64,000 nt of DNA, from contig OZ223496.1 in NCBI GenBank assembly GCA_965140785.1, forward strand, positions 64,001 to 128,000, written 5' to 3'. The stretch comes from an uncultured Ruficoccus sp. (GTDB lineage Bacteria > Verrucomicrobiota > Verrucomicrobiia > Opitutales > Cerasicoccaceae). Positions 1 through 64,000 of the stretch are shown one piece after another (positions within the stretch are counted from its first letter, which is position 1; the number at the start of each line of letters is the position of its first letter). Both the position numbers and the translations under genes were made by a program. Under the pieces are notes generated by a model that made no database searches, was not told the DNA's origin, and saw nothing but the letters and a program-made list of their open reading frames with translations.

Positions 1-2296
1 TAGTAGCCCCATCGCGAACCAACGCCGCCAGTTTATCGAGTACTTCAGGCCGCATACTGAGATCCGGAGCTATATAGAGAACGCGGAACCGCTGACCACT
101 CTTGGGCATCACCATGTAGCCTTCTTCATCCACCTCCACGTGATTGAGCAAACCATCGCTATTGAGGAAGCTGAAATCGTAGCCTTCAGGGAAACGGCTC
201 GTATGCACGCTCTGCCAGCGGGAAAAATCCGGTGGGGCATCATCGCCCAGGTAGTGCAAAACGTCCTGGATGGGCGTACCTTCGCGCAATAGATTTTGGG
301 AGCGCGTCAGATAGTCCGTCCAGGCTCGCGCTTCATGCCACCAGGCCCGGGTCCGCTCAAAGTGCATACCCCAGTACTCCAGGGTCAGCCCCGGGGTGAC
401 CTCGGGAAATGGTTGCATGACATAGACGTGATGCATGGTACGGGTGATCCCTGCGGCTATCTCCAGGTCTCCCACGGGCTTAATTCCGTAAGGGTGGGAA
501 AGCCAGTTGGCCCCGTCCCGCTTCCCGGTGAACGATTCGGAAGCCGAAATAGGCTGGCCATAAATGGCGGCAGCGGCGGCGGCAACTTTGGTGCGGTAAA
601 AGCGCAACTCCGGCTGAGACATTTGCGTGCCCTCTTCTTCGCGCAGAACCGTATTGGCAGCCGCGATGTCGGCATTTCCCATGGCACGCAAATTATCCAC
701 CCAGGCTTTAAGCGATTGGGCCGAAAGGGAAATCCCGTATTTATTGCAAACATCCCGGAGACCCCCATAAAAATTCTCTGTCACCAAGTCGGAGATGGTC
801 AGGCGCACATCCCAGAGAAAGCGTTCGGTCTCCGCCGGGCTGCCCACAATATAGCCGACCATGGCGGGAAGGTAGCTCTGCGGATCGTACCCCCGCCGCT
901 GCTCGAAGATACTCTCGAAGCCCTCAGTCCAGTTCTGGCTCCCCGCTTCCCAACTGTCGGCATGAGCACCGACCAAGGTCGTGCCCGCCAAAGGCCCGGC
1001 CTGCTCGATAATCTTGCCCAGCATGCCGTTTTCAACGTGATGCCGCACGGCTTCGCGGTTGAATTTATCCACTTCCAGACCTGTACCGGCGACGCTGCCC
1101 GGGCGGTTGGTAGCCTCAGTCGTGGTGAAACCGAGGCGCAAGATTGTCCAGTTCCCCGGTGGTACTTCCCAGCGCAGGCGCCCTTCCCGGGTCATATGGC
1201 TGCTGATGTCCACGACCTGCCCGGGCTCGATGGCATCGGCGTCACTGAAATCGGAAAAGGGCTTCATGGACCACTCGCGATCAACGATCCATTGCGGCAA
1301 CATGTGCGCGGCCTTCAGGTTCCAATCGGGCAGGCGCGGTTCGGGCCCCAGCGTGATTTCGGCGATAGAGAGTTCGCCGCGGGGATTGCTCAATTCCACC
1401 CGGAAATATTTAGCCGTGACCGGCGCAAAAGTCAGGGCAACCGGCTTGAGTGTATTCGGAGGGCTCCAACGGATGCGCCGGGGATACGTCGCAACCGGTC
1501 GATAGTCCACCCCGTCATCAGAAGCCAGCACCCGCCATTTGGGTTGCGTTATACCGCGAAACATCACGGTCGCATTCCGGGCGGTAAATGGCTCCTCAAA
1601 CTCGAGGTCGAAATTAACCGTTTTCTTGCCATTACCATCTACAGGCAGCTCCGTGGCCCAATCATTATCAACCAACAACTCGAGATCGCTTCCATCCGGA
1701 ACCGGCGCGCTACGGACCCGGCAAGCCACGTCAGACATGGCCTTGCCCGGTTCGCCGGGAGTCGGAAACGCCAGCAAAGCGATATCCTCGTAATAACCCA
1801 TCGCCGCGTAGGGGCGCTGAAACTCAACATCAATGGCTCCCGGGCCTCTGACCTGAGTCGTGGTCCAGGAAAGCCGCTTCATGCTTTGGGCGGGCTCGAT
1901 CCACGGCCCCCCGGCTTCAGACCAGCCTTCGCTATTGAGCAAGCTTATCTGAATACCCAGTTCGGCAGCCTTCCTCAAGGCGTACTGCATCATATCCAGG
2001 TATTCCGGTGACATGAAAGCAACCGGCCCCGCGGGAATTTGATCATGCGGATTTACATGCCCAATGACGGCGCCGCCAATGCCAGCCTCAGCCATTGCCT
2101 GCAAATCCGCGTCAATGCCCACCCGCGTTATATTGCCGTTCATCCAGTACCAGATGACCCATGGGCGCTCCTCAGATTCCGCACGAGAAAAGGAGGCTTC
2201 AACACGCGACTCGCCGTGGCAAAGCGGAAGCGTCGCAAATAAAAGCTCACAAGTAAGTGCGCACATTCTCCGGGAGAAAGCTCTTGGGTAAGGCAT
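1..2296 (-). CDS. GH106-like glycoside hydrolase (alpha-L-rhamnosidase family), 3' end runs off the window
   Basis: Absent from the ORF track because it has no stop in the window. Manual translation from ATG 2296 gives MPYPRAF...ERPWVIWYWMNGNITRVGIDADLQAMAEAGIGG, the typical GH106 N-terminus. The same frame reads LDKLAALVRDGAT at the window edge. Confidence 0.8.
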   Translation of the reverse strand, partial: MPYPRAFSRRMCALTCELLFATLPLCHGESRVEASFSRAESEERPWVIWYWMNGNITRVGIDADLQAMAEAGIGGAVIGHVNPHDQIPAGPVAFMSPEYLDMMQYALRKAAELGIQISLLNSEGWSEAGGPWIEPAQSMKRLSWTTTQVRGPGAIDVEFQRPYAAMGYYEDIALLAFPTPGEPGKAMSDVACRVRSAPVPDGSDLELLVDNDWATELPVDGNGKKTVNFDLEFEEPFTARNATVMFRGITQPKWRVLASDDGVDYRPVATYPRRIRWSPPNTLKPVALTFAPVTAKYFRVELSNPRGELSIAEITLGPEPRLPDWNLKAAHMLPQWIVDREWSMKPFSDFSDADAIEPGQVVDISSHMTREGRLRWEVPPGNWTILRLGFTTTEATNRPGSVAGTGLEVDKFNREAVRHHVENGMLGKIIEQAGPLAGTTLVGAHADSWEAGSQNWTEGFESIFEQRRGYDPQSYLPAMVGYIVGSPAETERFLWDVRLTISDLVTENFYGGLRDVCNKYGISLSAQSLKAWVDNLRAMGNADIAAANTVLREEEGTQMSQPELRFYRTKVAAAAAAIYGQPISASESFTGKRDGANWLSHPYGIKPVGDLEIAAGITRTMHHVYVMQPFPEVTPGLTLEYWGMHFERTRAWWHEARAWTDYLTRSQNLLREGTPIQDVLHYLGDDAPPDFSRWQSVHTSRFPEGYDFSFLNSDGLLNHVEVDEEGYMVMPKSGQRFRVLYIAPDLSMRPEVLDKLAALVRDGAT

Positions 2297-2319
2297 GGGG
2301 CGGGAGCTACTGCAAAAGG

Positions 2320-3720
2320 CTATGTCGCTTTTGTACCGGGCGGCAGTACCGGGCGTTTAAAATAGCGTTGGCTTTGATTCCACGCTTCGACATGCCCATA
2401 GCGCTCCAGTAATTCCGGCCAGGGCAACAAAGCATCGTATTCCTGCGCAAAGCGGCGGGTTTGCTCATGCAGTTGACTGCGCAGGGAGGCGTATTGTTTG
2501 TCCTCAATGAGGTTGTGCAACTGAAGAGGGTCGTTCTTGTTATCGAAGAGAAGCCAGGGGGTGCCATCGGCATGACAGGCATAGGTGTGCCCGTCCGTGC
2601 GCACGCCCCGCCAGGCATCGGTGCCCCGGTCCATCGACTGATGACAGGGCACAAGGTCAAAGATGTAGCAGGCTTCTTGTCCGCGAGTCTTTTCCCCACG
2701 GAATAAAGCCTGTAAATCATGACCATCCGGGGCAGAAAGGGGACACCCCAGCAACCCCATTAAACTAACCGGTAAATCAACCAGCCCGATCAGTTCCTCG
2801 CAGATGCCTGTCGAAATAACGCCGGGCAGGCGGGCCAGGAGAGGCACTCCGATAGATTCCTCGAAGGGCAGCTGTTTGTTGCTCCATCCCTGGCTGCCGA
2901 GCATGTCGCCATGGTCGCTGGTGTAGACAATCAGCGTATTGTCCAATTGCCCGGTTTCTTCAAGAGCCGCCAGCAAACGACCAAATTGCTCATCCAAAGC
3001 GGTGATGTGCGCGTAATAGCCTTTCAGCTTCTCTTCGACCTGCTCCCGCGTCCATTCCGGCTCCTCAAGTTTATCAATGATTCGCTCCGGGACATTATCA
3101 CGCAGCCCGACAGACCGGTTACGGTAGAGCTCAAGGTAGCGCTCGGGAACGTCGAAATACGGGTCGTGCGGAGGCCCCCAGGATAACCAGAGCCCCCAGG
3201 GCGCGGTGCCGTTTCTGCGGATGAAATCAACGGCCAGCGAAGTGTAGGTTTCCGCATCGTAGCCCGAGATATCATGACGTGTATTTTGTTCGTCATAATA
3301 ATAGGAGTCCAGGTAGCTGTGGTCGCAGTTACAGACTTTCCATTCCTTGAAGCCCAGACGTCGGCCTTCCTCAATTGCCTGATCGCGGGGTATGCCTCCC
3401 AGATGCCATTTGCCGATATAGCCCGTATGATACCCGGCTCGGTTCAACACGCAGGCTACACTTTCCAGGTCTGTGCGTACGGGCAGGTCATTGGTAATGG
3501 CTCCGTGGTTCAAGGCATATAATCCCGACATGAGCGTGCCCCGGGCGGGCACGCAGACCGGCGCATTCGATATACACTGCGAAAACTGCAAAGCATCGGT
3601 AGCAAAGCGATCCAAATGGGGAGAGATGACATCGGGATTTCCGTAACACCCCAGATCGCACCGGCGATGCTGGTCTGAAAATACGAAGAGAATGTTGTAG
3701 TCGGGGCGTGGCGTGCTCAT
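2320..3720 (-). CDS. Formylglycine-dependent sulfatase (S1 family), no obvious signal peptide
   Basis: NILFVFSDQHR, CVPARGTLMSG (C-x-P-x-R), GYIGKWHL, PPHDPY and TSDHG motifs. Confidence 0.95.
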   Translation of the reverse strand: MSTPRPDYNILFVFSDQHRRCDLGCYGNPDVISPHLDRFATDALQFSQCISNAPVCVPARGTLMSGLYALNHGAITNDLPVRTDLESVACVLNRAGYHTGYIGKWHLGGIPRDQAIEEGRRLGFKEWKVCNCDHSYLDSYYYDEQNTRHDISGYDAETYTSLAVDFIRRNGTAPWGLWLSWGPPHDPYFDVPERYLELYRNRSVGLRDNVPERIIDKLEEPEWTREQVEEKLKGYYAHITALDEQFGRLLAALEETGQLDNTLIVYTSDHGDMLGSQGWSNKQLPFEESIGVPLLARLPGVISTGICEELIGLVDLPVSLMGLLGCPLSAPDGHDLQALFRGEKTRGQEACYIFDLVPCHQSMDRGTDAWRGVRTDGHTYACHADGTPWLLFDNKNDPLQLHNLIEDKQYASLRSQLHEQTRRFAQEYDALLPWPELLERYGHVEAWNQSQRYFKRPVLPPGTKAT

Positions 3721-3805
3721 ATTATTTCAAGTGCTGTGTCCTGGTTTATAGTTCGGTCTTCGAACAGACCAAGACAACGTAATGAAGCCTGAAAGCCGTA
3801 CATCC

Positions 3806-4801
3806 TCAGGCCATTTGCAGCGAGCTTTTATGGTTAACGGACCACTTAAGGGGCTTACCCTCGACATACCGCTCCGCCTCCTCTAACATGTATTGCCCAA
3901 GCCGGTGGCATTCCCGATGCCGGGCTCCGGCAATGTGCGGCGTGAGGATGATGTTCGGCACTCCGAACAGCGGTGAATCCGGTTTCGGAGGCTCTGGATC
4001 GACAACGTCCAAAACGGCGGTCAAATCGGGACGCTCCTTGAGCACCTCGATCATTTCGTTCTGCCGCACGACCCCTCCACGGGCCGTATTAATGAAGCTG
4101 GCCCTTTTCTTCATCATGCGGAAATGCTCCCCCCGGATCATCCCCTCGGTCTGGGGAAGCAGCGGAGTATGCAGGGAAACACAGTCGCAGTCCCGAAAGA
4201 TGTCCTCAATCGACGCGGGGCGCACGCCACACTCACTCTCAAGGTCGGGAAAGGGCTGAATATCGTAGGCCCAGATTTCCAGGTCGAAATGACGCAGGAG
4301 CCGGCAGACCCTTCTCCCGATCATGCCGAGAGAGACCAAGCCGACCTTGCTGCCGTAAGTGCCAATGCACGGTCGCTCCCCGCGCCACACAGCCACGTCC
4401 CCGCCCATACACTGGTTCGCCAGTTGCCAGCCGTTTTTCAGGCAGAAGAGGATCTGTGAGAGCGTATACTCCGTCACCGGGATAGCGTTGGCCGCATAGG
4501 CACTGGAAACCCCGATTCCCCGCTGCCAGGCGGCATCCGTCATCATATGCTTAACCGATCCGGCCGCGTGAAAAACATGCTTGAGCCGGGGAGCGGCCCG
4601 CAGGAATTCCTCGTCCAGCACAGGATAGCCCCAACTGGTAAAGAGGACATCGGCCTCGGCCAGAGAAGTCGCGCAGGTGCGCCACTCAGCTCCTTTGACG
4701 GGCTCACCGAGAATGTTCACACAATGGGCGATCGCCCTTCTTTCGTCCTCGCCATAGGCGGGGCCATTTACGTTGGTATCATAAAAAAACAGTCCGTTCA
4801 T
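3806..4801 (-). CDS. D-isomer-specific 2-hydroxyacid dehydrogenase
   Basis: SLGMIGR NAD-binding, SLHTPL, FINTARG, LDV, TPHIAG; ATG 4801 preceded by a GGAGAG RBS. Confidence 0.9.
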   Translation of the reverse strand: MNGLFFYDTNVNGPAYGEDERRAIAHCVNILGEPVKGAEWRTCATSLAEADVLFTSWGYPVLDEEFLRAAPRLKHVFHAAGSVKHMMTDAAWQRGIGVSSAYAANAIPVTEYTLSQILFCLKNGWQLANQCMGGDVAVWRGERPCIGTYGSKVGLVSLGMIGRRVCRLLRHFDLEIWAYDIQPFPDLESECGVRPASIEDIFRDCDCVSLHTPLLPQTEGMIRGEHFRMMKKRASFINTARGGVVRQNEMIEVLKERPDLTAVLDVVDPEPPKPDSPLFGVPNIILTPHIAGARHRECHRLGQYMLEEAERYVEGKPLKWSVNHKSSLQMA

Positions 4802-4851
4802 ATGTGTTCTCTCCAAAAATCGATCCGCTCCGCCAAAAGCCAGAGGCGACT

Positions 4852-5614
4852 TTAATCTTCTCCCTGACCATCAATCGTCCAGTTCTCCTTACCGGGTACG
4901 GTCTCAGTCGTAAATGCCGACCCGTCGAAGCGCACAAAATTCGCCTGTCCGTTATAGGGCGCCCGCACTCTGACATTGGCATCCTCAATGTCTGTCCAGA
5001 ATTCGCCTGCATGGCTGTAAACCGCCGGCCCCAAGTGATAAGCGGTTCCTCCCGTGCCAAAGATAATCGCCTGGTTGTGTATGTCGCTCAACCGGGGGGT
5101 GAATCCCACCCCCGTTACTATCCGCCAGAATATCTCCGTTACCTTTTTCGGCGGGGCGTATGGCCCCGTTTGAGGTCTTTGTGCCGACGGCCACAATATT
5201 GATTCCGTAAGCGACTTTCTTGCGGCCAGTATTATCATAGTAATCATAGCCGCCACCGGGGGAAAAAACCGTGCTCTCGGGGATTTCGGGATAGTCCAAA
5301 TAGACGGAATACTCATCTCCCGGGAACGAGAAGTTGAATTGATCGGCTAACCAACCGGGCCAGTGCCGCCTGTACGCTTCCGGACTTGGCATGCGCCCCA
5401 TGATCACGTAGCCACCGTTTTCATTGGAAGCCATAATCCAGGCACCGTGAAGCTGACGCAAGTGGGCGACATCACGCGAGGAGGCGGCCCGGACGCGTAT
5501 GGAAGATACGGTCGGGATGATAATGGCAGCCAGCACAGCAATGACGGCGATGACAACGAGTAATTCGACAAGACTGAATCCGGCATTGTCGGGGAGTATT
5601 CTTTTCTCGCGCAT
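4852..5614 (-). CDS. Prepilin-type N-terminal cleavage/methylation protein with an H-X9-DG-like C-terminus; split by a frameshift (probably at G6 5094-5099)
   Basis: ORF 4985-5614 begins GFSLVELLVVIAVIAVLAAIIIP. Overlapping ORF 4852-5316 ends YNGQANFVRFDGS. Removing one base of the G6 run joins the two. Confidence 0.8.
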
Positions 5615-5638
5615 GAAGGGAGGGGTTGGGGGGTGGTA

Positions 5639-6913
5639 TCAGGGAGATATTCCGTGGGTCAGCACGGGCCAGCCAATCGCCTCGCTCGTGCTTTGATTAC
5701 CACGGTCAATAGTTGAGATCAGCCGGTGCAGGCTGTCGTTCTCGGGGTAACGGGCATAGGCCAGTTCAAAAAAAGTAATCGAGTCCCCGGCCTTGCCCAA
5801 TCGCTCGCTTTCGCCAGTATAGAAACCGCCCTTAAGCGTGCTGTCTTTCAGGCGGTAGAAGTCGGACAGAAAGTCATAGGCAAGCTCCAGGTTTTCGCCT
5901 CCCGGAGCCGTGTAGGTATACATATCCAGCCCGTTCTGCCGGCAGATTTCGGCTGCCAGTGTCAACTGACGCAGCGTAAGGTGCGAGTACTGAAGCCCGC
6001 GGTCGGGCTTGGTCACGTTGTCTTTGTAGTGTCCGCCCAGGGCGAAATGCCGGTAGCGGTCGTAGATCTCGCCCGTGTGCACCGGGAACTCGCCCGGTTC
6101 GCCTCCATAGGGGCTGTCCCCGGACATGAGAATCGCCCCAGTAATCATTTCCCGGAAATCACGCGGATTTAGCGGGCAGTCGAGCGCGTACTGCGCCAGT
6201 TCCTGATCTCCGGTCGCATAAGCAATCGCCAACAGGCCGAGCACTTCGGAGGCAATGTGGTTCTGGTAATACTGCTGGCCAAAAAAGTCGTTATCCACCC
6301 AGCGTTGCGTTCCTTCCTTGATCCGCTCCACCAGCACCCCAAACCACTCCTGCACCTGCGCTTTGTCGGCCTCGGTCATGCCCGGATAATCGTGCAACAG
6401 GTCGTAAGTCCACACCAGTGGCAGCGTCCCGCGAGCAACCAGCATGCCCATGTTAGGATAGCGGATTTCCTCGTCGAAATACGATCCGGGCCGGGGCTTC
6501 GCCGAGGCCCACTCCATTAATATCGCCACGGCCTTGTCCGCGTAGGCTTTATTACCCGAGATCGCATAAGCGAGGCTCAAATCCCGGGCACGCCACCCTG
6601 CCGCCTGAACGCGTTTATAAAAGACAAAGGGGTCCTCACCCTGATAGGGCTTGGGTACGGGGGCTTTGAGGGCGGCCTCGGCACTCGCCCGCAGGCGTTC
6701 CCAGGCCCGGGCAAAAGGCTCGCGCCCGCTAAGAGCCCGGCCCCGCATATCCGCGAGCCCCTCCTGATCGATAAAGAGTCGCGGGTGGGGCTTGTTCATG
6801 GATGGTGCCTGAAGGACAGGAGCAGCCCCCGAAGCGGCGGGCTGAACGCCACGGGCACCTCCCGCTCCAACGAGCGAAACGAACAGCACTGTAAAAATGA
6901 CCCTGAAGTACAT
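5639..6913 (-). CDS. Secreted alginate-lyase-family (alpha/alpha toroid) polysaccharide lyase
   Basis: Signal peptide; HPRLF; LAYAISG..YADKAVAILMEWA; QNH; GLQYS pattern typical of the Alginate_lyase family. Confidence 0.75.
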   Translation of the reverse strand: MYFRVIFTVLFVSLVGAGGARGVQPAASGAAPVLQAPSMNKPHPRLFIDQEGLADMRGRALSGREPFARAWERLRASAEAALKAPVPKPYQGEDPFVFYKRVQAAGWRARDLSLAYAISGNKAYADKAVAILMEWASAKPRPGSYFDEEIRYPNMGMLVARGTLPLVWTYDLLHDYPGMTEADKAQVQEWFGVLVERIKEGTQRWVDNDFFGQQYYQNHIASEVLGLLAIAYATGDQELAQYALDCPLNPRDFREMITGAILMSGDSPYGGEPGEFPVHTGEIYDRYRHFALGGHYKDNVTKPDRGLQYSHLTLRQLTLAAEICRQNGLDMYTYTAPGGENLELAYDFLSDFYRLKDSTLKGGFYTGESERLGKAGDSITFFELAYARYPENDSLHRLISTIDRGNQSTSEAIGWPVLTHGISP

Positions 6914-6930
6914 GGGAAGACGGGGCGAGA

Positions 6931-8022
6931 TTACGGTTGTGAATCCACGCGCTGGTGCTCCCGCATAAGCGTTTCTCCGTAAATGACGCGAGGCTCGGAC
7001 TTGACTACACCGACGGACGATCCTGGCTCGTCAACGAGCGATCGGGCCAACTCCGGTGTAATGTCAGCCAGGGCTTCCATCGACTGGCAAATCGTGGTGA
7101 TGCGGGGCTGATGGTTAAGTGCTTCTGAGGCCCCGTCAAAACCCACCAAGCCGACATCTTCGGGGATACGCTTGCCCTTGTATGCGAGGATATCCGCAAC
7201 GAGCCCGGCCACTTGGTCGTTAAAGCAAAAATAATAATCGCAATCGGAGTGTTGGTCGATCTCGGCCACGATCTGGTCCACGCGGCTAAGCATATTCGCA
7301 GCATTGAGCTGTACGATCTGAATGTCGCCGAGCGATTTACCCGCCTCGATCCAGCGCTTCTTGAAGCCGAGGATACGCAGTTCAAACGAACTCCACAAGA
7401 CCCCGTCGTAAGCCCAGGTAATCAGCATCGGCCGTTTGTACCGGGACTTCAACATGAGCTCCGCAGCCAACTCGCCCCCACGAAAATAGTCACAGGTAAG
7501 TGTGTTCGGGTATGCCTGCCCCGGGTGGGTCTGCACGGCAATGGTCCGTGTTAACTCGACCTCAGGGAAGCCCGACGGGATTCCCGCGTCACCCAGGACA
7601 ATCGCTACGTCGGTCTTGGAAGCCTTATCCAGGTCCATATTTCCAAGGGGCGCATGAGTAAGGAAAAGCTGGGTCGTATAGCCGCCCCCCGGGGCATTCA
7701 TAGCGAGCTGGCAGTAATAGCGCTCCATCAGGGGCTTCATTACATAGCTATCTCCCTCCGCAAACACCGAAAAGTGTAGCGGCCGACGGCTGCCCTTTTT
7801 CAGGCAGTGCTCCGAAAAACGATAACGGCCATTCGTAAGAGTCTCGACCGAGCCATCCTCACGCAGGCTGTGCAGGGCGCGCCAGACCGTATCGCGACTG
7901 ACGCCGATTTTCTCAGACAAATGGCGAATGGCAGGAAGCCTATCCTCGACGCCAGAACCCACCTCCCGGGAGAGATCCAGGATACGCTCCTTAGCCGTTT
8001 CTAACGCTGATACAAATGCCAT
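6931..8022 (-). CDS. GntR-type wHTH fused to a LacI/periplasmic-binding-like effector domain (transcriptional regulator)
   Basis: RLPAIRHLSEKIGVSRDTVWRAL; C-terminal FCFND, RIPEDVGLVGFD, PRITTI. Confidence 0.85.
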   Translation of the reverse strand: MAFVSALETAKERILDLSREVGSGVEDRLPAIRHLSEKIGVSRDTVWRALHSLREDGSVETLTNGRYRFSEHCLKKGSRRPLHFSVFAEGDSYVMKPLMERYYCQLAMNAPGGGYTTQLFLTHAPLGNMDLDKASKTDVAIVLGDAGIPSGFPEVELTRTIAVQTHPGQAYPNTLTCDYFRGGELAAELMLKSRYKRPMLITWAYDGVLWSSFELRILGFKKRWIEAGKSLGDIQIVQLNAANMLSRVDQIVAEIDQHSDCDYYFCFNDQVAGLVADILAYKGKRIPEDVGLVGFDGASEALNHQPRITTICQSMEALADITPELARSLVDEPGSSVGVVKSEPRVIYGETLMREHQRVDSQP

Positions 8023-8156
8023 GTCCGTTTTGTCAGATTTCTGTCAGAGGAATAAACACCGATTATATCTATATGTAAAGGTAATTTTCAGTAATATCAT
8101 CCTTGAAATATAAAACAAATAAGACAAAGATCAGACATAACAGACAACTGCTGACA
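8022..8156. promoter_or_regulatory. Divergent promoter region with phased TGTCNG / NNGACA repeats (candidate operator array)
   Basis: TGTCCG 8022, TGTCAG 8031, TGTCAG 8042; inverted set AAGACA 8121, CAGACA 8132, CAGACA 8141, CTGACA 8151; spacing 9-11 bp; AT-rich core. Confidence 0.55.
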
Positions 8157-8273
8157 AACAATTTTGACCCAAACTATTTTACCCCAACAGTTACGTTTTC
8201 TGATTTCCCCTACCCCTCTTGGTAACCGATCAGCCCCTGCCAACTTCCTCATAACCCCTGACTAAACACAGCT

Positions 8274-9077
8274 ATGAAAAGCAAAAATCTCGTCTCACGT
8301 GCAGTAACCCTGGGAGCCTTCAGCATCGCCACGCTCTGCGCCACCTCTCTCTCGGCAGCAACCTTCAGCGATGACTTCAACCGGACCGATACCGCATGGA
8401 CCCAAGACGGTTCGATTATCGGAACCGACTGGGTGATCGGTAACGGAACCAATTGGAGAATCGTTAACAACGAGCTCGAATCCGAACCTTACACAGCGGG
8501 CAAACAGGTCATCTGGAATACAGCCGTTTCCTTCGCCCCCGGCGACACCACGCTGAACTTCTCCGGAACTCTCACCTCACATAATGGCGGTTGGAACGGA
8601 ATTGTGTTTAATCTCCAGGACGACGGAAACTATTACACAGTCCGGCTGAATGGCGGTGGCAACAGCAACGACTTCCAATTTCTCGTCTTTGGAGACGGCG
8701 GTCTCAAAACACAAATCGATCCGGAAAGCGGCAGTAAAACAGCAAGCGCCTACTTTAACCAAAGCGTTCCCTACACGGTCACAGTCACCCTCGTTTCCCA
8801 AAACCTTTACGGCGTTTCGATCAGCGGCAGCAATATTGACGACATCTATCGTGAATACGACGTCAGCTCTTACGCCTCGTACCTGTACTCCTCCGGCTAT
8901 ACGGGCTTCTACTCCAGCTCGGTTGGTACCCTCTACGACGATTACTCCATGACCACCAACGCCCCGGAGTCTTCCACCACCGCATTACTGATGGGGCTAC
9001 TGGTTCTTTCCAGCATTCTGGGCACCCGCCCGCCTGAAACAGCGCGGCTAAATGGCCAAGCATGCGAAATACGCTGA
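8274..9077 (+). CDS. PEP-CTERM-type exported surface protein (beta-sandwich-like); true stop probably 9051
   Basis: Signal peptide; C-terminal APESSTTALLMGLLVLSSILG. Removing one C at 9025-9031 gives the canonical basic tail TRRLKQRG followed by TAA at 9049-9051. Confidence 0.75.
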   Translation: MKSKNLVSRAVTLGAFSIATLCATSLSAATFSDDFNRTDTAWTQDGSIIGTDWVIGNGTNWRIVNNELESEPYTAGKQVIWNTAVSFAPGDTTLNFSGTLTSHNGGWNGIVFNLQDDGNYYTVRLNGGGNSNDFQFLVFGDGGLKTQIDPESGSKTASAYFNQSVPYTVTVTLVSQNLYGVSISGSNIDDIYREYDVSSYASYLYSSGYTGFYSSSVGTLYDDYSMTTNAPESSTTALLMGLLVLSSILGTRPPETARLNGQACEIR

Positions 9078-9275
9078 TGGCTAAAGCCGTTAAGGCTCGC
9101 CCGGGTTATTGTTTGAGCTTGAGAAAGCGGACGTGCCAGAATTTTCCGTCCTGCGTCGGATAGACGATCAGAAACAACGGACGCGGGTTGCGGTACGCCA
9201 GGCGTGTGTCTGAGCCTCCCGAAATTGGTCCATTGCTGATGAGATGATTTTCTGTCAAATGACAGATAATCGAGT

Positions 9276-9566
9276 ATGAAACGAGGAAGACGAAGCACCG
9301 AAGAGATCATCCGCATCCTTCGCTCGCGCGAAGGTCTAAACGTCGAGGATGCCTGCCGCGAGCACGGTATCAGCCCGGCGACGTACCATCGCTACAAGCG
9401 CCAGTATGGGGGGGTTGGATGTGAAGGAGGCACAGCGGCTACGGGACTTGGAGAAGGAGTTCACGAGCGTAGCGAGAAGGCCTGACACTCCGAGCTAAAG
9501 AAGCTGCTTGCCGACCATTTGCTCAAGACCAAAGCCCTTGAGATTGCGTTGGAAAAAAACGCCTGA
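9276..9566 (+). pseudogene. IS3 transposase OrfA, disrupted
   Basis: MKRGRRSTEEIIRIL...ACREHGISPATYHRYKRQYGG; G7 run at 9408-9414 and a 26-bp insertion at 9460-9485; reading resumes SELKKLLADHLLKTKALEIALEKNA. Confidence 0.85.
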
Positions 9567-10546
9567 GCCCGGATCACCAGCGCGGGGCGGCCGCCAAGGT
9601 CGTCGCCGCGCTTCGGTGCTCCGGGAGACAAGTGTGCCGGTGGCTGGGCATTCATCGCTCAACCTATCGTTACCAACCCAAGCCGCTACCCGAGAAGAAG
9701 CGGCTGCTGGAAGCCGAGATCGTGAAGATGAGCCAGCGTCATCCGACCTTGGGCTATCGCAAGATCACGCGCAAGCTTCGCGAGGCCGGTTGGAATGTGG
9801 GCAAGAAACTGGTGCAACGCGTACGTCGGCAGGAGGGCCTGCAAGTGCCTGCTCCTAAACCACGCACACGTCGTCAGGGCTTGTCGACAGGATTGCCGCA
9901 GCAGGCCACGCCCCGTAACCACGTCTGGGCCTGGGACTTGTTTTCTTGTGATCATGTCGCGCTTCGCGCTCGGTAGTCTCCGACCATACTCAGCGTGGCG
10001 GCGCCCTGCGCTGTTTTAACCTCATTGATGAGTTTACGCGTGAGTGTCATTGCATCCATGCGGATCGCTCCATCAAGGCCGATGATGTGCTCGCCGTGCT
10101 CAAGCAGGCGATCACCACCCACGGAGTTCCCGCGTATATCCGCTCCGATAACGGGCCCGAGTTTATCGCCAGACCGATCAAGCGCTGGCTGGCCGACAAT
10201 CAGATCAAGACCCTCTACATTGATCCGGGTTGCCCCTGGCACAATGGCGGACGGTGCGACCAGCCCGCCCGGCTACGTCGAGTCCTTCAACAGCCGCTTC
10301 AGGCAGGAGTGCCTGGATCGTGAACTGCTCTACACCCTCAGCGAATCACGCGTCGTCTTTAATGATTGGCGCAGCTACTACAACAACGAACGCCCTCATC
10401 GCTCTCTGGGCTTGCTCACACCGACCCAGTTTGCCAAACAACTAAACTCAGGTTCCGGCTCCGTTCGGCCTACGGCCTCTCTACGCCAGAACCTCCAAAA
10501 ACAAACAAACCAACAACACAACCACCAGACCGGAAATCTCTCATAA
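9560..10546 (+). pseudogene. IS3 transposase OrfB (DDE), disrupted by two insertions
   Basis: Pieces HPTLGYRKIT, NHVWAWD, NLIDEFTREC, IRSDNGPEF, PWHNG / YVESFNSRFRQECL and YNNERPHRSLG lie in different frames. Confidence 0.9.
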
Positions 10547-10644
10547 CATCCGGACCAAAACGTGGGACTCAGACATGGTGGGCAAAAGCCAAGCGCAGAC
10601 GGTAGGCCGACCAGGCAAGCTTCACTTGCCCTTCCCGGCTTCGC

Positions 10645-11423
10645 TCACAGCTCTGATTTTTTGGGTGCGCCGGGGGTAGCGTCCAGAGTGATCCCATTGG
10701 AATGGCAGAAGACGCGTAGAGTTTTGGCAGTGGGCATGGCATTCGCCCCTACCTCTGTCTCAAAATAGCGGATGAACTCGCGCATACGGTATTTGTCCTT
10801 GGGGTGCTCCAAGACGTAGAGCAAAAGGTGAAACTGCCACCACTGGCCCGGATCGTGATCCCATTGGCCGTCGGTTTGGAATTCCTCCCCTTCTAGGAAT
10901 TCCAAGGTGGCGGCAATCTGCCGGAAAAAGTCCGTCCGGTTCTGCGTGATAGCCTGGCTTACGCAATCGAGGGTCAATCGCTTTAGAACAGGATCTGAGG
11001 ATTGGGCAGTACCGGCGGCATGTTGCTTCCACTCCCGGACAAAAAGGTAGGCCCCGGTGTCTCGGTTACCCGCCTTGTATTTTTCTAGGAGAACCAGCAA
11101 TTCCCGGCGGCTTAGTCCACCGTAAGACTGGCTCAGGCGTTTCTCTACATCGGTGACCGGGAGCGGTCCGGTGTTGGGCGGTCCGTCCTGACTCGAACTG
11201 CCAAAGGAGGCAGTTTTCTCGTTAACAGATTCCGGTTTTTGTCGGTCGTCGGCATCCTTGGGGCATATTCGACAAATTGGCGAATACGCAGCCGCAAGCT
11301 GTCGGAAAACTGCCACAGACTCAGAAAGTCCGCGAACCCCGCATCGGCCTCGCTCCCCATCGACTTCTTTAAAAAGTCCTCAAAAGAAAGTACCGGGTCC
11401 TTTGTATGCTCTTTCATGGTCAT
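10645..11423 (-). CDS. Hypothetical cargo protein of the integrative element (~259 aa), split by a probable frameshift near G4 11260-11263
   Basis: Overlapping ORFs 11145-11423 and 10645-11316 join as FVEYAP-KDADDRQ if one base is added to the run. Confidence 0.55.
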
Positions 11424-11497
11424 TGCATTGAGCGGGTTTAGTCTCGCATCGCTGACTCCAACAGGTCAACGCACGGCCGCATCAACGAAATGTAAAA

Positions 11498-11698
11498 CTA
11501 CGCGACCCATTCGGAGGTTTCTGCCAGAAAGCGTTCGATCTCGGTTTTCGAGTAGAGCGGACGGCGCGTGGCCCGCGAGGGGCGCAGCAGTCCCCGCTTG
11601 GTCAAGCGGTCAACAGTCGGAGCGGAAACTCCGAGAATTTTGGCGGTTTCGACGCGTGAATACGCCAGGCGTAATTGGGTGCTTGCTGATAGATTCAT
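11498..11698 (-). CDS. Helix-turn-helix excisionase-like protein
   Basis: 66 aa, AYSRVETAKILGVSAPTVDRLTKRGLL...LYSKTEIERFL; lies directly downstream of the integrase. Confidence 0.85.
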   Translation of the reverse strand: MNLSASTQLRLAYSRVETAKILGVSAPTVDRLTKRGLLRPSRATRRPLYSKTEIERFLAETSEWVA

Positions 11699-11783
11699 GA
11701 TGCCAACAGCATACCTGAGAACACCGGCTTTGTATTGGGGAATTAAGTACAGGAGAGTTTCCCAATTTGCGGACCTGTTCCCA

Positions 11784-12851
11784 TCACGTCATGAGTTTGG
11801 CCATCTCGAAAGAATGCGTGTCGCGCAGGTGCCCGTAGGTTTTCGCGACAAGCAGGCCGCCGTCATTGTGACCGACCCAAGCCGAGATCGTCTTGAAATC
11901 GACTCCTCTTTCGATCGCATTGCTGACAAAAAAGTGCCGCATACTATGATGCGTGAAGTGCGGGAGACTGGCACTTTTACAGGCATTAGCGATTGCCGTC
12001 TTAGCCGTACGAATCTCTACGACCCGGGCTGTAGCCTCTGGGATTCTCTCGGCCCGCAACTCCTCCAGAAACGCCCGCAAAGCCGGGAATAGGGGCACAA
12101 CGCGTGGCTCCCCGCTTTTGGTCCCTACTTCGCCACCGGTGACGATAAACGTCTCCCGCTCAAAATCGACTTCACGCCATGTCAGTTGAGTCGCCTCCGT
12201 TAAGCGCATCCCTGAAAAGGCCAAGAGCTTGACCAGGCGCTCGGCTTCACGGGCACGAATATTCTGGGCTTCGATTGCCGCCACCAGCCGCTGGAAGTCG
12301 TCCTTGGATGGGATGATGATTTCCTTATTTGTCACCTTTCTTCGGCGGATACCCTTCGCCGGGTTCGCGAGAATCACACCGGAGCGCACCGCATAATCGA
12401 TAACCGCTTTGAGCACTTCCGCGTCCTTGTTAAACGTGGAGGCTGCGAGCCCCTTCCCCCGGCGGGCTGCCCAAGTCTCGCAGTCCCGCGTCGTGATCTC
12501 GGCAATCGGCACTCCGGCGAACGTGCTTCGAAGCTCTTTTAAGCAAAGCTGCACACGCTTGGCCGACGACGGCTTGAGATGGCCCTGGTACATATCGAAC
12601 CATCGCTGCGCGTAGACCTCGAACGGCAATTTACGCTCGGACCGGTCCGCCTTGAGTTGGCCGACTTTTCCCCGAAATTCCTTAAGTCGTCGTTCCGCTA
12701 ATTTGCGGTCTTGCGTTTTGAGCGATTTTCTAATTTGCTTCCCGTTCTTCTTGACCAACGCATAGTAGGTTCCTGATGACGAATTACGGTACAGACACTC
12801 TCCAACCTTCACAAAAGGCGTCCCAGATGGTGGCGTTGCAGGCATGTACAT
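11784..12851 (-). CDS. Tyrosine recombinase / phage-type integrase
   Basis: Catalytic set SGMR, GTK, HSMRH, VGH and TYGH is intact; N-terminal arm-binding-like YYA..K..GKQIRKSL. Confidence 0.95.
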   Translation of the reverse strand: MYMPATPPSGTPFVKVGECLYRNSSSGTYYALVKKNGKQIRKSLKTQDRKLAERRLKEFRGKVGQLKADRSERKLPFEVYAQRWFDMYQGHLKPSSAKRVQLCLKELRSTFAGVPIAEITTRDCETWAARRGKGLAASTFNKDAEVLKAVIDYAVRSGVILANPAKGIRRRKVTNKEIIIPSKDDFQRLVAAIEAQNIRAREAERLVKLLAFSGMRLTEATQLTWREVDFERETFIVTGGEVGTKSGEPRVVPLFPALRAFLEELRAERIPEATARVVEIRTAKTAIANACKSASLPHFTHHSMRHFFVSNAIERGVDFKTISAWVGHNDGGLLVAKTYGHLRDTHSFEMAKLMT

Positions 12852-12911
12852 TATTATCGGGTTACAAAAACGGGTGTCAAATGCTAAAAATCGAACATCC
12901 AGGCGGCCTAT

Positions 12912-12935
12912 TAAGTGATTGATCAACAACACTTT
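12912..12935. other. Imperfect palindrome adjoining the tRNA 5' end (candidate integrase core-binding/att arm)
   Basis: TAAGTGATTGATCAACAACACTTT, arms AAGTG(A)TTG and CAACACTT. Confidence 0.4.
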
Positions 12936-13020
<85 letters not shown>

Positions 13021-13095
13021 TGCTAATCAGGATTGCAGGTCTATTTCCAAAGTGAAATGACTATCCATGTGCTGAAGACTGCCTGTCGGCCTGGA

Positions 13096-13699
13096 TTAGT
13101 ACCTCCGATCCTTTGTTATCTCCGGGAAATCATCCGTCCGAAAAGGTGAGGCGGGAAGTCCTGCTTCGTTATACAGATTGCCGGTAGGGTTATCCGCCCA
13201 AGCAGAACGCACGGCGATGGGATGTGCGACAGCCGGGGAGGAAACAACAACGGATCCTCCATCAATGCGGGCATCCGCCCACACCCATGTCCGGTCTTCT
13301 CCGCAAATAGCGGACCCCTCCAGCTCACTGTTGGGACTATTGCGGACCAGGGGTGTGGTGATGCCCCCAGGGTCTCCACATCCACCGTTTCAGGCAACGG
13401 TTGTGCCCGCAGAGGCGATTGGCTGGTAAATTTTAACCGGATAGAGTCGCCTTCACGGGACATGGACTCATAGCGGGGACCGGTATACACCATGGAGACA
13501 TCATAATCGCGGCCAGGGCGATTCGGACCAGGCGTTCGCCCGCTTCGTTCTTTCGCCGGGGGTGGATATCATTGATGCCCCCCAGGTCGATCAACACCGC
13601 TTGTCCCGTCTCAGGGAGTCCCAGTGCCGCCGCCTGCGTCGATCTGGTCATCTCCTTTATGAGCACCAGCAAGCGGGGTATCCCCGAAGTTCCTACCAC
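13096..13699 (-). pseudogene. Truncated, frameshifted sialate O-acetylesterase-like C-terminal fragment
   Basis: Three frames carry TGQAVLIDLG..NDIHPRRK..GERL, YTGPRYESM...IRLKF and AVRSAWADNP..NLYNEAGLPASPFRTD; N-terminal half absent; resembles the intact gene at 33919-35466. Confidence 0.85.
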
Positions 13700-14036
13700 G
13701 ACAATGGTCGATGGGACTTTTTTTCAGGGCGCAACCACCTACGCCAAGCCCCGCGCAAAGTAAGCAGCGGGGGTTTAGAACGGAGCAGGCTGCGGCACAA
13801 ACACTTCACCGTTTTACGGTAAAACAAAAACCGTCATTTGAGCCGCTGTGTTTGCCGTCCCCTTCACCCTTAGGATAATGGGGACAAACGCATGTATGGG
13901 ATGACTCAGCAGAGACGACCGGCTCCAGGGGAACCACCTCTTCCAGCCAGTGTAAGCACGCCCCTCATAACCTCCTGGATGCGCCAAGACTCACCGCACT
14001 AACCCGCCGGTAACGCTTCTATTTTGGCGACGCACG

Positions 14037-15419
14037 TTATCGCCGCAGGGCGGGATTATCGCGGATGATTTTCTGGTAAGTGTAGAATGAACCTTTCGGG
14101 GTGCGTTCCAGGGTTTGAAAGTCTGTGAAAACCAGGCCAAACCGCGTGTCGTAACCACGGCACCATTCGAAGTTGTCCAATAAGGACCACAGGCAATACC
14201 CGCGCACATCGACGCCGTCGGTCTCCACGGCATCCATGAGTGCCTGTGTATAGGCAGTGATAAAGGCGGAGCGGTCCTCGTCCTTCACGGCTACCTCACG
14301 ATCATCAGCCGCTTGGGAGCAGCCATTCTCGGTGACGTAGATGGGCAGCCCGCCATAGCGATGATGTATCCAGCTAAGCATACGGCGAAAGCCTGAGGGA
14401 ACGACAAACCAGCCCATGCTGGTACGCTCCCAAGCGGGGTCACAGCTTAGATGCACATGCTGGTCGCCGGCCATGCCGCCGTTGCCGTCAGCGGGGGCCA
14501 CCCGATGGCCCGGAGCGGGCTGCCGGGAGGCGTAGTGAGTCGTATAATGATTGAGCCCCAGAAAATCCGTCGAGCCCTTCATCAAGGCCCGCTCGGTTTC
14601 CGTGAAGTCCGGCAAACGGCGTCCCAGGCGTTCACGCATGATAGCGGGATAGTCGCCGAATACCACCGGATCGGTGAACCAGCCATAAAAGAACTCCAGG
14701 CTTTCCTGCGCAGCCGCCCGATCCTCTTCGCAGGAAGACAGCGGTTCGCGCCAGTCGCAGTTGTTGGCAATGCCTATGATTCCACCCTTACCCATCTGGC
14801 GAAAGCGCTCGACCGCCAGCCCGTGCGCCAAAAGCAGATGATGCCCCACCCGGTACGGCTCGTCGGGCGACGTACGCCCGGGAGCAAAGTAACCGATGCC
14901 GTTACCCAGCACGGCCGTGCACCAGCTTTCGTTAAAGGTGATCCAGTGCTTGACCCGATCACCGAAAGCACGGAAGCACGTTTCGGCATACTGGGCGAAA
15001 CACTCGACCGTGCGGTAGCCCAGCCAACCGTCGTACCGCATCTGAAGCGCCAGCGGAAGGTCCCAATGATAGAGCGTCACAAAGGGGGTGATGCCCCGGG
15101 AAACCAGCGCGTCGATGAGCCGGTTATAAAAGGCCACGCCTTCGGGGTTAACCTCCTTTTCGCCATCCGGAAAAATGCGGCTCCAGGCAATGGAAAACCG
15201 GTAGGCCCGGACACCGAGGCGAGCCATCAGCTCCACGTCCTGCTCGAAACGGTGGTAGTGGTCGCAGGCAATGTCGCCGTTCTCATCATTATGGACAACG
15301 CCGGGTGTATGCGCATGGGCGTCCCAGATGCTCAGCCCCTTGCCCGCTTCCAGCCAGGCGCCCTCGATTTGATAGGCGGAGGTGGCCACCCCCCACAGAA
15401 AAGATGCGTTATGATCCAT
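14037..15419 (-). CDS. GH1 beta-glucosidase (no signal peptide)
   Basis: FLWGVATSAYQIEG, ACDHYHR, YRFSIAWSRI, TFNE, VTENG, WSLLDNFEW. Confidence 0.97.
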   Translation of the reverse strand: MDHNASFLWGVATSAYQIEGAWLEAGKGLSIWDAHAHTPGVVHNDENGDIACDHYHRFEQDVELMARLGVRAYRFSIAWSRIFPDGEKEVNPEGVAFYNRLIDALVSRGITPFVTLYHWDLPLALQMRYDGWLGYRTVECFAQYAETCFRAFGDRVKHWITFNESWCTAVLGNGIGYFAPGRTSPDEPYRVGHHLLLAHGLAVERFRQMGKGGIIGIANNCDWREPLSSCEEDRAAAQESLEFFYGWFTDPVVFGDYPAIMRERLGRRLPDFTETERALMKGSTDFLGLNHYTTHYASRQPAPGHRVAPADGNGGMAGDQHVHLSCDPAWERTSMGWFVVPSGFRRMLSWIHHRYGGLPIYVTENGCSQAADDREVAVKDEDRSAFITAYTQALMDAVETDGVDVRGYCLWSLLDNFEWCRGYDTRFGLVFTDFQTLERTPKGSFYTYQKIIRDNPALRR

Positions 15420-15476
15420 ACGTATACTGACTAGATGAAGAAAAATACCAAACGCTCAGCAGGTTAGCAATGCTGT

Positions 15477-16550
15477 TCAGGTGGAGCGGTCATAGTCTTC
15501 TTTGGACATGAGCGCTTCCAGCGGTTGCCGGTTCACATAACGCTGGAGGTTCCGCATGGCCAAGGCCCCACAATAGGCATAACGGTCCGCCGTCGGCCCG
15601 CCGATATGCGGCGAGAGCAACGCGCTTTCGAGGGAGAAAACGCCGGACTTGGGCGTCATCGGCTCTTCGTGAACGACATCCAGAGCAATCCGAAATTTAC
15701 CCGTCTCAGCGAAGCTCTTCAGCGCCGTTTCGTCGACCACGCGTCCGCGCCCGACATTCACGAACACCGCGTCCTGAGGCAAGCGCGAGAGAATCTCTTC
15801 CGTGACACTGAGCTGCGTCAGTGGATTGAGCGCTTCGCACTCGAAGAGCACATCACTGTTGCTGAAAAGTTCTTCCAGTGAGCCTTGGGGTGTCACCCCG
15901 TTCGCCCGCATGTACTCATGAGGCACGCCCTCGGAGTATGCACAGATCTCCACCCGGAAGGGCTGCAACAATCTGACCAGCGAGCGGGCGATCCTGCCGA
16001 AACCATGCAAACCGACGCGGCGGTCGTAGAGCGTCGACGTCCCCAGAGTCTGGATCGGGTCCATCTGGTGCGACGCCTTCTCGGCGATATAAGAGCGCCA
16101 GCCGGGCATGTTGCGCAGCGCGCCAAGGGCGAGCAGGAGCGCATGCTCGGCCACTTGTTCACCGACCGCGTCCCCCCAATTGGTCACCAGCCCGCCGCTT
16201 TCGATAAAAGCCCGGTCAATGACATGGCGGACCGAACCGGTCAGGTGGCAAAGGTATTTCAGCCGCCCGCCTGGCAACGATGCATCCGGCTTGGGCAAGT
16301 GCGGCGTGGACCAGCAGCTGACCAGCACCGTCGGCTGAAGGCGATTCAGGCAGTCCAGCCAAGTCTTGGGAGACTCCCGGTTGGCATCAAAGAAGCGTAC
16401 GTCGTGATGCCGTAAAAAAGCCTCGGGCAATTCCGGCAGGAAGGTCGCCCGCTCTCTTTCTGAAATCGCGAACAGGATAGACTCCTGCGTATTTGAGGAC
16501 GGTTGCGACTCGGCATGCCCGGATACGGTGCTGAACGTTGTTCGATTCAC
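15477..16550 (-). CDS. D-isomer-specific 2-hydroxyacid dehydrogenase (paralogue of 3806-4801)
   Basis: GLHGFGRIA, FVNVGRG, LDV, SPHIGG. Confidence 0.88.
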   Translation of the reverse strand: MNRTTFSTVSGHAESQPSSNTQESILFAISERERATFLPELPEAFLRHHDVRFFDANRESPKTWLDCLNRLQPTVLVSCWSTPHLPKPDASLPGGRLKYLCHLTGSVRHVIDRAFIESGGLVTNWGDAVGEQVAEHALLLALGALRNMPGWRSYIAEKASHQMDPIQTLGTSTLYDRRVGLHGFGRIARSLVRLLQPFRVEICAYSEGVPHEYMRANGVTPQGSLEELFSNSDVLFECEALNPLTQLSVTEEILSRLPQDAVFVNVGRGRVVDETALKSFAETGKFRIALDVVHEEPMTPKSGVFSLESALLSPHIGGPTADRYAYCGALAMRNLQRYVNRQPLEALMSKEDYDRST

Positions 16551-16571
16551 AAGGCGTAAGAAAGTCTCTGG

Positions 16572-17177
16572 CTAATCCTGATAGATACGTTCGATCTGGA
16601 AATCGTCGATGTAGAGCCTGCCGATGGCGCGCCAGAAGAAGATGCTGGCGCGCATCTGGTAGGCGCCCTCCGGGACGGTGAATTCCGTCTCGATCTGGGT
16701 CCAAACCTTGGGCATCGACGGCGTGACAAAGGCAGCGACAGACTCGCCGGCCTGAAGTAACTCCGTCTTCCCTTGCCAGTTGGCGGTGACGACCCCCACA
16801 CTCGGGTTCTCGCCGAGCATATCGACCCGGACGAGTATACCGGGTTGTCCGCTCTCGACCTGAAAGTCGTCGCCGGCTTTGACCCAGACCGTGAGTTTAT
16901 ACCTGTCCCCAGGTTGCACAGGCAGCGGCATTCCCCGGGGCGAGATGGACATGCGGCCATAATCCTCGCTTTTTAAAATGGCGTAGAACTTGCCCGCATG
17001 CGGATCTTCTGTACCCAGCGAAAACTGACAGCCCTTGTCCGTGCTGTCACTGGGGATATAGAGGTCTTTCCAGCCGCTGGCGCCATTCTCAAAGCCCGGC
17101 TCCACGACCAAGGGCTGCGCATGCAGCGCACTGACCAGCGCCAGGGGCAGGATATATTTCAACAGATGAATTCTCAT
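16572..17177 (-). CDS. Secreted carbohydrate-binding-domain protein (CBM4/9-like jelly roll)
   Basis: ATG 17177 with an AAGGAG RBS; signal peptide; PGFE.G..GW, PGDRYKLTVWVK, LYIDDF. Confidence 0.65.
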   Translation of the reverse strand: MRIHLLKYILPLALVSALHAQPLVVEPGFENGASGWKDLYIPSDSTDKGCQFSLGTEDPHAGKFYAILKSEDYGRMSISPRGMPLPVQPGDRYKLTVWVKAGDDFQVESGQPGILVRVDMLGENPSVGVVTANWQGKTELLQAGESVAAFVTPSMPKVWTQIETEFTVPEGAYQMRASIFFWRAIGRLYIDDFQIERIYQD

Positions 17178-17214
17178 AGTCGGTCTCCTTGCGGCTGTGG
17201 ACACGGCAACTGAA

Positions 17215-18672
17215 CTAGCGCCTCTGATAACGGCGCCGGCCGATGAATACGGCCAATCCACCCAACCCTGCCAGCAGTGCGCCCACCGTGGAAGGCTCCG
17301 GGATGGCGCTGACCGTGAACTGCAGCAGGTTGCCGTCACCGCCATAGCTGAAGGTCCCGTCCCAACCGGCCAGGCTGCTGTCCTCGGACAAGGTAAAGGA
17401 ACTCAACGCGATGCCCTGCTCGGTGCCGCCAAAGCTGATCAGGTCGTAAGTCTCGCCGATCACAATGCCGCCCGTGTTGGTGAAGGTAAAGGCGATGCTC
17501 TCCGCTCCTCCCGAGGCTGCCCCCGTCATGGACGCGCTGGAGAGAACGATGTTATCCTGATCGGTGCCCAGGCGGAACTGGATGGTGGCCTGCCCTGCAA
17601 AGACCAGCCCCGTGGAGGTTCCGTCACCACCGGCGAGCGTCATCGTACCCGTCGAATTAGCCGTCCCGGCCTGGAGGATGCCCCCGTCCTGAATCGTGAC
17701 GTTGCTCAATGCCGTGGTGGACAGGGTGATGGTTCCGTTAACGCCGAGCAGTGCACCGTCGCCCACCAGATAATTCCCTTGCCCGGAGACGCCCGAGAAG
17801 CCCGTGCCGTAAGTACCGTCAAAATAGAGCTTCCCGCCCTCGACGGTGGTGGCTCCGGTGTAGCCGCCGTTGCCACTAATGGCCAGCGTACCCGTTCCCG
17901 CCTTGGTAAAGGCCAGGATATGGTCCGAGCGGAGCACGTTTTCCCCCAGTGTGCCGCTGAAGGTCGTGTTGGTGGCCTGATCGACCTTCAAGGTCCGCGT
18001 GCCACCCGTGACCGAATACTGTCCCTGGAATTTCCAGATGCCGTTACCAGAGAGCTCCCCGATGGTAACGGTCCCATTGGCCGTTCCGCTACCCATTTCC
18101 AGCAGACCGCCGCTGGCCAGGTGAACCTTGGTCTGCGTGCCGGTCATGTTCGTCCCCCCCGAGATATTACCGTTGATGGTGAGAGCCACGGTGGATGTTT
18201 CTGAACCGTTCACGGTCAGCGTGCCGTCCCAGGGAGTCGTGCCATTGAGGAAAAGTCGCAGCGAGGTGCCCCCCTGCGTGCGATCGTCGCGCAGCGTGAT
18301 GTCCCCACTTCCACCCGTGCCGATACTCAGGCCGCGACCCGTACTGGTGGTGCCCGAGGCATAAAGTGTCACACCATTTTGCACGGTGACCGTGCCGGCG
18401 CTCACATTCCAAGTCTGTATCTCAGGGGAGACGGACTCGATAATCGCATTGCTGCCGTTCGACCAGGGAGTGTCGGTCGGGCCGCCTGAGGTGGCAGCCC
18501 AGGGAGTGGAGGAGGTGGCCGTTGTCCAGTCTCCCGTGCCTCCCGTCCAGTAGAGATCAGCCGCCTGCGAGGCGATCGTGCAGGTTAAGACAAACGTCGC
18601 GAATATGCCAACGCAACGGCTGAGGTTTCCAATCCGAGTGAGCTTATGGTGAGTCGGGGTATTCATGTTCAT
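17215..18672 (-). CDS. PEP-CTERM protein with an autotransporter-associated beta-strand repeat
   Basis: Signal peptide; TKAGTGTLAISGNGGYTGATTVEGGKL; C-terminal IPEPST + transmembrane segment + RRRYQRR. Confidence 0.92.
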   Translation of the reverse strand: MNMNTPTHHKLTRIGNLSRCVGIFATFVLTCTIASQAADLYWTGGTGDWTTATSSTPWAATSGGPTDTPWSNGSNAIIESVSPEIQTWNVSAGTVTVQNGVTLYASGTTSTGRGLSIGTGGSGDITLRDDRTQGGTSLRLFLNGTTPWDGTLTVNGSETSTVALTINGNISGGTNMTGTQTKVHLASGGLLEMGSGTANGTVTIGELSGNGIWKFQGQYSVTGGTRTLKVDQATNTTFSGTLGENVLRSDHILAFTKAGTGTLAISGNGGYTGATTVEGGKLYFDGTYGTGFSGVSGQGNYLVGDGALLGVNGTITLSTTALSNVTIQDGGILQAGTANSTGTMTLAGGDGTSTGLVFAGQATIQFRLGTDQDNIVLSSASMTGAASGGAESIAFTFTNTGGIVIGETYDLISFGGTEQGIALSSFTLSEDSSLAGWDGTFSYGGDGNLLQFTVSAIPEPSTVGALLAGLGGLAVFIGRRRYQRR

Positions 18673-18773
18673 GGCTGCATTATTCGCCACGTGGGCTGAA
18701 AAACAAACTCACCGCTAGTAACACAGTTTTCCTCGTTCGAGGTATTCTTCCCGGGGATGGAATAACTGCTTAG

Positions 18774-19856
18774 TCACCGCTTAGCGGCTTTACGGACTGT
18801 CCGGGATGATCCCCGCGTTTTTTGTCGGGAGAGAGCGGGCAGCGTGCTGCCGGGGATCCATTTACCCTCGATTAATATCCGCTGCGGAACTTCTGGCACG
18901 CCACATTCCCCCCGCTGCATCATGGCCACCAAAAAATCGACTGCCGCCTCGCCCACCTCCCGGGAGTTCTCATAGACTCCGGATAGGGGCTGGCCGAGGG
19001 TCCCAAGAAGCGGGCAGGCCACACTAATGTCCTCAGGGATACGCACATGCGCGTCCTTCATCATGTCATAGACATCCTCGCTGACGATCACGGCATCAGC
19101 CTTCGTTGCGGTGATCCAGCCCAGAAACTCCTCCCGCTTCCACTGCGTCAGGCTGAGGGGCATGACGAGCGCCTCCTCCTCGTGCAGCAGCGTATCGGCC
19201 AGGTAGGCCGCCAGCGCATTGTGATTGATCCGCGCATCCTGAAACCGGGTCGTGGCAAAGCCAATCCGGCGATACCCCAGGCGTCGCACCTGCTCGATCG
19301 TCTTCAACGTCGCGCGGTACTGCGTAGCGGTCACACAATGCAACTCAGGACTGGTGAGGGTGTAGCCAAAGGTTACCGCGGAAAATCCCTCCCAGGGGAA
19401 GTCGATACTTGTATCCGGCTGGGCCTGCGGCGCCACCAGCAGGCCGCGGATATTGCGCGCGCGCAAGATGCCCGACAGTCGACGGGGAGACATCTTGGGC
19501 GTCTGCAATTCGAAGGTTTCAAGGGCGTAGCCATAGCTTTTGGCGCAAGCGGCGGCGCCCTCGTAGTAGCTCTGAAAGGTCGGGTAGTCCTGCCAGTCAA
19601 AGGGAGTGATGTTATTTGAGAGCCAGGCCAGCACTCCCTGAAAGGAACGCGTACGCTTCTGGTTGCGGTAGGCGGCCAGCGCCGACAGCATCGGATCGGG
19701 CGTGTAGCCGAGCCTTGTCGCAATCTTATGAATGCGCTTTCGTGTCTTTTCTGGAATCTTGGGGTGATTCTGCAGGGCCAGACAGACCGTGGTCCGGTGA
19801 ACCCCGGCGATCTCGGATATCTCCTGCTGGGTGACGCGACGCGGTTGCTGGTTCAC
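18774..19856 (-). CDS. LacI-family transcriptional regulator
   Basis: VTQQEISEIAGVHRTTVCLAL HTH; LGYTPDPMLSALAAYR; GYRRIG; probable GTG start at 19856. Confidence 0.92.
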   Translation of the reverse strand: MNQQPRRVTQQEISEIAGVHRTTVCLALQNHPKIPEKTRKRIHKIATRLGYTPDPMLSALAAYRNQKRTRSFQGVLAWLSNNITPFDWQDYPTFQSYYEGAAACAKSYGYALETFELQTPKMSPRRLSGILRARNIRGLLVAPQAQPDTSIDFPWEGFSAVTFGYTLTSPELHCVTATQYRATLKTIEQVRRLGYRRIGFATTRFQDARINHNALAAYLADTLLHEEEALVMPLSLTQWKREEFLGWITATKADAVIVSEDVYDMMKDAHVRIPEDISVACPLLGTLGQPLSGVYENSREVGEAAVDFLVAMMQRGECGVPEVPQRILIEGKWIPGSTLPALSRQKTRGSSRTVRKAAKR

Positions 19857-19865
19857 ATGTGTTAC
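19851..19865. promoter_or_regulatory. Candidate LacI operator overlapping the regulator start
   Basis: GTTCACATGTGTTAC is palindromic around CACATGTG; the half-site GTAACACA recurs at 18718, upstream of the PEP-CTERM gene. Confidence 0.3.
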
Positions 19866-19948
19866 CCATCGCCGGATTGAAAGCCTGTCAAGAATATCTA
19901 GCTTTGTGACAGATAACCGATATTCTCTCCCTACCCCCAAACGTTAAG

Positions 19949-20664
19949 ATGTTGTCCACCCCCCTCCCTCTTTCCGGCGTCCCTCAGCACAGTCCCGGCG
20001 ACCGCCATCGGGCGCTTGCCACCTGTGCGCCCCGACCCGCCTTTACCCTGGTCGAATTGCTGACCGCCCTGGCGCTTATCGCCATTCTGGCCGCGATCCT
20101 CATTCCGGCCATCAGCACGATACATTCGCGCGCAGCACAGGTTAAGTGTGCTGCCAAGATGCGCAACCTGTACCAGGCGGTGAACATTTACCAGACGAAG
20201 AACCGCGGCCAACTGCCTCCCAATCACGCCCACTCGGGAGGGTCTTCCGACGTGGTCTGGAGTATCGTGCTGCGGCCTTATCTGGAGATTGAAGACATGA
20301 ATGCCTACGGGCCACAGACAGAGCAGATGCTGGAGCAGCTGACCTGCCCGGCGGTGGAAGAATCGGAACGCCCGGACAAGTGGTGGGATCCAACTACGCC
20401 GCGGGGACTTGTTTCGGGACGGACGGTGTCGCCCGCAACATCAATGACCTCTATATAAATCCCGGCAATGTTCTCATGTTTGTTGAAAGCAGCCAGCAAA
20501 GCCGCTCCCTCTACCGCACGCCACGCCCCTGGACAACCATCGGCTATCACCATGACGGAAAAGCCAATCTCATTTTTCTCGATGGTCATTTGGAGCAGCG
20601 CTCCGCAGCGGAGATTCCGGAGTCGCTGGACGCTGAACTCTGGGGCCTGAACGAGGCCCAGTGA
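19949..20664 (+). CDS. Prepilin-type N-terminal cleavage/methylation protein with an H-X9-DG C-terminus; split by a frameshift between ~20351 and 20388
   Basis: AFTLVELLTALALIAILAAILIP...LTCP in ORF 19949-20458; SNYAA...HDGKANLIFLDGH in ORF 20380-20664. One extra G at 20385-20387 would join them. Confidence 0.85.
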
Positions 20665-20688
20665 CCTCCCATCCACTTCCCTTTTTTT

Positions 20689-21960
20689 ATGTCAATGAAC
20701 TGCGGCAAAAATAACCTGTGCCTGCTTTTAGCGATTCTCGGCGCGATCTGTTTACAGACGCTGCCGAGTGCAGCCCGAAACATCGTTGGCAATCCGGATT
20801 TTGAAAACATACGCCCCGATGGAGCACCGGCAGACTGGATCTTCTTTTTCCCGTCCGCCTCCAGCGGCCTGTCGCGGGCCGGTGAATCCGATTTTACCAT
20901 CGAACAGGGAGATGCTCCCGAACGCGCACATACACTCCGTATTTCCTCGGTTCAGCCCGTGCGGGCCTCCTTGCAACAGTCAGACCTGCCGCTGAAGCCG
21001 GGGCAGACGCTGCGGTTCTCCGTCTGGATGAAAGGCGAGGGGCTGGAGGTATCGTCCCGTCAGGGAGGCTGGGCACGCCTGATCTTCAGCAACCGTCACC
21101 ACCGCGACTGGCAGTCCGAACTGGACGCCTCCACCGTTTACTTAAAATCTCCGCAGAGTGATTTCGACTGGACGCTTTTGGAAGCCGAAGTATCCGTGCC
21201 GGACAAGGCCGATCGCATGACCCTCGATCTGTTCCTGTGGAAAACAAGCGGCACCGTCTGGTACGCCCAGCCGTCCGTGACAGTTCTCGCGGGTCCGCCC
21301 AACCCCCCGGACGCCACCGGAGACAGCAGCGGGTTGGACACCTTCGCGGCGGCCAACAAAGCTTTGTTGGAGAAAGCGACGAAAGAGCCGGAGGTCGTGT
21401 TTATGGGTGACTCCATCACGCACCGCTGGAATCTGCGCGAATACTTTCCGGGAAAAGATTGGGTCAACCGCGGTATCAGCGGACAGGCAACCTCCCAAAT
21501 GCTAGATCGTTTCGCGGACGATGTTCTCCAGCTAAAGCCCCGCGCAGTGGTTATCCTGGCGGGCACCAACGATATCGCCAACGGCATCTCCAACGAAGCC
21601 ATCACCGCCAACATCGCGGCCATGATCTCGCAGGCGCAGGCTGAGGGAATCCAGCCCGTTGTCTTGGCCGTCCTTCCGGTTTCTGATTATCACGCCGCCG
21701 ATAATCCCTACTTCCGGGCCTCTGACCGACGTCCCCGGGCCGTCATCCTGGACCTTAACCGGCGATTGGAGTCCCTCTGCCGGACAAAAGACGTCCCCTT
21801 CGTGGACCTCTATACAATCGCGGCGGATAACAGCGGACAAATCCCGGCTGACTGGGCCGACGATGGCCTCCACCCGAACGCCCTCGGTTACGCAGCGATT
21901 TCACCCACGGTCGGCGAGGCTGTGGAAGCGGCCCTCTCCGGCAGATCGACGAACCTGTAA
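20689..21960 (+). CDS. Secreted SGNH/GDSL esterase with an N-terminal CBM-like domain
   Basis: VFMGDSIT, NRGISG, LAGTND, DGLHPN; N-terminal NPDFE...W jelly-roll domain. Confidence 0.9.
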   Translation: MSMNCGKNNLCLLLAILGAICLQTLPSAARNIVGNPDFENIRPDGAPADWIFFFPSASSGLSRAGESDFTIEQGDAPERAHTLRISSVQPVRASLQQSDLPLKPGQTLRFSVWMKGEGLEVSSRQGGWARLIFSNRHHRDWQSELDASTVYLKSPQSDFDWTLLEAEVSVPDKADRMTLDLFLWKTSGTVWYAQPSVTVLAGPPNPPDATGDSSGLDTFAAANKALLEKATKEPEVVFMGDSITHRWNLREYFPGKDWVNRGISGQATSQMLDRFADDVLQLKPRAVVILAGTNDIANGISNEAITANIAAMISQAQAEGIQPVVLAVLPVSDYHAADNPYFRASDRRPRAVILDLNRRLESLCRTKDVPFVDLYTIAADNSGQIPADWADDGLHPNALGYAAISPTVGEAVEAALSGRSTNL

Positions 21961-21975
21961 AACAGAATCCAAACT

Positions 21976-24396
21976 TTGAAGATGATGCTCCCATTTATCC
22001 CCCAGTCGCTCCGGGCCAGTGGCCGACGTGCTCACCTGTGCGCCGCCATCCTGGCGCTCACGGTTAGCGGCACGGCACATGCGCAGGAACATGCGGCGAC
22101 GCCGGTTATCCAACGCGATGAGGTCAAAGCCTACCGCGCCGCCCACGAGCCCGCCTGGCGGGAAAAGATTCGGAACCATGAAAGCTGGCTCTTCTATACG
22201 GATGAGGAATGGCCGAACGTCATCCAACGGGTTCAGGAGCTAGACGGCCAGGGCGCACATTGGCGCGAAGTTTTTTTCGAAGCGGCGGACACCATTGTGG
22301 ATAATGAAATCCGTTCCTTCGAGGAGTATTACAAGCCCGACGACATTAAACAGGAATGGCAACGGGAAGTGGGAGATGACCTGTGCTCCATAGCGGTTGC
22401 CGCCAAACTGAGCGATGATCCCAGCTACCGTGAAAAGCTGCGCGAGCTCGTGCTGGCGGTCTGCGACTACCCCAGTTGGGGCCAGCACAATAACGACCTC
22501 GCCGCGGGGCATGTCGCCAGCGGTCTGGCCGTGGCCTACGACTGGCATAAGGACTTGTTCTCCGATGAGGAAAGGGAGCAAATCCGTCAGGTCGTCAGCC
22601 AGCGAGTCCCGGCCATTCTGCGCGCGCTGCTCGGTCAGATGTATTGGCAAAACACCTACACCTGGAATCATAACCAGATCAGCGTCGCCGGAATGGGACT
22701 GGCGGGCCTGGCTTTCCTTGACGAAATTCCCGAAGCGGGCGACTGGCTGGCCGGTGCCTTGCTGGACTATGAAAGGGTCGGCAAGTATTCCTCCCCCGAC
22801 GGGAGCTCCTGCGAGGGGCTCGGCTACTGGACCTATGGCCGGAGCTTTATCTTAAAATTTATCGAAGGCACCAAAGGTGTCACCGATTCGGGGAATTTGT
22901 ACGAGCTGCCTTTCCTGCGCAACGCCATCCGCTTCCGCCTGGCTTCCTCCACCCCGGGCTATCACCTCGTGCTCAAATGGGCCGACGGCCAGGGCTATGA
23001 CTTTCGCGGCCCGCAGCAGATCCTCTATCGCCTCGCCGCCGAGTACCGCGACGGCCAAGGGCAATACCTGGCCGACCACCTGCCTTTCCCGCCCCATCAC
23101 GGCCCGACCTCCGAAGCCTTTGCCTGGACGCTCCTGTGGTACGACCCCAGCGTTCCGGAAACACCGCCGGATTTCCTCAACTACCGCGCGCCGGACTGGG
23201 AGATCATCACCAGCCGCAGCGGTTGGGGCGAGGGTGATTACATGCTTTCCATCAAAGCCGGGCTGAATAACGACGCCCACAGCCATCTGGACGCCGGCGC
23301 GATCGCTTTCATCATGGGTCAGCGCTGGATGCTCTCGACCCCGGGCTACGGACTGGGAGACGGACGGCCCGGGTTCTGGGACCGCGACGGCGGGCGGTGG
23401 AAATTTTTCTCCAACAGCAGCGAGTCGCACTCGACACTACTCATCAACGGCAAAAACCAACGCTACCTGCCCTATGATGAAGCCGGTAGCCAGGTGGATA
23501 CCTATCTGGCCAGTCCGCGCACCCTCTGGGCCGAAGTGGATCTGAATAACGCCTATGATGATGTGACGAATATCCGCCGCACGGTCTTTCACCGCATCGA
23601 CAAGTACGTACTCGTGCTCGACCAGATCGACGCCGAAGATATCTTCTCGGTGGAGTGGCTGGCCCAGGTAGATCCCTACGCGCACATTCGCGCCTCCGAC
23701 GGCGAGCTCCACGTCAGCGATGCAGTTGGCAGCATGCGCCTGACCCTGCTCAACCCCGATATGCCCTTCCAGGAACGCGCTCCCAAGAGTCCCTATTACG
23801 ATTTGAAACCGCCCCGCCTCATCCGCACCTATGCCGCCGAGGCCGAGGGTATGTCCGTGCGCCTGGCGGCTTTGCTTCAGCCGACCTTTCGCGATGCGGA
23901 TGGCACGCCCATCGACGCCGAGCTCAGCGACACGGATGGAGTCGTGCATGTCGAACTGTCCGGCCCCGACTGGCAGGACGCCATCTGGCAATCCGATGAC
24001 AGCCGCCAACTGGGGACGGAGACCGTGTCCGCGCAGGCACGTGCGCTGGCTGTGTTTGACGAAGAGGACATGGGGGAAGGGCTGGTCGCCACCGGGGCCA
24101 CCCGGATAGTGAGCCCCACTCTCCAACTGCACTCGGAAGCGCCCGTTGATGCGATGGTCACGGCTGCGCCAGATGGCAGCGCGTTGCTGACCATTTCGAA
24201 AAACACGACGGTCACTCTTCAACTCCGGCCAGGGCTTCGCCTATATCGCCTTGATGGTGAACCCATCGATACGAATAAGGCGGTGCCCGGCGGGGAGTAT
24301 CTGGTGGCTGCTGATGCCGCCGCCCTGGCCTCGACCAAGGCATGGGTACGCTCCCTCGTCGAAACCGCCCGCAGTATCCCCGGTAAAAACCAATAG
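21976..24396 (+). CDS. Heparinase II/III-family lyase (DUF4962-like N-terminus)
   Basis: Signal peptide; NHNQ, DGSSCEGLGYWTYG, RSGW, HSHLDAG, HSTLLING. Confidence 0.85.
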   Translation: MKMMLPFIPQSLRASGRRAHLCAAILALTVSGTAHAQEHAATPVIQRDEVKAYRAAHEPAWREKIRNHESWLFYTDEEWPNVIQRVQELDGQGAHWREVFFEAADTIVDNEIRSFEEYYKPDDIKQEWQREVGDDLCSIAVAAKLSDDPSYREKLRELVLAVCDYPSWGQHNNDLAAGHVASGLAVAYDWHKDLFSDEEREQIRQVVSQRVPAILRALLGQMYWQNTYTWNHNQISVAGMGLAGLAFLDEIPEAGDWLAGALLDYERVGKYSSPDGSSCEGLGYWTYGRSFILKFIEGTKGVTDSGNLYELPFLRNAIRFRLASSTPGYHLVLKWADGQGYDFRGPQQILYRLAAEYRDGQGQYLADHLPFPPHHGPTSEAFAWTLLWYDPSVPETPPDFLNYRAPDWEIITSRSGWGEGDYMLSIKAGLNNDAHSHLDAGAIAFIMGQRWMLSTPGYGLGDGRPGFWDRDGGRWKFFSNSSESHSTLLINGKNQRYLPYDEAGSQVDTYLASPRTLWAEVDLNNAYDDVTNIRRTVFHRIDKYVLVLDQIDAEDIFSVEWLAQVDPYAHIRASDGELHVSDAVGSMRLTLLNPDMPFQERAPKSPYYDLKPPRLIRTYAAEAEGMSVRLAALLQPTFRDADGTPIDAELSDTDGVVHVELSGPDWQDAIWQSDDSRQLGTETVSAQARALAVFDEEDMGEGLVATGATRIVSPTLQLHSEAPVDAMVTAAPDGSALLTISKNTTVTLQLRPGLRLYRLDGEPIDTNKAVPGGEYLVAADAAALASTKAWVRSLVETARSIPGKNQ

Positions 24397-24405
24397 CTCA
24401 ACCAC

Positions 24406-26133
24406 ATGAATTGGACGGACTGGCTAACCCTGGCCATATACTTTGTTTTCCTCATCGGGCTCGGGCTCTACTTTCGCGGCAAAAACAAGAACGTCAGTGA
24501 CTACTTCCGGGGCGGCTGTCAGGCCACATGGTGGATGGTCGGTTCGAGTATCTTCATGTCGTCCTTCAGTGCCTGGACTTTCACGGGCGCAGCCGGAGTG
24601 GCTTACGAGGCGGGCTTGAGCGTGGCCATTATCTTTCTGGCCAACGCCACCGGCTTCTTCATCCACTTCCTCTTTATGGGGCCCTGGATGCGGCAACTGC
24701 GGGCCATCACGGCTCCTGAAGTTATCCGGGACCGCTTCGGCCCGGTCACGCAGCAGTTAATCGCTTACCTGTCCGTCCCGCTTTTCCTGCTCTTTGCCGC
24801 CCTGGCCCTGTACGGGCTGGCCGTTTTCTGTTCGACGATTTTCGGCCTGCCCATCATCCCGGTCATTGTCACGGTCGGGATCGTCGTGCTCTTCTACGCC
24901 TCGCTGGGTGGCGTATGGGGGGTGCTCTCGACCGACTTTCTGCAGGGGCTGGTGCTCTTTCCGCTCACCATTCTGATGGCGGCGCTATGCCTGTACAAAC
25001 TCGGTGGCCTCGATGGCTTCCTCGCGGCGATTCACGATCAGGGCTTGAGCAGTGACTTCCGGATTTTCAAAGCCCCCGGCGAATTCCCCCACAACGCCTA
25101 CACGCACGCCTGGGCGGCCGGTATTTTCATCCAAATGCTCATCGGCTATAACACAATGGATTCGGCGGTACGCTACTTCTCAGTCAAGGACGGACGGTCC
25201 GCCCGCCTGGCCGGTATGCTGGCCTGCGTTCTCACGCTCATCGGGGCCGCCGTATGGTTCATCCCGCCCATGACCGGACGCCTGATCTTCGCCGGACAAA
25301 TCGATGCCATGTCCATTGCCAAGCCCGCCGAGGCGTCCTATGCACTCACGAGCATGGCCCTGCTGCCCAACGGCCTGACCGGACTGATGATGGTCGCGGT
25401 GTTCGCCGCCACCATGAGCAGCATGGACACCGGTTTGAACAAGAACGCCGCCATCTTCACCCAGGACATCTACCCGGCGCTCTGCCGACTGTTCAATAAA
25501 AAGCCGCTGGAGAACAAAGCCCGCCTGCTGCTGGGCGAGTGCTTCACGGTATTTCTCGGTATCGTCATCATCGGGATGGCCCTCTACTTCAGCCAAAGGA
25601 ATGGAGCGGGCATGTTTGAGGCCATGCTATCCATTCTCACGCTGCTGGTTCTGCCCATGGCTGTCCCCACCTTCCTCGGTTTCTTTTTCCGCAAGGTCCC
25701 CGCGTATACCGCCATCGTCTCCATGATCGGGGGCCTGACCGTCTCCACGCTGTCCTTTTTCAGTGAAACGCTGGGCATGGAGCCCTGGTCGACCCAGAAA
25801 AACGTCTTGTGGGTCAGCCTGAGCGCCAGCGTGTTCTTCTTTGCCTGTCGATTAGGCTGGCGAGGGACCAGTGCCGCATATCGTGAGCAAGTCGACCGGT
25901 TCTTCATCCGCATGCACAAGCCGGTCAACTACGCCGAAGAAGTCGGGGAGGACAGCGATAAAAGCCAGTTGGGCGTCATGGGCGGCATCTCGTGTATCCT
26001 GGCTGGCCTGATCGCCCTGACCCTGCTCTACCCGAATCCGCCGGCCAATCGTCTGGCGATTCTTTTCCTGAGCGCTTTCATCGCCGCGATTGGCGCACTG
26101 ATGCTGTGGCGTTCGCGTGTAGACAGCCAGTGA
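24406..26133 (+). CDS. Sodium:solute symporter (SSS) sugar transporter
   Basis: DYFRGG, SAWTFTGAAG, TDFLQG, AATMSSMD; many transmembrane segments. Confidence 0.93.
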   Translation: MNWTDWLTLAIYFVFLIGLGLYFRGKNKNVSDYFRGGCQATWWMVGSSIFMSSFSAWTFTGAAGVAYEAGLSVAIIFLANATGFFIHFLFMGPWMRQLRAITAPEVIRDRFGPVTQQLIAYLSVPLFLLFAALALYGLAVFCSTIFGLPIIPVIVTVGIVVLFYASLGGVWGVLSTDFLQGLVLFPLTILMAALCLYKLGGLDGFLAAIHDQGLSSDFRIFKAPGEFPHNAYTHAWAAGIFIQMLIGYNTMDSAVRYFSVKDGRSARLAGMLACVLTLIGAAVWFIPPMTGRLIFAGQIDAMSIAKPAEASYALTSMALLPNGLTGLMMVAVFAATMSSMDTGLNKNAAIFTQDIYPALCRLFNKKPLENKARLLLGECFTVFLGIVIIGMALYFSQRNGAGMFEAMLSILTLLVLPMAVPTFLGFFFRKVPAYTAIVSMIGGLTVSTLSFFSETLGMEPWSTQKNVLWVSLSASVFFFACRLGWRGTSAAYREQVDRFFIRMHKPVNYAEEVGEDSDKSQLGVMGGISCILAGLIALTLLYPNPPANRLAILFLSAFIAAIGALMLWRSRVDSQ

Positions 26134-26414
26134 CTGCGCGGGTCAAATAATCCGGCGAAACCGTTGACGATGCTCCGGGGTCGGGCTGCGACTCAACCAG
26201 CAAGACCTGCGGCCTGCCGCAGAGAGGGCGGCCTGAGCAAAGGCCCCGGCGGCGTAAAAGGATATACGGCCTCCGGGCACATTATACGCGGACTTTACGA
26301 ACATGAAGACCAGCTGCTCTTTGTCATATATTTTTGGATACAGCCCAGTGAGTACGCATCATCGCACAGCGGGACGACATTGCCCTTCCGGCGCCCGACT
26401 ATTAGCTTGATCGA

Positions 26415-29400
26415 CTATCTCCTAACAAAGACCTCCAAGTCAGCGACACGCGCCATATTGTATTGGCGGCCTTCTTCGATCTTGGCCTGGGTCACGTCCT
26501 TGGTGATCACAAACGCTACATAGCGGATGCCGGGCAGGTAACAGTCCTGGGAAGCGACACCACTAGTATCCACTTCTCCCTCCCCGAAGGCATCCACCCT
26601 GTTCTCATCTTCGAAGAGCGTGCCGAGGTCTGCACCGGCATAAAAACGCACCGCTCCCACCCGGTAGGCACCGGGGATCCCAGTGAAGCGCATCCCATTG
26701 AGATCACAGGATTCACCCAGATCATAAATGAGTACGAGGCACTTGCCCGCCTGCTGATCGCTGGCGCGGTAGAACAGCTTAAACTCCTCGTCCGAACCAT
26801 CCGTCAGTTGCCCCAGTAACTCGTCGGTCGCGGGAATGCGGGCATTGTTGATGTTGAAGTCTCCGTCGGCCCCACGCACGTACAGGTACTGCGAATCCGT
26901 CGCCGCACCAGGCCCCGATACATAGTAGTCCAGCGGAAGGGCTTCAGCAATCGCGCTCAGCCGTCCACTGACCTCGAACTCGGAGACACGTGCCATATTG
27001 TACTGGCGGCCCTCGTCGATCTTGGCCTGAGTTACATCCTTGGGAATCACCAGCGCCACATAGCGGGCAGTGGGCAGGTATAGCTCCTGGGAGGCGGCAC
27101 CACTGGCATCCACCTCGCCCGACCCGAAAGTATCGACCCGGTTAGCATCCTCGAATAAGGTAGCCAGTTCAACACCCGCATAGAAGCGCACCGCCCCCAC
27201 CCGGTAGGCACCCGCGATCCCGGTAAAATCGATACGGTTGAGCTCATAAGGAAGGCCCAGATCATAAATGAGCACCAGGCACTTGCCCGCCTGCTGATCG
27301 CTGGCGCGGTAGAACAGTTTAAACTCCTCGTCCAAGCCATCCGTCAGCTGCCCCAGCAACTCGTCGGTCGCCGGAATGCTCAGGTTGTCAATGTTGAGCT
27401 TGCCGTCGGCATCGCGCACGTACAGGTACTGCGAATCCGTGGCCGCACCCGCGCCCGACACGTAGTAGTCCAGCGGGAGCGCATTGGCCAGCAGGCTCCG
27501 CCGTCCCGTCACTTCCAGCTCGGCCACGCGCGCCATGTTATACTGGCGGTTCTGGTCGATCTGGTCCTGGATAACATCCTGGGTGATGACCAGCGCGAGA
27601 TAGCGAGCGCTGACCGCGGGCGCTTCACAAAAGTAGCGGCCGCTCAGCTCAAGCTCGGACGCCCCGAGATCATCGATCCGGTTCACATCCTCGAAGAGCA
27701 GATCCGGGTCGTTGGCAGCATAGAGACGGATCGCCCCCACCCGATAAGTGCCATACGCGCCGGTAAACCTCACCCGATCGATCGGACACGGAATGCCCAA
27801 GTCGTAGATCAAAACCAGACACTTGCCCGCCTGCTGATCGCTGGCCCGATAGAACAACCTAAAGGGTTCATCCGAGCCGTCCGTGATCTGCCTCAGCAAC
27901 TCCTCGGTGGCAGGAATGCTCAGGTTGTCGATGTTGAACTTGCCGTCGGCATCGCGCACATACAGGTACTGCGAGTCCGTGGCCGCGCCCGCGCCCGACA
28001 CGTAGTAGTCCAGCGGCACGGCTTGGCTGATCAGGTTGACCGGGGCAAGCTCCCGGGTCACCTTGACCGACTGGGCTGAGAGGAGCCCCAGCCCGCTGGC
28101 ATCCGGAATATCCGCCGTATAGGTCCAGGCAGTCCCGGTGCTGTTCAGGCCACTGTAAAAGGTCACGGTCACATAAGGGTCCAGAGAAAGAGAGCCGACG
28201 TCGCCCATCCACGGCAGATTGTATTCACCCACTTCGGGCAACTCCATCAGCGGCGCGTCCCGGTAATACGTCTGCGGGTAGGTATGCACGAGTCCCGGCG
28301 AGGGGAAGGTGAAGGTCTTGAAATCCGGCAACTCATCCGCTGTAATCGCATGAGGGCTGTTGAGGAACAGGTCCCCATTGTAGTTTCCCCCTCTACTGGC
28401 ATCCGGAGGAAGCAGACTGTACACCCCCGCCCACGTATTAACCCAAGTGATCTCGGGATAGTCTTCCACCAGACTCTCCAGCGCTTCACTCCAGTCCGCC
28501 GGGTCCTCGGTCAAAGCCACTGTCCAGTCGCCGGAACGCACGCCGAATTCGGAAAAGCCCACCGGCTTACCGATTTTCACCATCCACGAGTAATTGGAGT
28601 CATTGGATTTTTTCCCGGACTGATAAAAAGTCGGTGCAAGAATATCCACATACGGGTTTCCGGGGTAAAACACTTCGGCACTCTCACTGACGAAGTTGAA
28701 GTCCGCCGGACAGAAAGCCAGCAGGCAGCCATTGAGCTGCCGTACGTTGTAGAAATAATCGTACATCTGCCGCCAGACGTTTTTAAAGGCCTGACGACCC
28801 GCCTCAGTCTTTCCATAAAAGCTGCGCACGTTCATCTCGATATTCGTGCGCAGGATGTACGCGCCAACGCCCCGCTGCTCGAGATCCTCCAGCGCGTCGG
28901 CCCACTGCCGGACAAAGTCCCAGTAGGCGCCGCCAACTTCGGCATCGTAGAGAGGGCTGGTCTGGTCGATGTACAGGATAGCATCGTCGTAGTCTCCCGA
29001 ATGAACCGGCGGATCAACCAGCCCCTTGGCCACGAGCATGTCGCCGATGTATGTTTCGCAGTTGACCTGGATGAGCAGAATCGCGCCCCCCTGATAATGA
29101 TTGTAGAGCACGTCGTTGATGTAGCTCGTACCGGGCTTGCCGTTAGTGGAGTCCGCGCTGTCGAAGGCAAACCCCTCGCCGGTCCAGTAATAGGGCGCCG
29201 AGTACAGACCCGGGTACACGCCAAAGGTCTGCACGATCGGATCGTAGTTACTCCCGTTCGGGTAGGAAGTGGTATTGATCAGATTGTCGAACGCACCGAC
29301 CACGAAGCTCGGCGTTTTGCTGCGTCCTTGCAGATAGTAGAAGAGGTTTTTAGCTTCATCGGTTGCATGGGGGTTGGCGGGGGCGGCCCCCGAAGAGGCC

Positions 29401-29480
29401 TCCGCGCTGGTGCAGACGAACACCAGTAAACAGAAAAGAGTAAGCACGAGAGGTGAGAGTTTTTTCATCGATGAATTCAT
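26415..29480 (-). CDS. Secreted GH26-like glycoside hydrolase with a beta/gamma-crystallin-like segment and three C-terminal ~180-aa repeats
   Basis: PANPHATDEAKNLFYYL, LRTNIEMN, FYPGNPYVDI, KPVGFSEFG; ATG 29480 with an AAGGA RBS. Confidence 0.75.
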   Translation of the reverse strand: MNSSMKKLSPLVLTLFCLLVFVCTSAEASSGAAPANPHATDEAKNLFYYLQGRSKTPSFVVGAFDNLINTTSYPNGSNYDPIVQTFGVYPGLYSAPYYWTGEGFAFDSADSTNGKPGTSYINDVLYNHYQGGAILLIQVNCETYIGDMLVAKGLVDPPVHSGDYDDAILYIDQTSPLYDAEVGGAYWDFVRQWADALEDLEQRGVGAYILRTNIEMNVRSFYGKTEAGRQAFKNVWRQMYDYFYNVRQLNGCLLAFCPADFNFVSESAEVFYPGNPYVDILAPTFYQSGKKSNDSNYSWMVKIGKPVGFSEFGVRSGDWTVALTEDPADWSEALESLVEDYPEITWVNTWAGVYSLLPPDASRGGNYNGDLFLNSPHAITADELPDFKTFTFPSPGLVHTYPQTYYRDAPLMELPEVGEYNLPWMGDVGSLSLDPYVTVTFYSGLNSTGTAWTYTADIPDASGLGLLSAQSVKVTRELAPVNLISQAVPLDYYVSGAGAATDSQYLYVRDADGKFNIDNLSIPATEELLRQITDGSDEPFRLFYRASDQQAGKCLVLIYDLGIPCPIDRVRFTGAYGTYRVGAIRLYAANDPDLLFEDVNRIDDLGASELELSGRYFCEAPAVSARYLALVITQDVIQDQIDQNRQYNMARVAELEVTGRRSLLANALPLDYYVSGAGAATDSQYLYVRDADGKLNIDNLSIPATDELLGQLTDGLDEEFKLFYRASDQQAGKCLVLIYDLGLPYELNRIDFTGIAGAYRVGAVRFYAGVELATLFEDANRVDTFGSGEVDASGAASQELYLPTARYVALVIPKDVTQAKIDEGRQYNMARVSEFEVSGRLSAIAEALPLDYYVSGPGAATDSQYLYVRGADGDFNINNARIPATDELLGQLTDGSDEEFKLFYRASDQQAGKCLVLIYDLGESCDLNGMRFTGIPGAYRVGAVRFYAGADLGTLFEDENRVDAFGEGEVDTSGVASQDCYLPGIRYVAFVITKDVTQAKIEEGRQYNMARVADLEVFVRR
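26418..28035 (-). repeat. Three tandem 540-bp intragenic repeats
   Basis: TACAGGTACTGCGA at 26881, 27421 and 27961 (exact 540-bp period); each unit reads PLDYYVSG.GAATDSQYLYVR...QYNMARV. Confidence 0.97.
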
Positions 29481-29575
29481 GGGGTATTCCTTTTCACCGA
29501 GGGGGTGTTGGGTTAATAAGATAAACGATAGCCGATTTTTACGCCGCCCCCTGAAGATCATCAATCCGCAGGCTT

Positions 29576-29588
29576 TCGAACAGTTCGC
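29576..29588. promoter_or_regulatory. Palindromic operator, copy 1
   Basis: TCGAACAGTTCGC upstream of the GH26-like gene. Confidence 0.7.
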
Positions 29589-29707
29589 AGCCCTCTCGAT
29601 ATTGCCCGATGGGCCCACACAAGCGACCATCCTTACCCGTGGCCCACGATCGGCCCCTTCGCATGCTTACGACTCTCGCCACCCCCGACTAAAACGCAGA
29701 CGTCTGC

Positions 29708-30496
29708 TTACCGGGAAACTTCGTCCAAGTTGAGTTTCTCGACCTTGAAGTGCGAGGTGTGCCCAGAGGGATGGTAGATAATAAACAAGAGGCGGTCCTG
29801 CGCACCCACCGAGTACTTTTTGAAATGCTGACGACGCCAGTTACCGTTGCGGTCGCGGGAGGCCAGCAGCATCATCTGCAAGTGTGCGTCTGTGAGGACC
29901 AGCGACTCGAGACTGCGCTCGCCCTTGCCCAATTCAAAGACCTCACCTCCCAACGAACATCCAACCGGAGTCGGTGTTAAATTCATGATCATCGCGTGCC
30001 CCGGCGGCACCGCCTCAGCCTCGGCCCGGATGGGGAATATCTTGTACGTTTCGTCCGCCTGCGGAAAGAAGAGGAGGAGCACTCGCGTTTCCCCATCGGG
30101 TAACTTCACCCTGCCCAACGGCGTGCGTGTGCCGGGCTCTTGCCCTTCCGGGGCGGGCCGGAAAAACGTGAGCGTTGGCGGACCACGGTAGCGGTACTCA
30201 CGCGAGAGTCGGCCTTCCTGCAGGTCCATGTCAGTCGCATTGAGTTGGCCCTCCCCCGCAAACGCAATGGCAGGCGGCTCGTAAGGAGTTTCATCGGGCA
30301 CCAGTTCCGCCGCTTCCTCGGGCGTCAGCCGCTTGGGTGTCGGGCTGAAACCGGCCACCGGATCGTCCTGCGGCCAGAGGTAAACCTGAAAGGAAACCGG
30401 CTCGGGCTCACCGGGCGTCGCCGTCCCCTGCTCCGTCGCGGCGAAGCAGCTCGCCGCGCTCATCAGGATCAGCCAGCCTGCCCACAAAAGCTTCAT
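29708..30496 (-). CDS. Exported hypothetical protein translationally coupled to the PilX-like gene
   Basis: Signal peptide MKLLWAGWLILMSAASCFA; ATGA start/stop overlap at 30493-30496. Confidence 0.8.
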   Translation of the reverse strand: MKLLWAGWLILMSAASCFAATEQGTATPGEPEPVSFQVYLWPQDDPVAGFSPTPKRLTPEEAAELVPDETPYEPPAIAFAGEGQLNATDMDLQEGRLSREYRYRGPPTLTFFRPAPEGQEPGTRTPLGRVKLPDGETRVLLLFFPQADETYKIFPIRAEAEAVPPGHAMIMNLTPTPVGCSLGGEVFELGKGERSLESLVLTDAHLQMMLLASRDRNGNWRRQHFKKYSVGAQDRLLFIIYHPSGHTSHFKVEKLNLDEVSR

Positions 30497-33400
30497 ATTT
30501 CCTCGTCGCTGAGCCATTGGAAATCCACCACCACGAAACGCCGCCCCAGAAGCTCGTTGGTTCCCGAGAGGACAGCCAAGCCCGCGGCAGCGGCCTCGTC
30601 GGCCTGCACGGGGGTATGGGCCACGTTGGTCTCACTGTCAACAAATTCGGGCACGCGCTGCAGGACCGCTTCGCACATCGCGCTGACCGTTTCGCCGGTC
30701 ACCGGATTGATCGATTCGCCATAGGCGCGAATGCGGAACGTGTCGGAACGGGCGCTGAGCACGCTGCCCAACCGCGCCAGCAGATCCGCCTGACTGAGCC
30801 AGCCAGGGATATTTTCCGTGCGCCAACCGGCCTCAGCCTCGGGCACCACCCCGGCGATACCGCTGGGCACCACTGCCATCGAGCCTTCTTGCAGGCCCGC
30901 ATTGATACCGGCCTTGTCGATGGCCGCGGCCAAGGCCCCGCGCAGGCGGAACGCATTTTCGGAGTCTTCGCTCGCGGGCGCGTCACGCCCGGGCATCCGG
31001 TTGACAAATTGCGCCAGACTGCCGAAGGGACCGCGAAGTTTGATCTCTTCAACGATGCTCTCGGCCAAGTCCTCGATCTGATCGGCATCCAGCCGCCGGT
31101 AGCCCCGGAAGGCATCGGCGTCGGCAACCGTAGGGTCGCTCAAAGGGCCGGCGACGGGAACATCCGTGCGCAAATAGGGCGAGTGCTGCCCGCCCACGCC
31201 GGCATCGTCCACCATACCGTCACGGCGCGTCACATCATCCTCGTAAAAGGAAGCCAGCAGCGCCCGCCAAGCCTCCACCGACGTGCTGTTAATGTTAAAG
31301 GCGCCCTCCACCAATAAGTCCGCCGCCGCCTGGTCGATATCCGAGCGTGGCTCGTCTCCAGTCGCTGGGGCGGCGACCAAGCGCGGATTTTCCGGCGAGT
31401 TGTCCGCAGCCGTCCCCGGCAAGGTAGAGAAGAAGTACCGGTCCCACAACGCAGCGTTGAGCTTGTAGGAGAAGTCATGATGGACCCCGTCGAAGGCGTA
31501 GTCCGCGTTCGTGGTACCGGGGCCGTCCGCCCACCGCATGTCCACCGCATCCAGCGGAATGTACGGGTCGGCGCGGCTGTTGCCGATGACGTAGGCCGGA
31601 ATGAGATTTCCGAAATAGGCGTTCTTCATCTGCGTATGCAAGTCCCCGCCGTCATAGAAGAGCGGCGCGTGCATCAACTGCCCGATGCTGCGCAGGTCGG
31701 CTCGCCCGGGCGCGGGCTGAAACAACACCGTCTCGTCGATGGTGTTTTCAGAGTAGCCCACCGGCACCCGGCTCACGGGCGCATCGAAGCCAAGCGCTCG
31801 CTCATCCCCACCGATATGCATCATGGTCCCATAGGAGGGATTGGTTGTCACCTCATAGTAGGAGGCCCCGGCGAAGCTATAGGGAAGCGGGCCATGCATC
31901 CGGGCGCGCGGGTTATTCTGCCCGAGCCAGCAGCGTGTGTCGGGCCAGACGATCGCCTTCTCGACCTTCCAGCAGGGCACGTTGTCGATATAGGTATGCA
32001 GCACCTTGAAGCCGATAGCTCCAGCTGTGGTTCCGAGGGCGGCCCCGGAAACCGGCGAAGGGTGCAGAGTAGCTTTACCGAGATAGTGGCGCACCTGAGT
32101 CTGGTAAGTCTTGGAATTCTGCGAACACAGGTAAACGCTTTCCTGCAAGATCTCTTCAGCAGCCCCGGACCCCGTACTCAGCCGGATGGCCAGCACCCGC
32201 GTTGTGCCACCGTTTACCTCAGGATCCCAGTAATACTCAAAAGTAGGATCGGTGGGCGTCAGTGGCAGCTTCGCTGCATCCAGTGTCGGCTCCTTTGCGT
32301 ATCGATAAAAACAGTTAGTGGGATTATAGCCGGCGGCGAGTTTGTTGTTACCACTGATGGAGTAAGGTGCCGCCAGATCCGACGGACTGAAAACAAGCGC
32401 CTGTCCCGGCTGCAGAACGCCACTGGTCAACTCCAGGGTTACCCCCTCGCCTCTATACGCATCTTCAATTGCCTTCTCATCGGCAGTGTCTGGATCTGTC
32501 ACGATCGTCAAAGGCTCGATAAAATACTGGCCGAACTTATTGTAGGATGAGCCAGTGTTCCGCGTATAGCCGAAGGTGACCGTATAGGTCTTGCTTTCGA
32601 GGGGTACATTGTACGGGTTCCACAGCGTGACCGCCGGCATCAGATTGACACGGATGCGTCCGTCCGGGTCGTAGGTCGGCATGAGGTAGATTTGAAAACC
32701 GGTCAGCACCGGAAACATGCCGGCCTGGGTCGCAGTCGATTCCCGGACCGGGTAGTCGCCGGTGTCGTTGGGCTCGATGGCCACCCAGGAGCGAAGCTGC
32801 TCCCAGCGGGGGCCGCCGGGGTCGGCGACGCTAACCATGCCGTCGCGGGGCGCAAACATCGGCCCGCTGAGCGTGCCCCCCGCCCCGAACAACTCTGTGG
32901 TAAGGTCTTTTTTCAACCCGCCGTCGAGTGTATCGCTCAACACACCACGGCTGTAATAAGTCAGGTCGTGAAAGCGCTGACGCACGGAATCCTCCTGCGC
33001 GCTCCCGGCCAAGACCTTGAAGGTCGGATAACTGAGCACCTTCTCGATGTCGCCGCCGGTATTGCTGGCGAGCCAGTCGAGCCCGCTCATGGCGTTCAGG
33101 CCGAAATAACGGGGAGACAAAGCCTCATCCCCGGCGGCGGCGGAGAGGTTGACCTTGGCCTTCACCCCTTCGTCGCCGATCCAGTAGGCGTAACGGCCGG
33201 TGACGACACCGTCTGTCACGATATCCACCTTGCCCGCCTCGACCGGTGCGCTCCCACCGAGCAGTTCAACCGGCTCCTCAAAATCGGGCGCGGTCGCGGC
33301 AACATCCGTCGGACTGCCAGTATGCGTACGCTCGAAGCCGGAAACCAGCCACTGCCGCAACGTGGTCCGGGGGTAGCCATCCGCACCGGTGGAGACCCCC

Positions 33401-33765
33401 CAAACGCCCGTCCAATGCTGGCGGGCCGGGCTAACACCGTCAGCGGCATAGACTCCACTGGTGGCTTCGTAGTCGTCATCGTACGGATCGCTATCCAGCA
33501 GGGAAGCGGTCGCGCTGATGCGCTGGTCAGGGCCGAGCTCCTTTTGCAGTTGCCCCATGGCCATTCTCAGGCCGAACAAGGCGTTCTGGCGGGCAACGCT
33601 GAGCGAGTTCTGCGTGGAGGAATTCACCGACTCGATCCGTACCAGCATGCTCATTGACAGCAGCAGCAGGATAATGAACGCCATCAGCGACAACGCGACG
33701 ATCAGGGCGAATCCGCTACTGGGCTTTTGAGAAAAACTGAAGCGACGAGGGGGGGTATTCATCAT
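30493..33765 (-). CDS. Giant PilX/pseudopilin-like protein (Verru_Chthon cassette protein A-like)
   Basis: GFALIVALSLMAFIILLLLS, ARQNA...QLQKELGPDQR, YAYWIGDEGVKA, GAFNINSTSVEAW, ARSDTFRIRAYG, GRRF. Confidence 0.8.
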   Translation of the reverse strand: MMNTPPRRFSFSQKPSSGFALIVALSLMAFIILLLLSMSMLVRIESVNSSTQNSLSVARQNALFGLRMAMGQLQKELGPDQRISATASLLDSDPYDDDYEATSGVYAADGVSPARQHWTGVWGVSTGADGYPRTTLRQWLVSGFERTHTGSPTDVAATAPDFEEPVELLGGSAPVEAGKVDIVTDGVVTGRYAYWIGDEGVKAKVNLSAAAGDEALSPRYFGLNAMSGLDWLASNTGGDIEKVLSYPTFKVLAGSAQEDSVRQRFHDLTYYSRGVLSDTLDGGLKKDLTTELFGAGGTLSGPMFAPRDGMVSVADPGGPRWEQLRSWVAIEPNDTGDYPVRESTATQAGMFPVLTGFQIYLMPTYDPDGRIRVNLMPAVTLWNPYNVPLESKTYTVTFGYTRNTGSSYNKFGQYFIEPLTIVTDPDTADEKAIEDAYRGEGVTLELTSGVLQPGQALVFSPSDLAAPYSISGNNKLAAGYNPTNCFYRYAKEPTLDAAKLPLTPTDPTFEYYWDPEVNGGTTRVLAIRLSTGSGAAEEILQESVYLCSQNSKTYQTQVRHYLGKATLHPSPVSGAALGTTAGAIGFKVLHTYIDNVPCWKVEKAIVWPDTRCWLGQNNPRARMHGPLPYSFAGASYYEVTTNPSYGTMMHIGGDERALGFDAPVSRVPVGYSENTIDETVLFQPAPGRADLRSIGQLMHAPLFYDGGDLHTQMKNAYFGNLIPAYVIGNSRADPYIPLDAVDMRWADGPGTTNADYAFDGVHHDFSYKLNAALWDRYFFSTLPGTAADNSPENPRLVAAPATGDEPRSDIDQAAADLLVEGAFNINSTSVEAWRALLASFYEDDVTRRDGMVDDAGVGGQHSPYLRTDVPVAGPLSDPTVADADAFRGYRRLDADQIEDLAESIVEEIKLRGPFGSLAQFVNRMPGRDAPASEDSENAFRLRGALAAAIDKAGINAGLQEGSMAVVPSGIAGVVPEAEAGWRTENIPGWLSQADLLARLGSVLSARSDTFRIRAYGESINPVTGETVSAMCEAVLQRVPEFVDSETNVAHTPVQADEAAAAGLAVLSGTNELLGRRFVVVDFQWLSDEEI

Positions 33766-33852
33766 TCATCAACACGGCGGGAGATTCCTGCTCCCAAACC
33801 CGTTTCCCATGAAAAAAAACGCAAACTAATACTGCTGTCAAAAGACCCCTAA

Positions 33853-33865
33853 TCGAACCGTTCGA
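33853..33865. promoter_or_regulatory. Palindromic operator, copy 2
   Basis: TCGAACCGTTCGA between the divergent PilX-like and esterase genes. Confidence 0.8.
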
Positions 33866-33918
33866 AGCGCCCTCGGTTGTTCTCTTTCCGAGATCTCATA
33901 GCCTGCGCCAATAGCACC

Positions 33919-35466
33919 ATGAGCAATTACCTCCGCCCCCACCGTTACCTTCTCATCCTTCTGGCTGTCTGCGCGCCCCTGAACGTAAACGCTGAACTGA
34001 CGCTACCCGCACTCTTCGGGGATCACATGGTTCTCCAGCGCGACTATCCCAACCCAGCCTGGGGCAAGACCGATCCAAACGAAACCGTGAGCGTCTCCAT
34101 CGCGGGACAAACTCAGACCACCACTGCGGACGCTGATGGAGCATGGAAGGTCTTGCTCGACCCGATTCCCGTCGGCGGTCCTTATACGCTTACCGTGAGC
34201 GCAGCGGACACCGAGGTGGTCTTTTCGGATGTCCTCGTCGGCGAAGTCTGGCTGTGCTCGGGCCAGTCCAACATGTATTGGCCCCTGGCCTGGATTCATT
34301 TCGCGGACCTGGAGATAGCCACCGCCAATCATCCCGAGGTTCGCCTGATCACGGTGGGAACGAACGGCACGCAAACACCGCAATTCAGCTTCGAAGGCCA
34401 GTGGCAGACCTGTACGCCGGAGACCGCGGCACGGTTCTCCGCTCTCGCCTATCTCTTTGGCAAGCGCCTGCAGGACGCGCTCGATGTACCCGTCGGCCTG
34501 ATCCATAATTCCTGGGGCGGCGCTTCCATCGAGGGATGGATACCACGGGAAAAATTCGCGGTGGACGCGTACCACACGCGCCTGCTCAAAGACTGGGACG
34601 AACGGACTGCCGCCTACACGGATGCCGACTGGCAGGCGGCTCTCGCCGACTATGAAAACGAACGACGCCAATGGGAGGCCGGGGATAAGCAAGGCCGCGC
34701 GCCGCGCAAACCACAGGACCCGCGCACCTCTCGTAACCGGCCCGCAAATATCTTTAACGGGATGATTGCTCCGATGATCGACTACGGCATCGCCGGTGTG
34801 ATCTGGTATCAGGGCGAATCAAATGTCTCCCATGCCTGGCACTACCGCACCAGTTTTCCCCTTATGATCGAAAGCTGGCGCGAAGCCTGGGGCCGGGACG
34901 ATCTCCCCTTCTACTGGATACAGTTGCCGAACCATGGGATTCCATCCGATGAATCGGGCGAAAGCGAATGGGCCGAACTGCGCGAGGCACAGACGCTTGC
35001 CCTCCGCCTGCCCCACACCGGCCAGGTCGTGACCATCGACACCAGCGAGGGCCGCAACCTCCACCCGCGCAACAAACAAATCGTGGCCGACCGCTTGGTC
35101 CAGTTAGTCTTGGCCCGGCAATACGGCTGGCGTCTGAATGCCGAATACCCGGCCTTCGCCTCCATGGAAATCGCGGACGGAAAAATCATCCTGACCTTCA
35201 CGGAGATCGATCTCGGTCTCTACGCCTACGCTACCCAGGAGCCGCTCGGCTTCGCCATCGCCGGGGAGGATGGAGCGTTCGTCCGGGCGCAGGCAGCAAT
35301 CATCGCCCGCAACAAGATTGCCGTCTGGAGCGACGACGTCCCGGCACCGGTGGCGGTGCGCTATGCCTGGGCGAACAATCCGGTGGCGAATATTCAGGAC
35401 CGAAACGGCCTGCCGCTGACTCCCTTCCGCACGGATGAGCGCGCGCCGCTCACCCGCCACGACTAA
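33919..35466 (+). CDS. Sialate O-acetylesterase-family (SASA) carbohydrate esterase
   Basis: LPALFGDHMVLQR, GEVWLCSGQSNM, GVIWYQGESN, LHPRNK, AVRYAWANNP. Confidence 0.93.
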   Translation: MSNYLRPHRYLLILLAVCAPLNVNAELTLPALFGDHMVLQRDYPNPAWGKTDPNETVSVSIAGQTQTTTADADGAWKVLLDPIPVGGPYTLTVSAADTEVVFSDVLVGEVWLCSGQSNMYWPLAWIHFADLEIATANHPEVRLITVGTNGTQTPQFSFEGQWQTCTPETAARFSALAYLFGKRLQDALDVPVGLIHNSWGGASIEGWIPREKFAVDAYHTRLLKDWDERTAAYTDADWQAALADYENERRQWEAGDKQGRAPRKPQDPRTSRNRPANIFNGMIAPMIDYGIAGVIWYQGESNVSHAWHYRTSFPLMIESWREAWGRDDLPFYWIQLPNHGIPSDESGESEWAELREAQTLALRLPHTGQVVTIDTSEGRNLHPRNKQIVADRLVQLVLARQYGWRLNAEYPAFASMEIADGKIILTFTEIDLGLYAYATQEPLGFAIAGEDGAFVRAQAAIIARNKIAVWSDDVPAPVAVRYAWANNPVANIQDRNGLPLTPFRTDERAPLTRHD

Positions 35467-35493
35467 CCGGCCTGCTCAGCCTCGGATACCGAC

Positions 35494-35506
35494 TCGAACG
35501 GTTCGA
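35494..35506. promoter_or_regulatory. Palindromic operator, copy 3
   Basis: TCGAACGGTTCGA upstream of the gene starting at 35561. Confidence 0.8.
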
Positions 35507-35560
35507 TTTCCCCTCATTTGACACGCCCCTTGTACCGGGAGCACTCTCTAGCTACCAATC

Positions 35561-37045
35561 ATGCAAAATGAACTGACTACTCTACCCCCTGCTCCGTCGC
35601 TGGCCGACTCATGCCCCTGGCTGACGTACCTGGGAAAACTCCTGCCGAAGAAAAGCACGCAGATCGCCTCTTCCCGCCTCGGCGTCGGATTTGAGACCCT
35701 GGACCGCGATATGTGGGACGCCAATCAGGCGTGGCCGGTACTGGACGAACTCGGTATCAAGTGGGCCCGGGTCCAGACCGGCTGGACCAAGACCGAACAA
35801 ACCCCCGGGGTTTACGACTTTACCTGGCTGGACGAGATCGTGGACCGACTGATCGGTCTCGGTGTGACACCGTGGCTCAGCTTCAGCTACGGCAACCAAC
35901 TTTACACCCCCGAGTCCCAGCCCGATGGCGTCGGCTACCCGCCCATCCATACGCAGGCCGAGCGTACCGGCTGGCAGAACTACGTCCGCGCCCTTGTCCG
36001 GCATTTTCGGGACCGCATCGAGCATTACGAGGTCTGGAACGAGCCGGACCTGACCTCTTTCTGGAAGTGCCAGCCGCGCGCCGCCGACTATGTGGACTTC
36101 GTCCGCCTGACCGCCGAGCCTCTGCGGGAAGTTCAGCCCGCAGCCAAGCTGATCGGCGGGGCCATCGCCTGGGGCATGACTCCCTGGAGCATCAAGTTCC
36201 TCGAAGACTGCATGAAAGCAGGCCTGCACGAACTGGTGGAAATCATCACCTACCACGGATACAAGTCCATCCCCGAGCGCCACAGCACCCAGGAGTTTCC
36301 GGCCTTCAAGCACGTCATCAACAAATACAAGCCGTCGCTGGACTTCTGGCAGGGCGAGTCGGGCTTCCAATCCTACGTGCCGGAGAAAGCCCGTGGTGTG
36401 GGCGCGCTATCGAACATGAAGTTCAGCGAGGCTATCCAGGCGCGGATGCTCCTGCGGCGCTTTCTGTTGGAACTGCATAACGACACCCGCATGTGCAGCT
36501 ATTTCCACATGGCGGATTTCGCGCATTATTCCGCGTTCAAGGAAACTTTTCACTACGGGATTGTCCGCCTTGAGGACGGCTCGCCCAAGCCCGCCTACTA
36601 CGCCCTGCAGACCCTGGCGACGCTGCTCTCTGATCCGATGGAGCCGGCGAATGGCCGGACCTCCTCGCACATCAGCGTGCTGAGCGACTCCAAAGACCCC
36701 CGCGCCACGAAAATCGCCACCTGGCAGGCAAACTTCGTCTGCGGGGACATCCCTGTGTTGGCTTGGTGGATACCGGAGTCCGTCGAGGTGGACCCCGAAT
36801 TCCAGGAGATGGAGATGGCCTACTGGATCGACTCCGATCTGCGCCTGGACGACCCCGTCCTTATTGACCCGCTTACCCAGGAAGTCTTCAGCGTCAGCTA
36901 TACCTGGGATAAGCGCACCTGCGCCGAAACGTGGATGGACCCCACCCCCGACGCGGAAGGCATCCGTATCTTCAACCCCCTTCCAATCAGCAACTCTCCG
37001 CTTCTATTGACGGACCGCTCTCTGATCAACCTGCGTCCGGATTAA
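35561..37045 (+). CDS. Clan GH-A glycoside hydrolase (GH39-like), no signal peptide
   Basis: LGIKWAR..TGW...E...GVYDFTWLD, YEVWNEPD (acid/base), WQGESG (nucleophile), PKPAYYAL. Confidence 0.8.
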   Translation: MQNELTTLPPAPSLADSCPWLTYLGKLLPKKSTQIASSRLGVGFETLDRDMWDANQAWPVLDELGIKWARVQTGWTKTEQTPGVYDFTWLDEIVDRLIGLGVTPWLSFSYGNQLYTPESQPDGVGYPPIHTQAERTGWQNYVRALVRHFRDRIEHYEVWNEPDLTSFWKCQPRAADYVDFVRLTAEPLREVQPAAKLIGGAIAWGMTPWSIKFLEDCMKAGLHELVEIITYHGYKSIPERHSTQEFPAFKHVINKYKPSLDFWQGESGFQSYVPEKARGVGALSNMKFSEAIQARMLLRRFLLELHNDTRMCSYFHMADFAHYSAFKETFHYGIVRLEDGSPKPAYYALQTLATLLSDPMEPANGRTSSHISVLSDSKDPRATKIATWQANFVCGDIPVLAWWIPESVEVDPEFQEMEMAYWIDSDLRLDDPVLIDPLTQEVFSVSYTWDKRTCAETWMDPTPDAEGIRIFNPLPISNSPLLLTDRSLINLRPD

Positions 37046-37091
37046 GTGGCGGCAAGCGCAGCCTGCCGCCCTCAGCCCAAGCATATATTCC

Positions 37092-37123
37092 AAAAAACCC
37101 GCCGTGAACACGGCGGGCTTTTT
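37092..37123. terminator. Bidirectional rho-independent terminator
   Basis: AAAAAA-CCCGCCGTG-AA-CACGGCGGG-CTTTTT. Confidence 0.85.
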
Positions 37124-37218
37124 GTCGCCCGATTTTCGATAACAGTCTCTGTTTTCTCCTAGTGTCGCGAGTGGTAAGTTTTCGGCATAATTGGGGGGTC
37201 CAGTTTTGATGCTTTGGT

Positions 37219-37265
37219 TCTGCGATTGGCGAGGGCAGCTTACTGTAGCCCTCGCCAATCGCAGA
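37219..37265. repeat. Perfect 18-bp inverted repeat
   Basis: TCTGCGATTGGCGAGGGC, 11-nt spacer, GCCCTCGCCAATCGCAGA. Confidence 0.9.
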
Positions 37266-37611
37266 GACTATGCTGTAAGCATCGGAAGTGCAGGCTATGC
37301 CTGCCGCGGGCGGGGCTGCGTAAGTCCGCAATCAATAGGCCGCGAACTTCAAACTCGGGACACTCGGGCCTGTTAACGCAATGAGAAAAGAGGATAAATG
37401 GCAGTTCAAGAGACGAAACGCCCCTATTCACATTCATTGAAATATCCCCGGCTGCGGCTGGCGGCACCCATGGAAGCGGGCACCACCAGACTCACAAACG
37501 GAGCTATCATTGAATGCTTTGTTTAGAGAGAGACCTCGCCCCTGACAGGGCTTGATCCATGAATCCGAAGATTCGGATATGGTTAAAGAAATCGCGCCGG
37601 CGTTAAGCCGC

Positions 37612-38892
37612 TTAAAGCCTGCGACGACGCAGGGCGGCTATCGCCATAATCAGTCCGAGGAAGGCCATACCCATGGTTGAGGGCTCGGGAATCGAAGACA
37701 CATTGAGAACCAGACTGTCGAAGCCCGATCCACCGTCGGTGCTAATAGCAAGCGTCCCCATCAGACCATCACCGAGCAGTCCGGAAACCTCCGAGCCGAG
37801 ATCTCCCACGATCGTGCCGGTGCCGGACGTTTCCACCAGCACATAGGTACCTTCGGTCAGGGTGCCATCGACGGTGAAGGCGAAATCCCCGAATTCGAGC
37901 TCGCCGGACCCAATATTCAGCGTGGTGCCGGCTCCGAGCACGATGCGGTCCGTATTGTCACCCACGGTGTAGAGGATGGCTGCGGTGTCTCCGCCTGCCA
38001 CGGCGGCGCTGATGTCGAGTGCGCCGTTTCCAAGGTTGAGCGTCAGTGTGCCGGTGGAATCGGTCTCACCGGTCGCCGAACCCGGAGCGAAGCTAGACCC
38101 CGCAGCCAGGGTGACACCGGCGTCGTCGGCGGTCGTGACGACACCATTACCGGCCAGCAACGCGCCCGAGTTTACCGTATAGGCGGCACCGCCGGTATGA
38201 GTGCCGTTGACCACGAGGGCACCCCCGTTAACGACGGTCGTACCGGTGTTGGTCCGCTCTCCGTTAAGGATGGAAGTGCCCGCATCGTTCTTCTCGATGT
38301 TGAGGGTGGACGGGCCCGATGTCGCGTTGGTCAACTGCTTAATGTTGGAATCGAGCACCGTGCGTCCCGAGCCGTTGAGCTTGATCGTCATGGTGGCTCC
38401 GGCCGCGCCTGCGCGTGACATCGACAGCGTGGTGTCAACAGTCAAGGTATGGCTGGAAGCGTTATCGATCACCAAGTCATAGCTTCCGGTAATGCCGTGG
38501 TTTCCCCCGAGGATGTACTCGCGGTTCAAGATGTTGTTGTCGTACTGGTTGGCCGCATCCACCGTGATACCGGCAACCAGACGCCCGGTCGTGCCCAGCG
38601 TAACCGTAGTCGAGCTGGTCGCATCCGCACCGAATACAATCGTGCCGACGGCGGCGTTCGTGTTCATGGTAATGGCTCCGGAGGCGACATCAGCCCCCAA
38701 GATGGCGTTATCGCCCGCACCCGGCAGGGCGTTCGTGCTCCAGTTAGAGGTCGTCCCCCAGAGGCCATCGTTGCCGAGGCCGGTCCAGGTAACATCGGCA
38801 GCATGGGAAAGCAGCACGGGACACAAAGCAGCCGCGAGGACGAGAGACTTGGAGATTGGGTTTAACACAGTTGGGAACTTCATAGCATTCAT
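37612..38892 (-). CDS. PEP-CTERM protein with a beta-strand repeat
   Basis: Signal peptide; WTG.G....W....NW; TNTGTTVVNGGALVVNG; IPEPST + transmembrane segment + RRRRL. Confidence 0.92.
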   Translation of the reverse strand: MNAMKFPTVLNPISKSLVLAAALCPVLLSHAADVTWTGLGNDGLWGTTSNWSTNALPGAGDNAILGADVASGAITMNTNAAVGTIVFGADATSSTTVTLGTTGRLVAGITVDAANQYDNNILNREYILGGNHGITGSYDLVIDNASSHTLTVDTTLSMSRAGAAGATMTIKLNGSGRTVLDSNIKQLTNATSGPSTLNIEKNDAGTSILNGERTNTGTTVVNGGALVVNGTHTGGAAYTVNSGALLAGNGVVTTADDAGVTLAAGSSFAPGSATGETDSTGTLTLNLGNGALDISAAVAGGDTAAILYTVGDNTDRIVLGAGTTLNIGSGELEFGDFAFTVDGTLTEGTYVLVETSGTGTIVGDLGSEVSGLLGDGLMGTLAISTDGGSGFDSLVLNVSSIPEPSTMGMAFLGLIMAIAALRRRRL

Positions 38893-39068
38893 GATTTCAG
38901 GGGTTAGAGTAATGAAGAAAACAGGAGCCGGATGGCTCTTGCCAAACAAGAGGAGCCTCAGTGTATAGAGGGAATCTGAAGAGGAAAAGGCGTGTCATAG
39001 CATGAGACGACAAAAACCTGTATTGGGAAGGATGAGGCAAACACAGCAGAGCCACAAGACACCGTAAA

Positions 39069-39081
39069 TCGAACCGTTCGA
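39069..39081. promoter_or_regulatory. Palindromic operator, copy 4
   Basis: TCGAACCGTTCGA upstream of the PEP-CTERM gene. Confidence 0.8.
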
Positions 39082-39122
39082 GCGTCGCCCTTCGTAATCA
39101 GGTAAATAGGCGGCACGCTTCA

Positions 39123-42100
39123 TCAGGGCTCCACGACCTTCAGCTTCAGGAGCCTTCCATCCGCATCGATAAAGCGTAACGCAAAGCCGCCACCGGCTCC
39201 CGTGTCGTCAACCTTGAACAGTACGGTGTTGCGGCCTTTCCGGAGCACCACGGGGAGCTTCTCCTCGTCGAGCGTGATAGACCGGGAGGCCGCATTGCGT
39301 CCGACCAGTTCGCCGTTGACCCACAGGGTGTAGCCATCGTCGGAGCCCAGGGAGGCCAGACAATCGGTATCGCTCTGTACCTCGACAACTGCGTAAGCGT
39401 AGGAAACCGCGTCGTTCCAGGGATGAGAAATGGCGGGCTGGGCGGAGTCTACTTTATGCCACACCAGCGTCAGGTCATCCTTGCCCGTTTCGCACAGGCT
39501 AAAATCCGGCTCGCTCAACTGCCGCTCAGGCGGGCACCGGCGGGTGTTACCGACATAAACGCCCTCGGTATTGCGCCAGTTCGCCCAGGGCCCGATCATG
39601 TACCAGGATCGGATGAATCCGTCCGCATCTACTTTGAGCGGTTCGTCCTTTGACGGAGCGTCCGCATTGAGCGCGAAAACCGCCGGTTTGTCCCCCCGCT
39701 CGAGTCGCACGTATATGTGGTTCATCCCCTCGTGCAGTTTCAACGTCACAGGAGTTTTCACCGTGCCGACGGGGGCGGTGTCCTCAACCGGAAGCGTCAC
39801 CTGGTCGCCATCGTTAAGCCAGAGGGCGGCGGGAACCGTGGCACTCCAGGAGAAAGTCAACTCCTGCGGCTTGGGGGAATAAATCGAGGTGGAGGCGTAA
39901 ACACCTCCGGCCTGACCCGAGGTGCCATCGTCGAGGACAACATACGGCAAGGGCTGGTCCACGGAATGGGTCTGCTCGACTGGCCAGATAAGCTCGCCCT
40001 CGGCATTCGCCATTCCGGCTTGGACCGGCGACTGATCCGCGAAGTCGGCGTCACCCTCGTCGATCAATGTCCAGCGTTGAAGAACGCCGCACGTCTGGTG
40101 CTCTTTGGGGGGCAGCCCCGTGCGGAAAATGACCCACTCGGCCTCCTGGCCGGAGAGGACTTCGATTTCTCCCGTGATATCCTGCCCCCAGGTGATGCGG
40201 CCCTGTTTCAACGCCTCAAAGAGGGCGGGATCGTCGGACTTCAGGTAAAGGGCGTCCGCCCCGAGCTGGATTTTGTCCGGTGTCTCCAGATCCATCGGCT
40301 CCGCGAACGCATCGTAGGCCTGAAAATCGACGTCGGCCAGCGCGGATTCCAGCTCCGCCCGACGCAAGGGAATTTTCGCAGCGACAATAGCGACGGCATA
40401 CTGTTTGTCATCGGACGTGTCCGCCTCTCGCTCAAAGCACAGCACCAGCACGTTGTCATCCAGTTCGATCCGCTGAAGTAGCCGGTAGCCTCCCAATGCG
40501 GCGAACATGCCGTTCATGTAGGCGGCGCCCACGCCGGGAACAAAGGGCCCCCGCAGGAACCAGTTGCGTGGGCTGGAGCCCTCGTAGAAATTGTTTCTCG
40601 AGAGCACGATGCCCGCGCTCCAACGCGCCCCGATGGCCCAGTCCAGCAGTGCCCGCTGCACCGCCGCGGTCCGGACAAAGGTCATGTTCGAATGCCCGCC
40701 CAGTCCATGAATTTCACTCATTCCCAGCTGAAGTTTCTTTTCTGGGGTCGAGTACTGCTCGAGCAGTGTTTCCAGATTTTTGGCCGCCGCCAGCCCGCCC
40801 TGTTCGAGCAGAGAGGAACCGTAGGGGTGATAGCTGACGCCGTCGCAGTAGGCCGCTCCGCCCAGGCGGAGGAACTGCCCGGTGTACCCGTTGCCGTCGG
40901 CAGAGAAATCCGCCGTCTGGTTCATAAAGATCGGCAACTCGGGAGCAACCAGTTTCATCATCTCATAGGCCGGCTCAAAGTAATATTCAATCAAGCCTTC
41001 CGGGTTGATGTAGAGGTTGGGCTCATTGAGAAACTCAATCGCCTCGATTTTATCCCCGTAGCGATCAGCCACCTCGGCCATAAAATCGGAGAGCACGCCC
41101 GGGTCCGGCGCCAGCAGGATATTACGCTGCTGAGGATCGCGAGAGGAGCCCATCGGATTCGAACGCACGCTGTAAGGGCTGATATCGGTGCCGGTACGGT
41201 AGAGCCACTTGCCCTCTCCCTCGTCGGTCCCGGCCATGAGCTTGGCATACTGCTCGCGCTTCATGTTCAGCGGCTTGTGCGGGACGCAGATAATCGTGGT
41301 ACAGCCGTTCCGGGCGGCTGCGCTGGTGCGTACGTCCAGTGGTCCCCAGCGGTACTCTCCAGGTAGAGGCTCGATTTTTTCCCAGTCAAAGATGTCGCGC
41401 TGGACGCGGAATCCAGTCTGATAGTTGGTGGAATAAAACTCGTCCAGGCTCCAATGACCTCTCCAGTTAAACGAGACATCGCCGCTTCCCGGCCATTCGA
41501 TTCCGCCGTGGTAGCCGACATTGAAATCGACCGGAGCCGATACCTGCTTCAGGTCCGTCATGACGGTGAAGCGCTCCCGGCCCGCGCCGAGTAAAGTTCC
41601 CGTATTTGCATCTCGCACCTCGACGTCCGCCACGTAAGCCCCGCGCTTCATCGCGCCTAGCGGGATGTCTCCCTGCTGAATGTCGGTTCCCAGCTCCAGC
41701 GTATTTTTCCAGAGGGTCTGTGCCGGTAACTGCCGGGTCAAATCGCGGACCGTCAGGGTCATCTTGACCGGAGTCGCGTGGGCGGCCTGCGCGCTCCAGC
41801 GCAGGCTCACCGGCTCCGAAGCCTTATGAATGCCGTTGCGGGCGGAGGGCAACAGAACAATCTCGACCTCGCCGGCCCGGGGCAGGGAGGCGGCCTCAGG
41901 AAGCGGGACCAGCGTCCAACTGATGTCATCAATCCACACCTGGTAGTCGGAAGCGCCACCGCCGGAAAACTCTATCCTCACCGGCACAAACGGGTCGTCC
42001 ACCTCAAGGGTACCCGTCCACTGCTGCCACTCGCCCTCAAGCTTGCCTCGCACAATTTGAGGTCCGTTTGGGGTTCTTCCTTTGCCATCGGGCGGACAAA

Positions 42101-42608
42101 CGCCGGCAATGAGATTCACCCCCGGGCGGCTCGCTTTCGTCCAGAATGAAAAATATGTCTGCGTGTTTCCGGAAAATTCCGGGGACTGGATGTCCAGATA
42201 AACCGTCCTGACGCCCTTGCTGCGGGAGAGCTTGAGCGAGTGCGCGCCACTATGAGCACTCGTCGTATCGAGTTCCGGCAGCGGAGGCACGTCAGCCTCG
42301 TCCAGCGCAACCTTGGGCGTCGTCCATCCCGGGTAGTAGGGCTCCGCGCCCAGTCCAAGTTCGAACGATCCGTTCGTCAGTAAGTTCGTTTCCGGCTTCA
42401 TGTCTGTTTGTTCCGCCCTGACCTGCACAGGCACCAGGGTGGCAAGGGCTATAAATGCCGCCAAAGCGATCTGGCCTACACCCGCCTCCTTTTTCTTTTT
42501 CCGGACCATGCCCTTCGGCGTGCAGGCAGAGATTGCTCTGGATGTGATAAACGTTCGGAGGGTGAATGCAGGGGTCATTGACAAGTAACTCAGCGGGTTG
42601 ATATTCAT
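39123..42608 (-). CDS. Large secreted multidomain protein: CBM-like + clan GH-A barrel + two PA14-like domains (start uncertain)
   Basis: NLLTNGSFE, FDWEKIEP.PGEYRW, EFLNEPN, YHPY, GMSE, GSDDGYTLWVNG. Confidence 0.7.
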   Translation of the reverse strand: MNINPLSYLSMTPAFTLRTFITSRAISACTPKGMVRKKKKEAGVGQIALAAFIALATLVPVQVRAEQTDMKPETNLLTNGSFELGLGAEPYYPGWTTPKVALDEADVPPLPELDTTSAHSGAHSLKLSRSKGVRTVYLDIQSPEFSGNTQTYFSFWTKASRPGVNLIAGVCPPDGKGRTPNGPQIVRGKLEGEWQQWTGTLEVDDPFVPVRIEFSGGGASDYQVWIDDISWTLVPLPEAASLPRAGEVEIVLLPSARNGIHKASEPVSLRWSAQAAHATPVKMTLTVRDLTRQLPAQTLWKNTLELGTDIQQGDIPLGAMKRGAYVADVEVRDANTGTLLGAGRERFTVMTDLKQVSAPVDFNVGYHGGIEWPGSGDVSFNWRGHWSLDEFYSTNYQTGFRVQRDIFDWEKIEPLPGEYRWGPLDVRTSAAARNGCTTIICVPHKPLNMKREQYAKLMAGTDEGEGKWLYRTGTDISPYSVRSNPMGSSRDPQQRNILLAPDPGVLSDFMAEVADRYGDKIEAIEFLNEPNLYINPEGLIEYYFEPAYEMMKLVAPELPIFMNQTADFSADGNGYTGQFLRLGGAAYCDGVSYHPYGSSLLEQGGLAAAKNLETLLEQYSTPEKKLQLGMSEIHGLGGHSNMTFVRTAAVQRALLDWAIGARWSAGIVLSRNNFYEGSSPRNWFLRGPFVPGVGAAYMNGMFAALGGYRLLQRIELDDNVLVLCFEREADTSDDKQYAVAIVAAKIPLRRAELESALADVDFQAYDAFAEPMDLETPDKIQLGADALYLKSDDPALFEALKQGRITWGQDITGEIEVLSGQEAEWVIFRTGLPPKEHQTCGVLQRWTLIDEGDADFADQSPVQAGMANAEGELIWPVEQTHSVDQPLPYVVLDDGTSGQAGGVYASTSIYSPKPQELTFSWSATVPAALWLNDGDQVTLPVEDTAPVGTVKTPVTLKLHEGMNHIYVRLERGDKPAVFALNADAPSKDEPLKVDADGFIRSWYMIGPWANWRNTEGVYVGNTRRCPPERQLSEPDFSLCETGKDDLTLVWHKVDSAQPAISHPWNDAVSYAYAVVEVQSDTDCLASLGSDDGYTLWVNGELVGRNAASRSITLDEEKLPVVLRKGRNTVLFKVDDTGAGGGFALRFIDADGRLLKLKVVEP

Positions 42609-42665
42609 TTATTGGGGCGGGAATACACTGGCGCAAATCATTAACCTCTGTCAAAACGCGGCCGA

Positions 42666-42678
42666 TCGAACAGTTCGA
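42666..42678. promoter_or_regulatory. Palindromic operator, copy 5 (autoregulatory position)
   Basis: TCGAACAGTTCGA ends 3 bp before the LacI ATG at 42682. Confidence 0.85.
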
Positions 42679-42681
42679 ATC

Positions 42682-43758
42682 ATGAAGAAAAACCCCACTA
42701 TGACCGATGTCGCCAAGAGGGCGGGCGTGGCGAAATCCACCGTTTCGCTTGCGCTACGTAACGATCCCCGGGTAACCCCCTCCCTACGGGCAAAGATCGA
42801 GCAGACCGCCAAACAGATGGGCTACCGCAGCAACCCGCTGACCGCGCGGCTCATGGCCGAACTACGCAACTCGAGAAACAACAGCTACGTGGCCACACTC
42901 GGCATGATCAACGTTTCCGCCTACGAAGATCTTGCCCAGCGAATCGCCGTCATCACAGAGCAGCTCGACGGCGCAGAGGCACGCGCCCAACAGCTCGGGT
43001 ACAAACTGGATTATTTCTGGCTCGACCAACCGAAAGTCACGCCCCGGCGGCTGGCCAGCATCCTGGCAGCCAGAAATATTCAGGGCGTGGCGTTTTACGG
43101 AATCCGGGACGATGAGGCGTTGCTGCGTTGCGAGCCGATCTGGACCACCCTGCCGACTGTCGTCATCGGCTCGCACCCCGAATTCCCGCCTTTGAATTTC
43201 ATCGCCAACGATCACTATGCCACCGCCGTTCAAGCCTACCAACACCTGGCACAGGCCGGCTATCGTCGCATCGGTATCGTACTGGACAAATGGTTGGACA
43301 CCCTCCTCGAGCACCGCTACATCGCTGGCTACAGAACCTGTGTCGGTGAAACCCCGGATGCCCCTCCCATCCTCTACCTCGAAGACCCCCAGGAGAAACC
43401 CCGCCCCGAAGGCAAGAAACGTTTTTTTGACTGGATGAGGACGCACAAGCCTGACGCCTGCATCTGCATCAATAGCTTTATCCTGGACTGGACCGATGAG
43501 CTCGGGCTGAAGGTGCCCGACGAGTTCGGAATCGCCCTGTTGGACCTCTCCACCGAATTCAAGGAAAAGGGGGTCGCCGGTATGTACAACAGCGCGAGCT
43601 GGCTGGGGATGAAATCCGTGGACTCGCTGATCAGCCAGCTCCACCGCAATGAATACGGCGTCCCGCCTTTCCAGAGCGGCATCCTCGTCGAGGGCCAGTG
43701 GAACCCGGGCTACACCGTGCGCCCTCCGTCCCCTACTGCAACAGCTCCCCGACGATGA
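42682..43758 (+). CDS. LacI-family transcriptional regulator
   Basis: PTMTDVAKRAGVAKSTVSLAL; GYRRIG; KVPDEFGI. Confidence 0.95.
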   Translation: MKKNPTMTDVAKRAGVAKSTVSLALRNDPRVTPSLRAKIEQTAKQMGYRSNPLTARLMAELRNSRNNSYVATLGMINVSAYEDLAQRIAVITEQLDGAEARAQQLGYKLDYFWLDQPKVTPRRLASILAARNIQGVAFYGIRDDEALLRCEPIWTTLPTVVIGSHPEFPPLNFIANDHYATAVQAYQHLAQAGYRRIGIVLDKWLDTLLEHRYIAGYRTCVGETPDAPPILYLEDPQEKPRPEGKKRFFDWMRTHKPDACICINSFILDWTDELGLKVPDEFGIALLDLSTEFKEKGVAGMYNSASWLGMKSVDSLISQLHRNEYGVPPFQSGILVEGQWNPGYTVRPPSPTATAPRR

Positions 43759-45085
43759 GGACCGCCCCCGGGTACCACACCTGGGGGGCGTATTTTTCGG
43801 GATGCTCCTTAATATCCTGGCTGCCTCTTTGATAAAGAATGGAGGCCTTGTCGAGTGGCTTGTCCAGCACACGAATGGTAACGTCGTGGACGCCGTTCTC
43901 AAGATTATCGCAGACATTCATCAGCGACAGTCGGTGGTAAGTGCAATAGCCGTCAATGCGTTTGATCTCGCGGGACTGGCCATCGACCGTAACCTCCAAC
44001 AGGCCGCCGTCAGGACCGATCACATCGAAGATCGCCGCCTTGGTCCCTTTAAAGCGGAAATGCATGCTGGCTCCGGGCTCCAGACGATAAAGTGGCTGCA
44101 CCCGGTTCGCGAAACTCCGGGCCAGCTTGTCGTCCTCCTGCGTCAGGTTCTGATAAGGCCCCGACAGGAACGACTCGGGGATGGCGTAGCGTTTGGCCGC
44201 TTCCCAGTTGTCCTCGCGCACGGGCGCACCCAGTGTATGGGGGACATCCGCCTCCTCCTCACGCATCTGCTCCATGGCCCGGATTAGCGCCTGCGTGTAG
44301 AGCACGTGCCCGGTCTCCGGATAGGGATGCGTGCCGTCCTTGGAAAATACGATACGCCCCTGCTCATCGGTGGCGATTTCGGCGGACTCGTTTAACTCGT
44401 CGCCGGAAACGCTTGTCATCGGAGCGCCCCCTCTCATCACGAGTTTCCCCGCTGCCTCCATCTGCGCGACCTTCAGCCCCAGATGGATGCTCGGTATCCC
44501 ATAATAGTCTGCCACCGCTTCCATCACACTGGCCGACTGTTTCATCTTACCGGCCGCCAGTTCCCGGCTTTCCCGCGCCGTTACCGTATAGACGAAGCAA
44601 ATATCCGTGTTGGGAAACTGAGCCCAGGTCTTGCGCACGATCCCCTCCATCGCCTTAACGATAACAGCAGGCTTCGTCTTGGAGTCATTGACCGCGAACT
44701 CGACAAAGAGCAAATCCGGCTTCTGGTCCAAGGCGTCCTCCTGCATCCGGAATACGCCGAGCTCCGAACCAGTCCCGCCGATAGCGGCATGAACGCCCTC
44801 TAACTCGGCCTGTGGATACTGCTCCTGAAACCAGTCCAGGCTCTGGACACGCCAGCCCGCCTGCGCGGTGATACTGCCCCCCAGATACGCGATGGTCACC
44901 TTTTGCCCGGCTTCCAGCTTCCTGAAGAAGTTAGGCAAGCCGTCACGCTGAGTGAACTCCACGGAGTCCCGCAAGGGGTAACTGTCCGCAGCGGTTTCCT
45001 GCGCATGGGCCCAGCCCAAAGCGGCCATGAACAGGCCAAGAGAACAGGTAATACGGAGAAGGGAGGGATGATGAATGAAGGACAT
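43733..45085 (-). CDS. Secreted SGNH/GDSL hydrolase
   Basis: Signal peptide; YLGGSIT, AAIGGTGS, VEFAVND, DGTHP. Confidence 0.88.
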   Translation of the reverse strand: MSFIHHPSLLRITCSLGLFMAALGWAHAQETAADSYPLRDSVEFTQRDGLPNFFRKLEAGQKVTIAYLGGSITAQAGWRVQSLDWFQEQYPQAELEGVHAAIGGTGSELGVFRMQEDALDQKPDLLFVEFAVNDSKTKPAVIVKAMEGIVRKTWAQFPNTDICFVYTVTARESRELAAGKMKQSASVMEAVADYYGIPSIHLGLKVAQMEAAGKLVMRGGAPMTSVSGDELNESAEIATDEQGRIVFSKDGTHPYPETGHVLYTQALIRAMEQMREEEADVPHTLGAPVREDNWEAAKRYAIPESFLSGPYQNLTQEDDKLARSFANRVQPLYRLEPGASMHFRFKGTKAAIFDVIGPDGGLLEVTVDGQSREIKRIDGYCTYHRLSLMNVCDNLENGVHDVTIRVLDKPLDKASILYQRGSQDIKEHPEKYAPQVWYPGAVLIVGELLQ

Positions 45086-45233
45086 GGGTATGATTGGTAG
45101 GTCGTGTGAACGGATTTGCGGCACGGGGTTCACAAACTGGCGACCGAGCAGGCTGATGGCCGCATGCTCGATCTTTCGGTAGCATTAAGGGAGACCTATC
45201 GACAAAGGCCAAGGCTTTACTCCGACCCACTCT

Positions 45234-45246
45234 TCGAACCGTTCGC
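45234..45246. promoter_or_regulatory. Palindromic operator, copy 6
   Basis: TCGAACCGTTCGC upstream of the SGNH gene. Confidence 0.7.
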
Positions 45247-45309
45247 TCCTCCGGCAAATGGACCACAAACGCACCGGTTGATCAAACGACATCCAAGCCA
45301 AAATCGTGT

Positions 45310-46170
45310 TCAAGCCCGTAGGCCGACGGCAGGGTGTTTTCTGAATGCGGCGGGCGAGTGCCCCATCACCTTCTTATACTGGCGGGAAAAGAAAAATTCG
45401 TCCCGGTACCCGCACTCCTCCGCGATCTGCGCCAGACTCATGGCGGTCTCCCGCAACAGGGCGGACGCCTGATCGACGCGGGCCTGAATCACGAACTGCG
45501 TCGGTGAAGATCCCGTCAGCCGGCGAAACTTTTCATTGAGCAATGAGGTGCCCATGTGTGCCTGCTCACACAGGACTGCCAGCGACCAGTCGGAACCGGG
45601 GCGCGAGCGGATTTCACTGATCAGCTCCTCGATTTGCCAATCAGCGGGATTGGCCGGCGTGAGGTGGGATTGACGCCACAAATGTTCCAGCAGACAGAGC
45701 ATGAATCGCTCTTTGAGTTGCGGCAAAGCTGTGTCCGGCCCCCGGCAACTCGTCTGGAAAATTCCCAGAAAGCCTCGCAGCGAGGCGATATCGCGCAGGT
45801 GGATTCCCCGGCAGGCATCAACCACGGGATCAAAGGCTTTACAGGCCGCCGAATCCGGCAGAAAATGCATACTCCAAACCTCCAGGGGATGGACGGGATC
45901 ATGGCGACCGGACACGAATTCTCCCGGCCTGAGAATAAAGACCTGGGGAGCGGTAATGGCCCAAACCTCCTCGTCGATCTTAAGCGTACCCTTTCCACTC
46001 AGAACAACCCATACATTGTAGTCCTGCCACTGCAAATCACAGCGCCATTCGGAATGGCACAGGTGCCGGAGCAAGGTGCCAGTCTGGGCCAGGCCCGTGA
46101 GCGGAAAGCCTCTTGGAGATCGGTCTTTATCCACAGGTAAAAACTGCAAATAACCCGTAAGATTGTCCAT
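45310..46170 (-). CDS. AraC-family regulator
   Basis: Cupin-like N-terminus; IAEECGYRDEFFFSRQYKKVMGHSPAAFR. Confidence 0.95.
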   Translation of the reverse strand: MDNLTGYLQFLPVDKDRSPRGFPLTGLAQTGTLLRHLCHSEWRCDLQWQDYNVWVVLSGKGTLKIDEEVWAITAPQVFILRPGEFVSGRHDPVHPLEVWSMHFLPDSAACKAFDPVVDACRGIHLRDIASLRGFLGIFQTSCRGPDTALPQLKERFMLCLLEHLWRQSHLTPANPADWQIEELISEIRSRPGSDWSLAVLCEQAHMGTSLLNEKFRRLTGSSPTQFVIQARVDQASALLRETAMSLAQIAEECGYRDEFFFSRQYKKVMGHSPAAFRKHPAVGLRA

Positions 46171-46231
46171 GTTTTTTTAAAAAATAAATGCTATCATTTA
46201 TCGACAAATTTCCCACTCCGACATTGGTCCC

Positions 46232-47881
46232 ATGACCCCGATCACCGAACCTCCTTCCCTCAGCCCGATAGCCCCTGAGGATATCGAGAAACGACTCGCC
46301 CAGGTAAAATCCGAAGCCGTCCGATGGCTGCAAGGTCGACGTCGCCAGGATGGCTTCAGTTTCTGCGAGCATGCGTTTACCGCCAGCGAGCTGAATGCCA
46401 CAACCGGAGGCGTCGAGCTGTGGACACTGCTGGGCCTTCCCTTGACGGCGGACGAAAGGGGCGGCTGGGTTCGCCGGTTGCAGTCCTATCAAAATCCGGA
46501 AACCGGCCTGGTTACCGACCCGACGTGGCAGGACCGCCAAATCAATCGCAACCCGTCTCAGTTGAAAGACGGGGACACTTTCTTCACCATGACCTGTGCC
46601 GCCGCACTGGAGGCGCTCGGCGCTTGCTACGACCATCCCGTGGCCTACTTACAGGATCTGAGTGCGGAGCGCCTGGTGGCCTCGCCGGATTGGGGAATCG
46701 CGGCCCACCACCCGTTTGCCATCGGTGACTACGGCCGCCTCATCCGCGTCAATCTGGCGCTCGGTATTTCCGGCGCTCAGGATCAGTGGGAGGCGCTCCT
46801 GCGCTGCACGGCAGAGTGGCAGGACCCGCTCACCGGTCTCTGGCCTGCCGGGCACGAACGTACCCCCTTGACCCCGGCCATCAATCGCAGCTTTCACGTT
46901 CTGCGCGCGACTTGGAATCTCTGCGACGCTCCCTGCCTGAAGCCGGACGCCATCATAGACTCCTGCCTGGAAGCTTCCACGGACGCGCGCTTCTATGGCT
47001 GGGAGCCCGGCTACGCCTGCAACGATCTCGACTTGGCCCATATCCTGTACACGGCCTGTTGCCAGAGCGATCACTGCCGGGAGGAGGTCCGGCAGTGGGC
47101 ACTTCGCCAACTGCCCATGATCCTTGCAGTACAGAAGCCCGACGGCGGCTTTTCCTTCCGCCATACGCGCAGCATGGAAGACCATGGCGGTATCCGTATG
47201 TCACCCGGACAGGCCGAAGGCGACACTTGGGGCACCCTGATGTACCTGGGCACGGTCAAGATGATGGCCGAGCTGGCCTATCCAGGCATTCGTGCTCCGT
47301 GGGCATACAGCCGCGTTCATGCCGTTCCCACCCCCGACGCAAGCCTAACCATGAGCGAGAATCCACAGGGTACCACCACTCTACCGGGCGAAAAAATTTC
47401 GATCGGCGCAGGCACGACCATTGAGCCGGGAGCCCGGCTCGACGCGACCAGTGGGGAGATCACGCTGGGCAAGAACTGCCTGGTTCTCCAAGGCGCACTC
47501 CTGCTCCCCTACGACGGTTTTATCCGCATGGGCGACGACTGCTCGATCAACCCGTACTGCGTCATCTACGGACATGGCGGACTGACCATCGGCAACGGCG
47601 TACGTATTGCCACGCACACCGTTATCATTCCGGCCAATCACCGCTTCGATGACCCCGACATACCCATTTTCCGCCAGGGGCTTTCCTGCAAAGGCGTGAC
47701 CATCGAGGACGATGTGTGGATCGGCTGCCATGTCTCGATTTTGGACGGCGCACACATCGGACGCGGATCGGTCATCGCCGCGGGCAGCGTGGTTCGCGGC
47801 AGGGTCGAGCCCTATTCCGTTATGGGCGGCGTACCTGCCAAGTTGCTGAAAAAGCGTAACGCTCCCGGCAGCAACCGTTAA
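46232..47881 (+). CDS. Alpha/alpha-barrel (prenyltransferase/squalene-cyclase-like repeats) domain in frame with a hexapeptide-repeat acyltransferase; may be two genes (second from ATG 47351)
   Basis: QNPETG, QDPLTGLW and QKPDGGF repeats; C-terminal IEDDVWIG...IGRGSVIAAGSVV...GVPAK. Confidence 0.7.
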   Translation: MTPITEPPSLSPIAPEDIEKRLAQVKSEAVRWLQGRRRQDGFSFCEHAFTASELNATTGGVELWTLLGLPLTADERGGWVRRLQSYQNPETGLVTDPTWQDRQINRNPSQLKDGDTFFTMTCAAALEALGACYDHPVAYLQDLSAERLVASPDWGIAAHHPFAIGDYGRLIRVNLALGISGAQDQWEALLRCTAEWQDPLTGLWPAGHERTPLTPAINRSFHVLRATWNLCDAPCLKPDAIIDSCLEASTDARFYGWEPGYACNDLDLAHILYTACCQSDHCREEVRQWALRQLPMILAVQKPDGGFSFRHTRSMEDHGGIRMSPGQAEGDTWGTLMYLGTVKMMAELAYPGIRAPWAYSRVHAVPTPDASLTMSENPQGTTTLPGEKISIGAGTTIEPGARLDATSGEITLGKNCLVLQGALLLPYDGFIRMGDDCSINPYCVIYGHGGLTIGNGVRIATHTVIIPANHRFDDPDIPIFRQGLSCKGVTIEDDVWIGCHVSILDGAHIGRGSVIAAGSVVRGRVEPYSVMGGVPAKLLKKRNAPGSNR

Positions 47882-47908
47882 TTTAGCTCAACATCTGTTT
47901 ATACCATC

Positions 47909-49033
47909 ATGACAAAAGCAATCTATCAACCGAACTGCGAATCCACCGCATCGAAGGCGCTGGTTTTCGCCCCCCAGAACCTTGCGCACTTCCGCCAGCG
48001 CATCCTGGATACCCCGCCGGCTGACATTAAAGCCGGCTGGGAAGATGTGCTGATCCCTCAGGGCGTGCTCCTCGCCGCCAAGGCCTGGCAGGACGCCGAG
48101 CTGTTCGATTGGGTGGACCGTTGGCTTTCCTGCCATTCTCAGGTCGGCTTCGTCGATTGGGGCCATTTCCTGCCGCCGGAGGCGGGCATCCCGCGCAGCG
48201 GCTACTGCGGGCATTGGGGCTTCCCGCTGGTGGCGGCCCGTCGTCTGGCGGATCGTCCGGACGAACGGCAACACCAACAGATGATCGACATCTGTGAGTA
48301 CATCCTCCACACGGCCAAACGGCTGCGCGACGGCATTCTGGCTCATGCGGTTTTCCCCCAACTCGACATCCCCAACCTCAGCGAACGGGCCTGGGTCGAT
48401 ACGCTTTACTACTCCTCCTCCGTCCTGGCGGAAACCTACACACTGACCGGTAACGACGCCTACCTGGAGGAAGCCGGGCGCCAATGCCTGCTGCATGCCA
48501 AGTATCTGCAGGACAAAACCACCGGGGCATTCTTCCACGACATCGATCCAGCCACCGGTATCCGCCCGCTCGGCTTCTGGTCGCGGGGGAACGGATGGAT
48601 CATCCTTGGCCTGGCCGACACGCTTCGCCACGCGCCGGAGGATTGGCCGATGCGGGAGGAAATCTTGGATATTTACCGCACACTTGCCACGGCGCTGCTT
48701 CGCTGGCAGCACCCCTGCGGGCTTTGGCGCATCATGCCCGATGTCGCAGAGTCGCACCTGGAAACCAGCGGAACGGCCATGATCGCCGGTGGCCTCGCGA
48801 TCGGTATCGGCGAGGGATGGCTGGAGCCCAGCGTAAGCGCCCAAGTGCGCAAGGCTATCGAGGAACTGGTCACCTGGGTCAATACCGAAGGCAGACTCCA
48901 GGGTGCGCAGCGCCCGGCGGGCATGGGCGGTTGGGAAACCCACAAACTCTCCACTCTCGGCGAATGCACCTACGCCACGGGCTTTTTCCTACGCCTGCTG
49001 GCTGAAGCCAAAAACTACAACCTTCTGTCATGA
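47909..49033 (+). CDS. GH105/GH88 unsaturated uronyl hydrolase
   Basis: WVDTLY, TGAFFH, WSRGNGW, LETSGTAM. Confidence 0.88.
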   Translation: MTKAIYQPNCESTASKALVFAPQNLAHFRQRILDTPPADIKAGWEDVLIPQGVLLAAKAWQDAELFDWVDRWLSCHSQVGFVDWGHFLPPEAGIPRSGYCGHWGFPLVAARRLADRPDERQHQQMIDICEYILHTAKRLRDGILAHAVFPQLDIPNLSERAWVDTLYYSSSVLAETYTLTGNDAYLEEAGRQCLLHAKYLQDKTTGAFFHDIDPATGIRPLGFWSRGNGWIILGLADTLRHAPEDWPMREEILDIYRTLATALLRWQHPCGLWRIMPDVAESHLETSGTAMIAGGLAIGIGEGWLEPSVSAQVRKAIEELVTWVNTEGRLQGAQRPAGMGGWETHKLSTLGECTYATGFFLRLLAEAKNYNLLS

Positions 49034-49854
49034 TGAGCGAAAAGAACAAACAAAGCATCCCCTATTTCGAAACGGTCTCCCGGGAGCCGGGCTGCAATAC
49101 CCTGAGCGCCAATACCTGCGAGATCATTGACTTCAACCTGGTCGTGCTCCGCGCCGGTGAATCCTACAGCTTCAATACCGAGTCGAGAGAATACGGCCTG
49201 GTCGTGCTGAAGGGGACCGTGGATTATCAAATCAATGGGCAAAAATTCGAGCAGGTCGGAAAGCGCAGCTCCGTCTTCACCCAACTGCCCACCTGCGCCT
49301 ATGCCGGCTGCGGCTCCGAGGTGAAGATCGACGCCCGCGAGGATGCGGAGGTCGCGCTCGCCTCAGCGATCAGCTCCACCCCGATCGAGCCGTACCTGAT
49401 CACCCAGGACCAGTGCGGGCTCGGCCATTGGGGTGAGGGCAACACGCTCCGGCATTTCCGCGGCATGCTCGGACGGGACACTCCAAGCGAACGGCTCTGG
49501 CTGACGGAGGTCATCGTACGCGACGGGCGCTGGGCCACCTACCCCCCTCACAAGCACGAGGACGTACCCGGCGACCTGTTTCAGGAGGAGATGTATTATT
49601 ACCGAGTTTCCCCGGAGGAAGGATTCGGCTTCTGCGCCGAGTTCGAGGGCCTGGTCGGCGCGGACTGCGCGTACATGATTCGCAACAGCACCATCCACAA
49701 GATGCCCCACGGCTACCACACGGTGGTCAGCGCTCCCGGCTATCAGATCTACTACCTCGCCGTGTACGCCGGACGGGACAAGGGGCACCAGCCCTCGCCG
49801 CATCCCGCGCACGTGAACGCGAAGAGCAACCCGATGCCGAACCCGTTTATCTAA
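49030..49854 (+). CDS. iolB: IolB/KduI-family isomerase (5-deoxy-glucuronate isomerase-like)
   Basis: [30 protein letters not shown]. Confidence 0.88.
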
Positions 49855-49862
49855 ACCCTCCC

Positions 49863-50522
49863 ATGCCCACCATCCGCACACTCCCTTTTGAGCAAATCCG
49901 GCGCGAACTATACTCGCCCGTCATTGGCGACATACTCGACCAGCACGGCTATTATCACCAGTTTCTGCCGCGCGAGGTGCAGCCCATGCTGCCGGAAATG
50001 AAGCTCGTGGGTCGGGCCATGCCCGTGCTGATGAGCGATGTCTACGGCCCCCAAAAAAAGCCCTTCGGGCTGCTGACGGAGGCTCTCGACCAACTCGAAC
50101 CCGGTGAAATCTACGTGGGCAGCATGCCCTCCTGCACCTGCTCGTGCTGGGGAGAGATTCTGACGGCCACGGCAAAAGCCCATGGCGCCGTCGGAGCCGT
50201 GCTTAACGCGCCTCACCGCGACACCCCCATGGTACTGGAGCAGGACTGGCCGGTGTTCAGCACGGGCCGCTTCGCTCAGGACTCCGGGCCGCGGATGGCG
50301 GTCATTGACTACCGCCTGCCGATCGAGATCGGGGCCACGGTGGTCCGCCCCGGCGATCTCATCTTCGGCGACCTGGACGGTGTCCTGGTGGTACCGCAGG
50401 AAATCGAGGAGGTCGTCATCAAAGAAGCGCTGGAAAAGGCCCGCGGCGAAAAACGCGTACGCAAGGCAATCGAGGGCGGCATGTCGGCCACTCAAGCCTT
50501 CAAGGAATTCGGCATCCTGTAA
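49863..50522 (+). CDS. RraA-family / HMG-aldolase-like protein
   Basis: [16 protein letters not shown]...[21 protein letters not shown]. Confidence 0.9.
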
Positions 50523-50525
50523 GTT

Positions 50526-51290
50526 ATGGATCTGGAACAAGCTTTTGACCTGAACGGTCGCACAGCCCTCATCACCGGCGGGGCCACCGGTCTCGGCTAT
50601 GCCATGGCCCAGGCGCTGAGCGCCTGCGGAGCCCGGGTCGTCATCTGCGGACGACGGGAAGAGGAACTCGAACGCGCCATCGCCGGCCTCGGATCCAACG
50701 CCTCCTTTCGCGTCCACGACGTCACGCAGATTCAGAAAGCCGACGCCTTCATCTCGGAGTTAGAAGAAACGTTCGGGCCACTCGACATCCTGATTAACAA
50801 CGCGGGCAAACATCTGAAAAAGCCTGCGGTCGAAATTAACGACGCGGAGTTTCAAGGGGTGCTCGATGTCCACCTCAAGGCGGGCTTCGCCCTGAGCCAG
50901 GCCGCCGCCAGGCGGATGCTCCCCCGGAGCCGGGGAAGTATTCTCTTCATCGCCTCTATGGCGTCGATCTTTGGCTTCCCGCTCGTAGCCGCCTACACTG
51001 CGGCTAAATCCGCCCTCTCCGGACTGGTACGGGAGCTGGCGGTGGAGTGGTCGCCCTCGGGCGTGCGTGTCAACGCGATCGCACCCGGCTGGATCGAATC
51101 CGAAATGATGAACGCAGCCATGCGCGGGGACCCCAAGCGCAAAGAAAAAATCCTCACCCGCACCGCGATGGGAACTTTTGGCCAGCCCGAAGATGTCGGC
51201 TGGGCCGCCGCCTATTTGTGTTCACCCGCGGCGAAGTTCGTAACTGGCACCTGCCTCGTGGTCGATGGCGGCGTCAGCATCGGTTTTTAA
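50526..51290 (+). CDS. SDR oxidoreductase (gluconate 5-dehydrogenase/KduD-like)
   Basis: TGGATGLG, NNAG, YTAAK, VNAIAPG. Confidence 0.9.
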   Translation: MDLEQAFDLNGRTALITGGATGLGYAMAQALSACGARVVICGRREEELERAIAGLGSNASFRVHDVTQIQKADAFISELEETFGPLDILINNAGKHLKKPAVEINDAEFQGVLDVHLKAGFALSQAAARRMLPRSRGSILFIASMASIFGFPLVAAYTAAKSALSGLVRELAVEWSPSGVRVNAIAPGWIESEMMNAAMRGDPKRKEKILTRTAMGTFGQPEDVGWAAAYLCSPAAKFVTGTCLVVDGGVSIGF

Positions 51291-51310
51291 ATCCCTGCAG
51301 ACGCTGGCTC

Positions 51311-52108
51311 TCACACCACCACGTCGCGGGGCACCTGCTGCACATTGAGCCCGCCGTCGAGGACGATTCGCGCCCCAACCAGCGTGGGCACGGACTCCGA
51401 GGCGAGAAAAAGCACGAGCCGCGAAATCTCCTCCTGTGAGCTGGGAGCACCCGCCGGAGTATTCATCAGACGCCGTTGCGTATCCGACTCCGAGAGTGCA
51501 TTCCACCGCTCCGTCCAGACATAGCCGAGCACCACGGCGTTGACACGGATGGCGTCGCCGGAGAGCTCCTGCGCCATGGAGCGGGTCAGGCCATCGAGGG
51601 CGGCCTTGCTTGTGTTGTAGCCGCTGCGGCCATAGATGCCACGCTCCCCGGCCAACGAGGAAATATTCACGATGGCACCGCCACCGATGTTTTTCAGATG
51701 CCGGGCCACGCGCTGCGCGCATAGAAAGGCACCGAAGAGATTCACCTCCAGCACCTGGCGAAAATGCTCCGGCGTCTGCTCCAGAAAGCCCGATGCCCCC
51801 AGGCCGAGGTGGGCGGCGTTGTTCACCAGCACGTCCGGCATCAACCCCTGTTTTTCAAAGTCGTCAAAGGCGTGGTTAACGGCGGCCTCGTCGCCGAGAT
51901 CAAAGCTGGCGGCGTGGAACTGCGCCTGCGGATACTGCGCGGCTAGCGTATCCCGCGCCTGCTCGACCGAGCCGTGGGAACCATGGACGATGACACGCGC
52001 CCCGGCTTCGGCGAAAGCCGCCGCGAGGGTATAGCCGAGGTTGCGACTGGAGCCGGTGACCAACACGGTCTTGCCGGTAAAAGATAACAGCGAGGACGGG
52101 AAAATCAT
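51311..52108 (-). CDS. SDR oxidoreductase
   Basis: TGSSRNLG, NNAA, YNTSK. Confidence 0.9.
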   Translation of the reverse strand: MIFPSSLLSFTGKTVLVTGSSRNLGYTLAAAFAEAGARVIVHGSHGSVEQARDTLAAQYPQAQFHAASFDLGDEAAVNHAFDDFEKQGLMPDVLVNNAAHLGLGASGFLEQTPEHFRQVLEVNLFGAFLCAQRVARHLKNIGGGAIVNISSLAGERGIYGRSGYNTSKAALDGLTRSMAQELSGDAIRVNAVVLGYVWTERWNALSESDTQRRLMNTPAGAPSSQEEISRLVLFLASESVPTLVGARIVLDGGLNVQQVPRDVVV

Positions 52109-52136
52109 GGTCGTCGGAGTGGAGTTTTCGCTCGTG

Positions 52137-53303
52137 TTATTGTTTAAAAGTCAACCCCGCGTCGCCGGGTCGGATATCGGTCAGGGTGCCCTTGTAGTGG
52201 CGCAGCTCATGCGGCTGGTAGGGATGCTTAGCGAGGGCGTCCAGATCGATATCCACGCCCAGGCCGGGCGAGTCGGGGATGGTCAGGCACCCCTCGACAA
52301 AGCGCGTACCCTCGCGCGCTATCTCCGCACGCCAGGACACGTCCGTGGCCATCGTTTCGAGACGGCGGATATTCGGCGTGCAGGCGGCAGCGTGGAGGGT
52401 GGCGGCGTTGGCGACCGGGCCGCAAGGGTTATGCGGGCAACAGGGCAGGAACTGCGCTTCGGCCATGTCGGCAATGCGGCGCATCTCGGCAATACCGCCC
52501 ACGTGTGTCACGTCCGGCTGGGCGAAGTCCGCGCAGCGCGAAGTAAAAAACGGGACGTAGTCCCAACGGCTGTAGAGCCGTTCGCCGGCGGCGATGGGCA
52601 CCTTTGTGCGACGGCGAACGTCGGCCAGGGCGTCGAGGTTGCCCGGGGGAAGCGGCTCCTCAAACCAGCCGACTCCGTAGGCCGAGAGCATATCTGCGGC
52701 CTTAACTGCCGTGGGCACGTCGAAACGTCCGTGCCCCTCGATCAACAGCTCGGCCTTCCCGGCTACCACTTCGGCAACGGCGGCCACACAAGCCTCGGCT
52801 TTCACCAACTCCTGCGGCGTCAGCTCCAGATAGGCCGAGCCGAACGGGTCCCATTTGAGCCCTTTGTATCCGGCGGCGATCGCCGCCTTGGCTTTTTGGG
52901 CAAACTCTTCCGGCTCCTTCGCTCCGGCAAACCAGGCGTTGGCATAGCACTGAATGCGGTCGCGCACCCGACCGCCAAGCAGTTCATAGACCGGGACACC
53001 GAGCGCCTTGCCCTTGATGTCCCACAGGGCCATTTCCAAGGCTCCGAGGGCGGACATGTACACCGGCCCGCCGCGAAAATACACCTCGCGGTTCACCTCT
53101 TGCCAGATCGCCTCTATGTCTCCGGCCCGGCGACCGATGACGCCCCGGCCGATTTCCCGCATGGCCTCGGCCACGGTTTTTTCCCGGTATTCGAGCGAGG
53201 CTTCGCCCCAACCGTAGAGGCCCTCGTCGGTCTGCACATGGAGAAAAACCCAGTTGGTTCGGTAGCAATCGGCGATGTAGGGCGTGAGGGAGGTAATTTT
53301 CAT
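52137..53303 (-). CDS. Enolase-superfamily sugar-acid dehydratase (galactonate dehydratase-like)
   Basis: ALWDIKGKALGVPVYELLGG, K.D, EGHGR, WFEEP, AGER, QPD, PHNP. Confidence 0.9.
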   Translation of the reverse strand: MKITSLTPYIADCYRTNWVFLHVQTDEGLYGWGEASLEYREKTVAEAMREIGRGVIGRRAGDIEAIWQEVNREVYFRGGPVYMSALGALEMALWDIKGKALGVPVYELLGGRVRDRIQCYANAWFAGAKEPEEFAQKAKAAIAAGYKGLKWDPFGSAYLELTPQELVKAEACVAAVAEVVAGKAELLIEGHGRFDVPTAVKAADMLSAYGVGWFEEPLPPGNLDALADVRRRTKVPIAAGERLYSRWDYVPFFTSRCADFAQPDVTHVGGIAEMRRIADMAEAQFLPCCPHNPCGPVANAATLHAAACTPNIRRLETMATDVSWRAEIAREGTRFVEGCLTIPDSPGLGVDIDLDALAKHPYQPHELRHYKGTLTDIRPGDAGLTFKQ

Positions 53304-53390
53304 AACAAGGGTCCGATCCTAGTACAGGCCCCATAATGATGCACGCATCCATGCTTTACAGCACTGGGCATAAAGTTAACAATTGTGGGC

Positions 53391-54269
53391 ATGGGTAAAA
53401 TTGAGAGCCCGCCGGCCACCGTCTATCCTCCCGGTGATTGGCAGGCGCTGCATGTTGGTGTTGAGCGCTGCTATGCCGGCGCCCCGGTGGGAAAATCCGG
53501 CACCTTTCCCGGCACGGTGGTTACGCTTTGCGCGATGCGCAAGGGCACGGTTTCCATGAGCCGTGACGGCCTCTCGGTTCAAGTCGAATCGAGAAGCAAG
53601 CCCTGGCTCATCAACATACCGGGCGAGCGCACTCAGCAATTTTCCGACGACGCACAGATCGTCTCCGTCCACCTCAGCCTGAGCAATCCCGGCAATGGCG
53701 CGGAGTGGCGGGGCAAGCCGATGGTCGTGGCCCAGCCGGACGCTCCGGCTCGACAAGCCCTGGATAAACTCCAGCAAGCCGCACTCGCTGCCGGCTTGTC
53801 GCCACAACAGTTGGAGGTGCGCGGCCTGCCACTGCCACTGCCGGCGGCGCTCGCCCTGCAAGCCGCCGGGAGCGAACTCTTCGGCCATTTGCTACGGTTG
53901 ACACACCCACTGGGGCTGCGTTTCGAAATCCCGCCCATCGACGACCCGCGCGTACGCCAAAGCCATCTACGGCTCGCCACCCTACCGATGCAGACACCCT
54001 TTTCGCGCACGGTCCTGGCGTCCGAGCAAGGGCTCACCGCCGGGCAGCTCGACCGACTCTGGCGGCAGGAGCTCGGTCTGACTCCCCAGCAGTATCGCGA
54101 TCGCCAGCGCCTGGCTTTCGCCTGCGAACAACTGCGCCTGCCCGGCGCCTCCATCAAGGCCGTCGCCGCCGATCTGGGCTTCCGCCACCTCTCGCAGTTT
54201 TCCAACTGGTTCCGCGCCCGTCACCACGAGTCGCCCCGCGACTTCCGCAACCGCCCCCACGCCAGCTAA
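53391..54269 (+). CDS. AraC-family regulator
   Basis: SIKAVAADLGFRHLSQFSNWF...SPRDFR. Confidence 0.9.
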   Translation: MGKIESPPATVYPPGDWQALHVGVERCYAGAPVGKSGTFPGTVVTLCAMRKGTVSMSRDGLSVQVESRSKPWLINIPGERTQQFSDDAQIVSVHLSLSNPGNGAEWRGKPMVVAQPDAPARQALDKLQQAALAAGLSPQQLEVRGLPLPLPAALALQAAGSELFGHLLRLTHPLGLRFEIPPIDDPRVRQSHLRLATLPMQTPFSRTVLASEQGLTAGQLDRLWRQELGLTPQQYRDRQRLAFACEQLRLPGASIKAVAADLGFRHLSQFSNWFRARHHESPRDFRNRPHAS

Positions 54270-54283
54270 CCTTTTGCCGCTCC

Positions 54284-55708
54284 CTATAGCGCTCCGCGGC
54301 GCGTTTCGAGTCGGGCGCGGATGTCAACGAGTTTACCGCGGTTCAACGGGTAGAAAAGAACGAGGAGGAGCGAGAACACCCATATCGCCACCGGCAGAAC
54401 CAGAAATATCCACTTCATCCTCATGAGGACAGCGTGCGGCTGATGTTGCAGCGCTACATCGAAACCCGACATCTCCAGCGTGAGCCCGCCGATGCCCATC
54501 GCACACGTACCGGCCGCCTTTATAAACCACGAATAAAAGGCGTTCAGGGCGCCTTCCCGGCGACGGTACGTATCTATTTCATCGTAATCGGCCACGTCGG
54601 CCTTCATCGACGGCATGAACAGCCAGAAGGCCGACAGACTGCCCGACTGCAGGACCGCCGGGATCAGTTGCAAGTACGGCAGTTCCGGGTTCAGACAGAA
54701 ATAGTACAACAGGTGCCCAATCATGGCGATGACCAACACCGCCGCCACCAGCGTCTTCTTGTCAAATTTTTCGCTCAAGCAGGTCAAGAGCGGCAGGGAA
54801 AGAATTCCCACCACCACCATGCTCGTGTAGCGCCAGCCATCGATGACGGAGGCGTCCGCCAAGTCACCGCCATTGACCAAATAAATATTCACATACTGAC
54901 CCAGACTGATCACCGAGGCATTGCCCAAACTGAGGAAAAACGACGAGCCGATGAGGAACCACAATGGCTTGCAGCGGAACGTTTCCTTGATGCTCTGCCA
55001 GAAGGGGTCCCGGGCCTGCGAACTGGCCTCCTTGGCGTAGTATCGTTCCTTGACAAAAAGCGCCGGCATCAGACCGACCAGAACAATCATACCCGCCAGA
55101 AACCACCGGCACGTAAGCATGCCGTTGACGATGTCGGCCTTTCCGGTCTCGGGATCGGCGAACCACGGGCCGGTCAAAATGGCCATGATCCAGCCCCCGC
55201 CGAGCGCCACGATTTTAGAGAAGAACGACATCCAGGCGGTCAGGCGGGTACGCTCGTCGTAGTTGGGCGTGAGCTCCATCTGCAGCCCGTAGTAGGGCAT
55301 CGACCAGCAGGTGAAGCTGGTAAAAAACAGCAGGCCCACAGCCAGCAGATAAAAGAACATCCCCAGTTGGCTCCACCCGGCGGGCGGCGACCACAAAAAT
55401 GGATAGAGGACCGCGGTCAAAATGGCGCCCACGAACATGAAAGGCCGCCGCCGTCCCCAGCGGGTACGGGCATTGTCGGAGATATTTCCCATCAACGGGT
55501 CCGAGATCGCATCCCAGGCCCGCAGCAGCATCAGGCACAGGCCCAGCAGGGCCGGACTGATCCCCAGCCCGATGTTGAAGTACGGCATCCACAGCATGCT
55601 CACCGTCACGCCGGTGGCGAAATAGTCCATCTTTCCGCCGAGGGCAAAAGCGATCTTCTGCCCAAACGGGATGCGGTCGGACTCGGGAATGTAGGCCTTA
55701 CGGTTCAT
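54284..55708 (-). CDS. MFS glycoside-pentoside-hexuronide (GPH) transporter
   Basis: DAISDPLMGNISD..RTRWGRRRPF, ELTPNYDERT, ADVADYDE...RREG. Confidence 0.93.
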   Translation of the reverse strand: MNRKAYIPESDRIPFGQKIAFALGGKMDYFATGVTVSMLWMPYFNIGLGISPALLGLCLMLLRAWDAISDPLMGNISDNARTRWGRRRPFMFVGAILTAVLYPFLWSPPAGWSQLGMFFYLLAVGLLFFTSFTCWSMPYYGLQMELTPNYDERTRLTAWMSFFSKIVALGGGWIMAILTGPWFADPETGKADIVNGMLTCRWFLAGMIVLVGLMPALFVKERYYAKEASSQARDPFWQSIKETFRCKPLWFLIGSSFFLSLGNASVISLGQYVNIYLVNGGDLADASVIDGWRYTSMVVVGILSLPLLTCLSEKFDKKTLVAAVLVIAMIGHLLYYFCLNPELPYLQLIPAVLQSGSLSAFWLFMPSMKADVADYDEIDTYRRREGALNAFYSWFIKAAGTCAMGIGGLTLEMSGFDVALQHQPHAVLMRMKWIFLVLPVAIWVFSLLLVLFYPLNRGKLVDIRARLETRRGAL

Positions 55709-55989
55709 GCTGAAATTGCACATTTAGAAGAGGTGATGGCGGTCAGGCGGGGACATGGCACGGCCCACGTCACTGAAAAAGTAACGGCAAAAGCGGCCGG
55801 CATGGCACAGGCTCAGTGTATCCGCCTGCCGCCGGTCGCTAAAGGTCTCCCCCACCCGCCTGATTACAGGCGACCTTTGTCCGCACCCTCAAACCCATTA
55901 TCAATAAAAATCATTTTATAATATTTGCTCAAAAAGCTCCTCACTCACTTCATGCCTGCCTCGGCTGAGCAATGCCCGAAGGACGACAG

Positions 55990-56895
55990 TTAGCTTCGCT
56001 TTGTTCTAAAGCGAGACAGACCGAGCAAGACCAGACAGACAGTCAGATACATGACAGAGGAATTACTTTCCGGGATCACATTCAAGGCGCTGTTCCAGTC
56101 ATCGGTAATGGCGAGGGCGTCGATCGTGAATACATCATCCGAATCCAGGTTGGAGCCGAAACGGAAGCCGGCGTAGCTAGCGGTCGATACATAGCTCTGG
56201 GCGATGGTCGAGGTCCCCTGAGGCGTTCCTGCGTCTCCGACCTGCGGGTTCACCCAGATCGAGGTCTGGTCGTATTCGCCGTCTTCATTCGCATCCTCGT
56301 AACGGGCGACCACCAGATAGGTGGTGGAGCTGGTGAAGTCCATACTGCTGTTCGCATAGTTGGACGAACCGGTACGGCTGAAGAAATCCTTGTTGCCTGC
56401 GTCATTCAGCCCTCGCAGGCCGGCATTGGGTCCCGGACTATGGCTGGCGGATTGAGTTCCTTCGTCTCCGTCCACAAAGGAAGTAAGGAAATCATTGCTG
56501 TCCCAGCTACCGCTTTCCATCCGGATGAGGAAACGGATGTAAAAGGTCTCCCCGGCATCCAGTCCGGAAAACTCCCGAACCACAGCGGTGTTAAGCGCAG
56601 CAGACGGGGGATTATTGACCAGTTGCAGCGCGTTGCCACCTCCGATGGGATTGGCGCCTGCGTTGGTGTAGGTCAGCGCCGTCGTGGGCGTCACGATCTG
56701 GGATTGCGCGTCGTTGAAGAAGTTGTTCCAGCCGCCGGACCAACCCGTTCCTCCGTTGAGGTTGTTGGTATTGCCCGTGGCGTAGTCGAAGTTGTCTTCA
56801 GCCACTGTCGCGGCTGAACCGGTCTGGGCAAAAAGCAAGCCACCCAACAGGGCCGCCGAGATACAGGTTGTTCGCATAAACGAGGTGCGTTTCAT
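55990..56895 (-). CDS. PEP-CTERM-type surface protein (variant IPES tail)
   Basis: Signal peptide; DNFDY..G.LNGGTGW...W; VIPESNSS + transmembrane segment + RFRTKRS. Confidence 0.85.
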   Translation of the reverse strand: MKRTSFMRTTCISAALLGGLLFAQTGSAATVAEDNFDYATGNTNNLNGGTGWSGGWNNFFNDAQSQIVTPTTALTYTNAGANPIGGGNALQLVNNPPSAALNTAVVREFSGLDAGETFYIRFLIRMESGSWDSNDFLTSFVDGDEGTQSASHSPGPNAGLRGLNDAGNKDFFSRTGSSNYANSSMDFTSSTTYLVVARYEDANEDGEYDQTSIWVNPQVGDAGTPQGTSTIAQSYVSTASYAGFRFGSNLDSDDVFTIDALAITDDWNSALNVIPESNSSVMYLTVCLVLLGLSRFRTKRS

Positions 56896-57099
56896 AGGGT
56901 ATGGGAGTTTTTTGAGGTTAATAATTACACTAGTTTATTAAAAGGCTTTCGAACATTCGGTCAAGCGTAATTGTATCTCGCGCCAGACAGCTTTCGGGTC
57001 GGGAAAGCTCTGAACAGCACGCGCTGTGACGGCCATCCAACGGCAGCGAAACTCAATCAGGATGTGCTTTCGGTAGCTCTATGATTCAGGGAGTTCAGG

Positions 57100-60000
57100 T
57101 TACAGGTATTGCTCCTCCGCGGACTCCAGCGTGATACCGAAGAGAACGGGGACGCGGCGCATGTTCTGGCCCGGTTGAAAATCGATACTCCGGATTCTCT
57201 TCGTCGGCGTGGGATTGATCCACTCCATGCGGTACACAGACACCACCGAATTGTTGGCGGCGGGATAATTGGCCGCTACCTTCGCTCCTGGCAGGTCCTC
57301 GCGGGCCTCCTTTTTGAAACGGTCGATATTGTACTTGTTGACCAGAGGCACAGTTTCGCTGGTACCGTCCATGTAGTTGATCCGGTAGCTGCCAACGTTG
57401 TTGTAGCGCGTGACTTTCAAGTGCCAGTTTTCCAGAAAGGCGTGGAAGAAATAAATCCGCTCCACCAGACGGTCCTCGACGGGGATTTCGATATCGTAGG
57501 TTCCTTGCAGGCCGGACGAATCCTCCTGAGTGAAATCCGTCACGCTTTCGCCCTTCCCCTGCGTGATGATGATAGCGTTGCGGCTGTCGTTCTTGCGCGG
57601 GTCGAGGATGACGAAGGGGACGTCCCCTGCGGTCATCAACTGTTGGCCGTGCATAAAGGCGGGCGTCTCCGTCCCACCCTCCTGGTCGGATTGGGGCAGT
57701 TGGCCGCTGTCCTGATAAACGATCCACTCCTTGCTGAAGAGACCGACGTTGATATTGCAGTACGGGCCGAGCGCCAGCGGACGCGAGCGCGTCTCCGAGA
57801 AAACTTTCGGGATGGTGGTTAACTTCGCGTGGAGGGCCGTCAGCAGGATGGACGCCATGCGGGGCGGGCGGTCCTCGAGGTCCCAGAGTATCTGGTCGAT
57901 CACGAGCCGCCCCTGCCCGACCGGAATCTCCTGCAACATGCCGGTGACAGCCAACGACTGGCGGGACTCGACCGGGCCCTTCCAAGTGACGAGCTTGCCG
58001 GCGGTCGGCGTGGCGTTTCGGACCGGCCGCTCTCCCCAGGTGAGATCAGCCAAGCTCGCATCGGCCAGCAACCCGCCGGGCAGGATGCCGGGCGCCACCT
58101 TTACCTCTCCCTCGCGCTCGGAAAAAACCGGCTCGGCGCCGACGACTTCCCGCAGCCAGGCGGCATCCTTTTCGCTGACGTTATGCACCAGCACGGTTGC
58201 GCCCGACTCGAGCAGCTCACGCGCCACGGCGGCCGGGAAATCTTCGGATAGAGCCTGCGCCCCGGCCAGGATCAGCTGCGCATTGTCCGCGTCCCAGGCA
58301 TTCGGCAAGGAGCCCGCCTCCTGTGCATCGATCCGCAAGGCTTTCAAGCTCTGCTGAAAGGTGCTGTTCGGGTCCGCGTTCACAATGAGGGTGGACGCAT
58401 AGGTGTGCTGGGGTAGCTGACCGGCCCAGTCGATCAGGTTCCTCAGCAAAAGCGCGGCGGCGGGCTCCTGGCGGACCCTGGAAGGTACATCATAGGTATT
58501 AAGCACATAAGAACCTTTTCCATAGTACAACTGAATGAGCGGCGTGAGGTTGAGCCCGGCCCGCGAACCGGCCTGCGCGATGACCCGGAAGTTTCCGCCC
58601 TCGGGCATGACGATCATCGACGGGGCGATGATGTTGTCCGTCGCCCACATGCGCAGGTCCTCGTCATTGAGGTTGGCGAAGACCGGACTGTCTTTCGCAC
58701 GGCGGAAGCTGATCGTAGACGGCTGGTCAAAGGGGGTCAACTCGAGTGGCAACCACTGGTAGCCGCCCTCCGGCGCCGTGAGCGCCAGCACGCACCCACC
58801 GCCGGCAACATACTCGGAAAGGGCTTGCTGGTTGGTCTCCAGCCAGGCAGCGGAGACCTCGTCGCCCAGAATGACCAACGTGAAATACGACAAATCCTCC
58901 AACGTGGTCGCGTGTGCGTTGGCACCCAGAGCGCTCAGCAGGTCGAGCAATTCCGGCGAGCCCTCCAGCACTCCGATTTCCCCGCTGTCGGCGACCCGCA
59001 GGTCCTGCGAAAAAACTTCGACCGGATAGTCCTGCGAAAAGAGCACGTCCCCGCCGTCGGAGACGATCTGCACCTCACCGAGGATTTTTCGTTTAGTCCC
59101 CTTCGCTTCCAGAGCGGGAAAGGGAAGGTCGATGACTTTCGTCTCGCCGGGCTCCAGGGTCAGCGCAACCTCGTGTGTCCACGCGGTGCTGTTTTTTTCG
59201 CTGAGGGTGACCTTCAACTGACCGGCCACCGACTCTTCCGAAGTATTCCAGACCCGGTACTTGCGCGGAGTTTCCGCCCCGGCGAAAAACCGCAGCCCCT
59301 GCCAGTCGTCCAGAGCCCCGCCGACCGGGAGAAACGCTTCCTTCAAAGCCATCAGATAGGCGCGATCGTAATCGGCACGACCCGGCAGCGCGCCCGATGT
59401 CATGGCCATTCCCGTCGCCAGACATGCCTGGTAATTCCAGGCATACATCTGTCCCAAGGCCCGGCCAATCTGCTTACTGGACGCAATCACCGGCTCGGCG
59501 TAAAGCTCGTCGCCAATGACAATAGCGAGGTAATCGTAGTTAAAGAGCAACATCTGCTCCCCGATGGCCAGGGGCTTGTCCTTCTTCCAGTCCAAGTCGG
59601 CATAAAGCGGGTTACCCGGAGGCGAGCCGTCCAGCGGCCAGTAAAAAAGATTCGGGAAATCGACGCCGCCCAGCGGATAGTGGACATTGACGATCTGCTC
59701 GACACCGCCTAGCCGCCCATAGGCCGAATGCTGCACCGGGCGCGTGGGGTCCGTCGCCAGAGCCGCCTCCTGCATCCCCACCAGGTACTCCGTCGTGTCC
59801 GCGTCGCGCGGCATCTTCCAGTGCTCAAACTCATTGGTCAGGCTCCAGATGACCACGGAGGGGTGATTGCGCAAGCGCTTGATGAACCGCTCCATGTGCT
59901 CCAGGGTGTGCTCGGACTTGGGACCGTGGCTGGTGGCGGCTTCCGCCAGGACTAGCATGCCGACCTCGTCTGCCGCCTCGTACCACTCGTCCGGTAGCGG

Positions 60001-61194
60001 CTGCACATGGTAACGGGCCGAGTTAATGTTGTAGCCGAGCAGGGTCTTGAGCGCGTCGGCAGCGTCCAGGGATTTGTTTTTGAGCGAAGCGTGGGTCCAA
60101 CTGCCAATATGCCCCCAGATGCCCCTGAGGAAGGTCTTCTTCCCGTTCAGGTAAAAGGCATTCCCCTCGATCCAAAATTCGCGAAAGCCGAAGGGGACGT
60201 TCCACCGGTCCAGCACGCTGCCCCGGGAATCCCCGACCGAAACGGCCAGGCGGTACAGGTACGGACTTTCCGGGGACCACAACTTCGGGTCGGGCCAGGC
60301 GGCCTCGTATTCGAGTATGTTGTCGTCTCTGGATTTCAGCTTAAAATTCAACGGCACCGGCTCTTCGCCATCGAGAATCTCGAGCGAAAGCGAAGCCGGC
60401 TGCACCTCTCCGGCACCGGCGACATCGACCTCAACGGCGAGGCTCTTATCGCGGAACGAGGGCTTCACAAAAACATCCGCGATGTGTCGCTCGGCAACCC
60501 CATAGATCAGCACGTCATCGGCAATACCCCGCTGGAAACGCGCTTGCACCGCCTTCGGAATTCCCTTCGGCAGCGTGTTGGCGTCACCGACGAGGATGAC
60601 CAATTCGTTCGGCTCGTCCCAGTTCACAAAATCGGTAATATCGTACTCGGCTGGATTGTATCCATCGGTGGATACATCGACCTGCTCACCGTTCACCCAG
60701 ATTTCATACTGGGTATAAATTCCCTCGCAGCGCAGCATGATGAACTCCGATTTTTGCAGACTTTCGGACAGGTCGAAGCCCTTTCGGTACCAGGCCCAGT
60801 GCGTGCTCGTTTTGTCCTTACCCTTGGGCCACTTGATTTTATAGGCCCACCAGTTCGCATGCCATTTCCAGCGCCCCGGCGTATCGGCGAGTTTGATTGT
60901 CTGATAGGGAGTCTTGTCGGAAAATGCCGGGCGTTCCTGCCCGAAAACCGGCGAGAAATCCCACTGCCCACCCAGTTCCATCAAGGGGCGGCTGGGGTAC
61001 TCCGCCTGCCACGCGTAAATATTCTCCGTAGTACCGGCATCGGCTGCCCGAGCCTTTCCCGGCAGGACCACCAACAGAACGAGCAGCGCGGACAAGAGTC
61101 CCAGGCTGGACTTCGTGCGGATGGCGCTGGCAGCACAGATCTCGATCAGAGGCTGAAAACGGGAAGAGGGGGATAGCAGGGGTTTCTTTTTCAT
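57100..61194 (-). CDS. Large secreted GH2-family glycoside hydrolase with extra C-terminal domains
   Basis: AWYRK.F, LWSPESPYLY, FGFREF, YLNGK, ADEVG, RNHPSVVIWSLTNE, KPLAIGE. Confidence 0.9.
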   Translation of the reverse strand: MKKKPLLSPSSRFQPLIEICAASAIRTKSSLGLLSALLVLLVVLPGKARAADAGTTENIYAWQAEYPSRPLMELGGQWDFSPVFGQERPAFSDKTPYQTIKLADTPGRWKWHANWWAYKIKWPKGKDKTSTHWAWYRKGFDLSESLQKSEFIMLRCEGIYTQYEIWVNGEQVDVSTDGYNPAEYDITDFVNWDEPNELVILVGDANTLPKGIPKAVQARFQRGIADDVLIYGVAERHIADVFVKPSFRDKSLAVEVDVAGAGEVQPASLSLEILDGEEPVPLNFKLKSRDDNILEYEAAWPDPKLWSPESPYLYRLAVSVGDSRGSVLDRWNVPFGFREFWIEGNAFYLNGKKTFLRGIWGHIGSWTHASLKNKSLDAADALKTLLGYNINSARYHVQPLPDEWYEAADEVGMLVLAEAATSHGPKSEHTLEHMERFIKRLRNHPSVVIWSLTNEFEHWKMPRDADTTEYLVGMQEAALATDPTRPVQHSAYGRLGGVEQIVNVHYPLGGVDFPNLFYWPLDGSPPGNPLYADLDWKKDKPLAIGEQMLLFNYDYLAIVIGDELYAEPVIASSKQIGRALGQMYAWNYQACLATGMAMTSGALPGRADYDRAYLMALKEAFLPVGGALDDWQGLRFFAGAETPRKYRVWNTSEESVAGQLKVTLSEKNSTAWTHEVALTLEPGETKVIDLPFPALEAKGTKRKILGEVQIVSDGGDVLFSQDYPVEVFSQDLRVADSGEIGVLEGSPELLDLLSALGANAHATTLEDLSYFTLVILGDEVSAAWLETNQQALSEYVAGGGCVLALTAPEGGYQWLPLELTPFDQPSTISFRRAKDSPVFANLNDEDLRMWATDNIIAPSMIVMPEGGNFRVIAQAGSRAGLNLTPLIQLYYGKGSYVLNTYDVPSRVRQEPAAALLLRNLIDWAGQLPQHTYASTLIVNADPNSTFQQSLKALRIDAQEAGSLPNAWDADNAQLILAGAQALSEDFPAAVARELLESGATVLVHNVSEKDAAWLREVVGAEPVFSEREGEVKVAPGILPGGLLADASLADLTWGERPVRNATPTAGKLVTWKGPVESRQSLAVTGMLQEIPVGQGRLVIDQILWDLEDRPPRMASILLTALHAKLTTIPKVFSETRSRPLALGPYCNINVGLFSKEWIVYQDSGQLPQSDQEGGTETPAFMHGQQLMTAGDVPFVILDPRKNDSRNAIIITQGKGESVTDFTQEDSSGLQGTYDIEIPVEDRLVERIYFFHAFLENWHLKVTRYNNVGSYRINYMDGTSETVPLVNKYNIDRFKKEAREDLPGAKVAANYPAANNSVVSVYRMEWINPTPTKRIRSIDFQPGQNMRRVPVLFGITLESAEEQYL

Positions 61195-61211
61195 TCAGAA
61201 AGGTTCACGAG

Positions 61212-61239
61212 TTATTTATTTAACTAGTAAACTAAATAA
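61212..61239. promoter_or_regulatory. AT-rich palindrome, candidate ROK operator
   Basis: TTATTTA-N14-TAAATAA between the divergent GH2 and ROK genes. Confidence 0.5.
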
Positions 61240-61459
61240 AATTACCCCTGTCAACCTTGAATTGCACAACCGGGTATCGCGAAAGCCTTCCGCCGGTTTC
61301 GTGGCGGCGTGATCTGGGATGGAGTTGTCCAATGGGGCGCCTGGAATAAGCCAGCTTGACTAACGAGATTGATTCATCGTTAAGTGCTTGAGGGTGTTTT
61401 AAAAGCGCCTTGGAATCAACGAATAACCAGCATGGAGCAGGCACCACGAAGGAGCTGAG

Positions 61460-62701
61460 TTGAAAAGAAAAGTTGTCATAAAAAAGGATTTGATAGCCGA
61501 GGAGGAGGCTCGACTGCTCAAACTTGTGCATGCCAACCCCGGTCTTTCGCGCCGGGAGATCGCCACTCGGATGCGTCTCTCCACCGCAGCAGCGGGCTAC
61601 TATGTGGACCGTCTGCTCAAAGACCGCTTTCTGCTGACCGGCGAGTCCGTCAAAAGTGGACGCGGTCGCCCCAAGGCGCCCCTGTACCTGAACGAGAAGA
61701 TCGGCTGCTTCCTGGGACTCGACATCAGCGGGACCTACATTCGGGCGGCTTGTCTGGACTTTGCCAGCAACCTGCTTTTCCAGCATATAGAAACGCTTCC
61801 CGACGACACCCCGAACGACGAGGTGTACCCCATCCTGGTCAAACTGATCCATACCCTCAGAAAAAAGCCGATGCCTGCCTTCATGGGGATCGGACTGGCG
61901 GTGCCGGTGATCAACAAGGCCGTGCCGCACTTCGCTCCGCTCAAGCTGCATGACGTGGGCCTGCTGCCCATCGCCAAGATTGCGCAGCAACTCTCCGACG
62001 CGCTCACGGTCCCCGTTACCCATGAGAGCTCGATCAACGCCCTCGGCTATGGGGAAATGCACTATGGAGCCGGCCTGCGCTGGAAAAACTGCGTCAGTAT
62101 CCTGGCCCGAACCGAGGTCAACGCATCCGTCACGATCGACGGGCGGTTGCAGGACCGGGGCCGACGCGGATCGAGCGGCATGATCGGCCAGTGGGGCTGC
62201 CCCAAGTATCTGCTGCCCAAGCAGACCGGCGCCCACCTCGACCTGGCGCAAGCCTCCTCCCAGATAGCCTTCCCCCAGGAAATCCCCGTCGAGCAGGTCG
62301 CCTCCATCTGGGGGCTGCGACTACAGATCAAGCTCGCCTTGGAGAGCGGTCGCAAGTCCCTCCTGCAAAGCTTCAGTAACCAATTGAGTCTGGAGTCCAT
62401 CCGGCGGGCGTACTGCGAGGGCGACCGCCTGGTCACCCAGCATGTAACCGCCGCCGCGGTTTCCCTGGCCTGGGCCATCAGCCAGCTCGTCCAGCTCTTC
62501 GACCCCGAGCGGGTCATTCTCTCCGGCCCCATCACGATCTTCGGCCAAGCCTTCCTTGACTGCGTGCGGGAGCAGACCGCCAGCCGCTTGAAAGGCACCC
62601 CCTGGGACCCGGCTCAGGTGGAGTATTCCGAAATGGGGGAGTACTCCGTCGCCATCGGTGCGGCGGCGAGCGCCCTGGACAAGTGGCAGCCCGCCCGGTA
62701 G
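61460..62701 (+). CDS. ROK-family transcriptional regulator
   Basis: SRREIA wHTH, GRGRP, LGLDI, GIGLAVP, FDPERVILSG, AIGAA. Confidence 0.92.
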   Translation: MKRKVVIKKDLIAEEEARLLKLVHANPGLSRREIATRMRLSTAAAGYYVDRLLKDRFLLTGESVKSGRGRPKAPLYLNEKIGCFLGLDISGTYIRAACLDFASNLLFQHIETLPDDTPNDEVYPILVKLIHTLRKKPMPAFMGIGLAVPVINKAVPHFAPLKLHDVGLLPIAKIAQQLSDALTVPVTHESSINALGYGEMHYGAGLRWKNCVSILARTEVNASVTIDGRLQDRGRRGSSGMIGQWGCPKYLLPKQTGAHLDLAQASSQIAFPQEIPVEQVASIWGLRLQIKLALESGRKSLLQSFSNQLSLESIRRAYCEGDRLVTQHVTAAAVSLAWAISQLVQLFDPERVILSGPITIFGQAFLDCVREQTASRLKGTPWDPAQVEYSEMGEYSVAIGAAASALDKWQPAR

Positions 62702-62713
62702 GAAGCGACGCGC

Positions 62714-63439
62714 TTAGCCGGCCCTCACGATAAAGTAGATCCCACTGCAGGCCAGAAAGCCGATGACAAGCCGGCGGAGAAACCGGTCAGAAAGCCGGTG
62801 CCCCACCTGTAATCCGCTCCACGCCCCCACAACCACCGCCGCCATGCCTGCCAGGCCATAGGCGAAAAAATCCCCCCGGTAGCTGCCGTTGGCCAGAAAC
62901 TGCACGGTACGCAGGCCATTGCCGAGGCCGAGCAGAAGTTGGGTCGAGGCGATGAAGGCCAGGCGACTCAAGGGCCGGTTGAGGAGAAAGCTCACAAAAG
63001 GCGGCCCGCCCGTGCCAAAGGCGCCTGTTAACAAGCCTCCAAGAATTCCGCAGGGCACCCCCGCATAGACCGGATGCCAATATATCCCCTCCCCCGCCTC
63101 TGGCCGGGCGAGGAAGCGCTGAAAGGCGGCATAGATCATCAGCACGCCCAGAATCCCGCTCAGGACCGATTCATTAACCCCCAATAACAACCAACCGCCC
63201 AAGGGAACGGCCACCACGCAGGCTACCGCCATAGGGACCAGTCCCCGCCAGGAGAAGTGCCGGCGCAGCCGCCCAAACAGATAGGCGTTCAACACCAGAC
63301 CCGCCGGGGCCAGCAGGATCGACGCCTCCTTGACGTCCATGCTCCACCCGAGCAGAGCCAGCGCCACGAGCCCGAAGCCGAAGCCAGTCACTGACTGCGT
63401 CAGCGCGGCCAGGAAGAGACACACCGCAAAGAGGCTCAT
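62714..63439 (-). CDS. TauE/SafE (sulfite exporter family) membrane protein
   Basis: QSVTGFGFGL, GLLTGAFGTGGPP; about eight transmembrane segments. Confidence 0.85.
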   Translation of the reverse strand: MSLFAVCLFLAALTQSVTGFGFGLVALALLGWSMDVKEASILLAPAGLVLNAYLFGRLRRHFSWRGLVPMAVACVVAVPLGGWLLLGVNESVLSGILGVLMIYAAFQRFLARPEAGEGIYWHPVYAGVPCGILGGLLTGAFGTGGPPFVSFLLNRPLSRLAFIASTQLLLGLGNGLRTVQFLANGSYRGDFFAYGLAGMAAVVVGAWSGLQVGHRLSDRFLRRLVIGFLACSGIYFIVRAG

Positions 63440-63488
63440 CGCCAGGGGCTCACAAACAGTCGGCACGGGGAACTCCTGCGTAAGCCCC

Positions 63489-64000
63489 CTACCAGGGCAA
63501 ATGCGTGTAGTCGTCCGTTTCGTTGCCAATCCCGACGGGCAGCAACTCCACATGTCCATCGACAAAGAGATAATTCGCGAGGGGAGCTCCGTTTTCGGCC
63601 AGGCCGTGCCAATTTATCCCGCGCTCTTCGTCATTGCGGTAGTTGCGAATCGTGAAATCTCCCGCCAGCACTGTCCGGGTCGGATAGCGGATCTGGTCCA
63701 TCGGCTTTCCGAGCAGGGTGGTAAAGTCCGGATTGGGGCTGCGCGAGTTCCACACATACGAAGTCCCGGCATAATCAAACATGGATGCCTCATCCCCCGT
63801 CCATTCAGAGGCCCCCTCGTCTGCCGGACAGTGGAATACGTCGAAGGCCGAATCGGGCATCTCGTCGCCCTCCTTCATCGTCAGTACGTACTCGTTGATC
63901 GGTCGGCCAGTCGGCAGCAGTATATCGTAGGGAGACGCCGCACCGGCCTTTCCGCCGAAGGCAAAGGTACTGTTCGAGGCCGGGGTCGAGCTGGTCTTGG
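63489..64000 (-). CDS. C-terminal part of a prepilin/H-X9-DG-type protein; 5' end outside the window
   Basis: Frame is open to the window edge; VFHCPAD, SYVWN, PTRTVLAGD, WH...ANYLFVDGHVE. Confidence 0.8.
   Translation of the reverse strand, partial: KTSSTPASNSTFAFGGKAGAASPYDILLPTGRPINEYVLTMKEGDEMPDSAFDVFHCPADEGASEWTGDEASMFDYAGTSYVWNSRSPNPDFTTLLGKPMDQIRYPTRTVLAGDFTIRNYRNDEERGINWHGLAENGAPLANYLFVDGHVELLPVGIGNETDDYTHLPW

Follow-up and report, generated by a model that had tools for sequence, protein, structure and literature searches.

Short hairpin-bearing inserts in transposase genes of an uncultured Ruficoccus: candidate REP-like mini-elements riding in insertion sequences

An interrupted IS3 element and its lesions

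The window, the whole stretch of 64,000 nucleotides that was analysed, contains an IS3-family insertion sequence (IS) of which the genome has three near-identical copies; its two reading frames are interrupted by three short inserts and a one-nucleotide lengthening of a G run. Its boundaries come from the alignment of copies and from loose ends, at 9206/9207 and 10572/10575, of sequencing-run contigs aligned to the window. The features are listed below; X3 is an unrelated metagenome run.

9207..10575, plus strand: insertion sequence of the IS3 family (1369 bp), bounded by TG...CA terminal inverted repeats
9276..9566, plus strand: orfA (HTH and leucine zipper), disrupted by the G7 run and ins1; native stop TGA at 9564-9566
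9408..9414, plus strand: G7 run, a +1 frameshift relative to the G6 of X3 and of the C10 copy
9460..9485, plus strand: ins1, net 26 nt, inserted at a G^AA site midway through the native palindrome GGAG-AA-CTCC
9553..9559, plus strand: A7 slippery run with the orfA stop after it; presumably where a programmed -1 frameshift links orfA to orfB
9632..10546, plus strand: orfB (HTH_21 and rve catalytic core), in frame segments 9632-9940, 9976-10248 and 10274-10546
9940..9975, minus strand: ins2, 36 nt in place of one C (net +35), just after the W-x-W-D motif
10246..10270, plus strand: ins3, a 25-nt insert of "type C" that separates N-G from Y-V-E, with a GGC direct repeat on either side
10467..10477, plus strand: GGCC-TAC-GGCC hairpin in the IS tail, not an insert of the window copy

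Four uninterrupted segments of the element match HTH_Tnp_1 (36.7 bits), HTH_21 (51.0), rve (61.7) and rve_3 (61.4), giving an OrfA with an HTH and an OrfB with a DDE rve core. Together with the overlap of orfA and orfB at an A-rich slippery site and the TG...CA inverted-repeat ends, these domains place the element in the IS3 family. From established knowledge of that family, we take the A7 run at 9553-9559 to be a working -1 frameshift site. The target-site duplication of 3-5 bp expected for IS3 was absent around all three copies in the copy alignment. The other two copies, at C25:51330-52699 (100% identical) and C49:929-2304 (99%), have all four lesions in common with the window copy.

A sequence-only reading of the window had described an otherwise clean IS3 with three frame-breaking inserts. 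The inserts are real, as alignment to diverged copies and the X3 contigs demonstrate; the G7 run at 9408-9414 is a fourth lesion that was missed. The earlier positions of ins1 (9460-9485) and ins3 (10249-10273, equivalent to 10246-10270 because of the GGC repeat) agree with the copy alignment and the X3 contigs; ins2, given as about 35 bp at 9941-9975, was right in net length and is refined here to 36 nt at 9940-9975 replacing one C. The tail hairpin in the same description is present; diverged copies have it too, and other IS3 lineages show it in the form GGGC-TAC-GCCC.

Diverged copies and X3 fix the insert boundaries, as that reading had proposed. X3, a DNA run, contains the same IS at 97.7% identity without G7, ins1, ins2 or ins3: it omits 1 nt at 9408, where the contigs of two further runs, X1 and X2, keep G7, and of ins1 it is missing 3 nt at 9460 and a further 23 nt at 9464. 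The empty ins2 joint (9939 to 9976, with a single C between) is found both in X3 and in a C10-type contig of X1. Within the same genome, diverged copies lack one or more of the inserts. Conversely, the X1 and X2 contigs span G7, ins1, ins2 and ins3 without gaps and so reproduce the inserts, although these runs are not independent of the assembly because they may derive from the same organism or sample. The sole RNA run that covers part of the stretch (X9) yields contigs that are about 90% alike and come from an insert-free relative, so they cannot show splicing of the window IS.

Two kinds of insert

The inserts had been called unrelated, which does not hold for two of them. Read on the minus strand, ins2 consists of a TACCGA tag, a GCGC-GAA-GCGC hairpin, GACA and an A-rich tail, the layout of a family of elements that we name after the tag, and its target is the GAA at the loop of a native palindrome, GAC-GAA-GTC (minus strand). 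The same family includes ins1 as a degenerate member, which contains GCGTAGC and ends in ...GACA, and ins2 is its antisense relative; moreover, an ins1-type element occupies the equivalent orfA site of another IS3 in two other genomes, G161 and G162. Both ins1 and ins2 are degenerate and score below the threshold of both models used to search for the family (R1 and R2). The third insert is of a second small type (type C, 24-25 nt) with a 3-4-nt direct repeat at its edges and, in the window, an imperfect stem (GGCGG..CCGCC); type C is also found at the same motif in an rve (IS481-like) family.

The inverted repeats reported to flank the inserts are present, but they are largely native palindromes (GGAG-AA-CTCC, GAC-TTC-GTC) with the inserts in their centres. 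The description of the inserts as hairpin-bearing is weak when each is taken singly, since DNA folding gives energies not distinguishable from those of shuffled sequences (z of +0.4, -1.4, and -0.6 to -0.9 for the three), with parameters that grant GNA mini-hairpins no bonus. Folding of single inserts under these nearest-neighbour parameters consequently neither proves nor disproves hairpins. At the level of the family the central hairpin is real: 22 of the 36 unique elements have centres with a DNA-fold z below -1, and the mean z is -1.83.

The TACCGA family

TACCGA elements are 26-52 nt long. From the 5' end they run through the TACCGA tag, a mini-hairpin that varies and often has a GNA triloop, GACA, and a second mini-hairpin of the GCGNAGC type to a 3' ...CA. 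The ends are conserved, with an invariant GTACC(G) start, and the hairpins are exchangeable across the family. As in REPs, the palindromic unit is short and its conserved tag lies at one end. The emphasis that the sequence-only reading placed on stable GNA triloops is apt, as the elements repeatedly contain GCGNAGC motifs; DNA of this sequence is an extraordinarily stable mini-hairpin according to PMC13037366. In our elements the GCGNAGC/GCGNNAGC motif lies in the 3' half and often also in the centre. That work deals with a DNA motif and its physical chemistry, not with a genetic element, and the stability of the motif is not credited by our standard folding parameters.

Comparison of filled sites (G-TACCGA...CA) with empty ones (GAR) shows that the target triplet is replaced (GAR in general, once CAA), and the targets often lie in the loop of a small native palindrome. 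Clean empty sites are available for the rve family and for three sites of an IS3 in genome G160. MITEs, which have terminal inverted repeats matching a parent IS and a target-site duplication, differ in that the TACCGA.../...CA ends are not inverted repeats and GAR is replaced rather than duplicated; only type C has a 3-4-nt direct repeat. The sites recur at particular protein motifs. Type B precedes E-C-L-N in at least three IS lineages, type A is found at T-R-E|C-L and Y-L-V-E|E-N, and type C at N-G|Y-x-E in both the IS3 and the rve families. The presence of the same subtype at the same protein motifs of unrelated IS families shows that target choice is site-selective and not a matter of descent.

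In the genome of the window we count about 25 elements (20/21 regex matches, 21 with model R1, and 23 at E<1e-3 with model R2), and all those whose context was read sit in transposase genes or their relics, in at least three IS lineages and at recurrent sites. Deletion derivatives that span two inserts are found at C26:99296, C26:178766, C10:469904 and C39:139355. Another IS3 has 10-11 near-identical copies free of inserts, and its insert-bearing members are relics at 88-90%. Likewise, the rve family has two intact copies without inserts, and its insert-bearing copies also show a catalytic E->G substitution, a lost start or 1-nt indels. In this genome, inserts accompany decaying IS copies, and intact copies are without frame-breaking inserts.

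A link to Y1 transposases (RAYT) was sought at 13 Y1_Tnp loci of genomes G000 and G160-G162, none of which has an element match at E < 0.5 within 1.5 kb. Rfam scans of nine element loci and of window positions 9000-10800 returned only chance-level snoRNA and lncRNA matches (E >= 3.6). A self-splicing intron or small ribozyme was considered and set aside: no Rfam family matches, no ribozyme-like core is seen, and 26-52 nt is too short for group I or group II introns. Locus L186, where a diverged IS has an insert at the corresponding position, proved to be a lone relic joined to another repeat and yielded no test.

Distribution across genomes

With model R1, elements are found in 4 of 16 genomes of the host's family, and a sample of 151 genomes from the order contains four positive genomes, all within that one family. 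A pattern scan of 185,579 species gave 117 loci, many of them chance matches in unrelated phyla, and we retained only those with a full tail and an Opitutales title; the matches judged real are all in Opitutales and include one isolate genome; a Pelagicoccus genome is among the matches. In other Opitutales, elements are also found in the loops of terminator-like hairpins and in the T-loops of duplicated tRNA 3' ends. A literature search, largely without reach into subscription journals, found no description of such elements.

Insert-bearing IS3s that multiplied

Two related genomes, both MAGs, contain high-copy, recently transposed IS3 families in which the inserts are the rule. The IS3 of G161 has about 45 copies (45 DNGSEF motifs; about 46 LIDE-type matches). 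Among 23 loci examined, 19 copies could be delimited, and 18 of these hold two inserts, each in frame but with a TGA; 17 of the insert-bearing copies are mutually 99.85-100% identical, and their ORFs are otherwise intact. Perfect 4-bp target duplications flank 5 of the 19 copies.

In G160, an insert of net +31 lies in the catalytic core of all 30 copies analysed, and orfB is otherwise stop-free in 29 of them. Pairwise dN/dS is 0.08-0.35, with dS up to 0.62. Two bursts are evident, one of 9 copies (99.5-100% identity) and one of 14 (98.3-100%), each with a TGA-bearing insert in addition to the net +31 insert, and 4-bp duplications are found in 6 of 29 copies. No intact, insert-free copy was present among 35 examined of about 44. 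By eye, the two G160 inserts (79 nt in total) read identical between lineages that are separated by a dS of 0.36. That insert-carrying ISs of related genomes still multiply suggests that the inserts may not silence the gene, and we weighed these open, multiplying copies against the view that the elements are disabling.

Interpretation

We regard it as probable, if only modestly so, that the inserts represent a new REP-like family of selfish mini-elements that rides in ISs and, in this genome, disables them. On this reading, ins1, ins2 and most of the similar inserts in the genome would be copies of one lineage-restricted, non-coding mobile family, and ins3 would stem from the second small insert type with its flanking direct repeat. 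Once inserted, the elements would be copied and spread with the host IS as passengers, and recombination between two of them inside one IS could generate the internally deleted ISs. In the window, the three inserts and an ordinary slip from G6 to G7 would destroy both frames under standard decoding. The IS would then be dead or non-autonomous, having derived from an intact element that survives elsewhere at 97.7% identity. The mover could be a single-strand, hairpin-recognising nuclease of the HUH/Y1 kind; this is a guess, and the expected association with RAYT was not found. Tiny non-autonomous palindromic elements were among the options of the sequence-only reading, and the empty-site alleles, together with repeat families that have conserved ends and a variable hairpin, support this option.

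Several results weigh against this preferred reading. The TACCGA type showed no target duplication, and a transposon without one is unusual; no mobilising enzyme was found through the Y1_Tnp loci; and the assembly, which is 90.85% complete, contains no intact copy of the window IS. The lesion lengths also pair: orfA has +1 and +26, orfB has +35 and +25. Finally, the three genomic copies have unrelated flanks and share all four lesions, which implies that the broken element multiplied after it was struck.

A possible but rather unlikely alternative is that the inserts are tolerated, as recoding or intron-like sequences that are passed by ribosome hopping, by readthrough or by excision from the mRNA, and would act as expression throttles, not kill switches. 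The IS3s of G161 (both TGA-bearing inserts in 18 of 19 delimited copies, ORFs otherwise intact, duplications at 5 of 19) and G160 (bursts, a dN/dS of 0.08-0.35, no intact supplier among the copies examined, and inserts that read identical at a dS of 0.36) speak for such tolerance. The dN/dS and the bursts would also be explained if elements homed site-specifically into copies that had already diverged, or if a copy that the MAGs lack mobilised the others in trans. Candidate take-off and landing codons can be named: GGC/GGC on the two sides of type C, GTC...GTC flanking the ins2 hairpin, AGC-TGA...AGC for the LIDE insert, and, in type A of the rve family, AAC-TGA at the base of an 8-bp hairpin, where the first codon downstream encodes Asn. 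Matched codon pairs are, however, likely by chance (a rough estimate is about 0.5 per insert) unless their positions are preset, and neither type A at its second (IS3) site nor the B-type tails have a matching landing codon. One subtype is out of codon register and ins2 is antisense, neither of which suits a design at the level of translation. In the window, ins1 is 1 nt short of a +27 version, and G7, the sole 1-nt indel of the IS, compensates for this. Against tolerance, G7 puts 16 codons out of frame, and that frame contains a TGA. Tolerance also sits poorly with the further lesions of insert-bearing copies in this genome, where intact copies have no frame-breaking inserts, with the elements found outside genes, and with the failure to match an Rfam family or a ribozyme-like core.

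A more specific proposal, which we find doubtful, is that the inserts might be bacterial counterparts of mitochondrial "byps", that is, mobile hairpin cassettes of 26-52 nt that colonise transposase genes without silencing them. Ribosomes would skip the cassettes or translate through them, or some RNA cut-and-rejoin step would take them out. It is suggested by the high-copy IS3 families of G160 and G161, which were interrupted and yet multiplied. The bypass elements of T4 gene 60 and the byps of Magnusiomyces mitochondria (bioRxiv 10.1101/2022.08.31.505936) are hairpin inserts of 27-55 nt in ORFs that are apparently mobile and leave host genes functional. They have matched edge codons and a stop right after the take-off codon, and some of our elements are alike in this. 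Unlike byps, our elements do not in general have matched codons, vary in orientation and codon register, and are also found outside genes.

That a host-encoded defence writes hairpin cassettes into transposase genes to inactivate ISs is improbable. Such a defence, which the sequence-only reading had raised, would account for the confinement of all elements detected in this genome to transposase genes or relics and for the repeated hits on conserved catalytic-domain motifs in three IS lineages. Passenger amplification combined with a short target motif is a simpler account of this enrichment, and elsewhere in the Opitutales the elements occupy terminator-like hairpin loops and duplicated tRNA 3' ends, beside tRNA genes. 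In addition, the most active ISs, those of G160 and G161, are the insert carriers, and no associated gene was found in the search for Y1_Tnp.

Largely refuted, and very improbable, is the idea of three independent junk inserts (unrelated decay products of template switching, slippage or repair filler) or of assembly artefacts: type C of the rve family does contain a copy of its own downstream flank, and ins1 and ins2 are degenerate and below both model thresholds, but many loci and many genomes, one isolate among them, contain the same sequences, an ins1-type insert lies at the same site in G161 and G162, and run contigs reproduce the inserts.

Comparison with known systems

If the preferred reading of REP-like mini-elements is correct, the closest relatives in organisation are REPs (GTAG- or CGTC-tagged palindromic repeats) and REPINs (PMC3733652, PMC3116915), units of 20-40 bp with lineage-specific copy number, some of them inside genes; GTAG REPs are reported from the PVC superphylum. 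Like REPs, TACCGA elements combine a short conserved tag outside the stem with a variable stem-loop and a short conserved tail. They differ in the (G)TACCGA tag, a second GCGNAGC-type motif, the fixed ...CA end and the replaced target triplet. REPs and REPINs are mainly extragenic and of high copy number, whereas the genome studied here has about 25 elements in IS genes or relics. Furthermore, none of the 13 Y1/RAYT loci is flanked by TACCGA elements, and no inverted doublets were noticed.

Rickettsia palindromic elements (RPEs) are about 100-150 bp long, are present in numerous housekeeping genes and usually keep the frame. Their insertion into protein-coding genes is mentioned in PMC3733652. 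TACCGA elements resemble them as palindromic mini-elements in ORFs that sometimes encode an in-frame extra peptide (here types A2, B and the P-W-Q insert), but are only 26-52 nt long, mostly break the frame or contain a stop, and lie in IS genes. The very small mobile repeats (SDRs) of cyanobacteria, reportedly described by Elhai and co-workers in 2008 as 20-odd nt long with hairpin potential, are likewise mobile-looking small hairpin repeats that enter other repeats and genes; they differ in sequence and phylum. We know of no reported preference of SDRs for transposase motifs, nor of triplet replacement by them.

Implications

Even as mere selfish mini-elements, the TACCGA inserts would be of an unusual kind and among the smallest mobile-looking DNAs, replacing a target triplet and choosing sites at the same protein motifs in unrelated transposases. 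Internally deleted ISs, formed by recombination between elements, would provide a concrete route to IS decay and to MITE-like derivatives. If recoding were true instead, the inserts would be the first large natural collection of mini-inserts in bacterial chromosomal genes that are bypassed or excised, and their many natural variants (in and out of frame, with and without stops, in both orientations) would allow direct reporter tests. If the elements were counterparts of byps, ISs would hold built-in mobile expression throttles and keep transposing. For annotation, the calls of transposase "pseudogenes" in such genomes may be systematically wrong, or systematically right.

Three inserts in one IS3 element

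The window contains an IS3-family insertion sequence (IS), delimited by aligning three copies with unrelated flanks: the window copy (C25:73200), a 100% identical copy (C25:51330) and a 99% identical one (C49:929-2304). Its boundaries are consistent with contig loose ends at 9206/9207 and 10572/10575.

Features of the window IS
9207-10575: IS3-family insertion sequence with TG...CA inverted repeats as ends
9408-9414: G7 run
9460-9485: first insert, ins1
9553-9559: A7 run, followed by the orfA stop; expected -1 frameshift site
9940-9975: second insert, ins2
10246-10270: third insert, ins3

We presume from IS3 family membership that the A7 run serves as the -1 frameshift site. The four stretches between lesions match the domains HTH_Tnp_1, HTH_21, rve and rve_3; under standard decoding, the first transposase frame, orfA, terminates within ins1 and the second, orfB, at the TAG with which ins2 ends.

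The sequence-only reading had described three frame-breaking inserts, and comparison with diverged copies in the same genome (C10:628114, 87%; C48:54672, 85%; C26:99526, 72%) bears this out: the window copy is longer by blocks of 26, 35 (net) and 25 nt, none of which is present in every relative. A further lesion, a G6 to G7 slip, had been overlooked. Contigs from sequencing runs X1 and X2 carry G7, ins1, ins2 and ins3 without gaps; because they reproduce all lesions, an assembler artefact is excluded, yet the two runs may share the assembly's sample and are biologically non-independent. The clearest control is a 4029-nt contig from an independent DNA run, X3, which spans 9207-9939 and 9976-10474 with 28 differing letters in 1232 (97.7% identity). 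It lacks one G of the 9408-9414 run, 3+23 nt at 9460/9464 and 25 nt at 10246, and has a single C in place of the 36 nt at 9940-9975. The window IS thus also occurs in uninterrupted form, and its lesions are recent.

Three other features of this region were observed. At 9324 and 9327 the window reads T and C, and the contigs G and A, respectively; at 9327 all covering contigs (X1, X2, X3 and the RNA run X9) differ from the window, and at 9324 all contig depth does except part of that of X2. The other two genomic IS copies match the contigs at both positions, and the difference is either a private variant of the window copy or two assembly errors. In the IS tail, a GGCC-TAC-GGCC hairpin (10467-10477) is also found in diverged IS3 lineages, coding there for ...R-(P/A)-T-(A/P)-S-L-R...; the 22-nt block containing it is absent from one copy (L200, among loci L200-L229) in the related genome G160, and the hairpin may be old and prone to indels instead of belonging to the ancestral gene. 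Directly 5' of the IS, an ORF (8274-9077) has a C-terminal hydrophobic stretch followed by basic residues, which we take to resemble a putative PEP-CTERM sorting signal.

A family of mini-elements

The inserts had been called unrelated, which does not hold: ins1 and ins2 belong to a set of recurrent short elements, which we term the TACCGA family, and ins3 belongs to a second type, type C, with a relative in the rve family of IS481-like transposases. In the same genome, the 41-nt insert of the C48 copy recurs in ~10 places and the 48-nt insert of the C26 copy in ~6 further places. A regular expression finds 21 places, 20 of them in transposase genes in sense orientation; the 21st lies in an unrelated ORF, likely by chance. 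In the alignment, the elements begin with an invariant GTACC(G)A, continue with a variable hairpin, then GACA and an AGCG-N-AGCG block, and finish in ...CA; subtypes are told apart by the hairpin.

Subtypes of the TACCGA family
A: 8-bp hairpin with a GNA loop
A2: hairpin GCCTGC-GAA-GCGGC
B: 7-bp hairpin plus bulge, with free 3-4-nt loops
D: minimal centers

The central fold beats shuffles (z < -1) in 22 of 36 unique elements (mean z -1.83), and Rfam scans returned no family for the elements. Read on the minus strand, ins2 has the TACCGA tag, a GCGC-GAA-GCGC hairpin and GACA. ins1 is a degenerate element that starts with TTCAC-GAG, contains GCGTAGC and ends in GACA; an ins1-type element occupies the identical orfA site (E-K-E|N) of a different IS3 in the related genomes G161 and G162. 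The 24-25-nt relative of ins3 lies at the same N-G|Y-x-E motif of the rve family, and a CGGC/GGC direct repeat flanks both.

At every site with an empty allele, namely two in the rve family, three in the G160 IS3, ins1 and ins2 versus X3 and C10, and one contig of the related genome G006, the filled site reads G-TACCGA...CA versus an empty GAG or GAA (in one case C-...-AA versus CAA), meaning that the element takes the place of the triplet without duplicating it. In several cases the target forms the loop of a small native palindrome (GGAG-AA-CTCC in the case of ins1 and GAC-GAA-GTC in that of ins2). In other genomes, elements are also found in terminator-like hairpins and in the T-loop (TTC-GAR-T) of tRNA 3' ends that have been duplicated. 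The GAA hit by one subtype straddles two codons, indicating that the target is chosen at the nucleic-acid level and not by reading frame. On G006:C56 (L061), the same IS3 stretch is present twice, on either side of a scaffold gap: one copy reads G-P-E up to the gap, and in the other an element replaces that GAG. The assembler may have collapsed a filled/empty polymorphism here.

Distribution

In the genome of the window, search model R1 gives 21 matches; with the broader sequence model R2, there are 23 at E<1e-3, rising to 26 at E<=1. All matches whose context was read sit in IS3 or rve transposase genes or relics, and none of these is in a host gene or adjacent to a tRNA. Among relatives, matches occur in 4 of 16 genomes of the same bacterial family and, in an even sample of the order, in 4 of 151, all within that one family. 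Scanning one genome per species for the pattern gave 117 loci, of which many are chance matches in unrelated phyla; those with a complete tail carry the titles Opitutales, Opitutaceae, Puniceicoccaceae or Pelagicoccus and include one isolate genome.

In seven Opitutales loci (L115, L137, L146, L091, L144, L125, L165), one or two modules lie 3' of tRNA-Gln or tRNA-Ser genes, each combining a conserved segment (A(C/T)GAGAACC..GGTTC), a TACCGA element replacing the T-loop GAR and a duplicate of the final ~17 bases of the tRNA. This looks like repeated integration into the T-loop with the tRNA preserved.

Inserts and IS decay

In the genome of the window, inserts accompany decay. A different IS3 is present as 10 full-length copies (98.3-100% identity) plus one truncated by a contig end. 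None has an insert, and the one copy translated is intact; the 88-90% relics of this IS3 do carry inserts. Likewise, two rve-family copies without an insert (C26:80651, C4:131355) are intact, and those with an insert additionally show a catalytic E to G substitution, loss of the start codon or 1-nt indels. Four internally deleted ISs have their halves joined across an element (C26:99296, C26:178766, C10:469904, C39:139355), best explained by recombination between two elements within one IS.

The 72% relative of the window IS (C26:99526-100844, minus strand) has orfA and orfB fully open, and its 48-nt type B element is in frame, adding 16 residues directly ahead of an E-C-L-N motif. This copy may thus be an IS that is still active, with the element tolerated in its protein. 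The window IS has an ordinary homopolymer slip on top of its three inserts and, on this evidence, is a disabled derivative; its three copies reflect either trans-mobilisation or a master copy absent from the assembly (90.85% complete).

Interrupted IS3s that multiplied

G160, an Opitutales MAG, has ~44 copies of one IS3. A 34-nt element replaces the E of S-D-N-G-S-E-F (net +31) in all 30 copies analysed, and a 45-nt element with an in-frame TGA lies at L-I-D|E|Y-T-R in 28 of them, some having two more. With insert columns excluded, a method that masks 1-nt indels, 29 of the 30 copies have a stop-free orfB (280 codons); eight representatives compared in pairs give dN/dS values of 0.08-0.35, at dS values reaching 0.62. 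Two bursts comprise 9 and 14 copies at >=98.3% identity, and perfect 4-bp duplications flank 6 of 29 copies. The +31 insert is missing from five copies; these, like two more diverged copies that were delimitable, are truncated, degenerate or broken by another element.

G161 has 45 DNGSEF motifs and ~46 matches of the L-I-D|E element. Of 23 loci examined, 19 were delimitable; 18 of these are 1318-1345 bp long, with an ins1-type element in orfA and the L-I-D|E element in orfB, both in frame (+27, +42) and each with an in-frame TGA. Seventeen of the 18 are 99.85-100% identical, and perfect 4-bp duplications flank 5 of the 19. The 19th copy lacks both inserts and is broken by others. Together, the G160 and G161 copies indicate that IS families multiplied while interrupted.

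Three explanations remain. The spread may have been driven by a helper copy outside the MAGs, or the elements may home very efficiently and site-specifically into already diverged IS copies, which would also account for inserts that look identical, in alignments judged by eye, between two G160 lineages at dS 0.36. Alternatively, the inserts may not block expression, as some elements have the anatomy of a bypass site. Type C has GGC at both edges, its hairpin beginning at the first; type A has AAC-TGA at the base of its 8-bp hairpin, with Asn the first codon after the element in the rve family; and the L-I-D|E element has AGC-TGA and an in-frame AGC 21 nt further. However, matched codons are not a general feature and are likely coincidental, ins2 is antisense, one subtype is not in codon register, and elements occur outside genes too. 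In favor of unblocked expression, ins1 in the window falls 1 nt short of the +27 version, and G7, 50 nt upstream and the sole 1-nt indel of the IS, restores the downstream frame, but the stretch from G7 to ins1 would be mistranslated and has a TGA at its end. In the same direction, the orfB lengths +35 and +25 total 60, although such length pairings are expected by chance about 1 in 9 times (a rough estimate).

Relation to known systems

Our analysis confirms and extends the insert observation, and the best-supported reading is that the inserts represent REP-like mini-elements of a new family confined to one order, with two types in the window. No description of such elements was found in the literature searched, which mostly lacked subscription journals. 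They differ from the REP/RAYT family as defined, and are not members of it, because no RAYT association was found: none of 13 loci has an element within 1.5 kb of a Y1_Tnp gene. The genome of the window has two RAYT-like Y1_Tnp genes (C10:480168-480497, C43:224747-225076; 309-codon open frames) with no TACCGA element nearby. Nor are the elements MITEs, as inverted-repeat ends and duplication are absent.

The mini-elements would target GAR triplets and travel as passengers of insertion sequences; in the genome of the window they would mark dead IS copies and help to produce them. That they are bypassed or removed during expression, as the sequence anatomy of some might suggest, we consider rather unlikely; if true, it would be a new phenomenon for bacteria.
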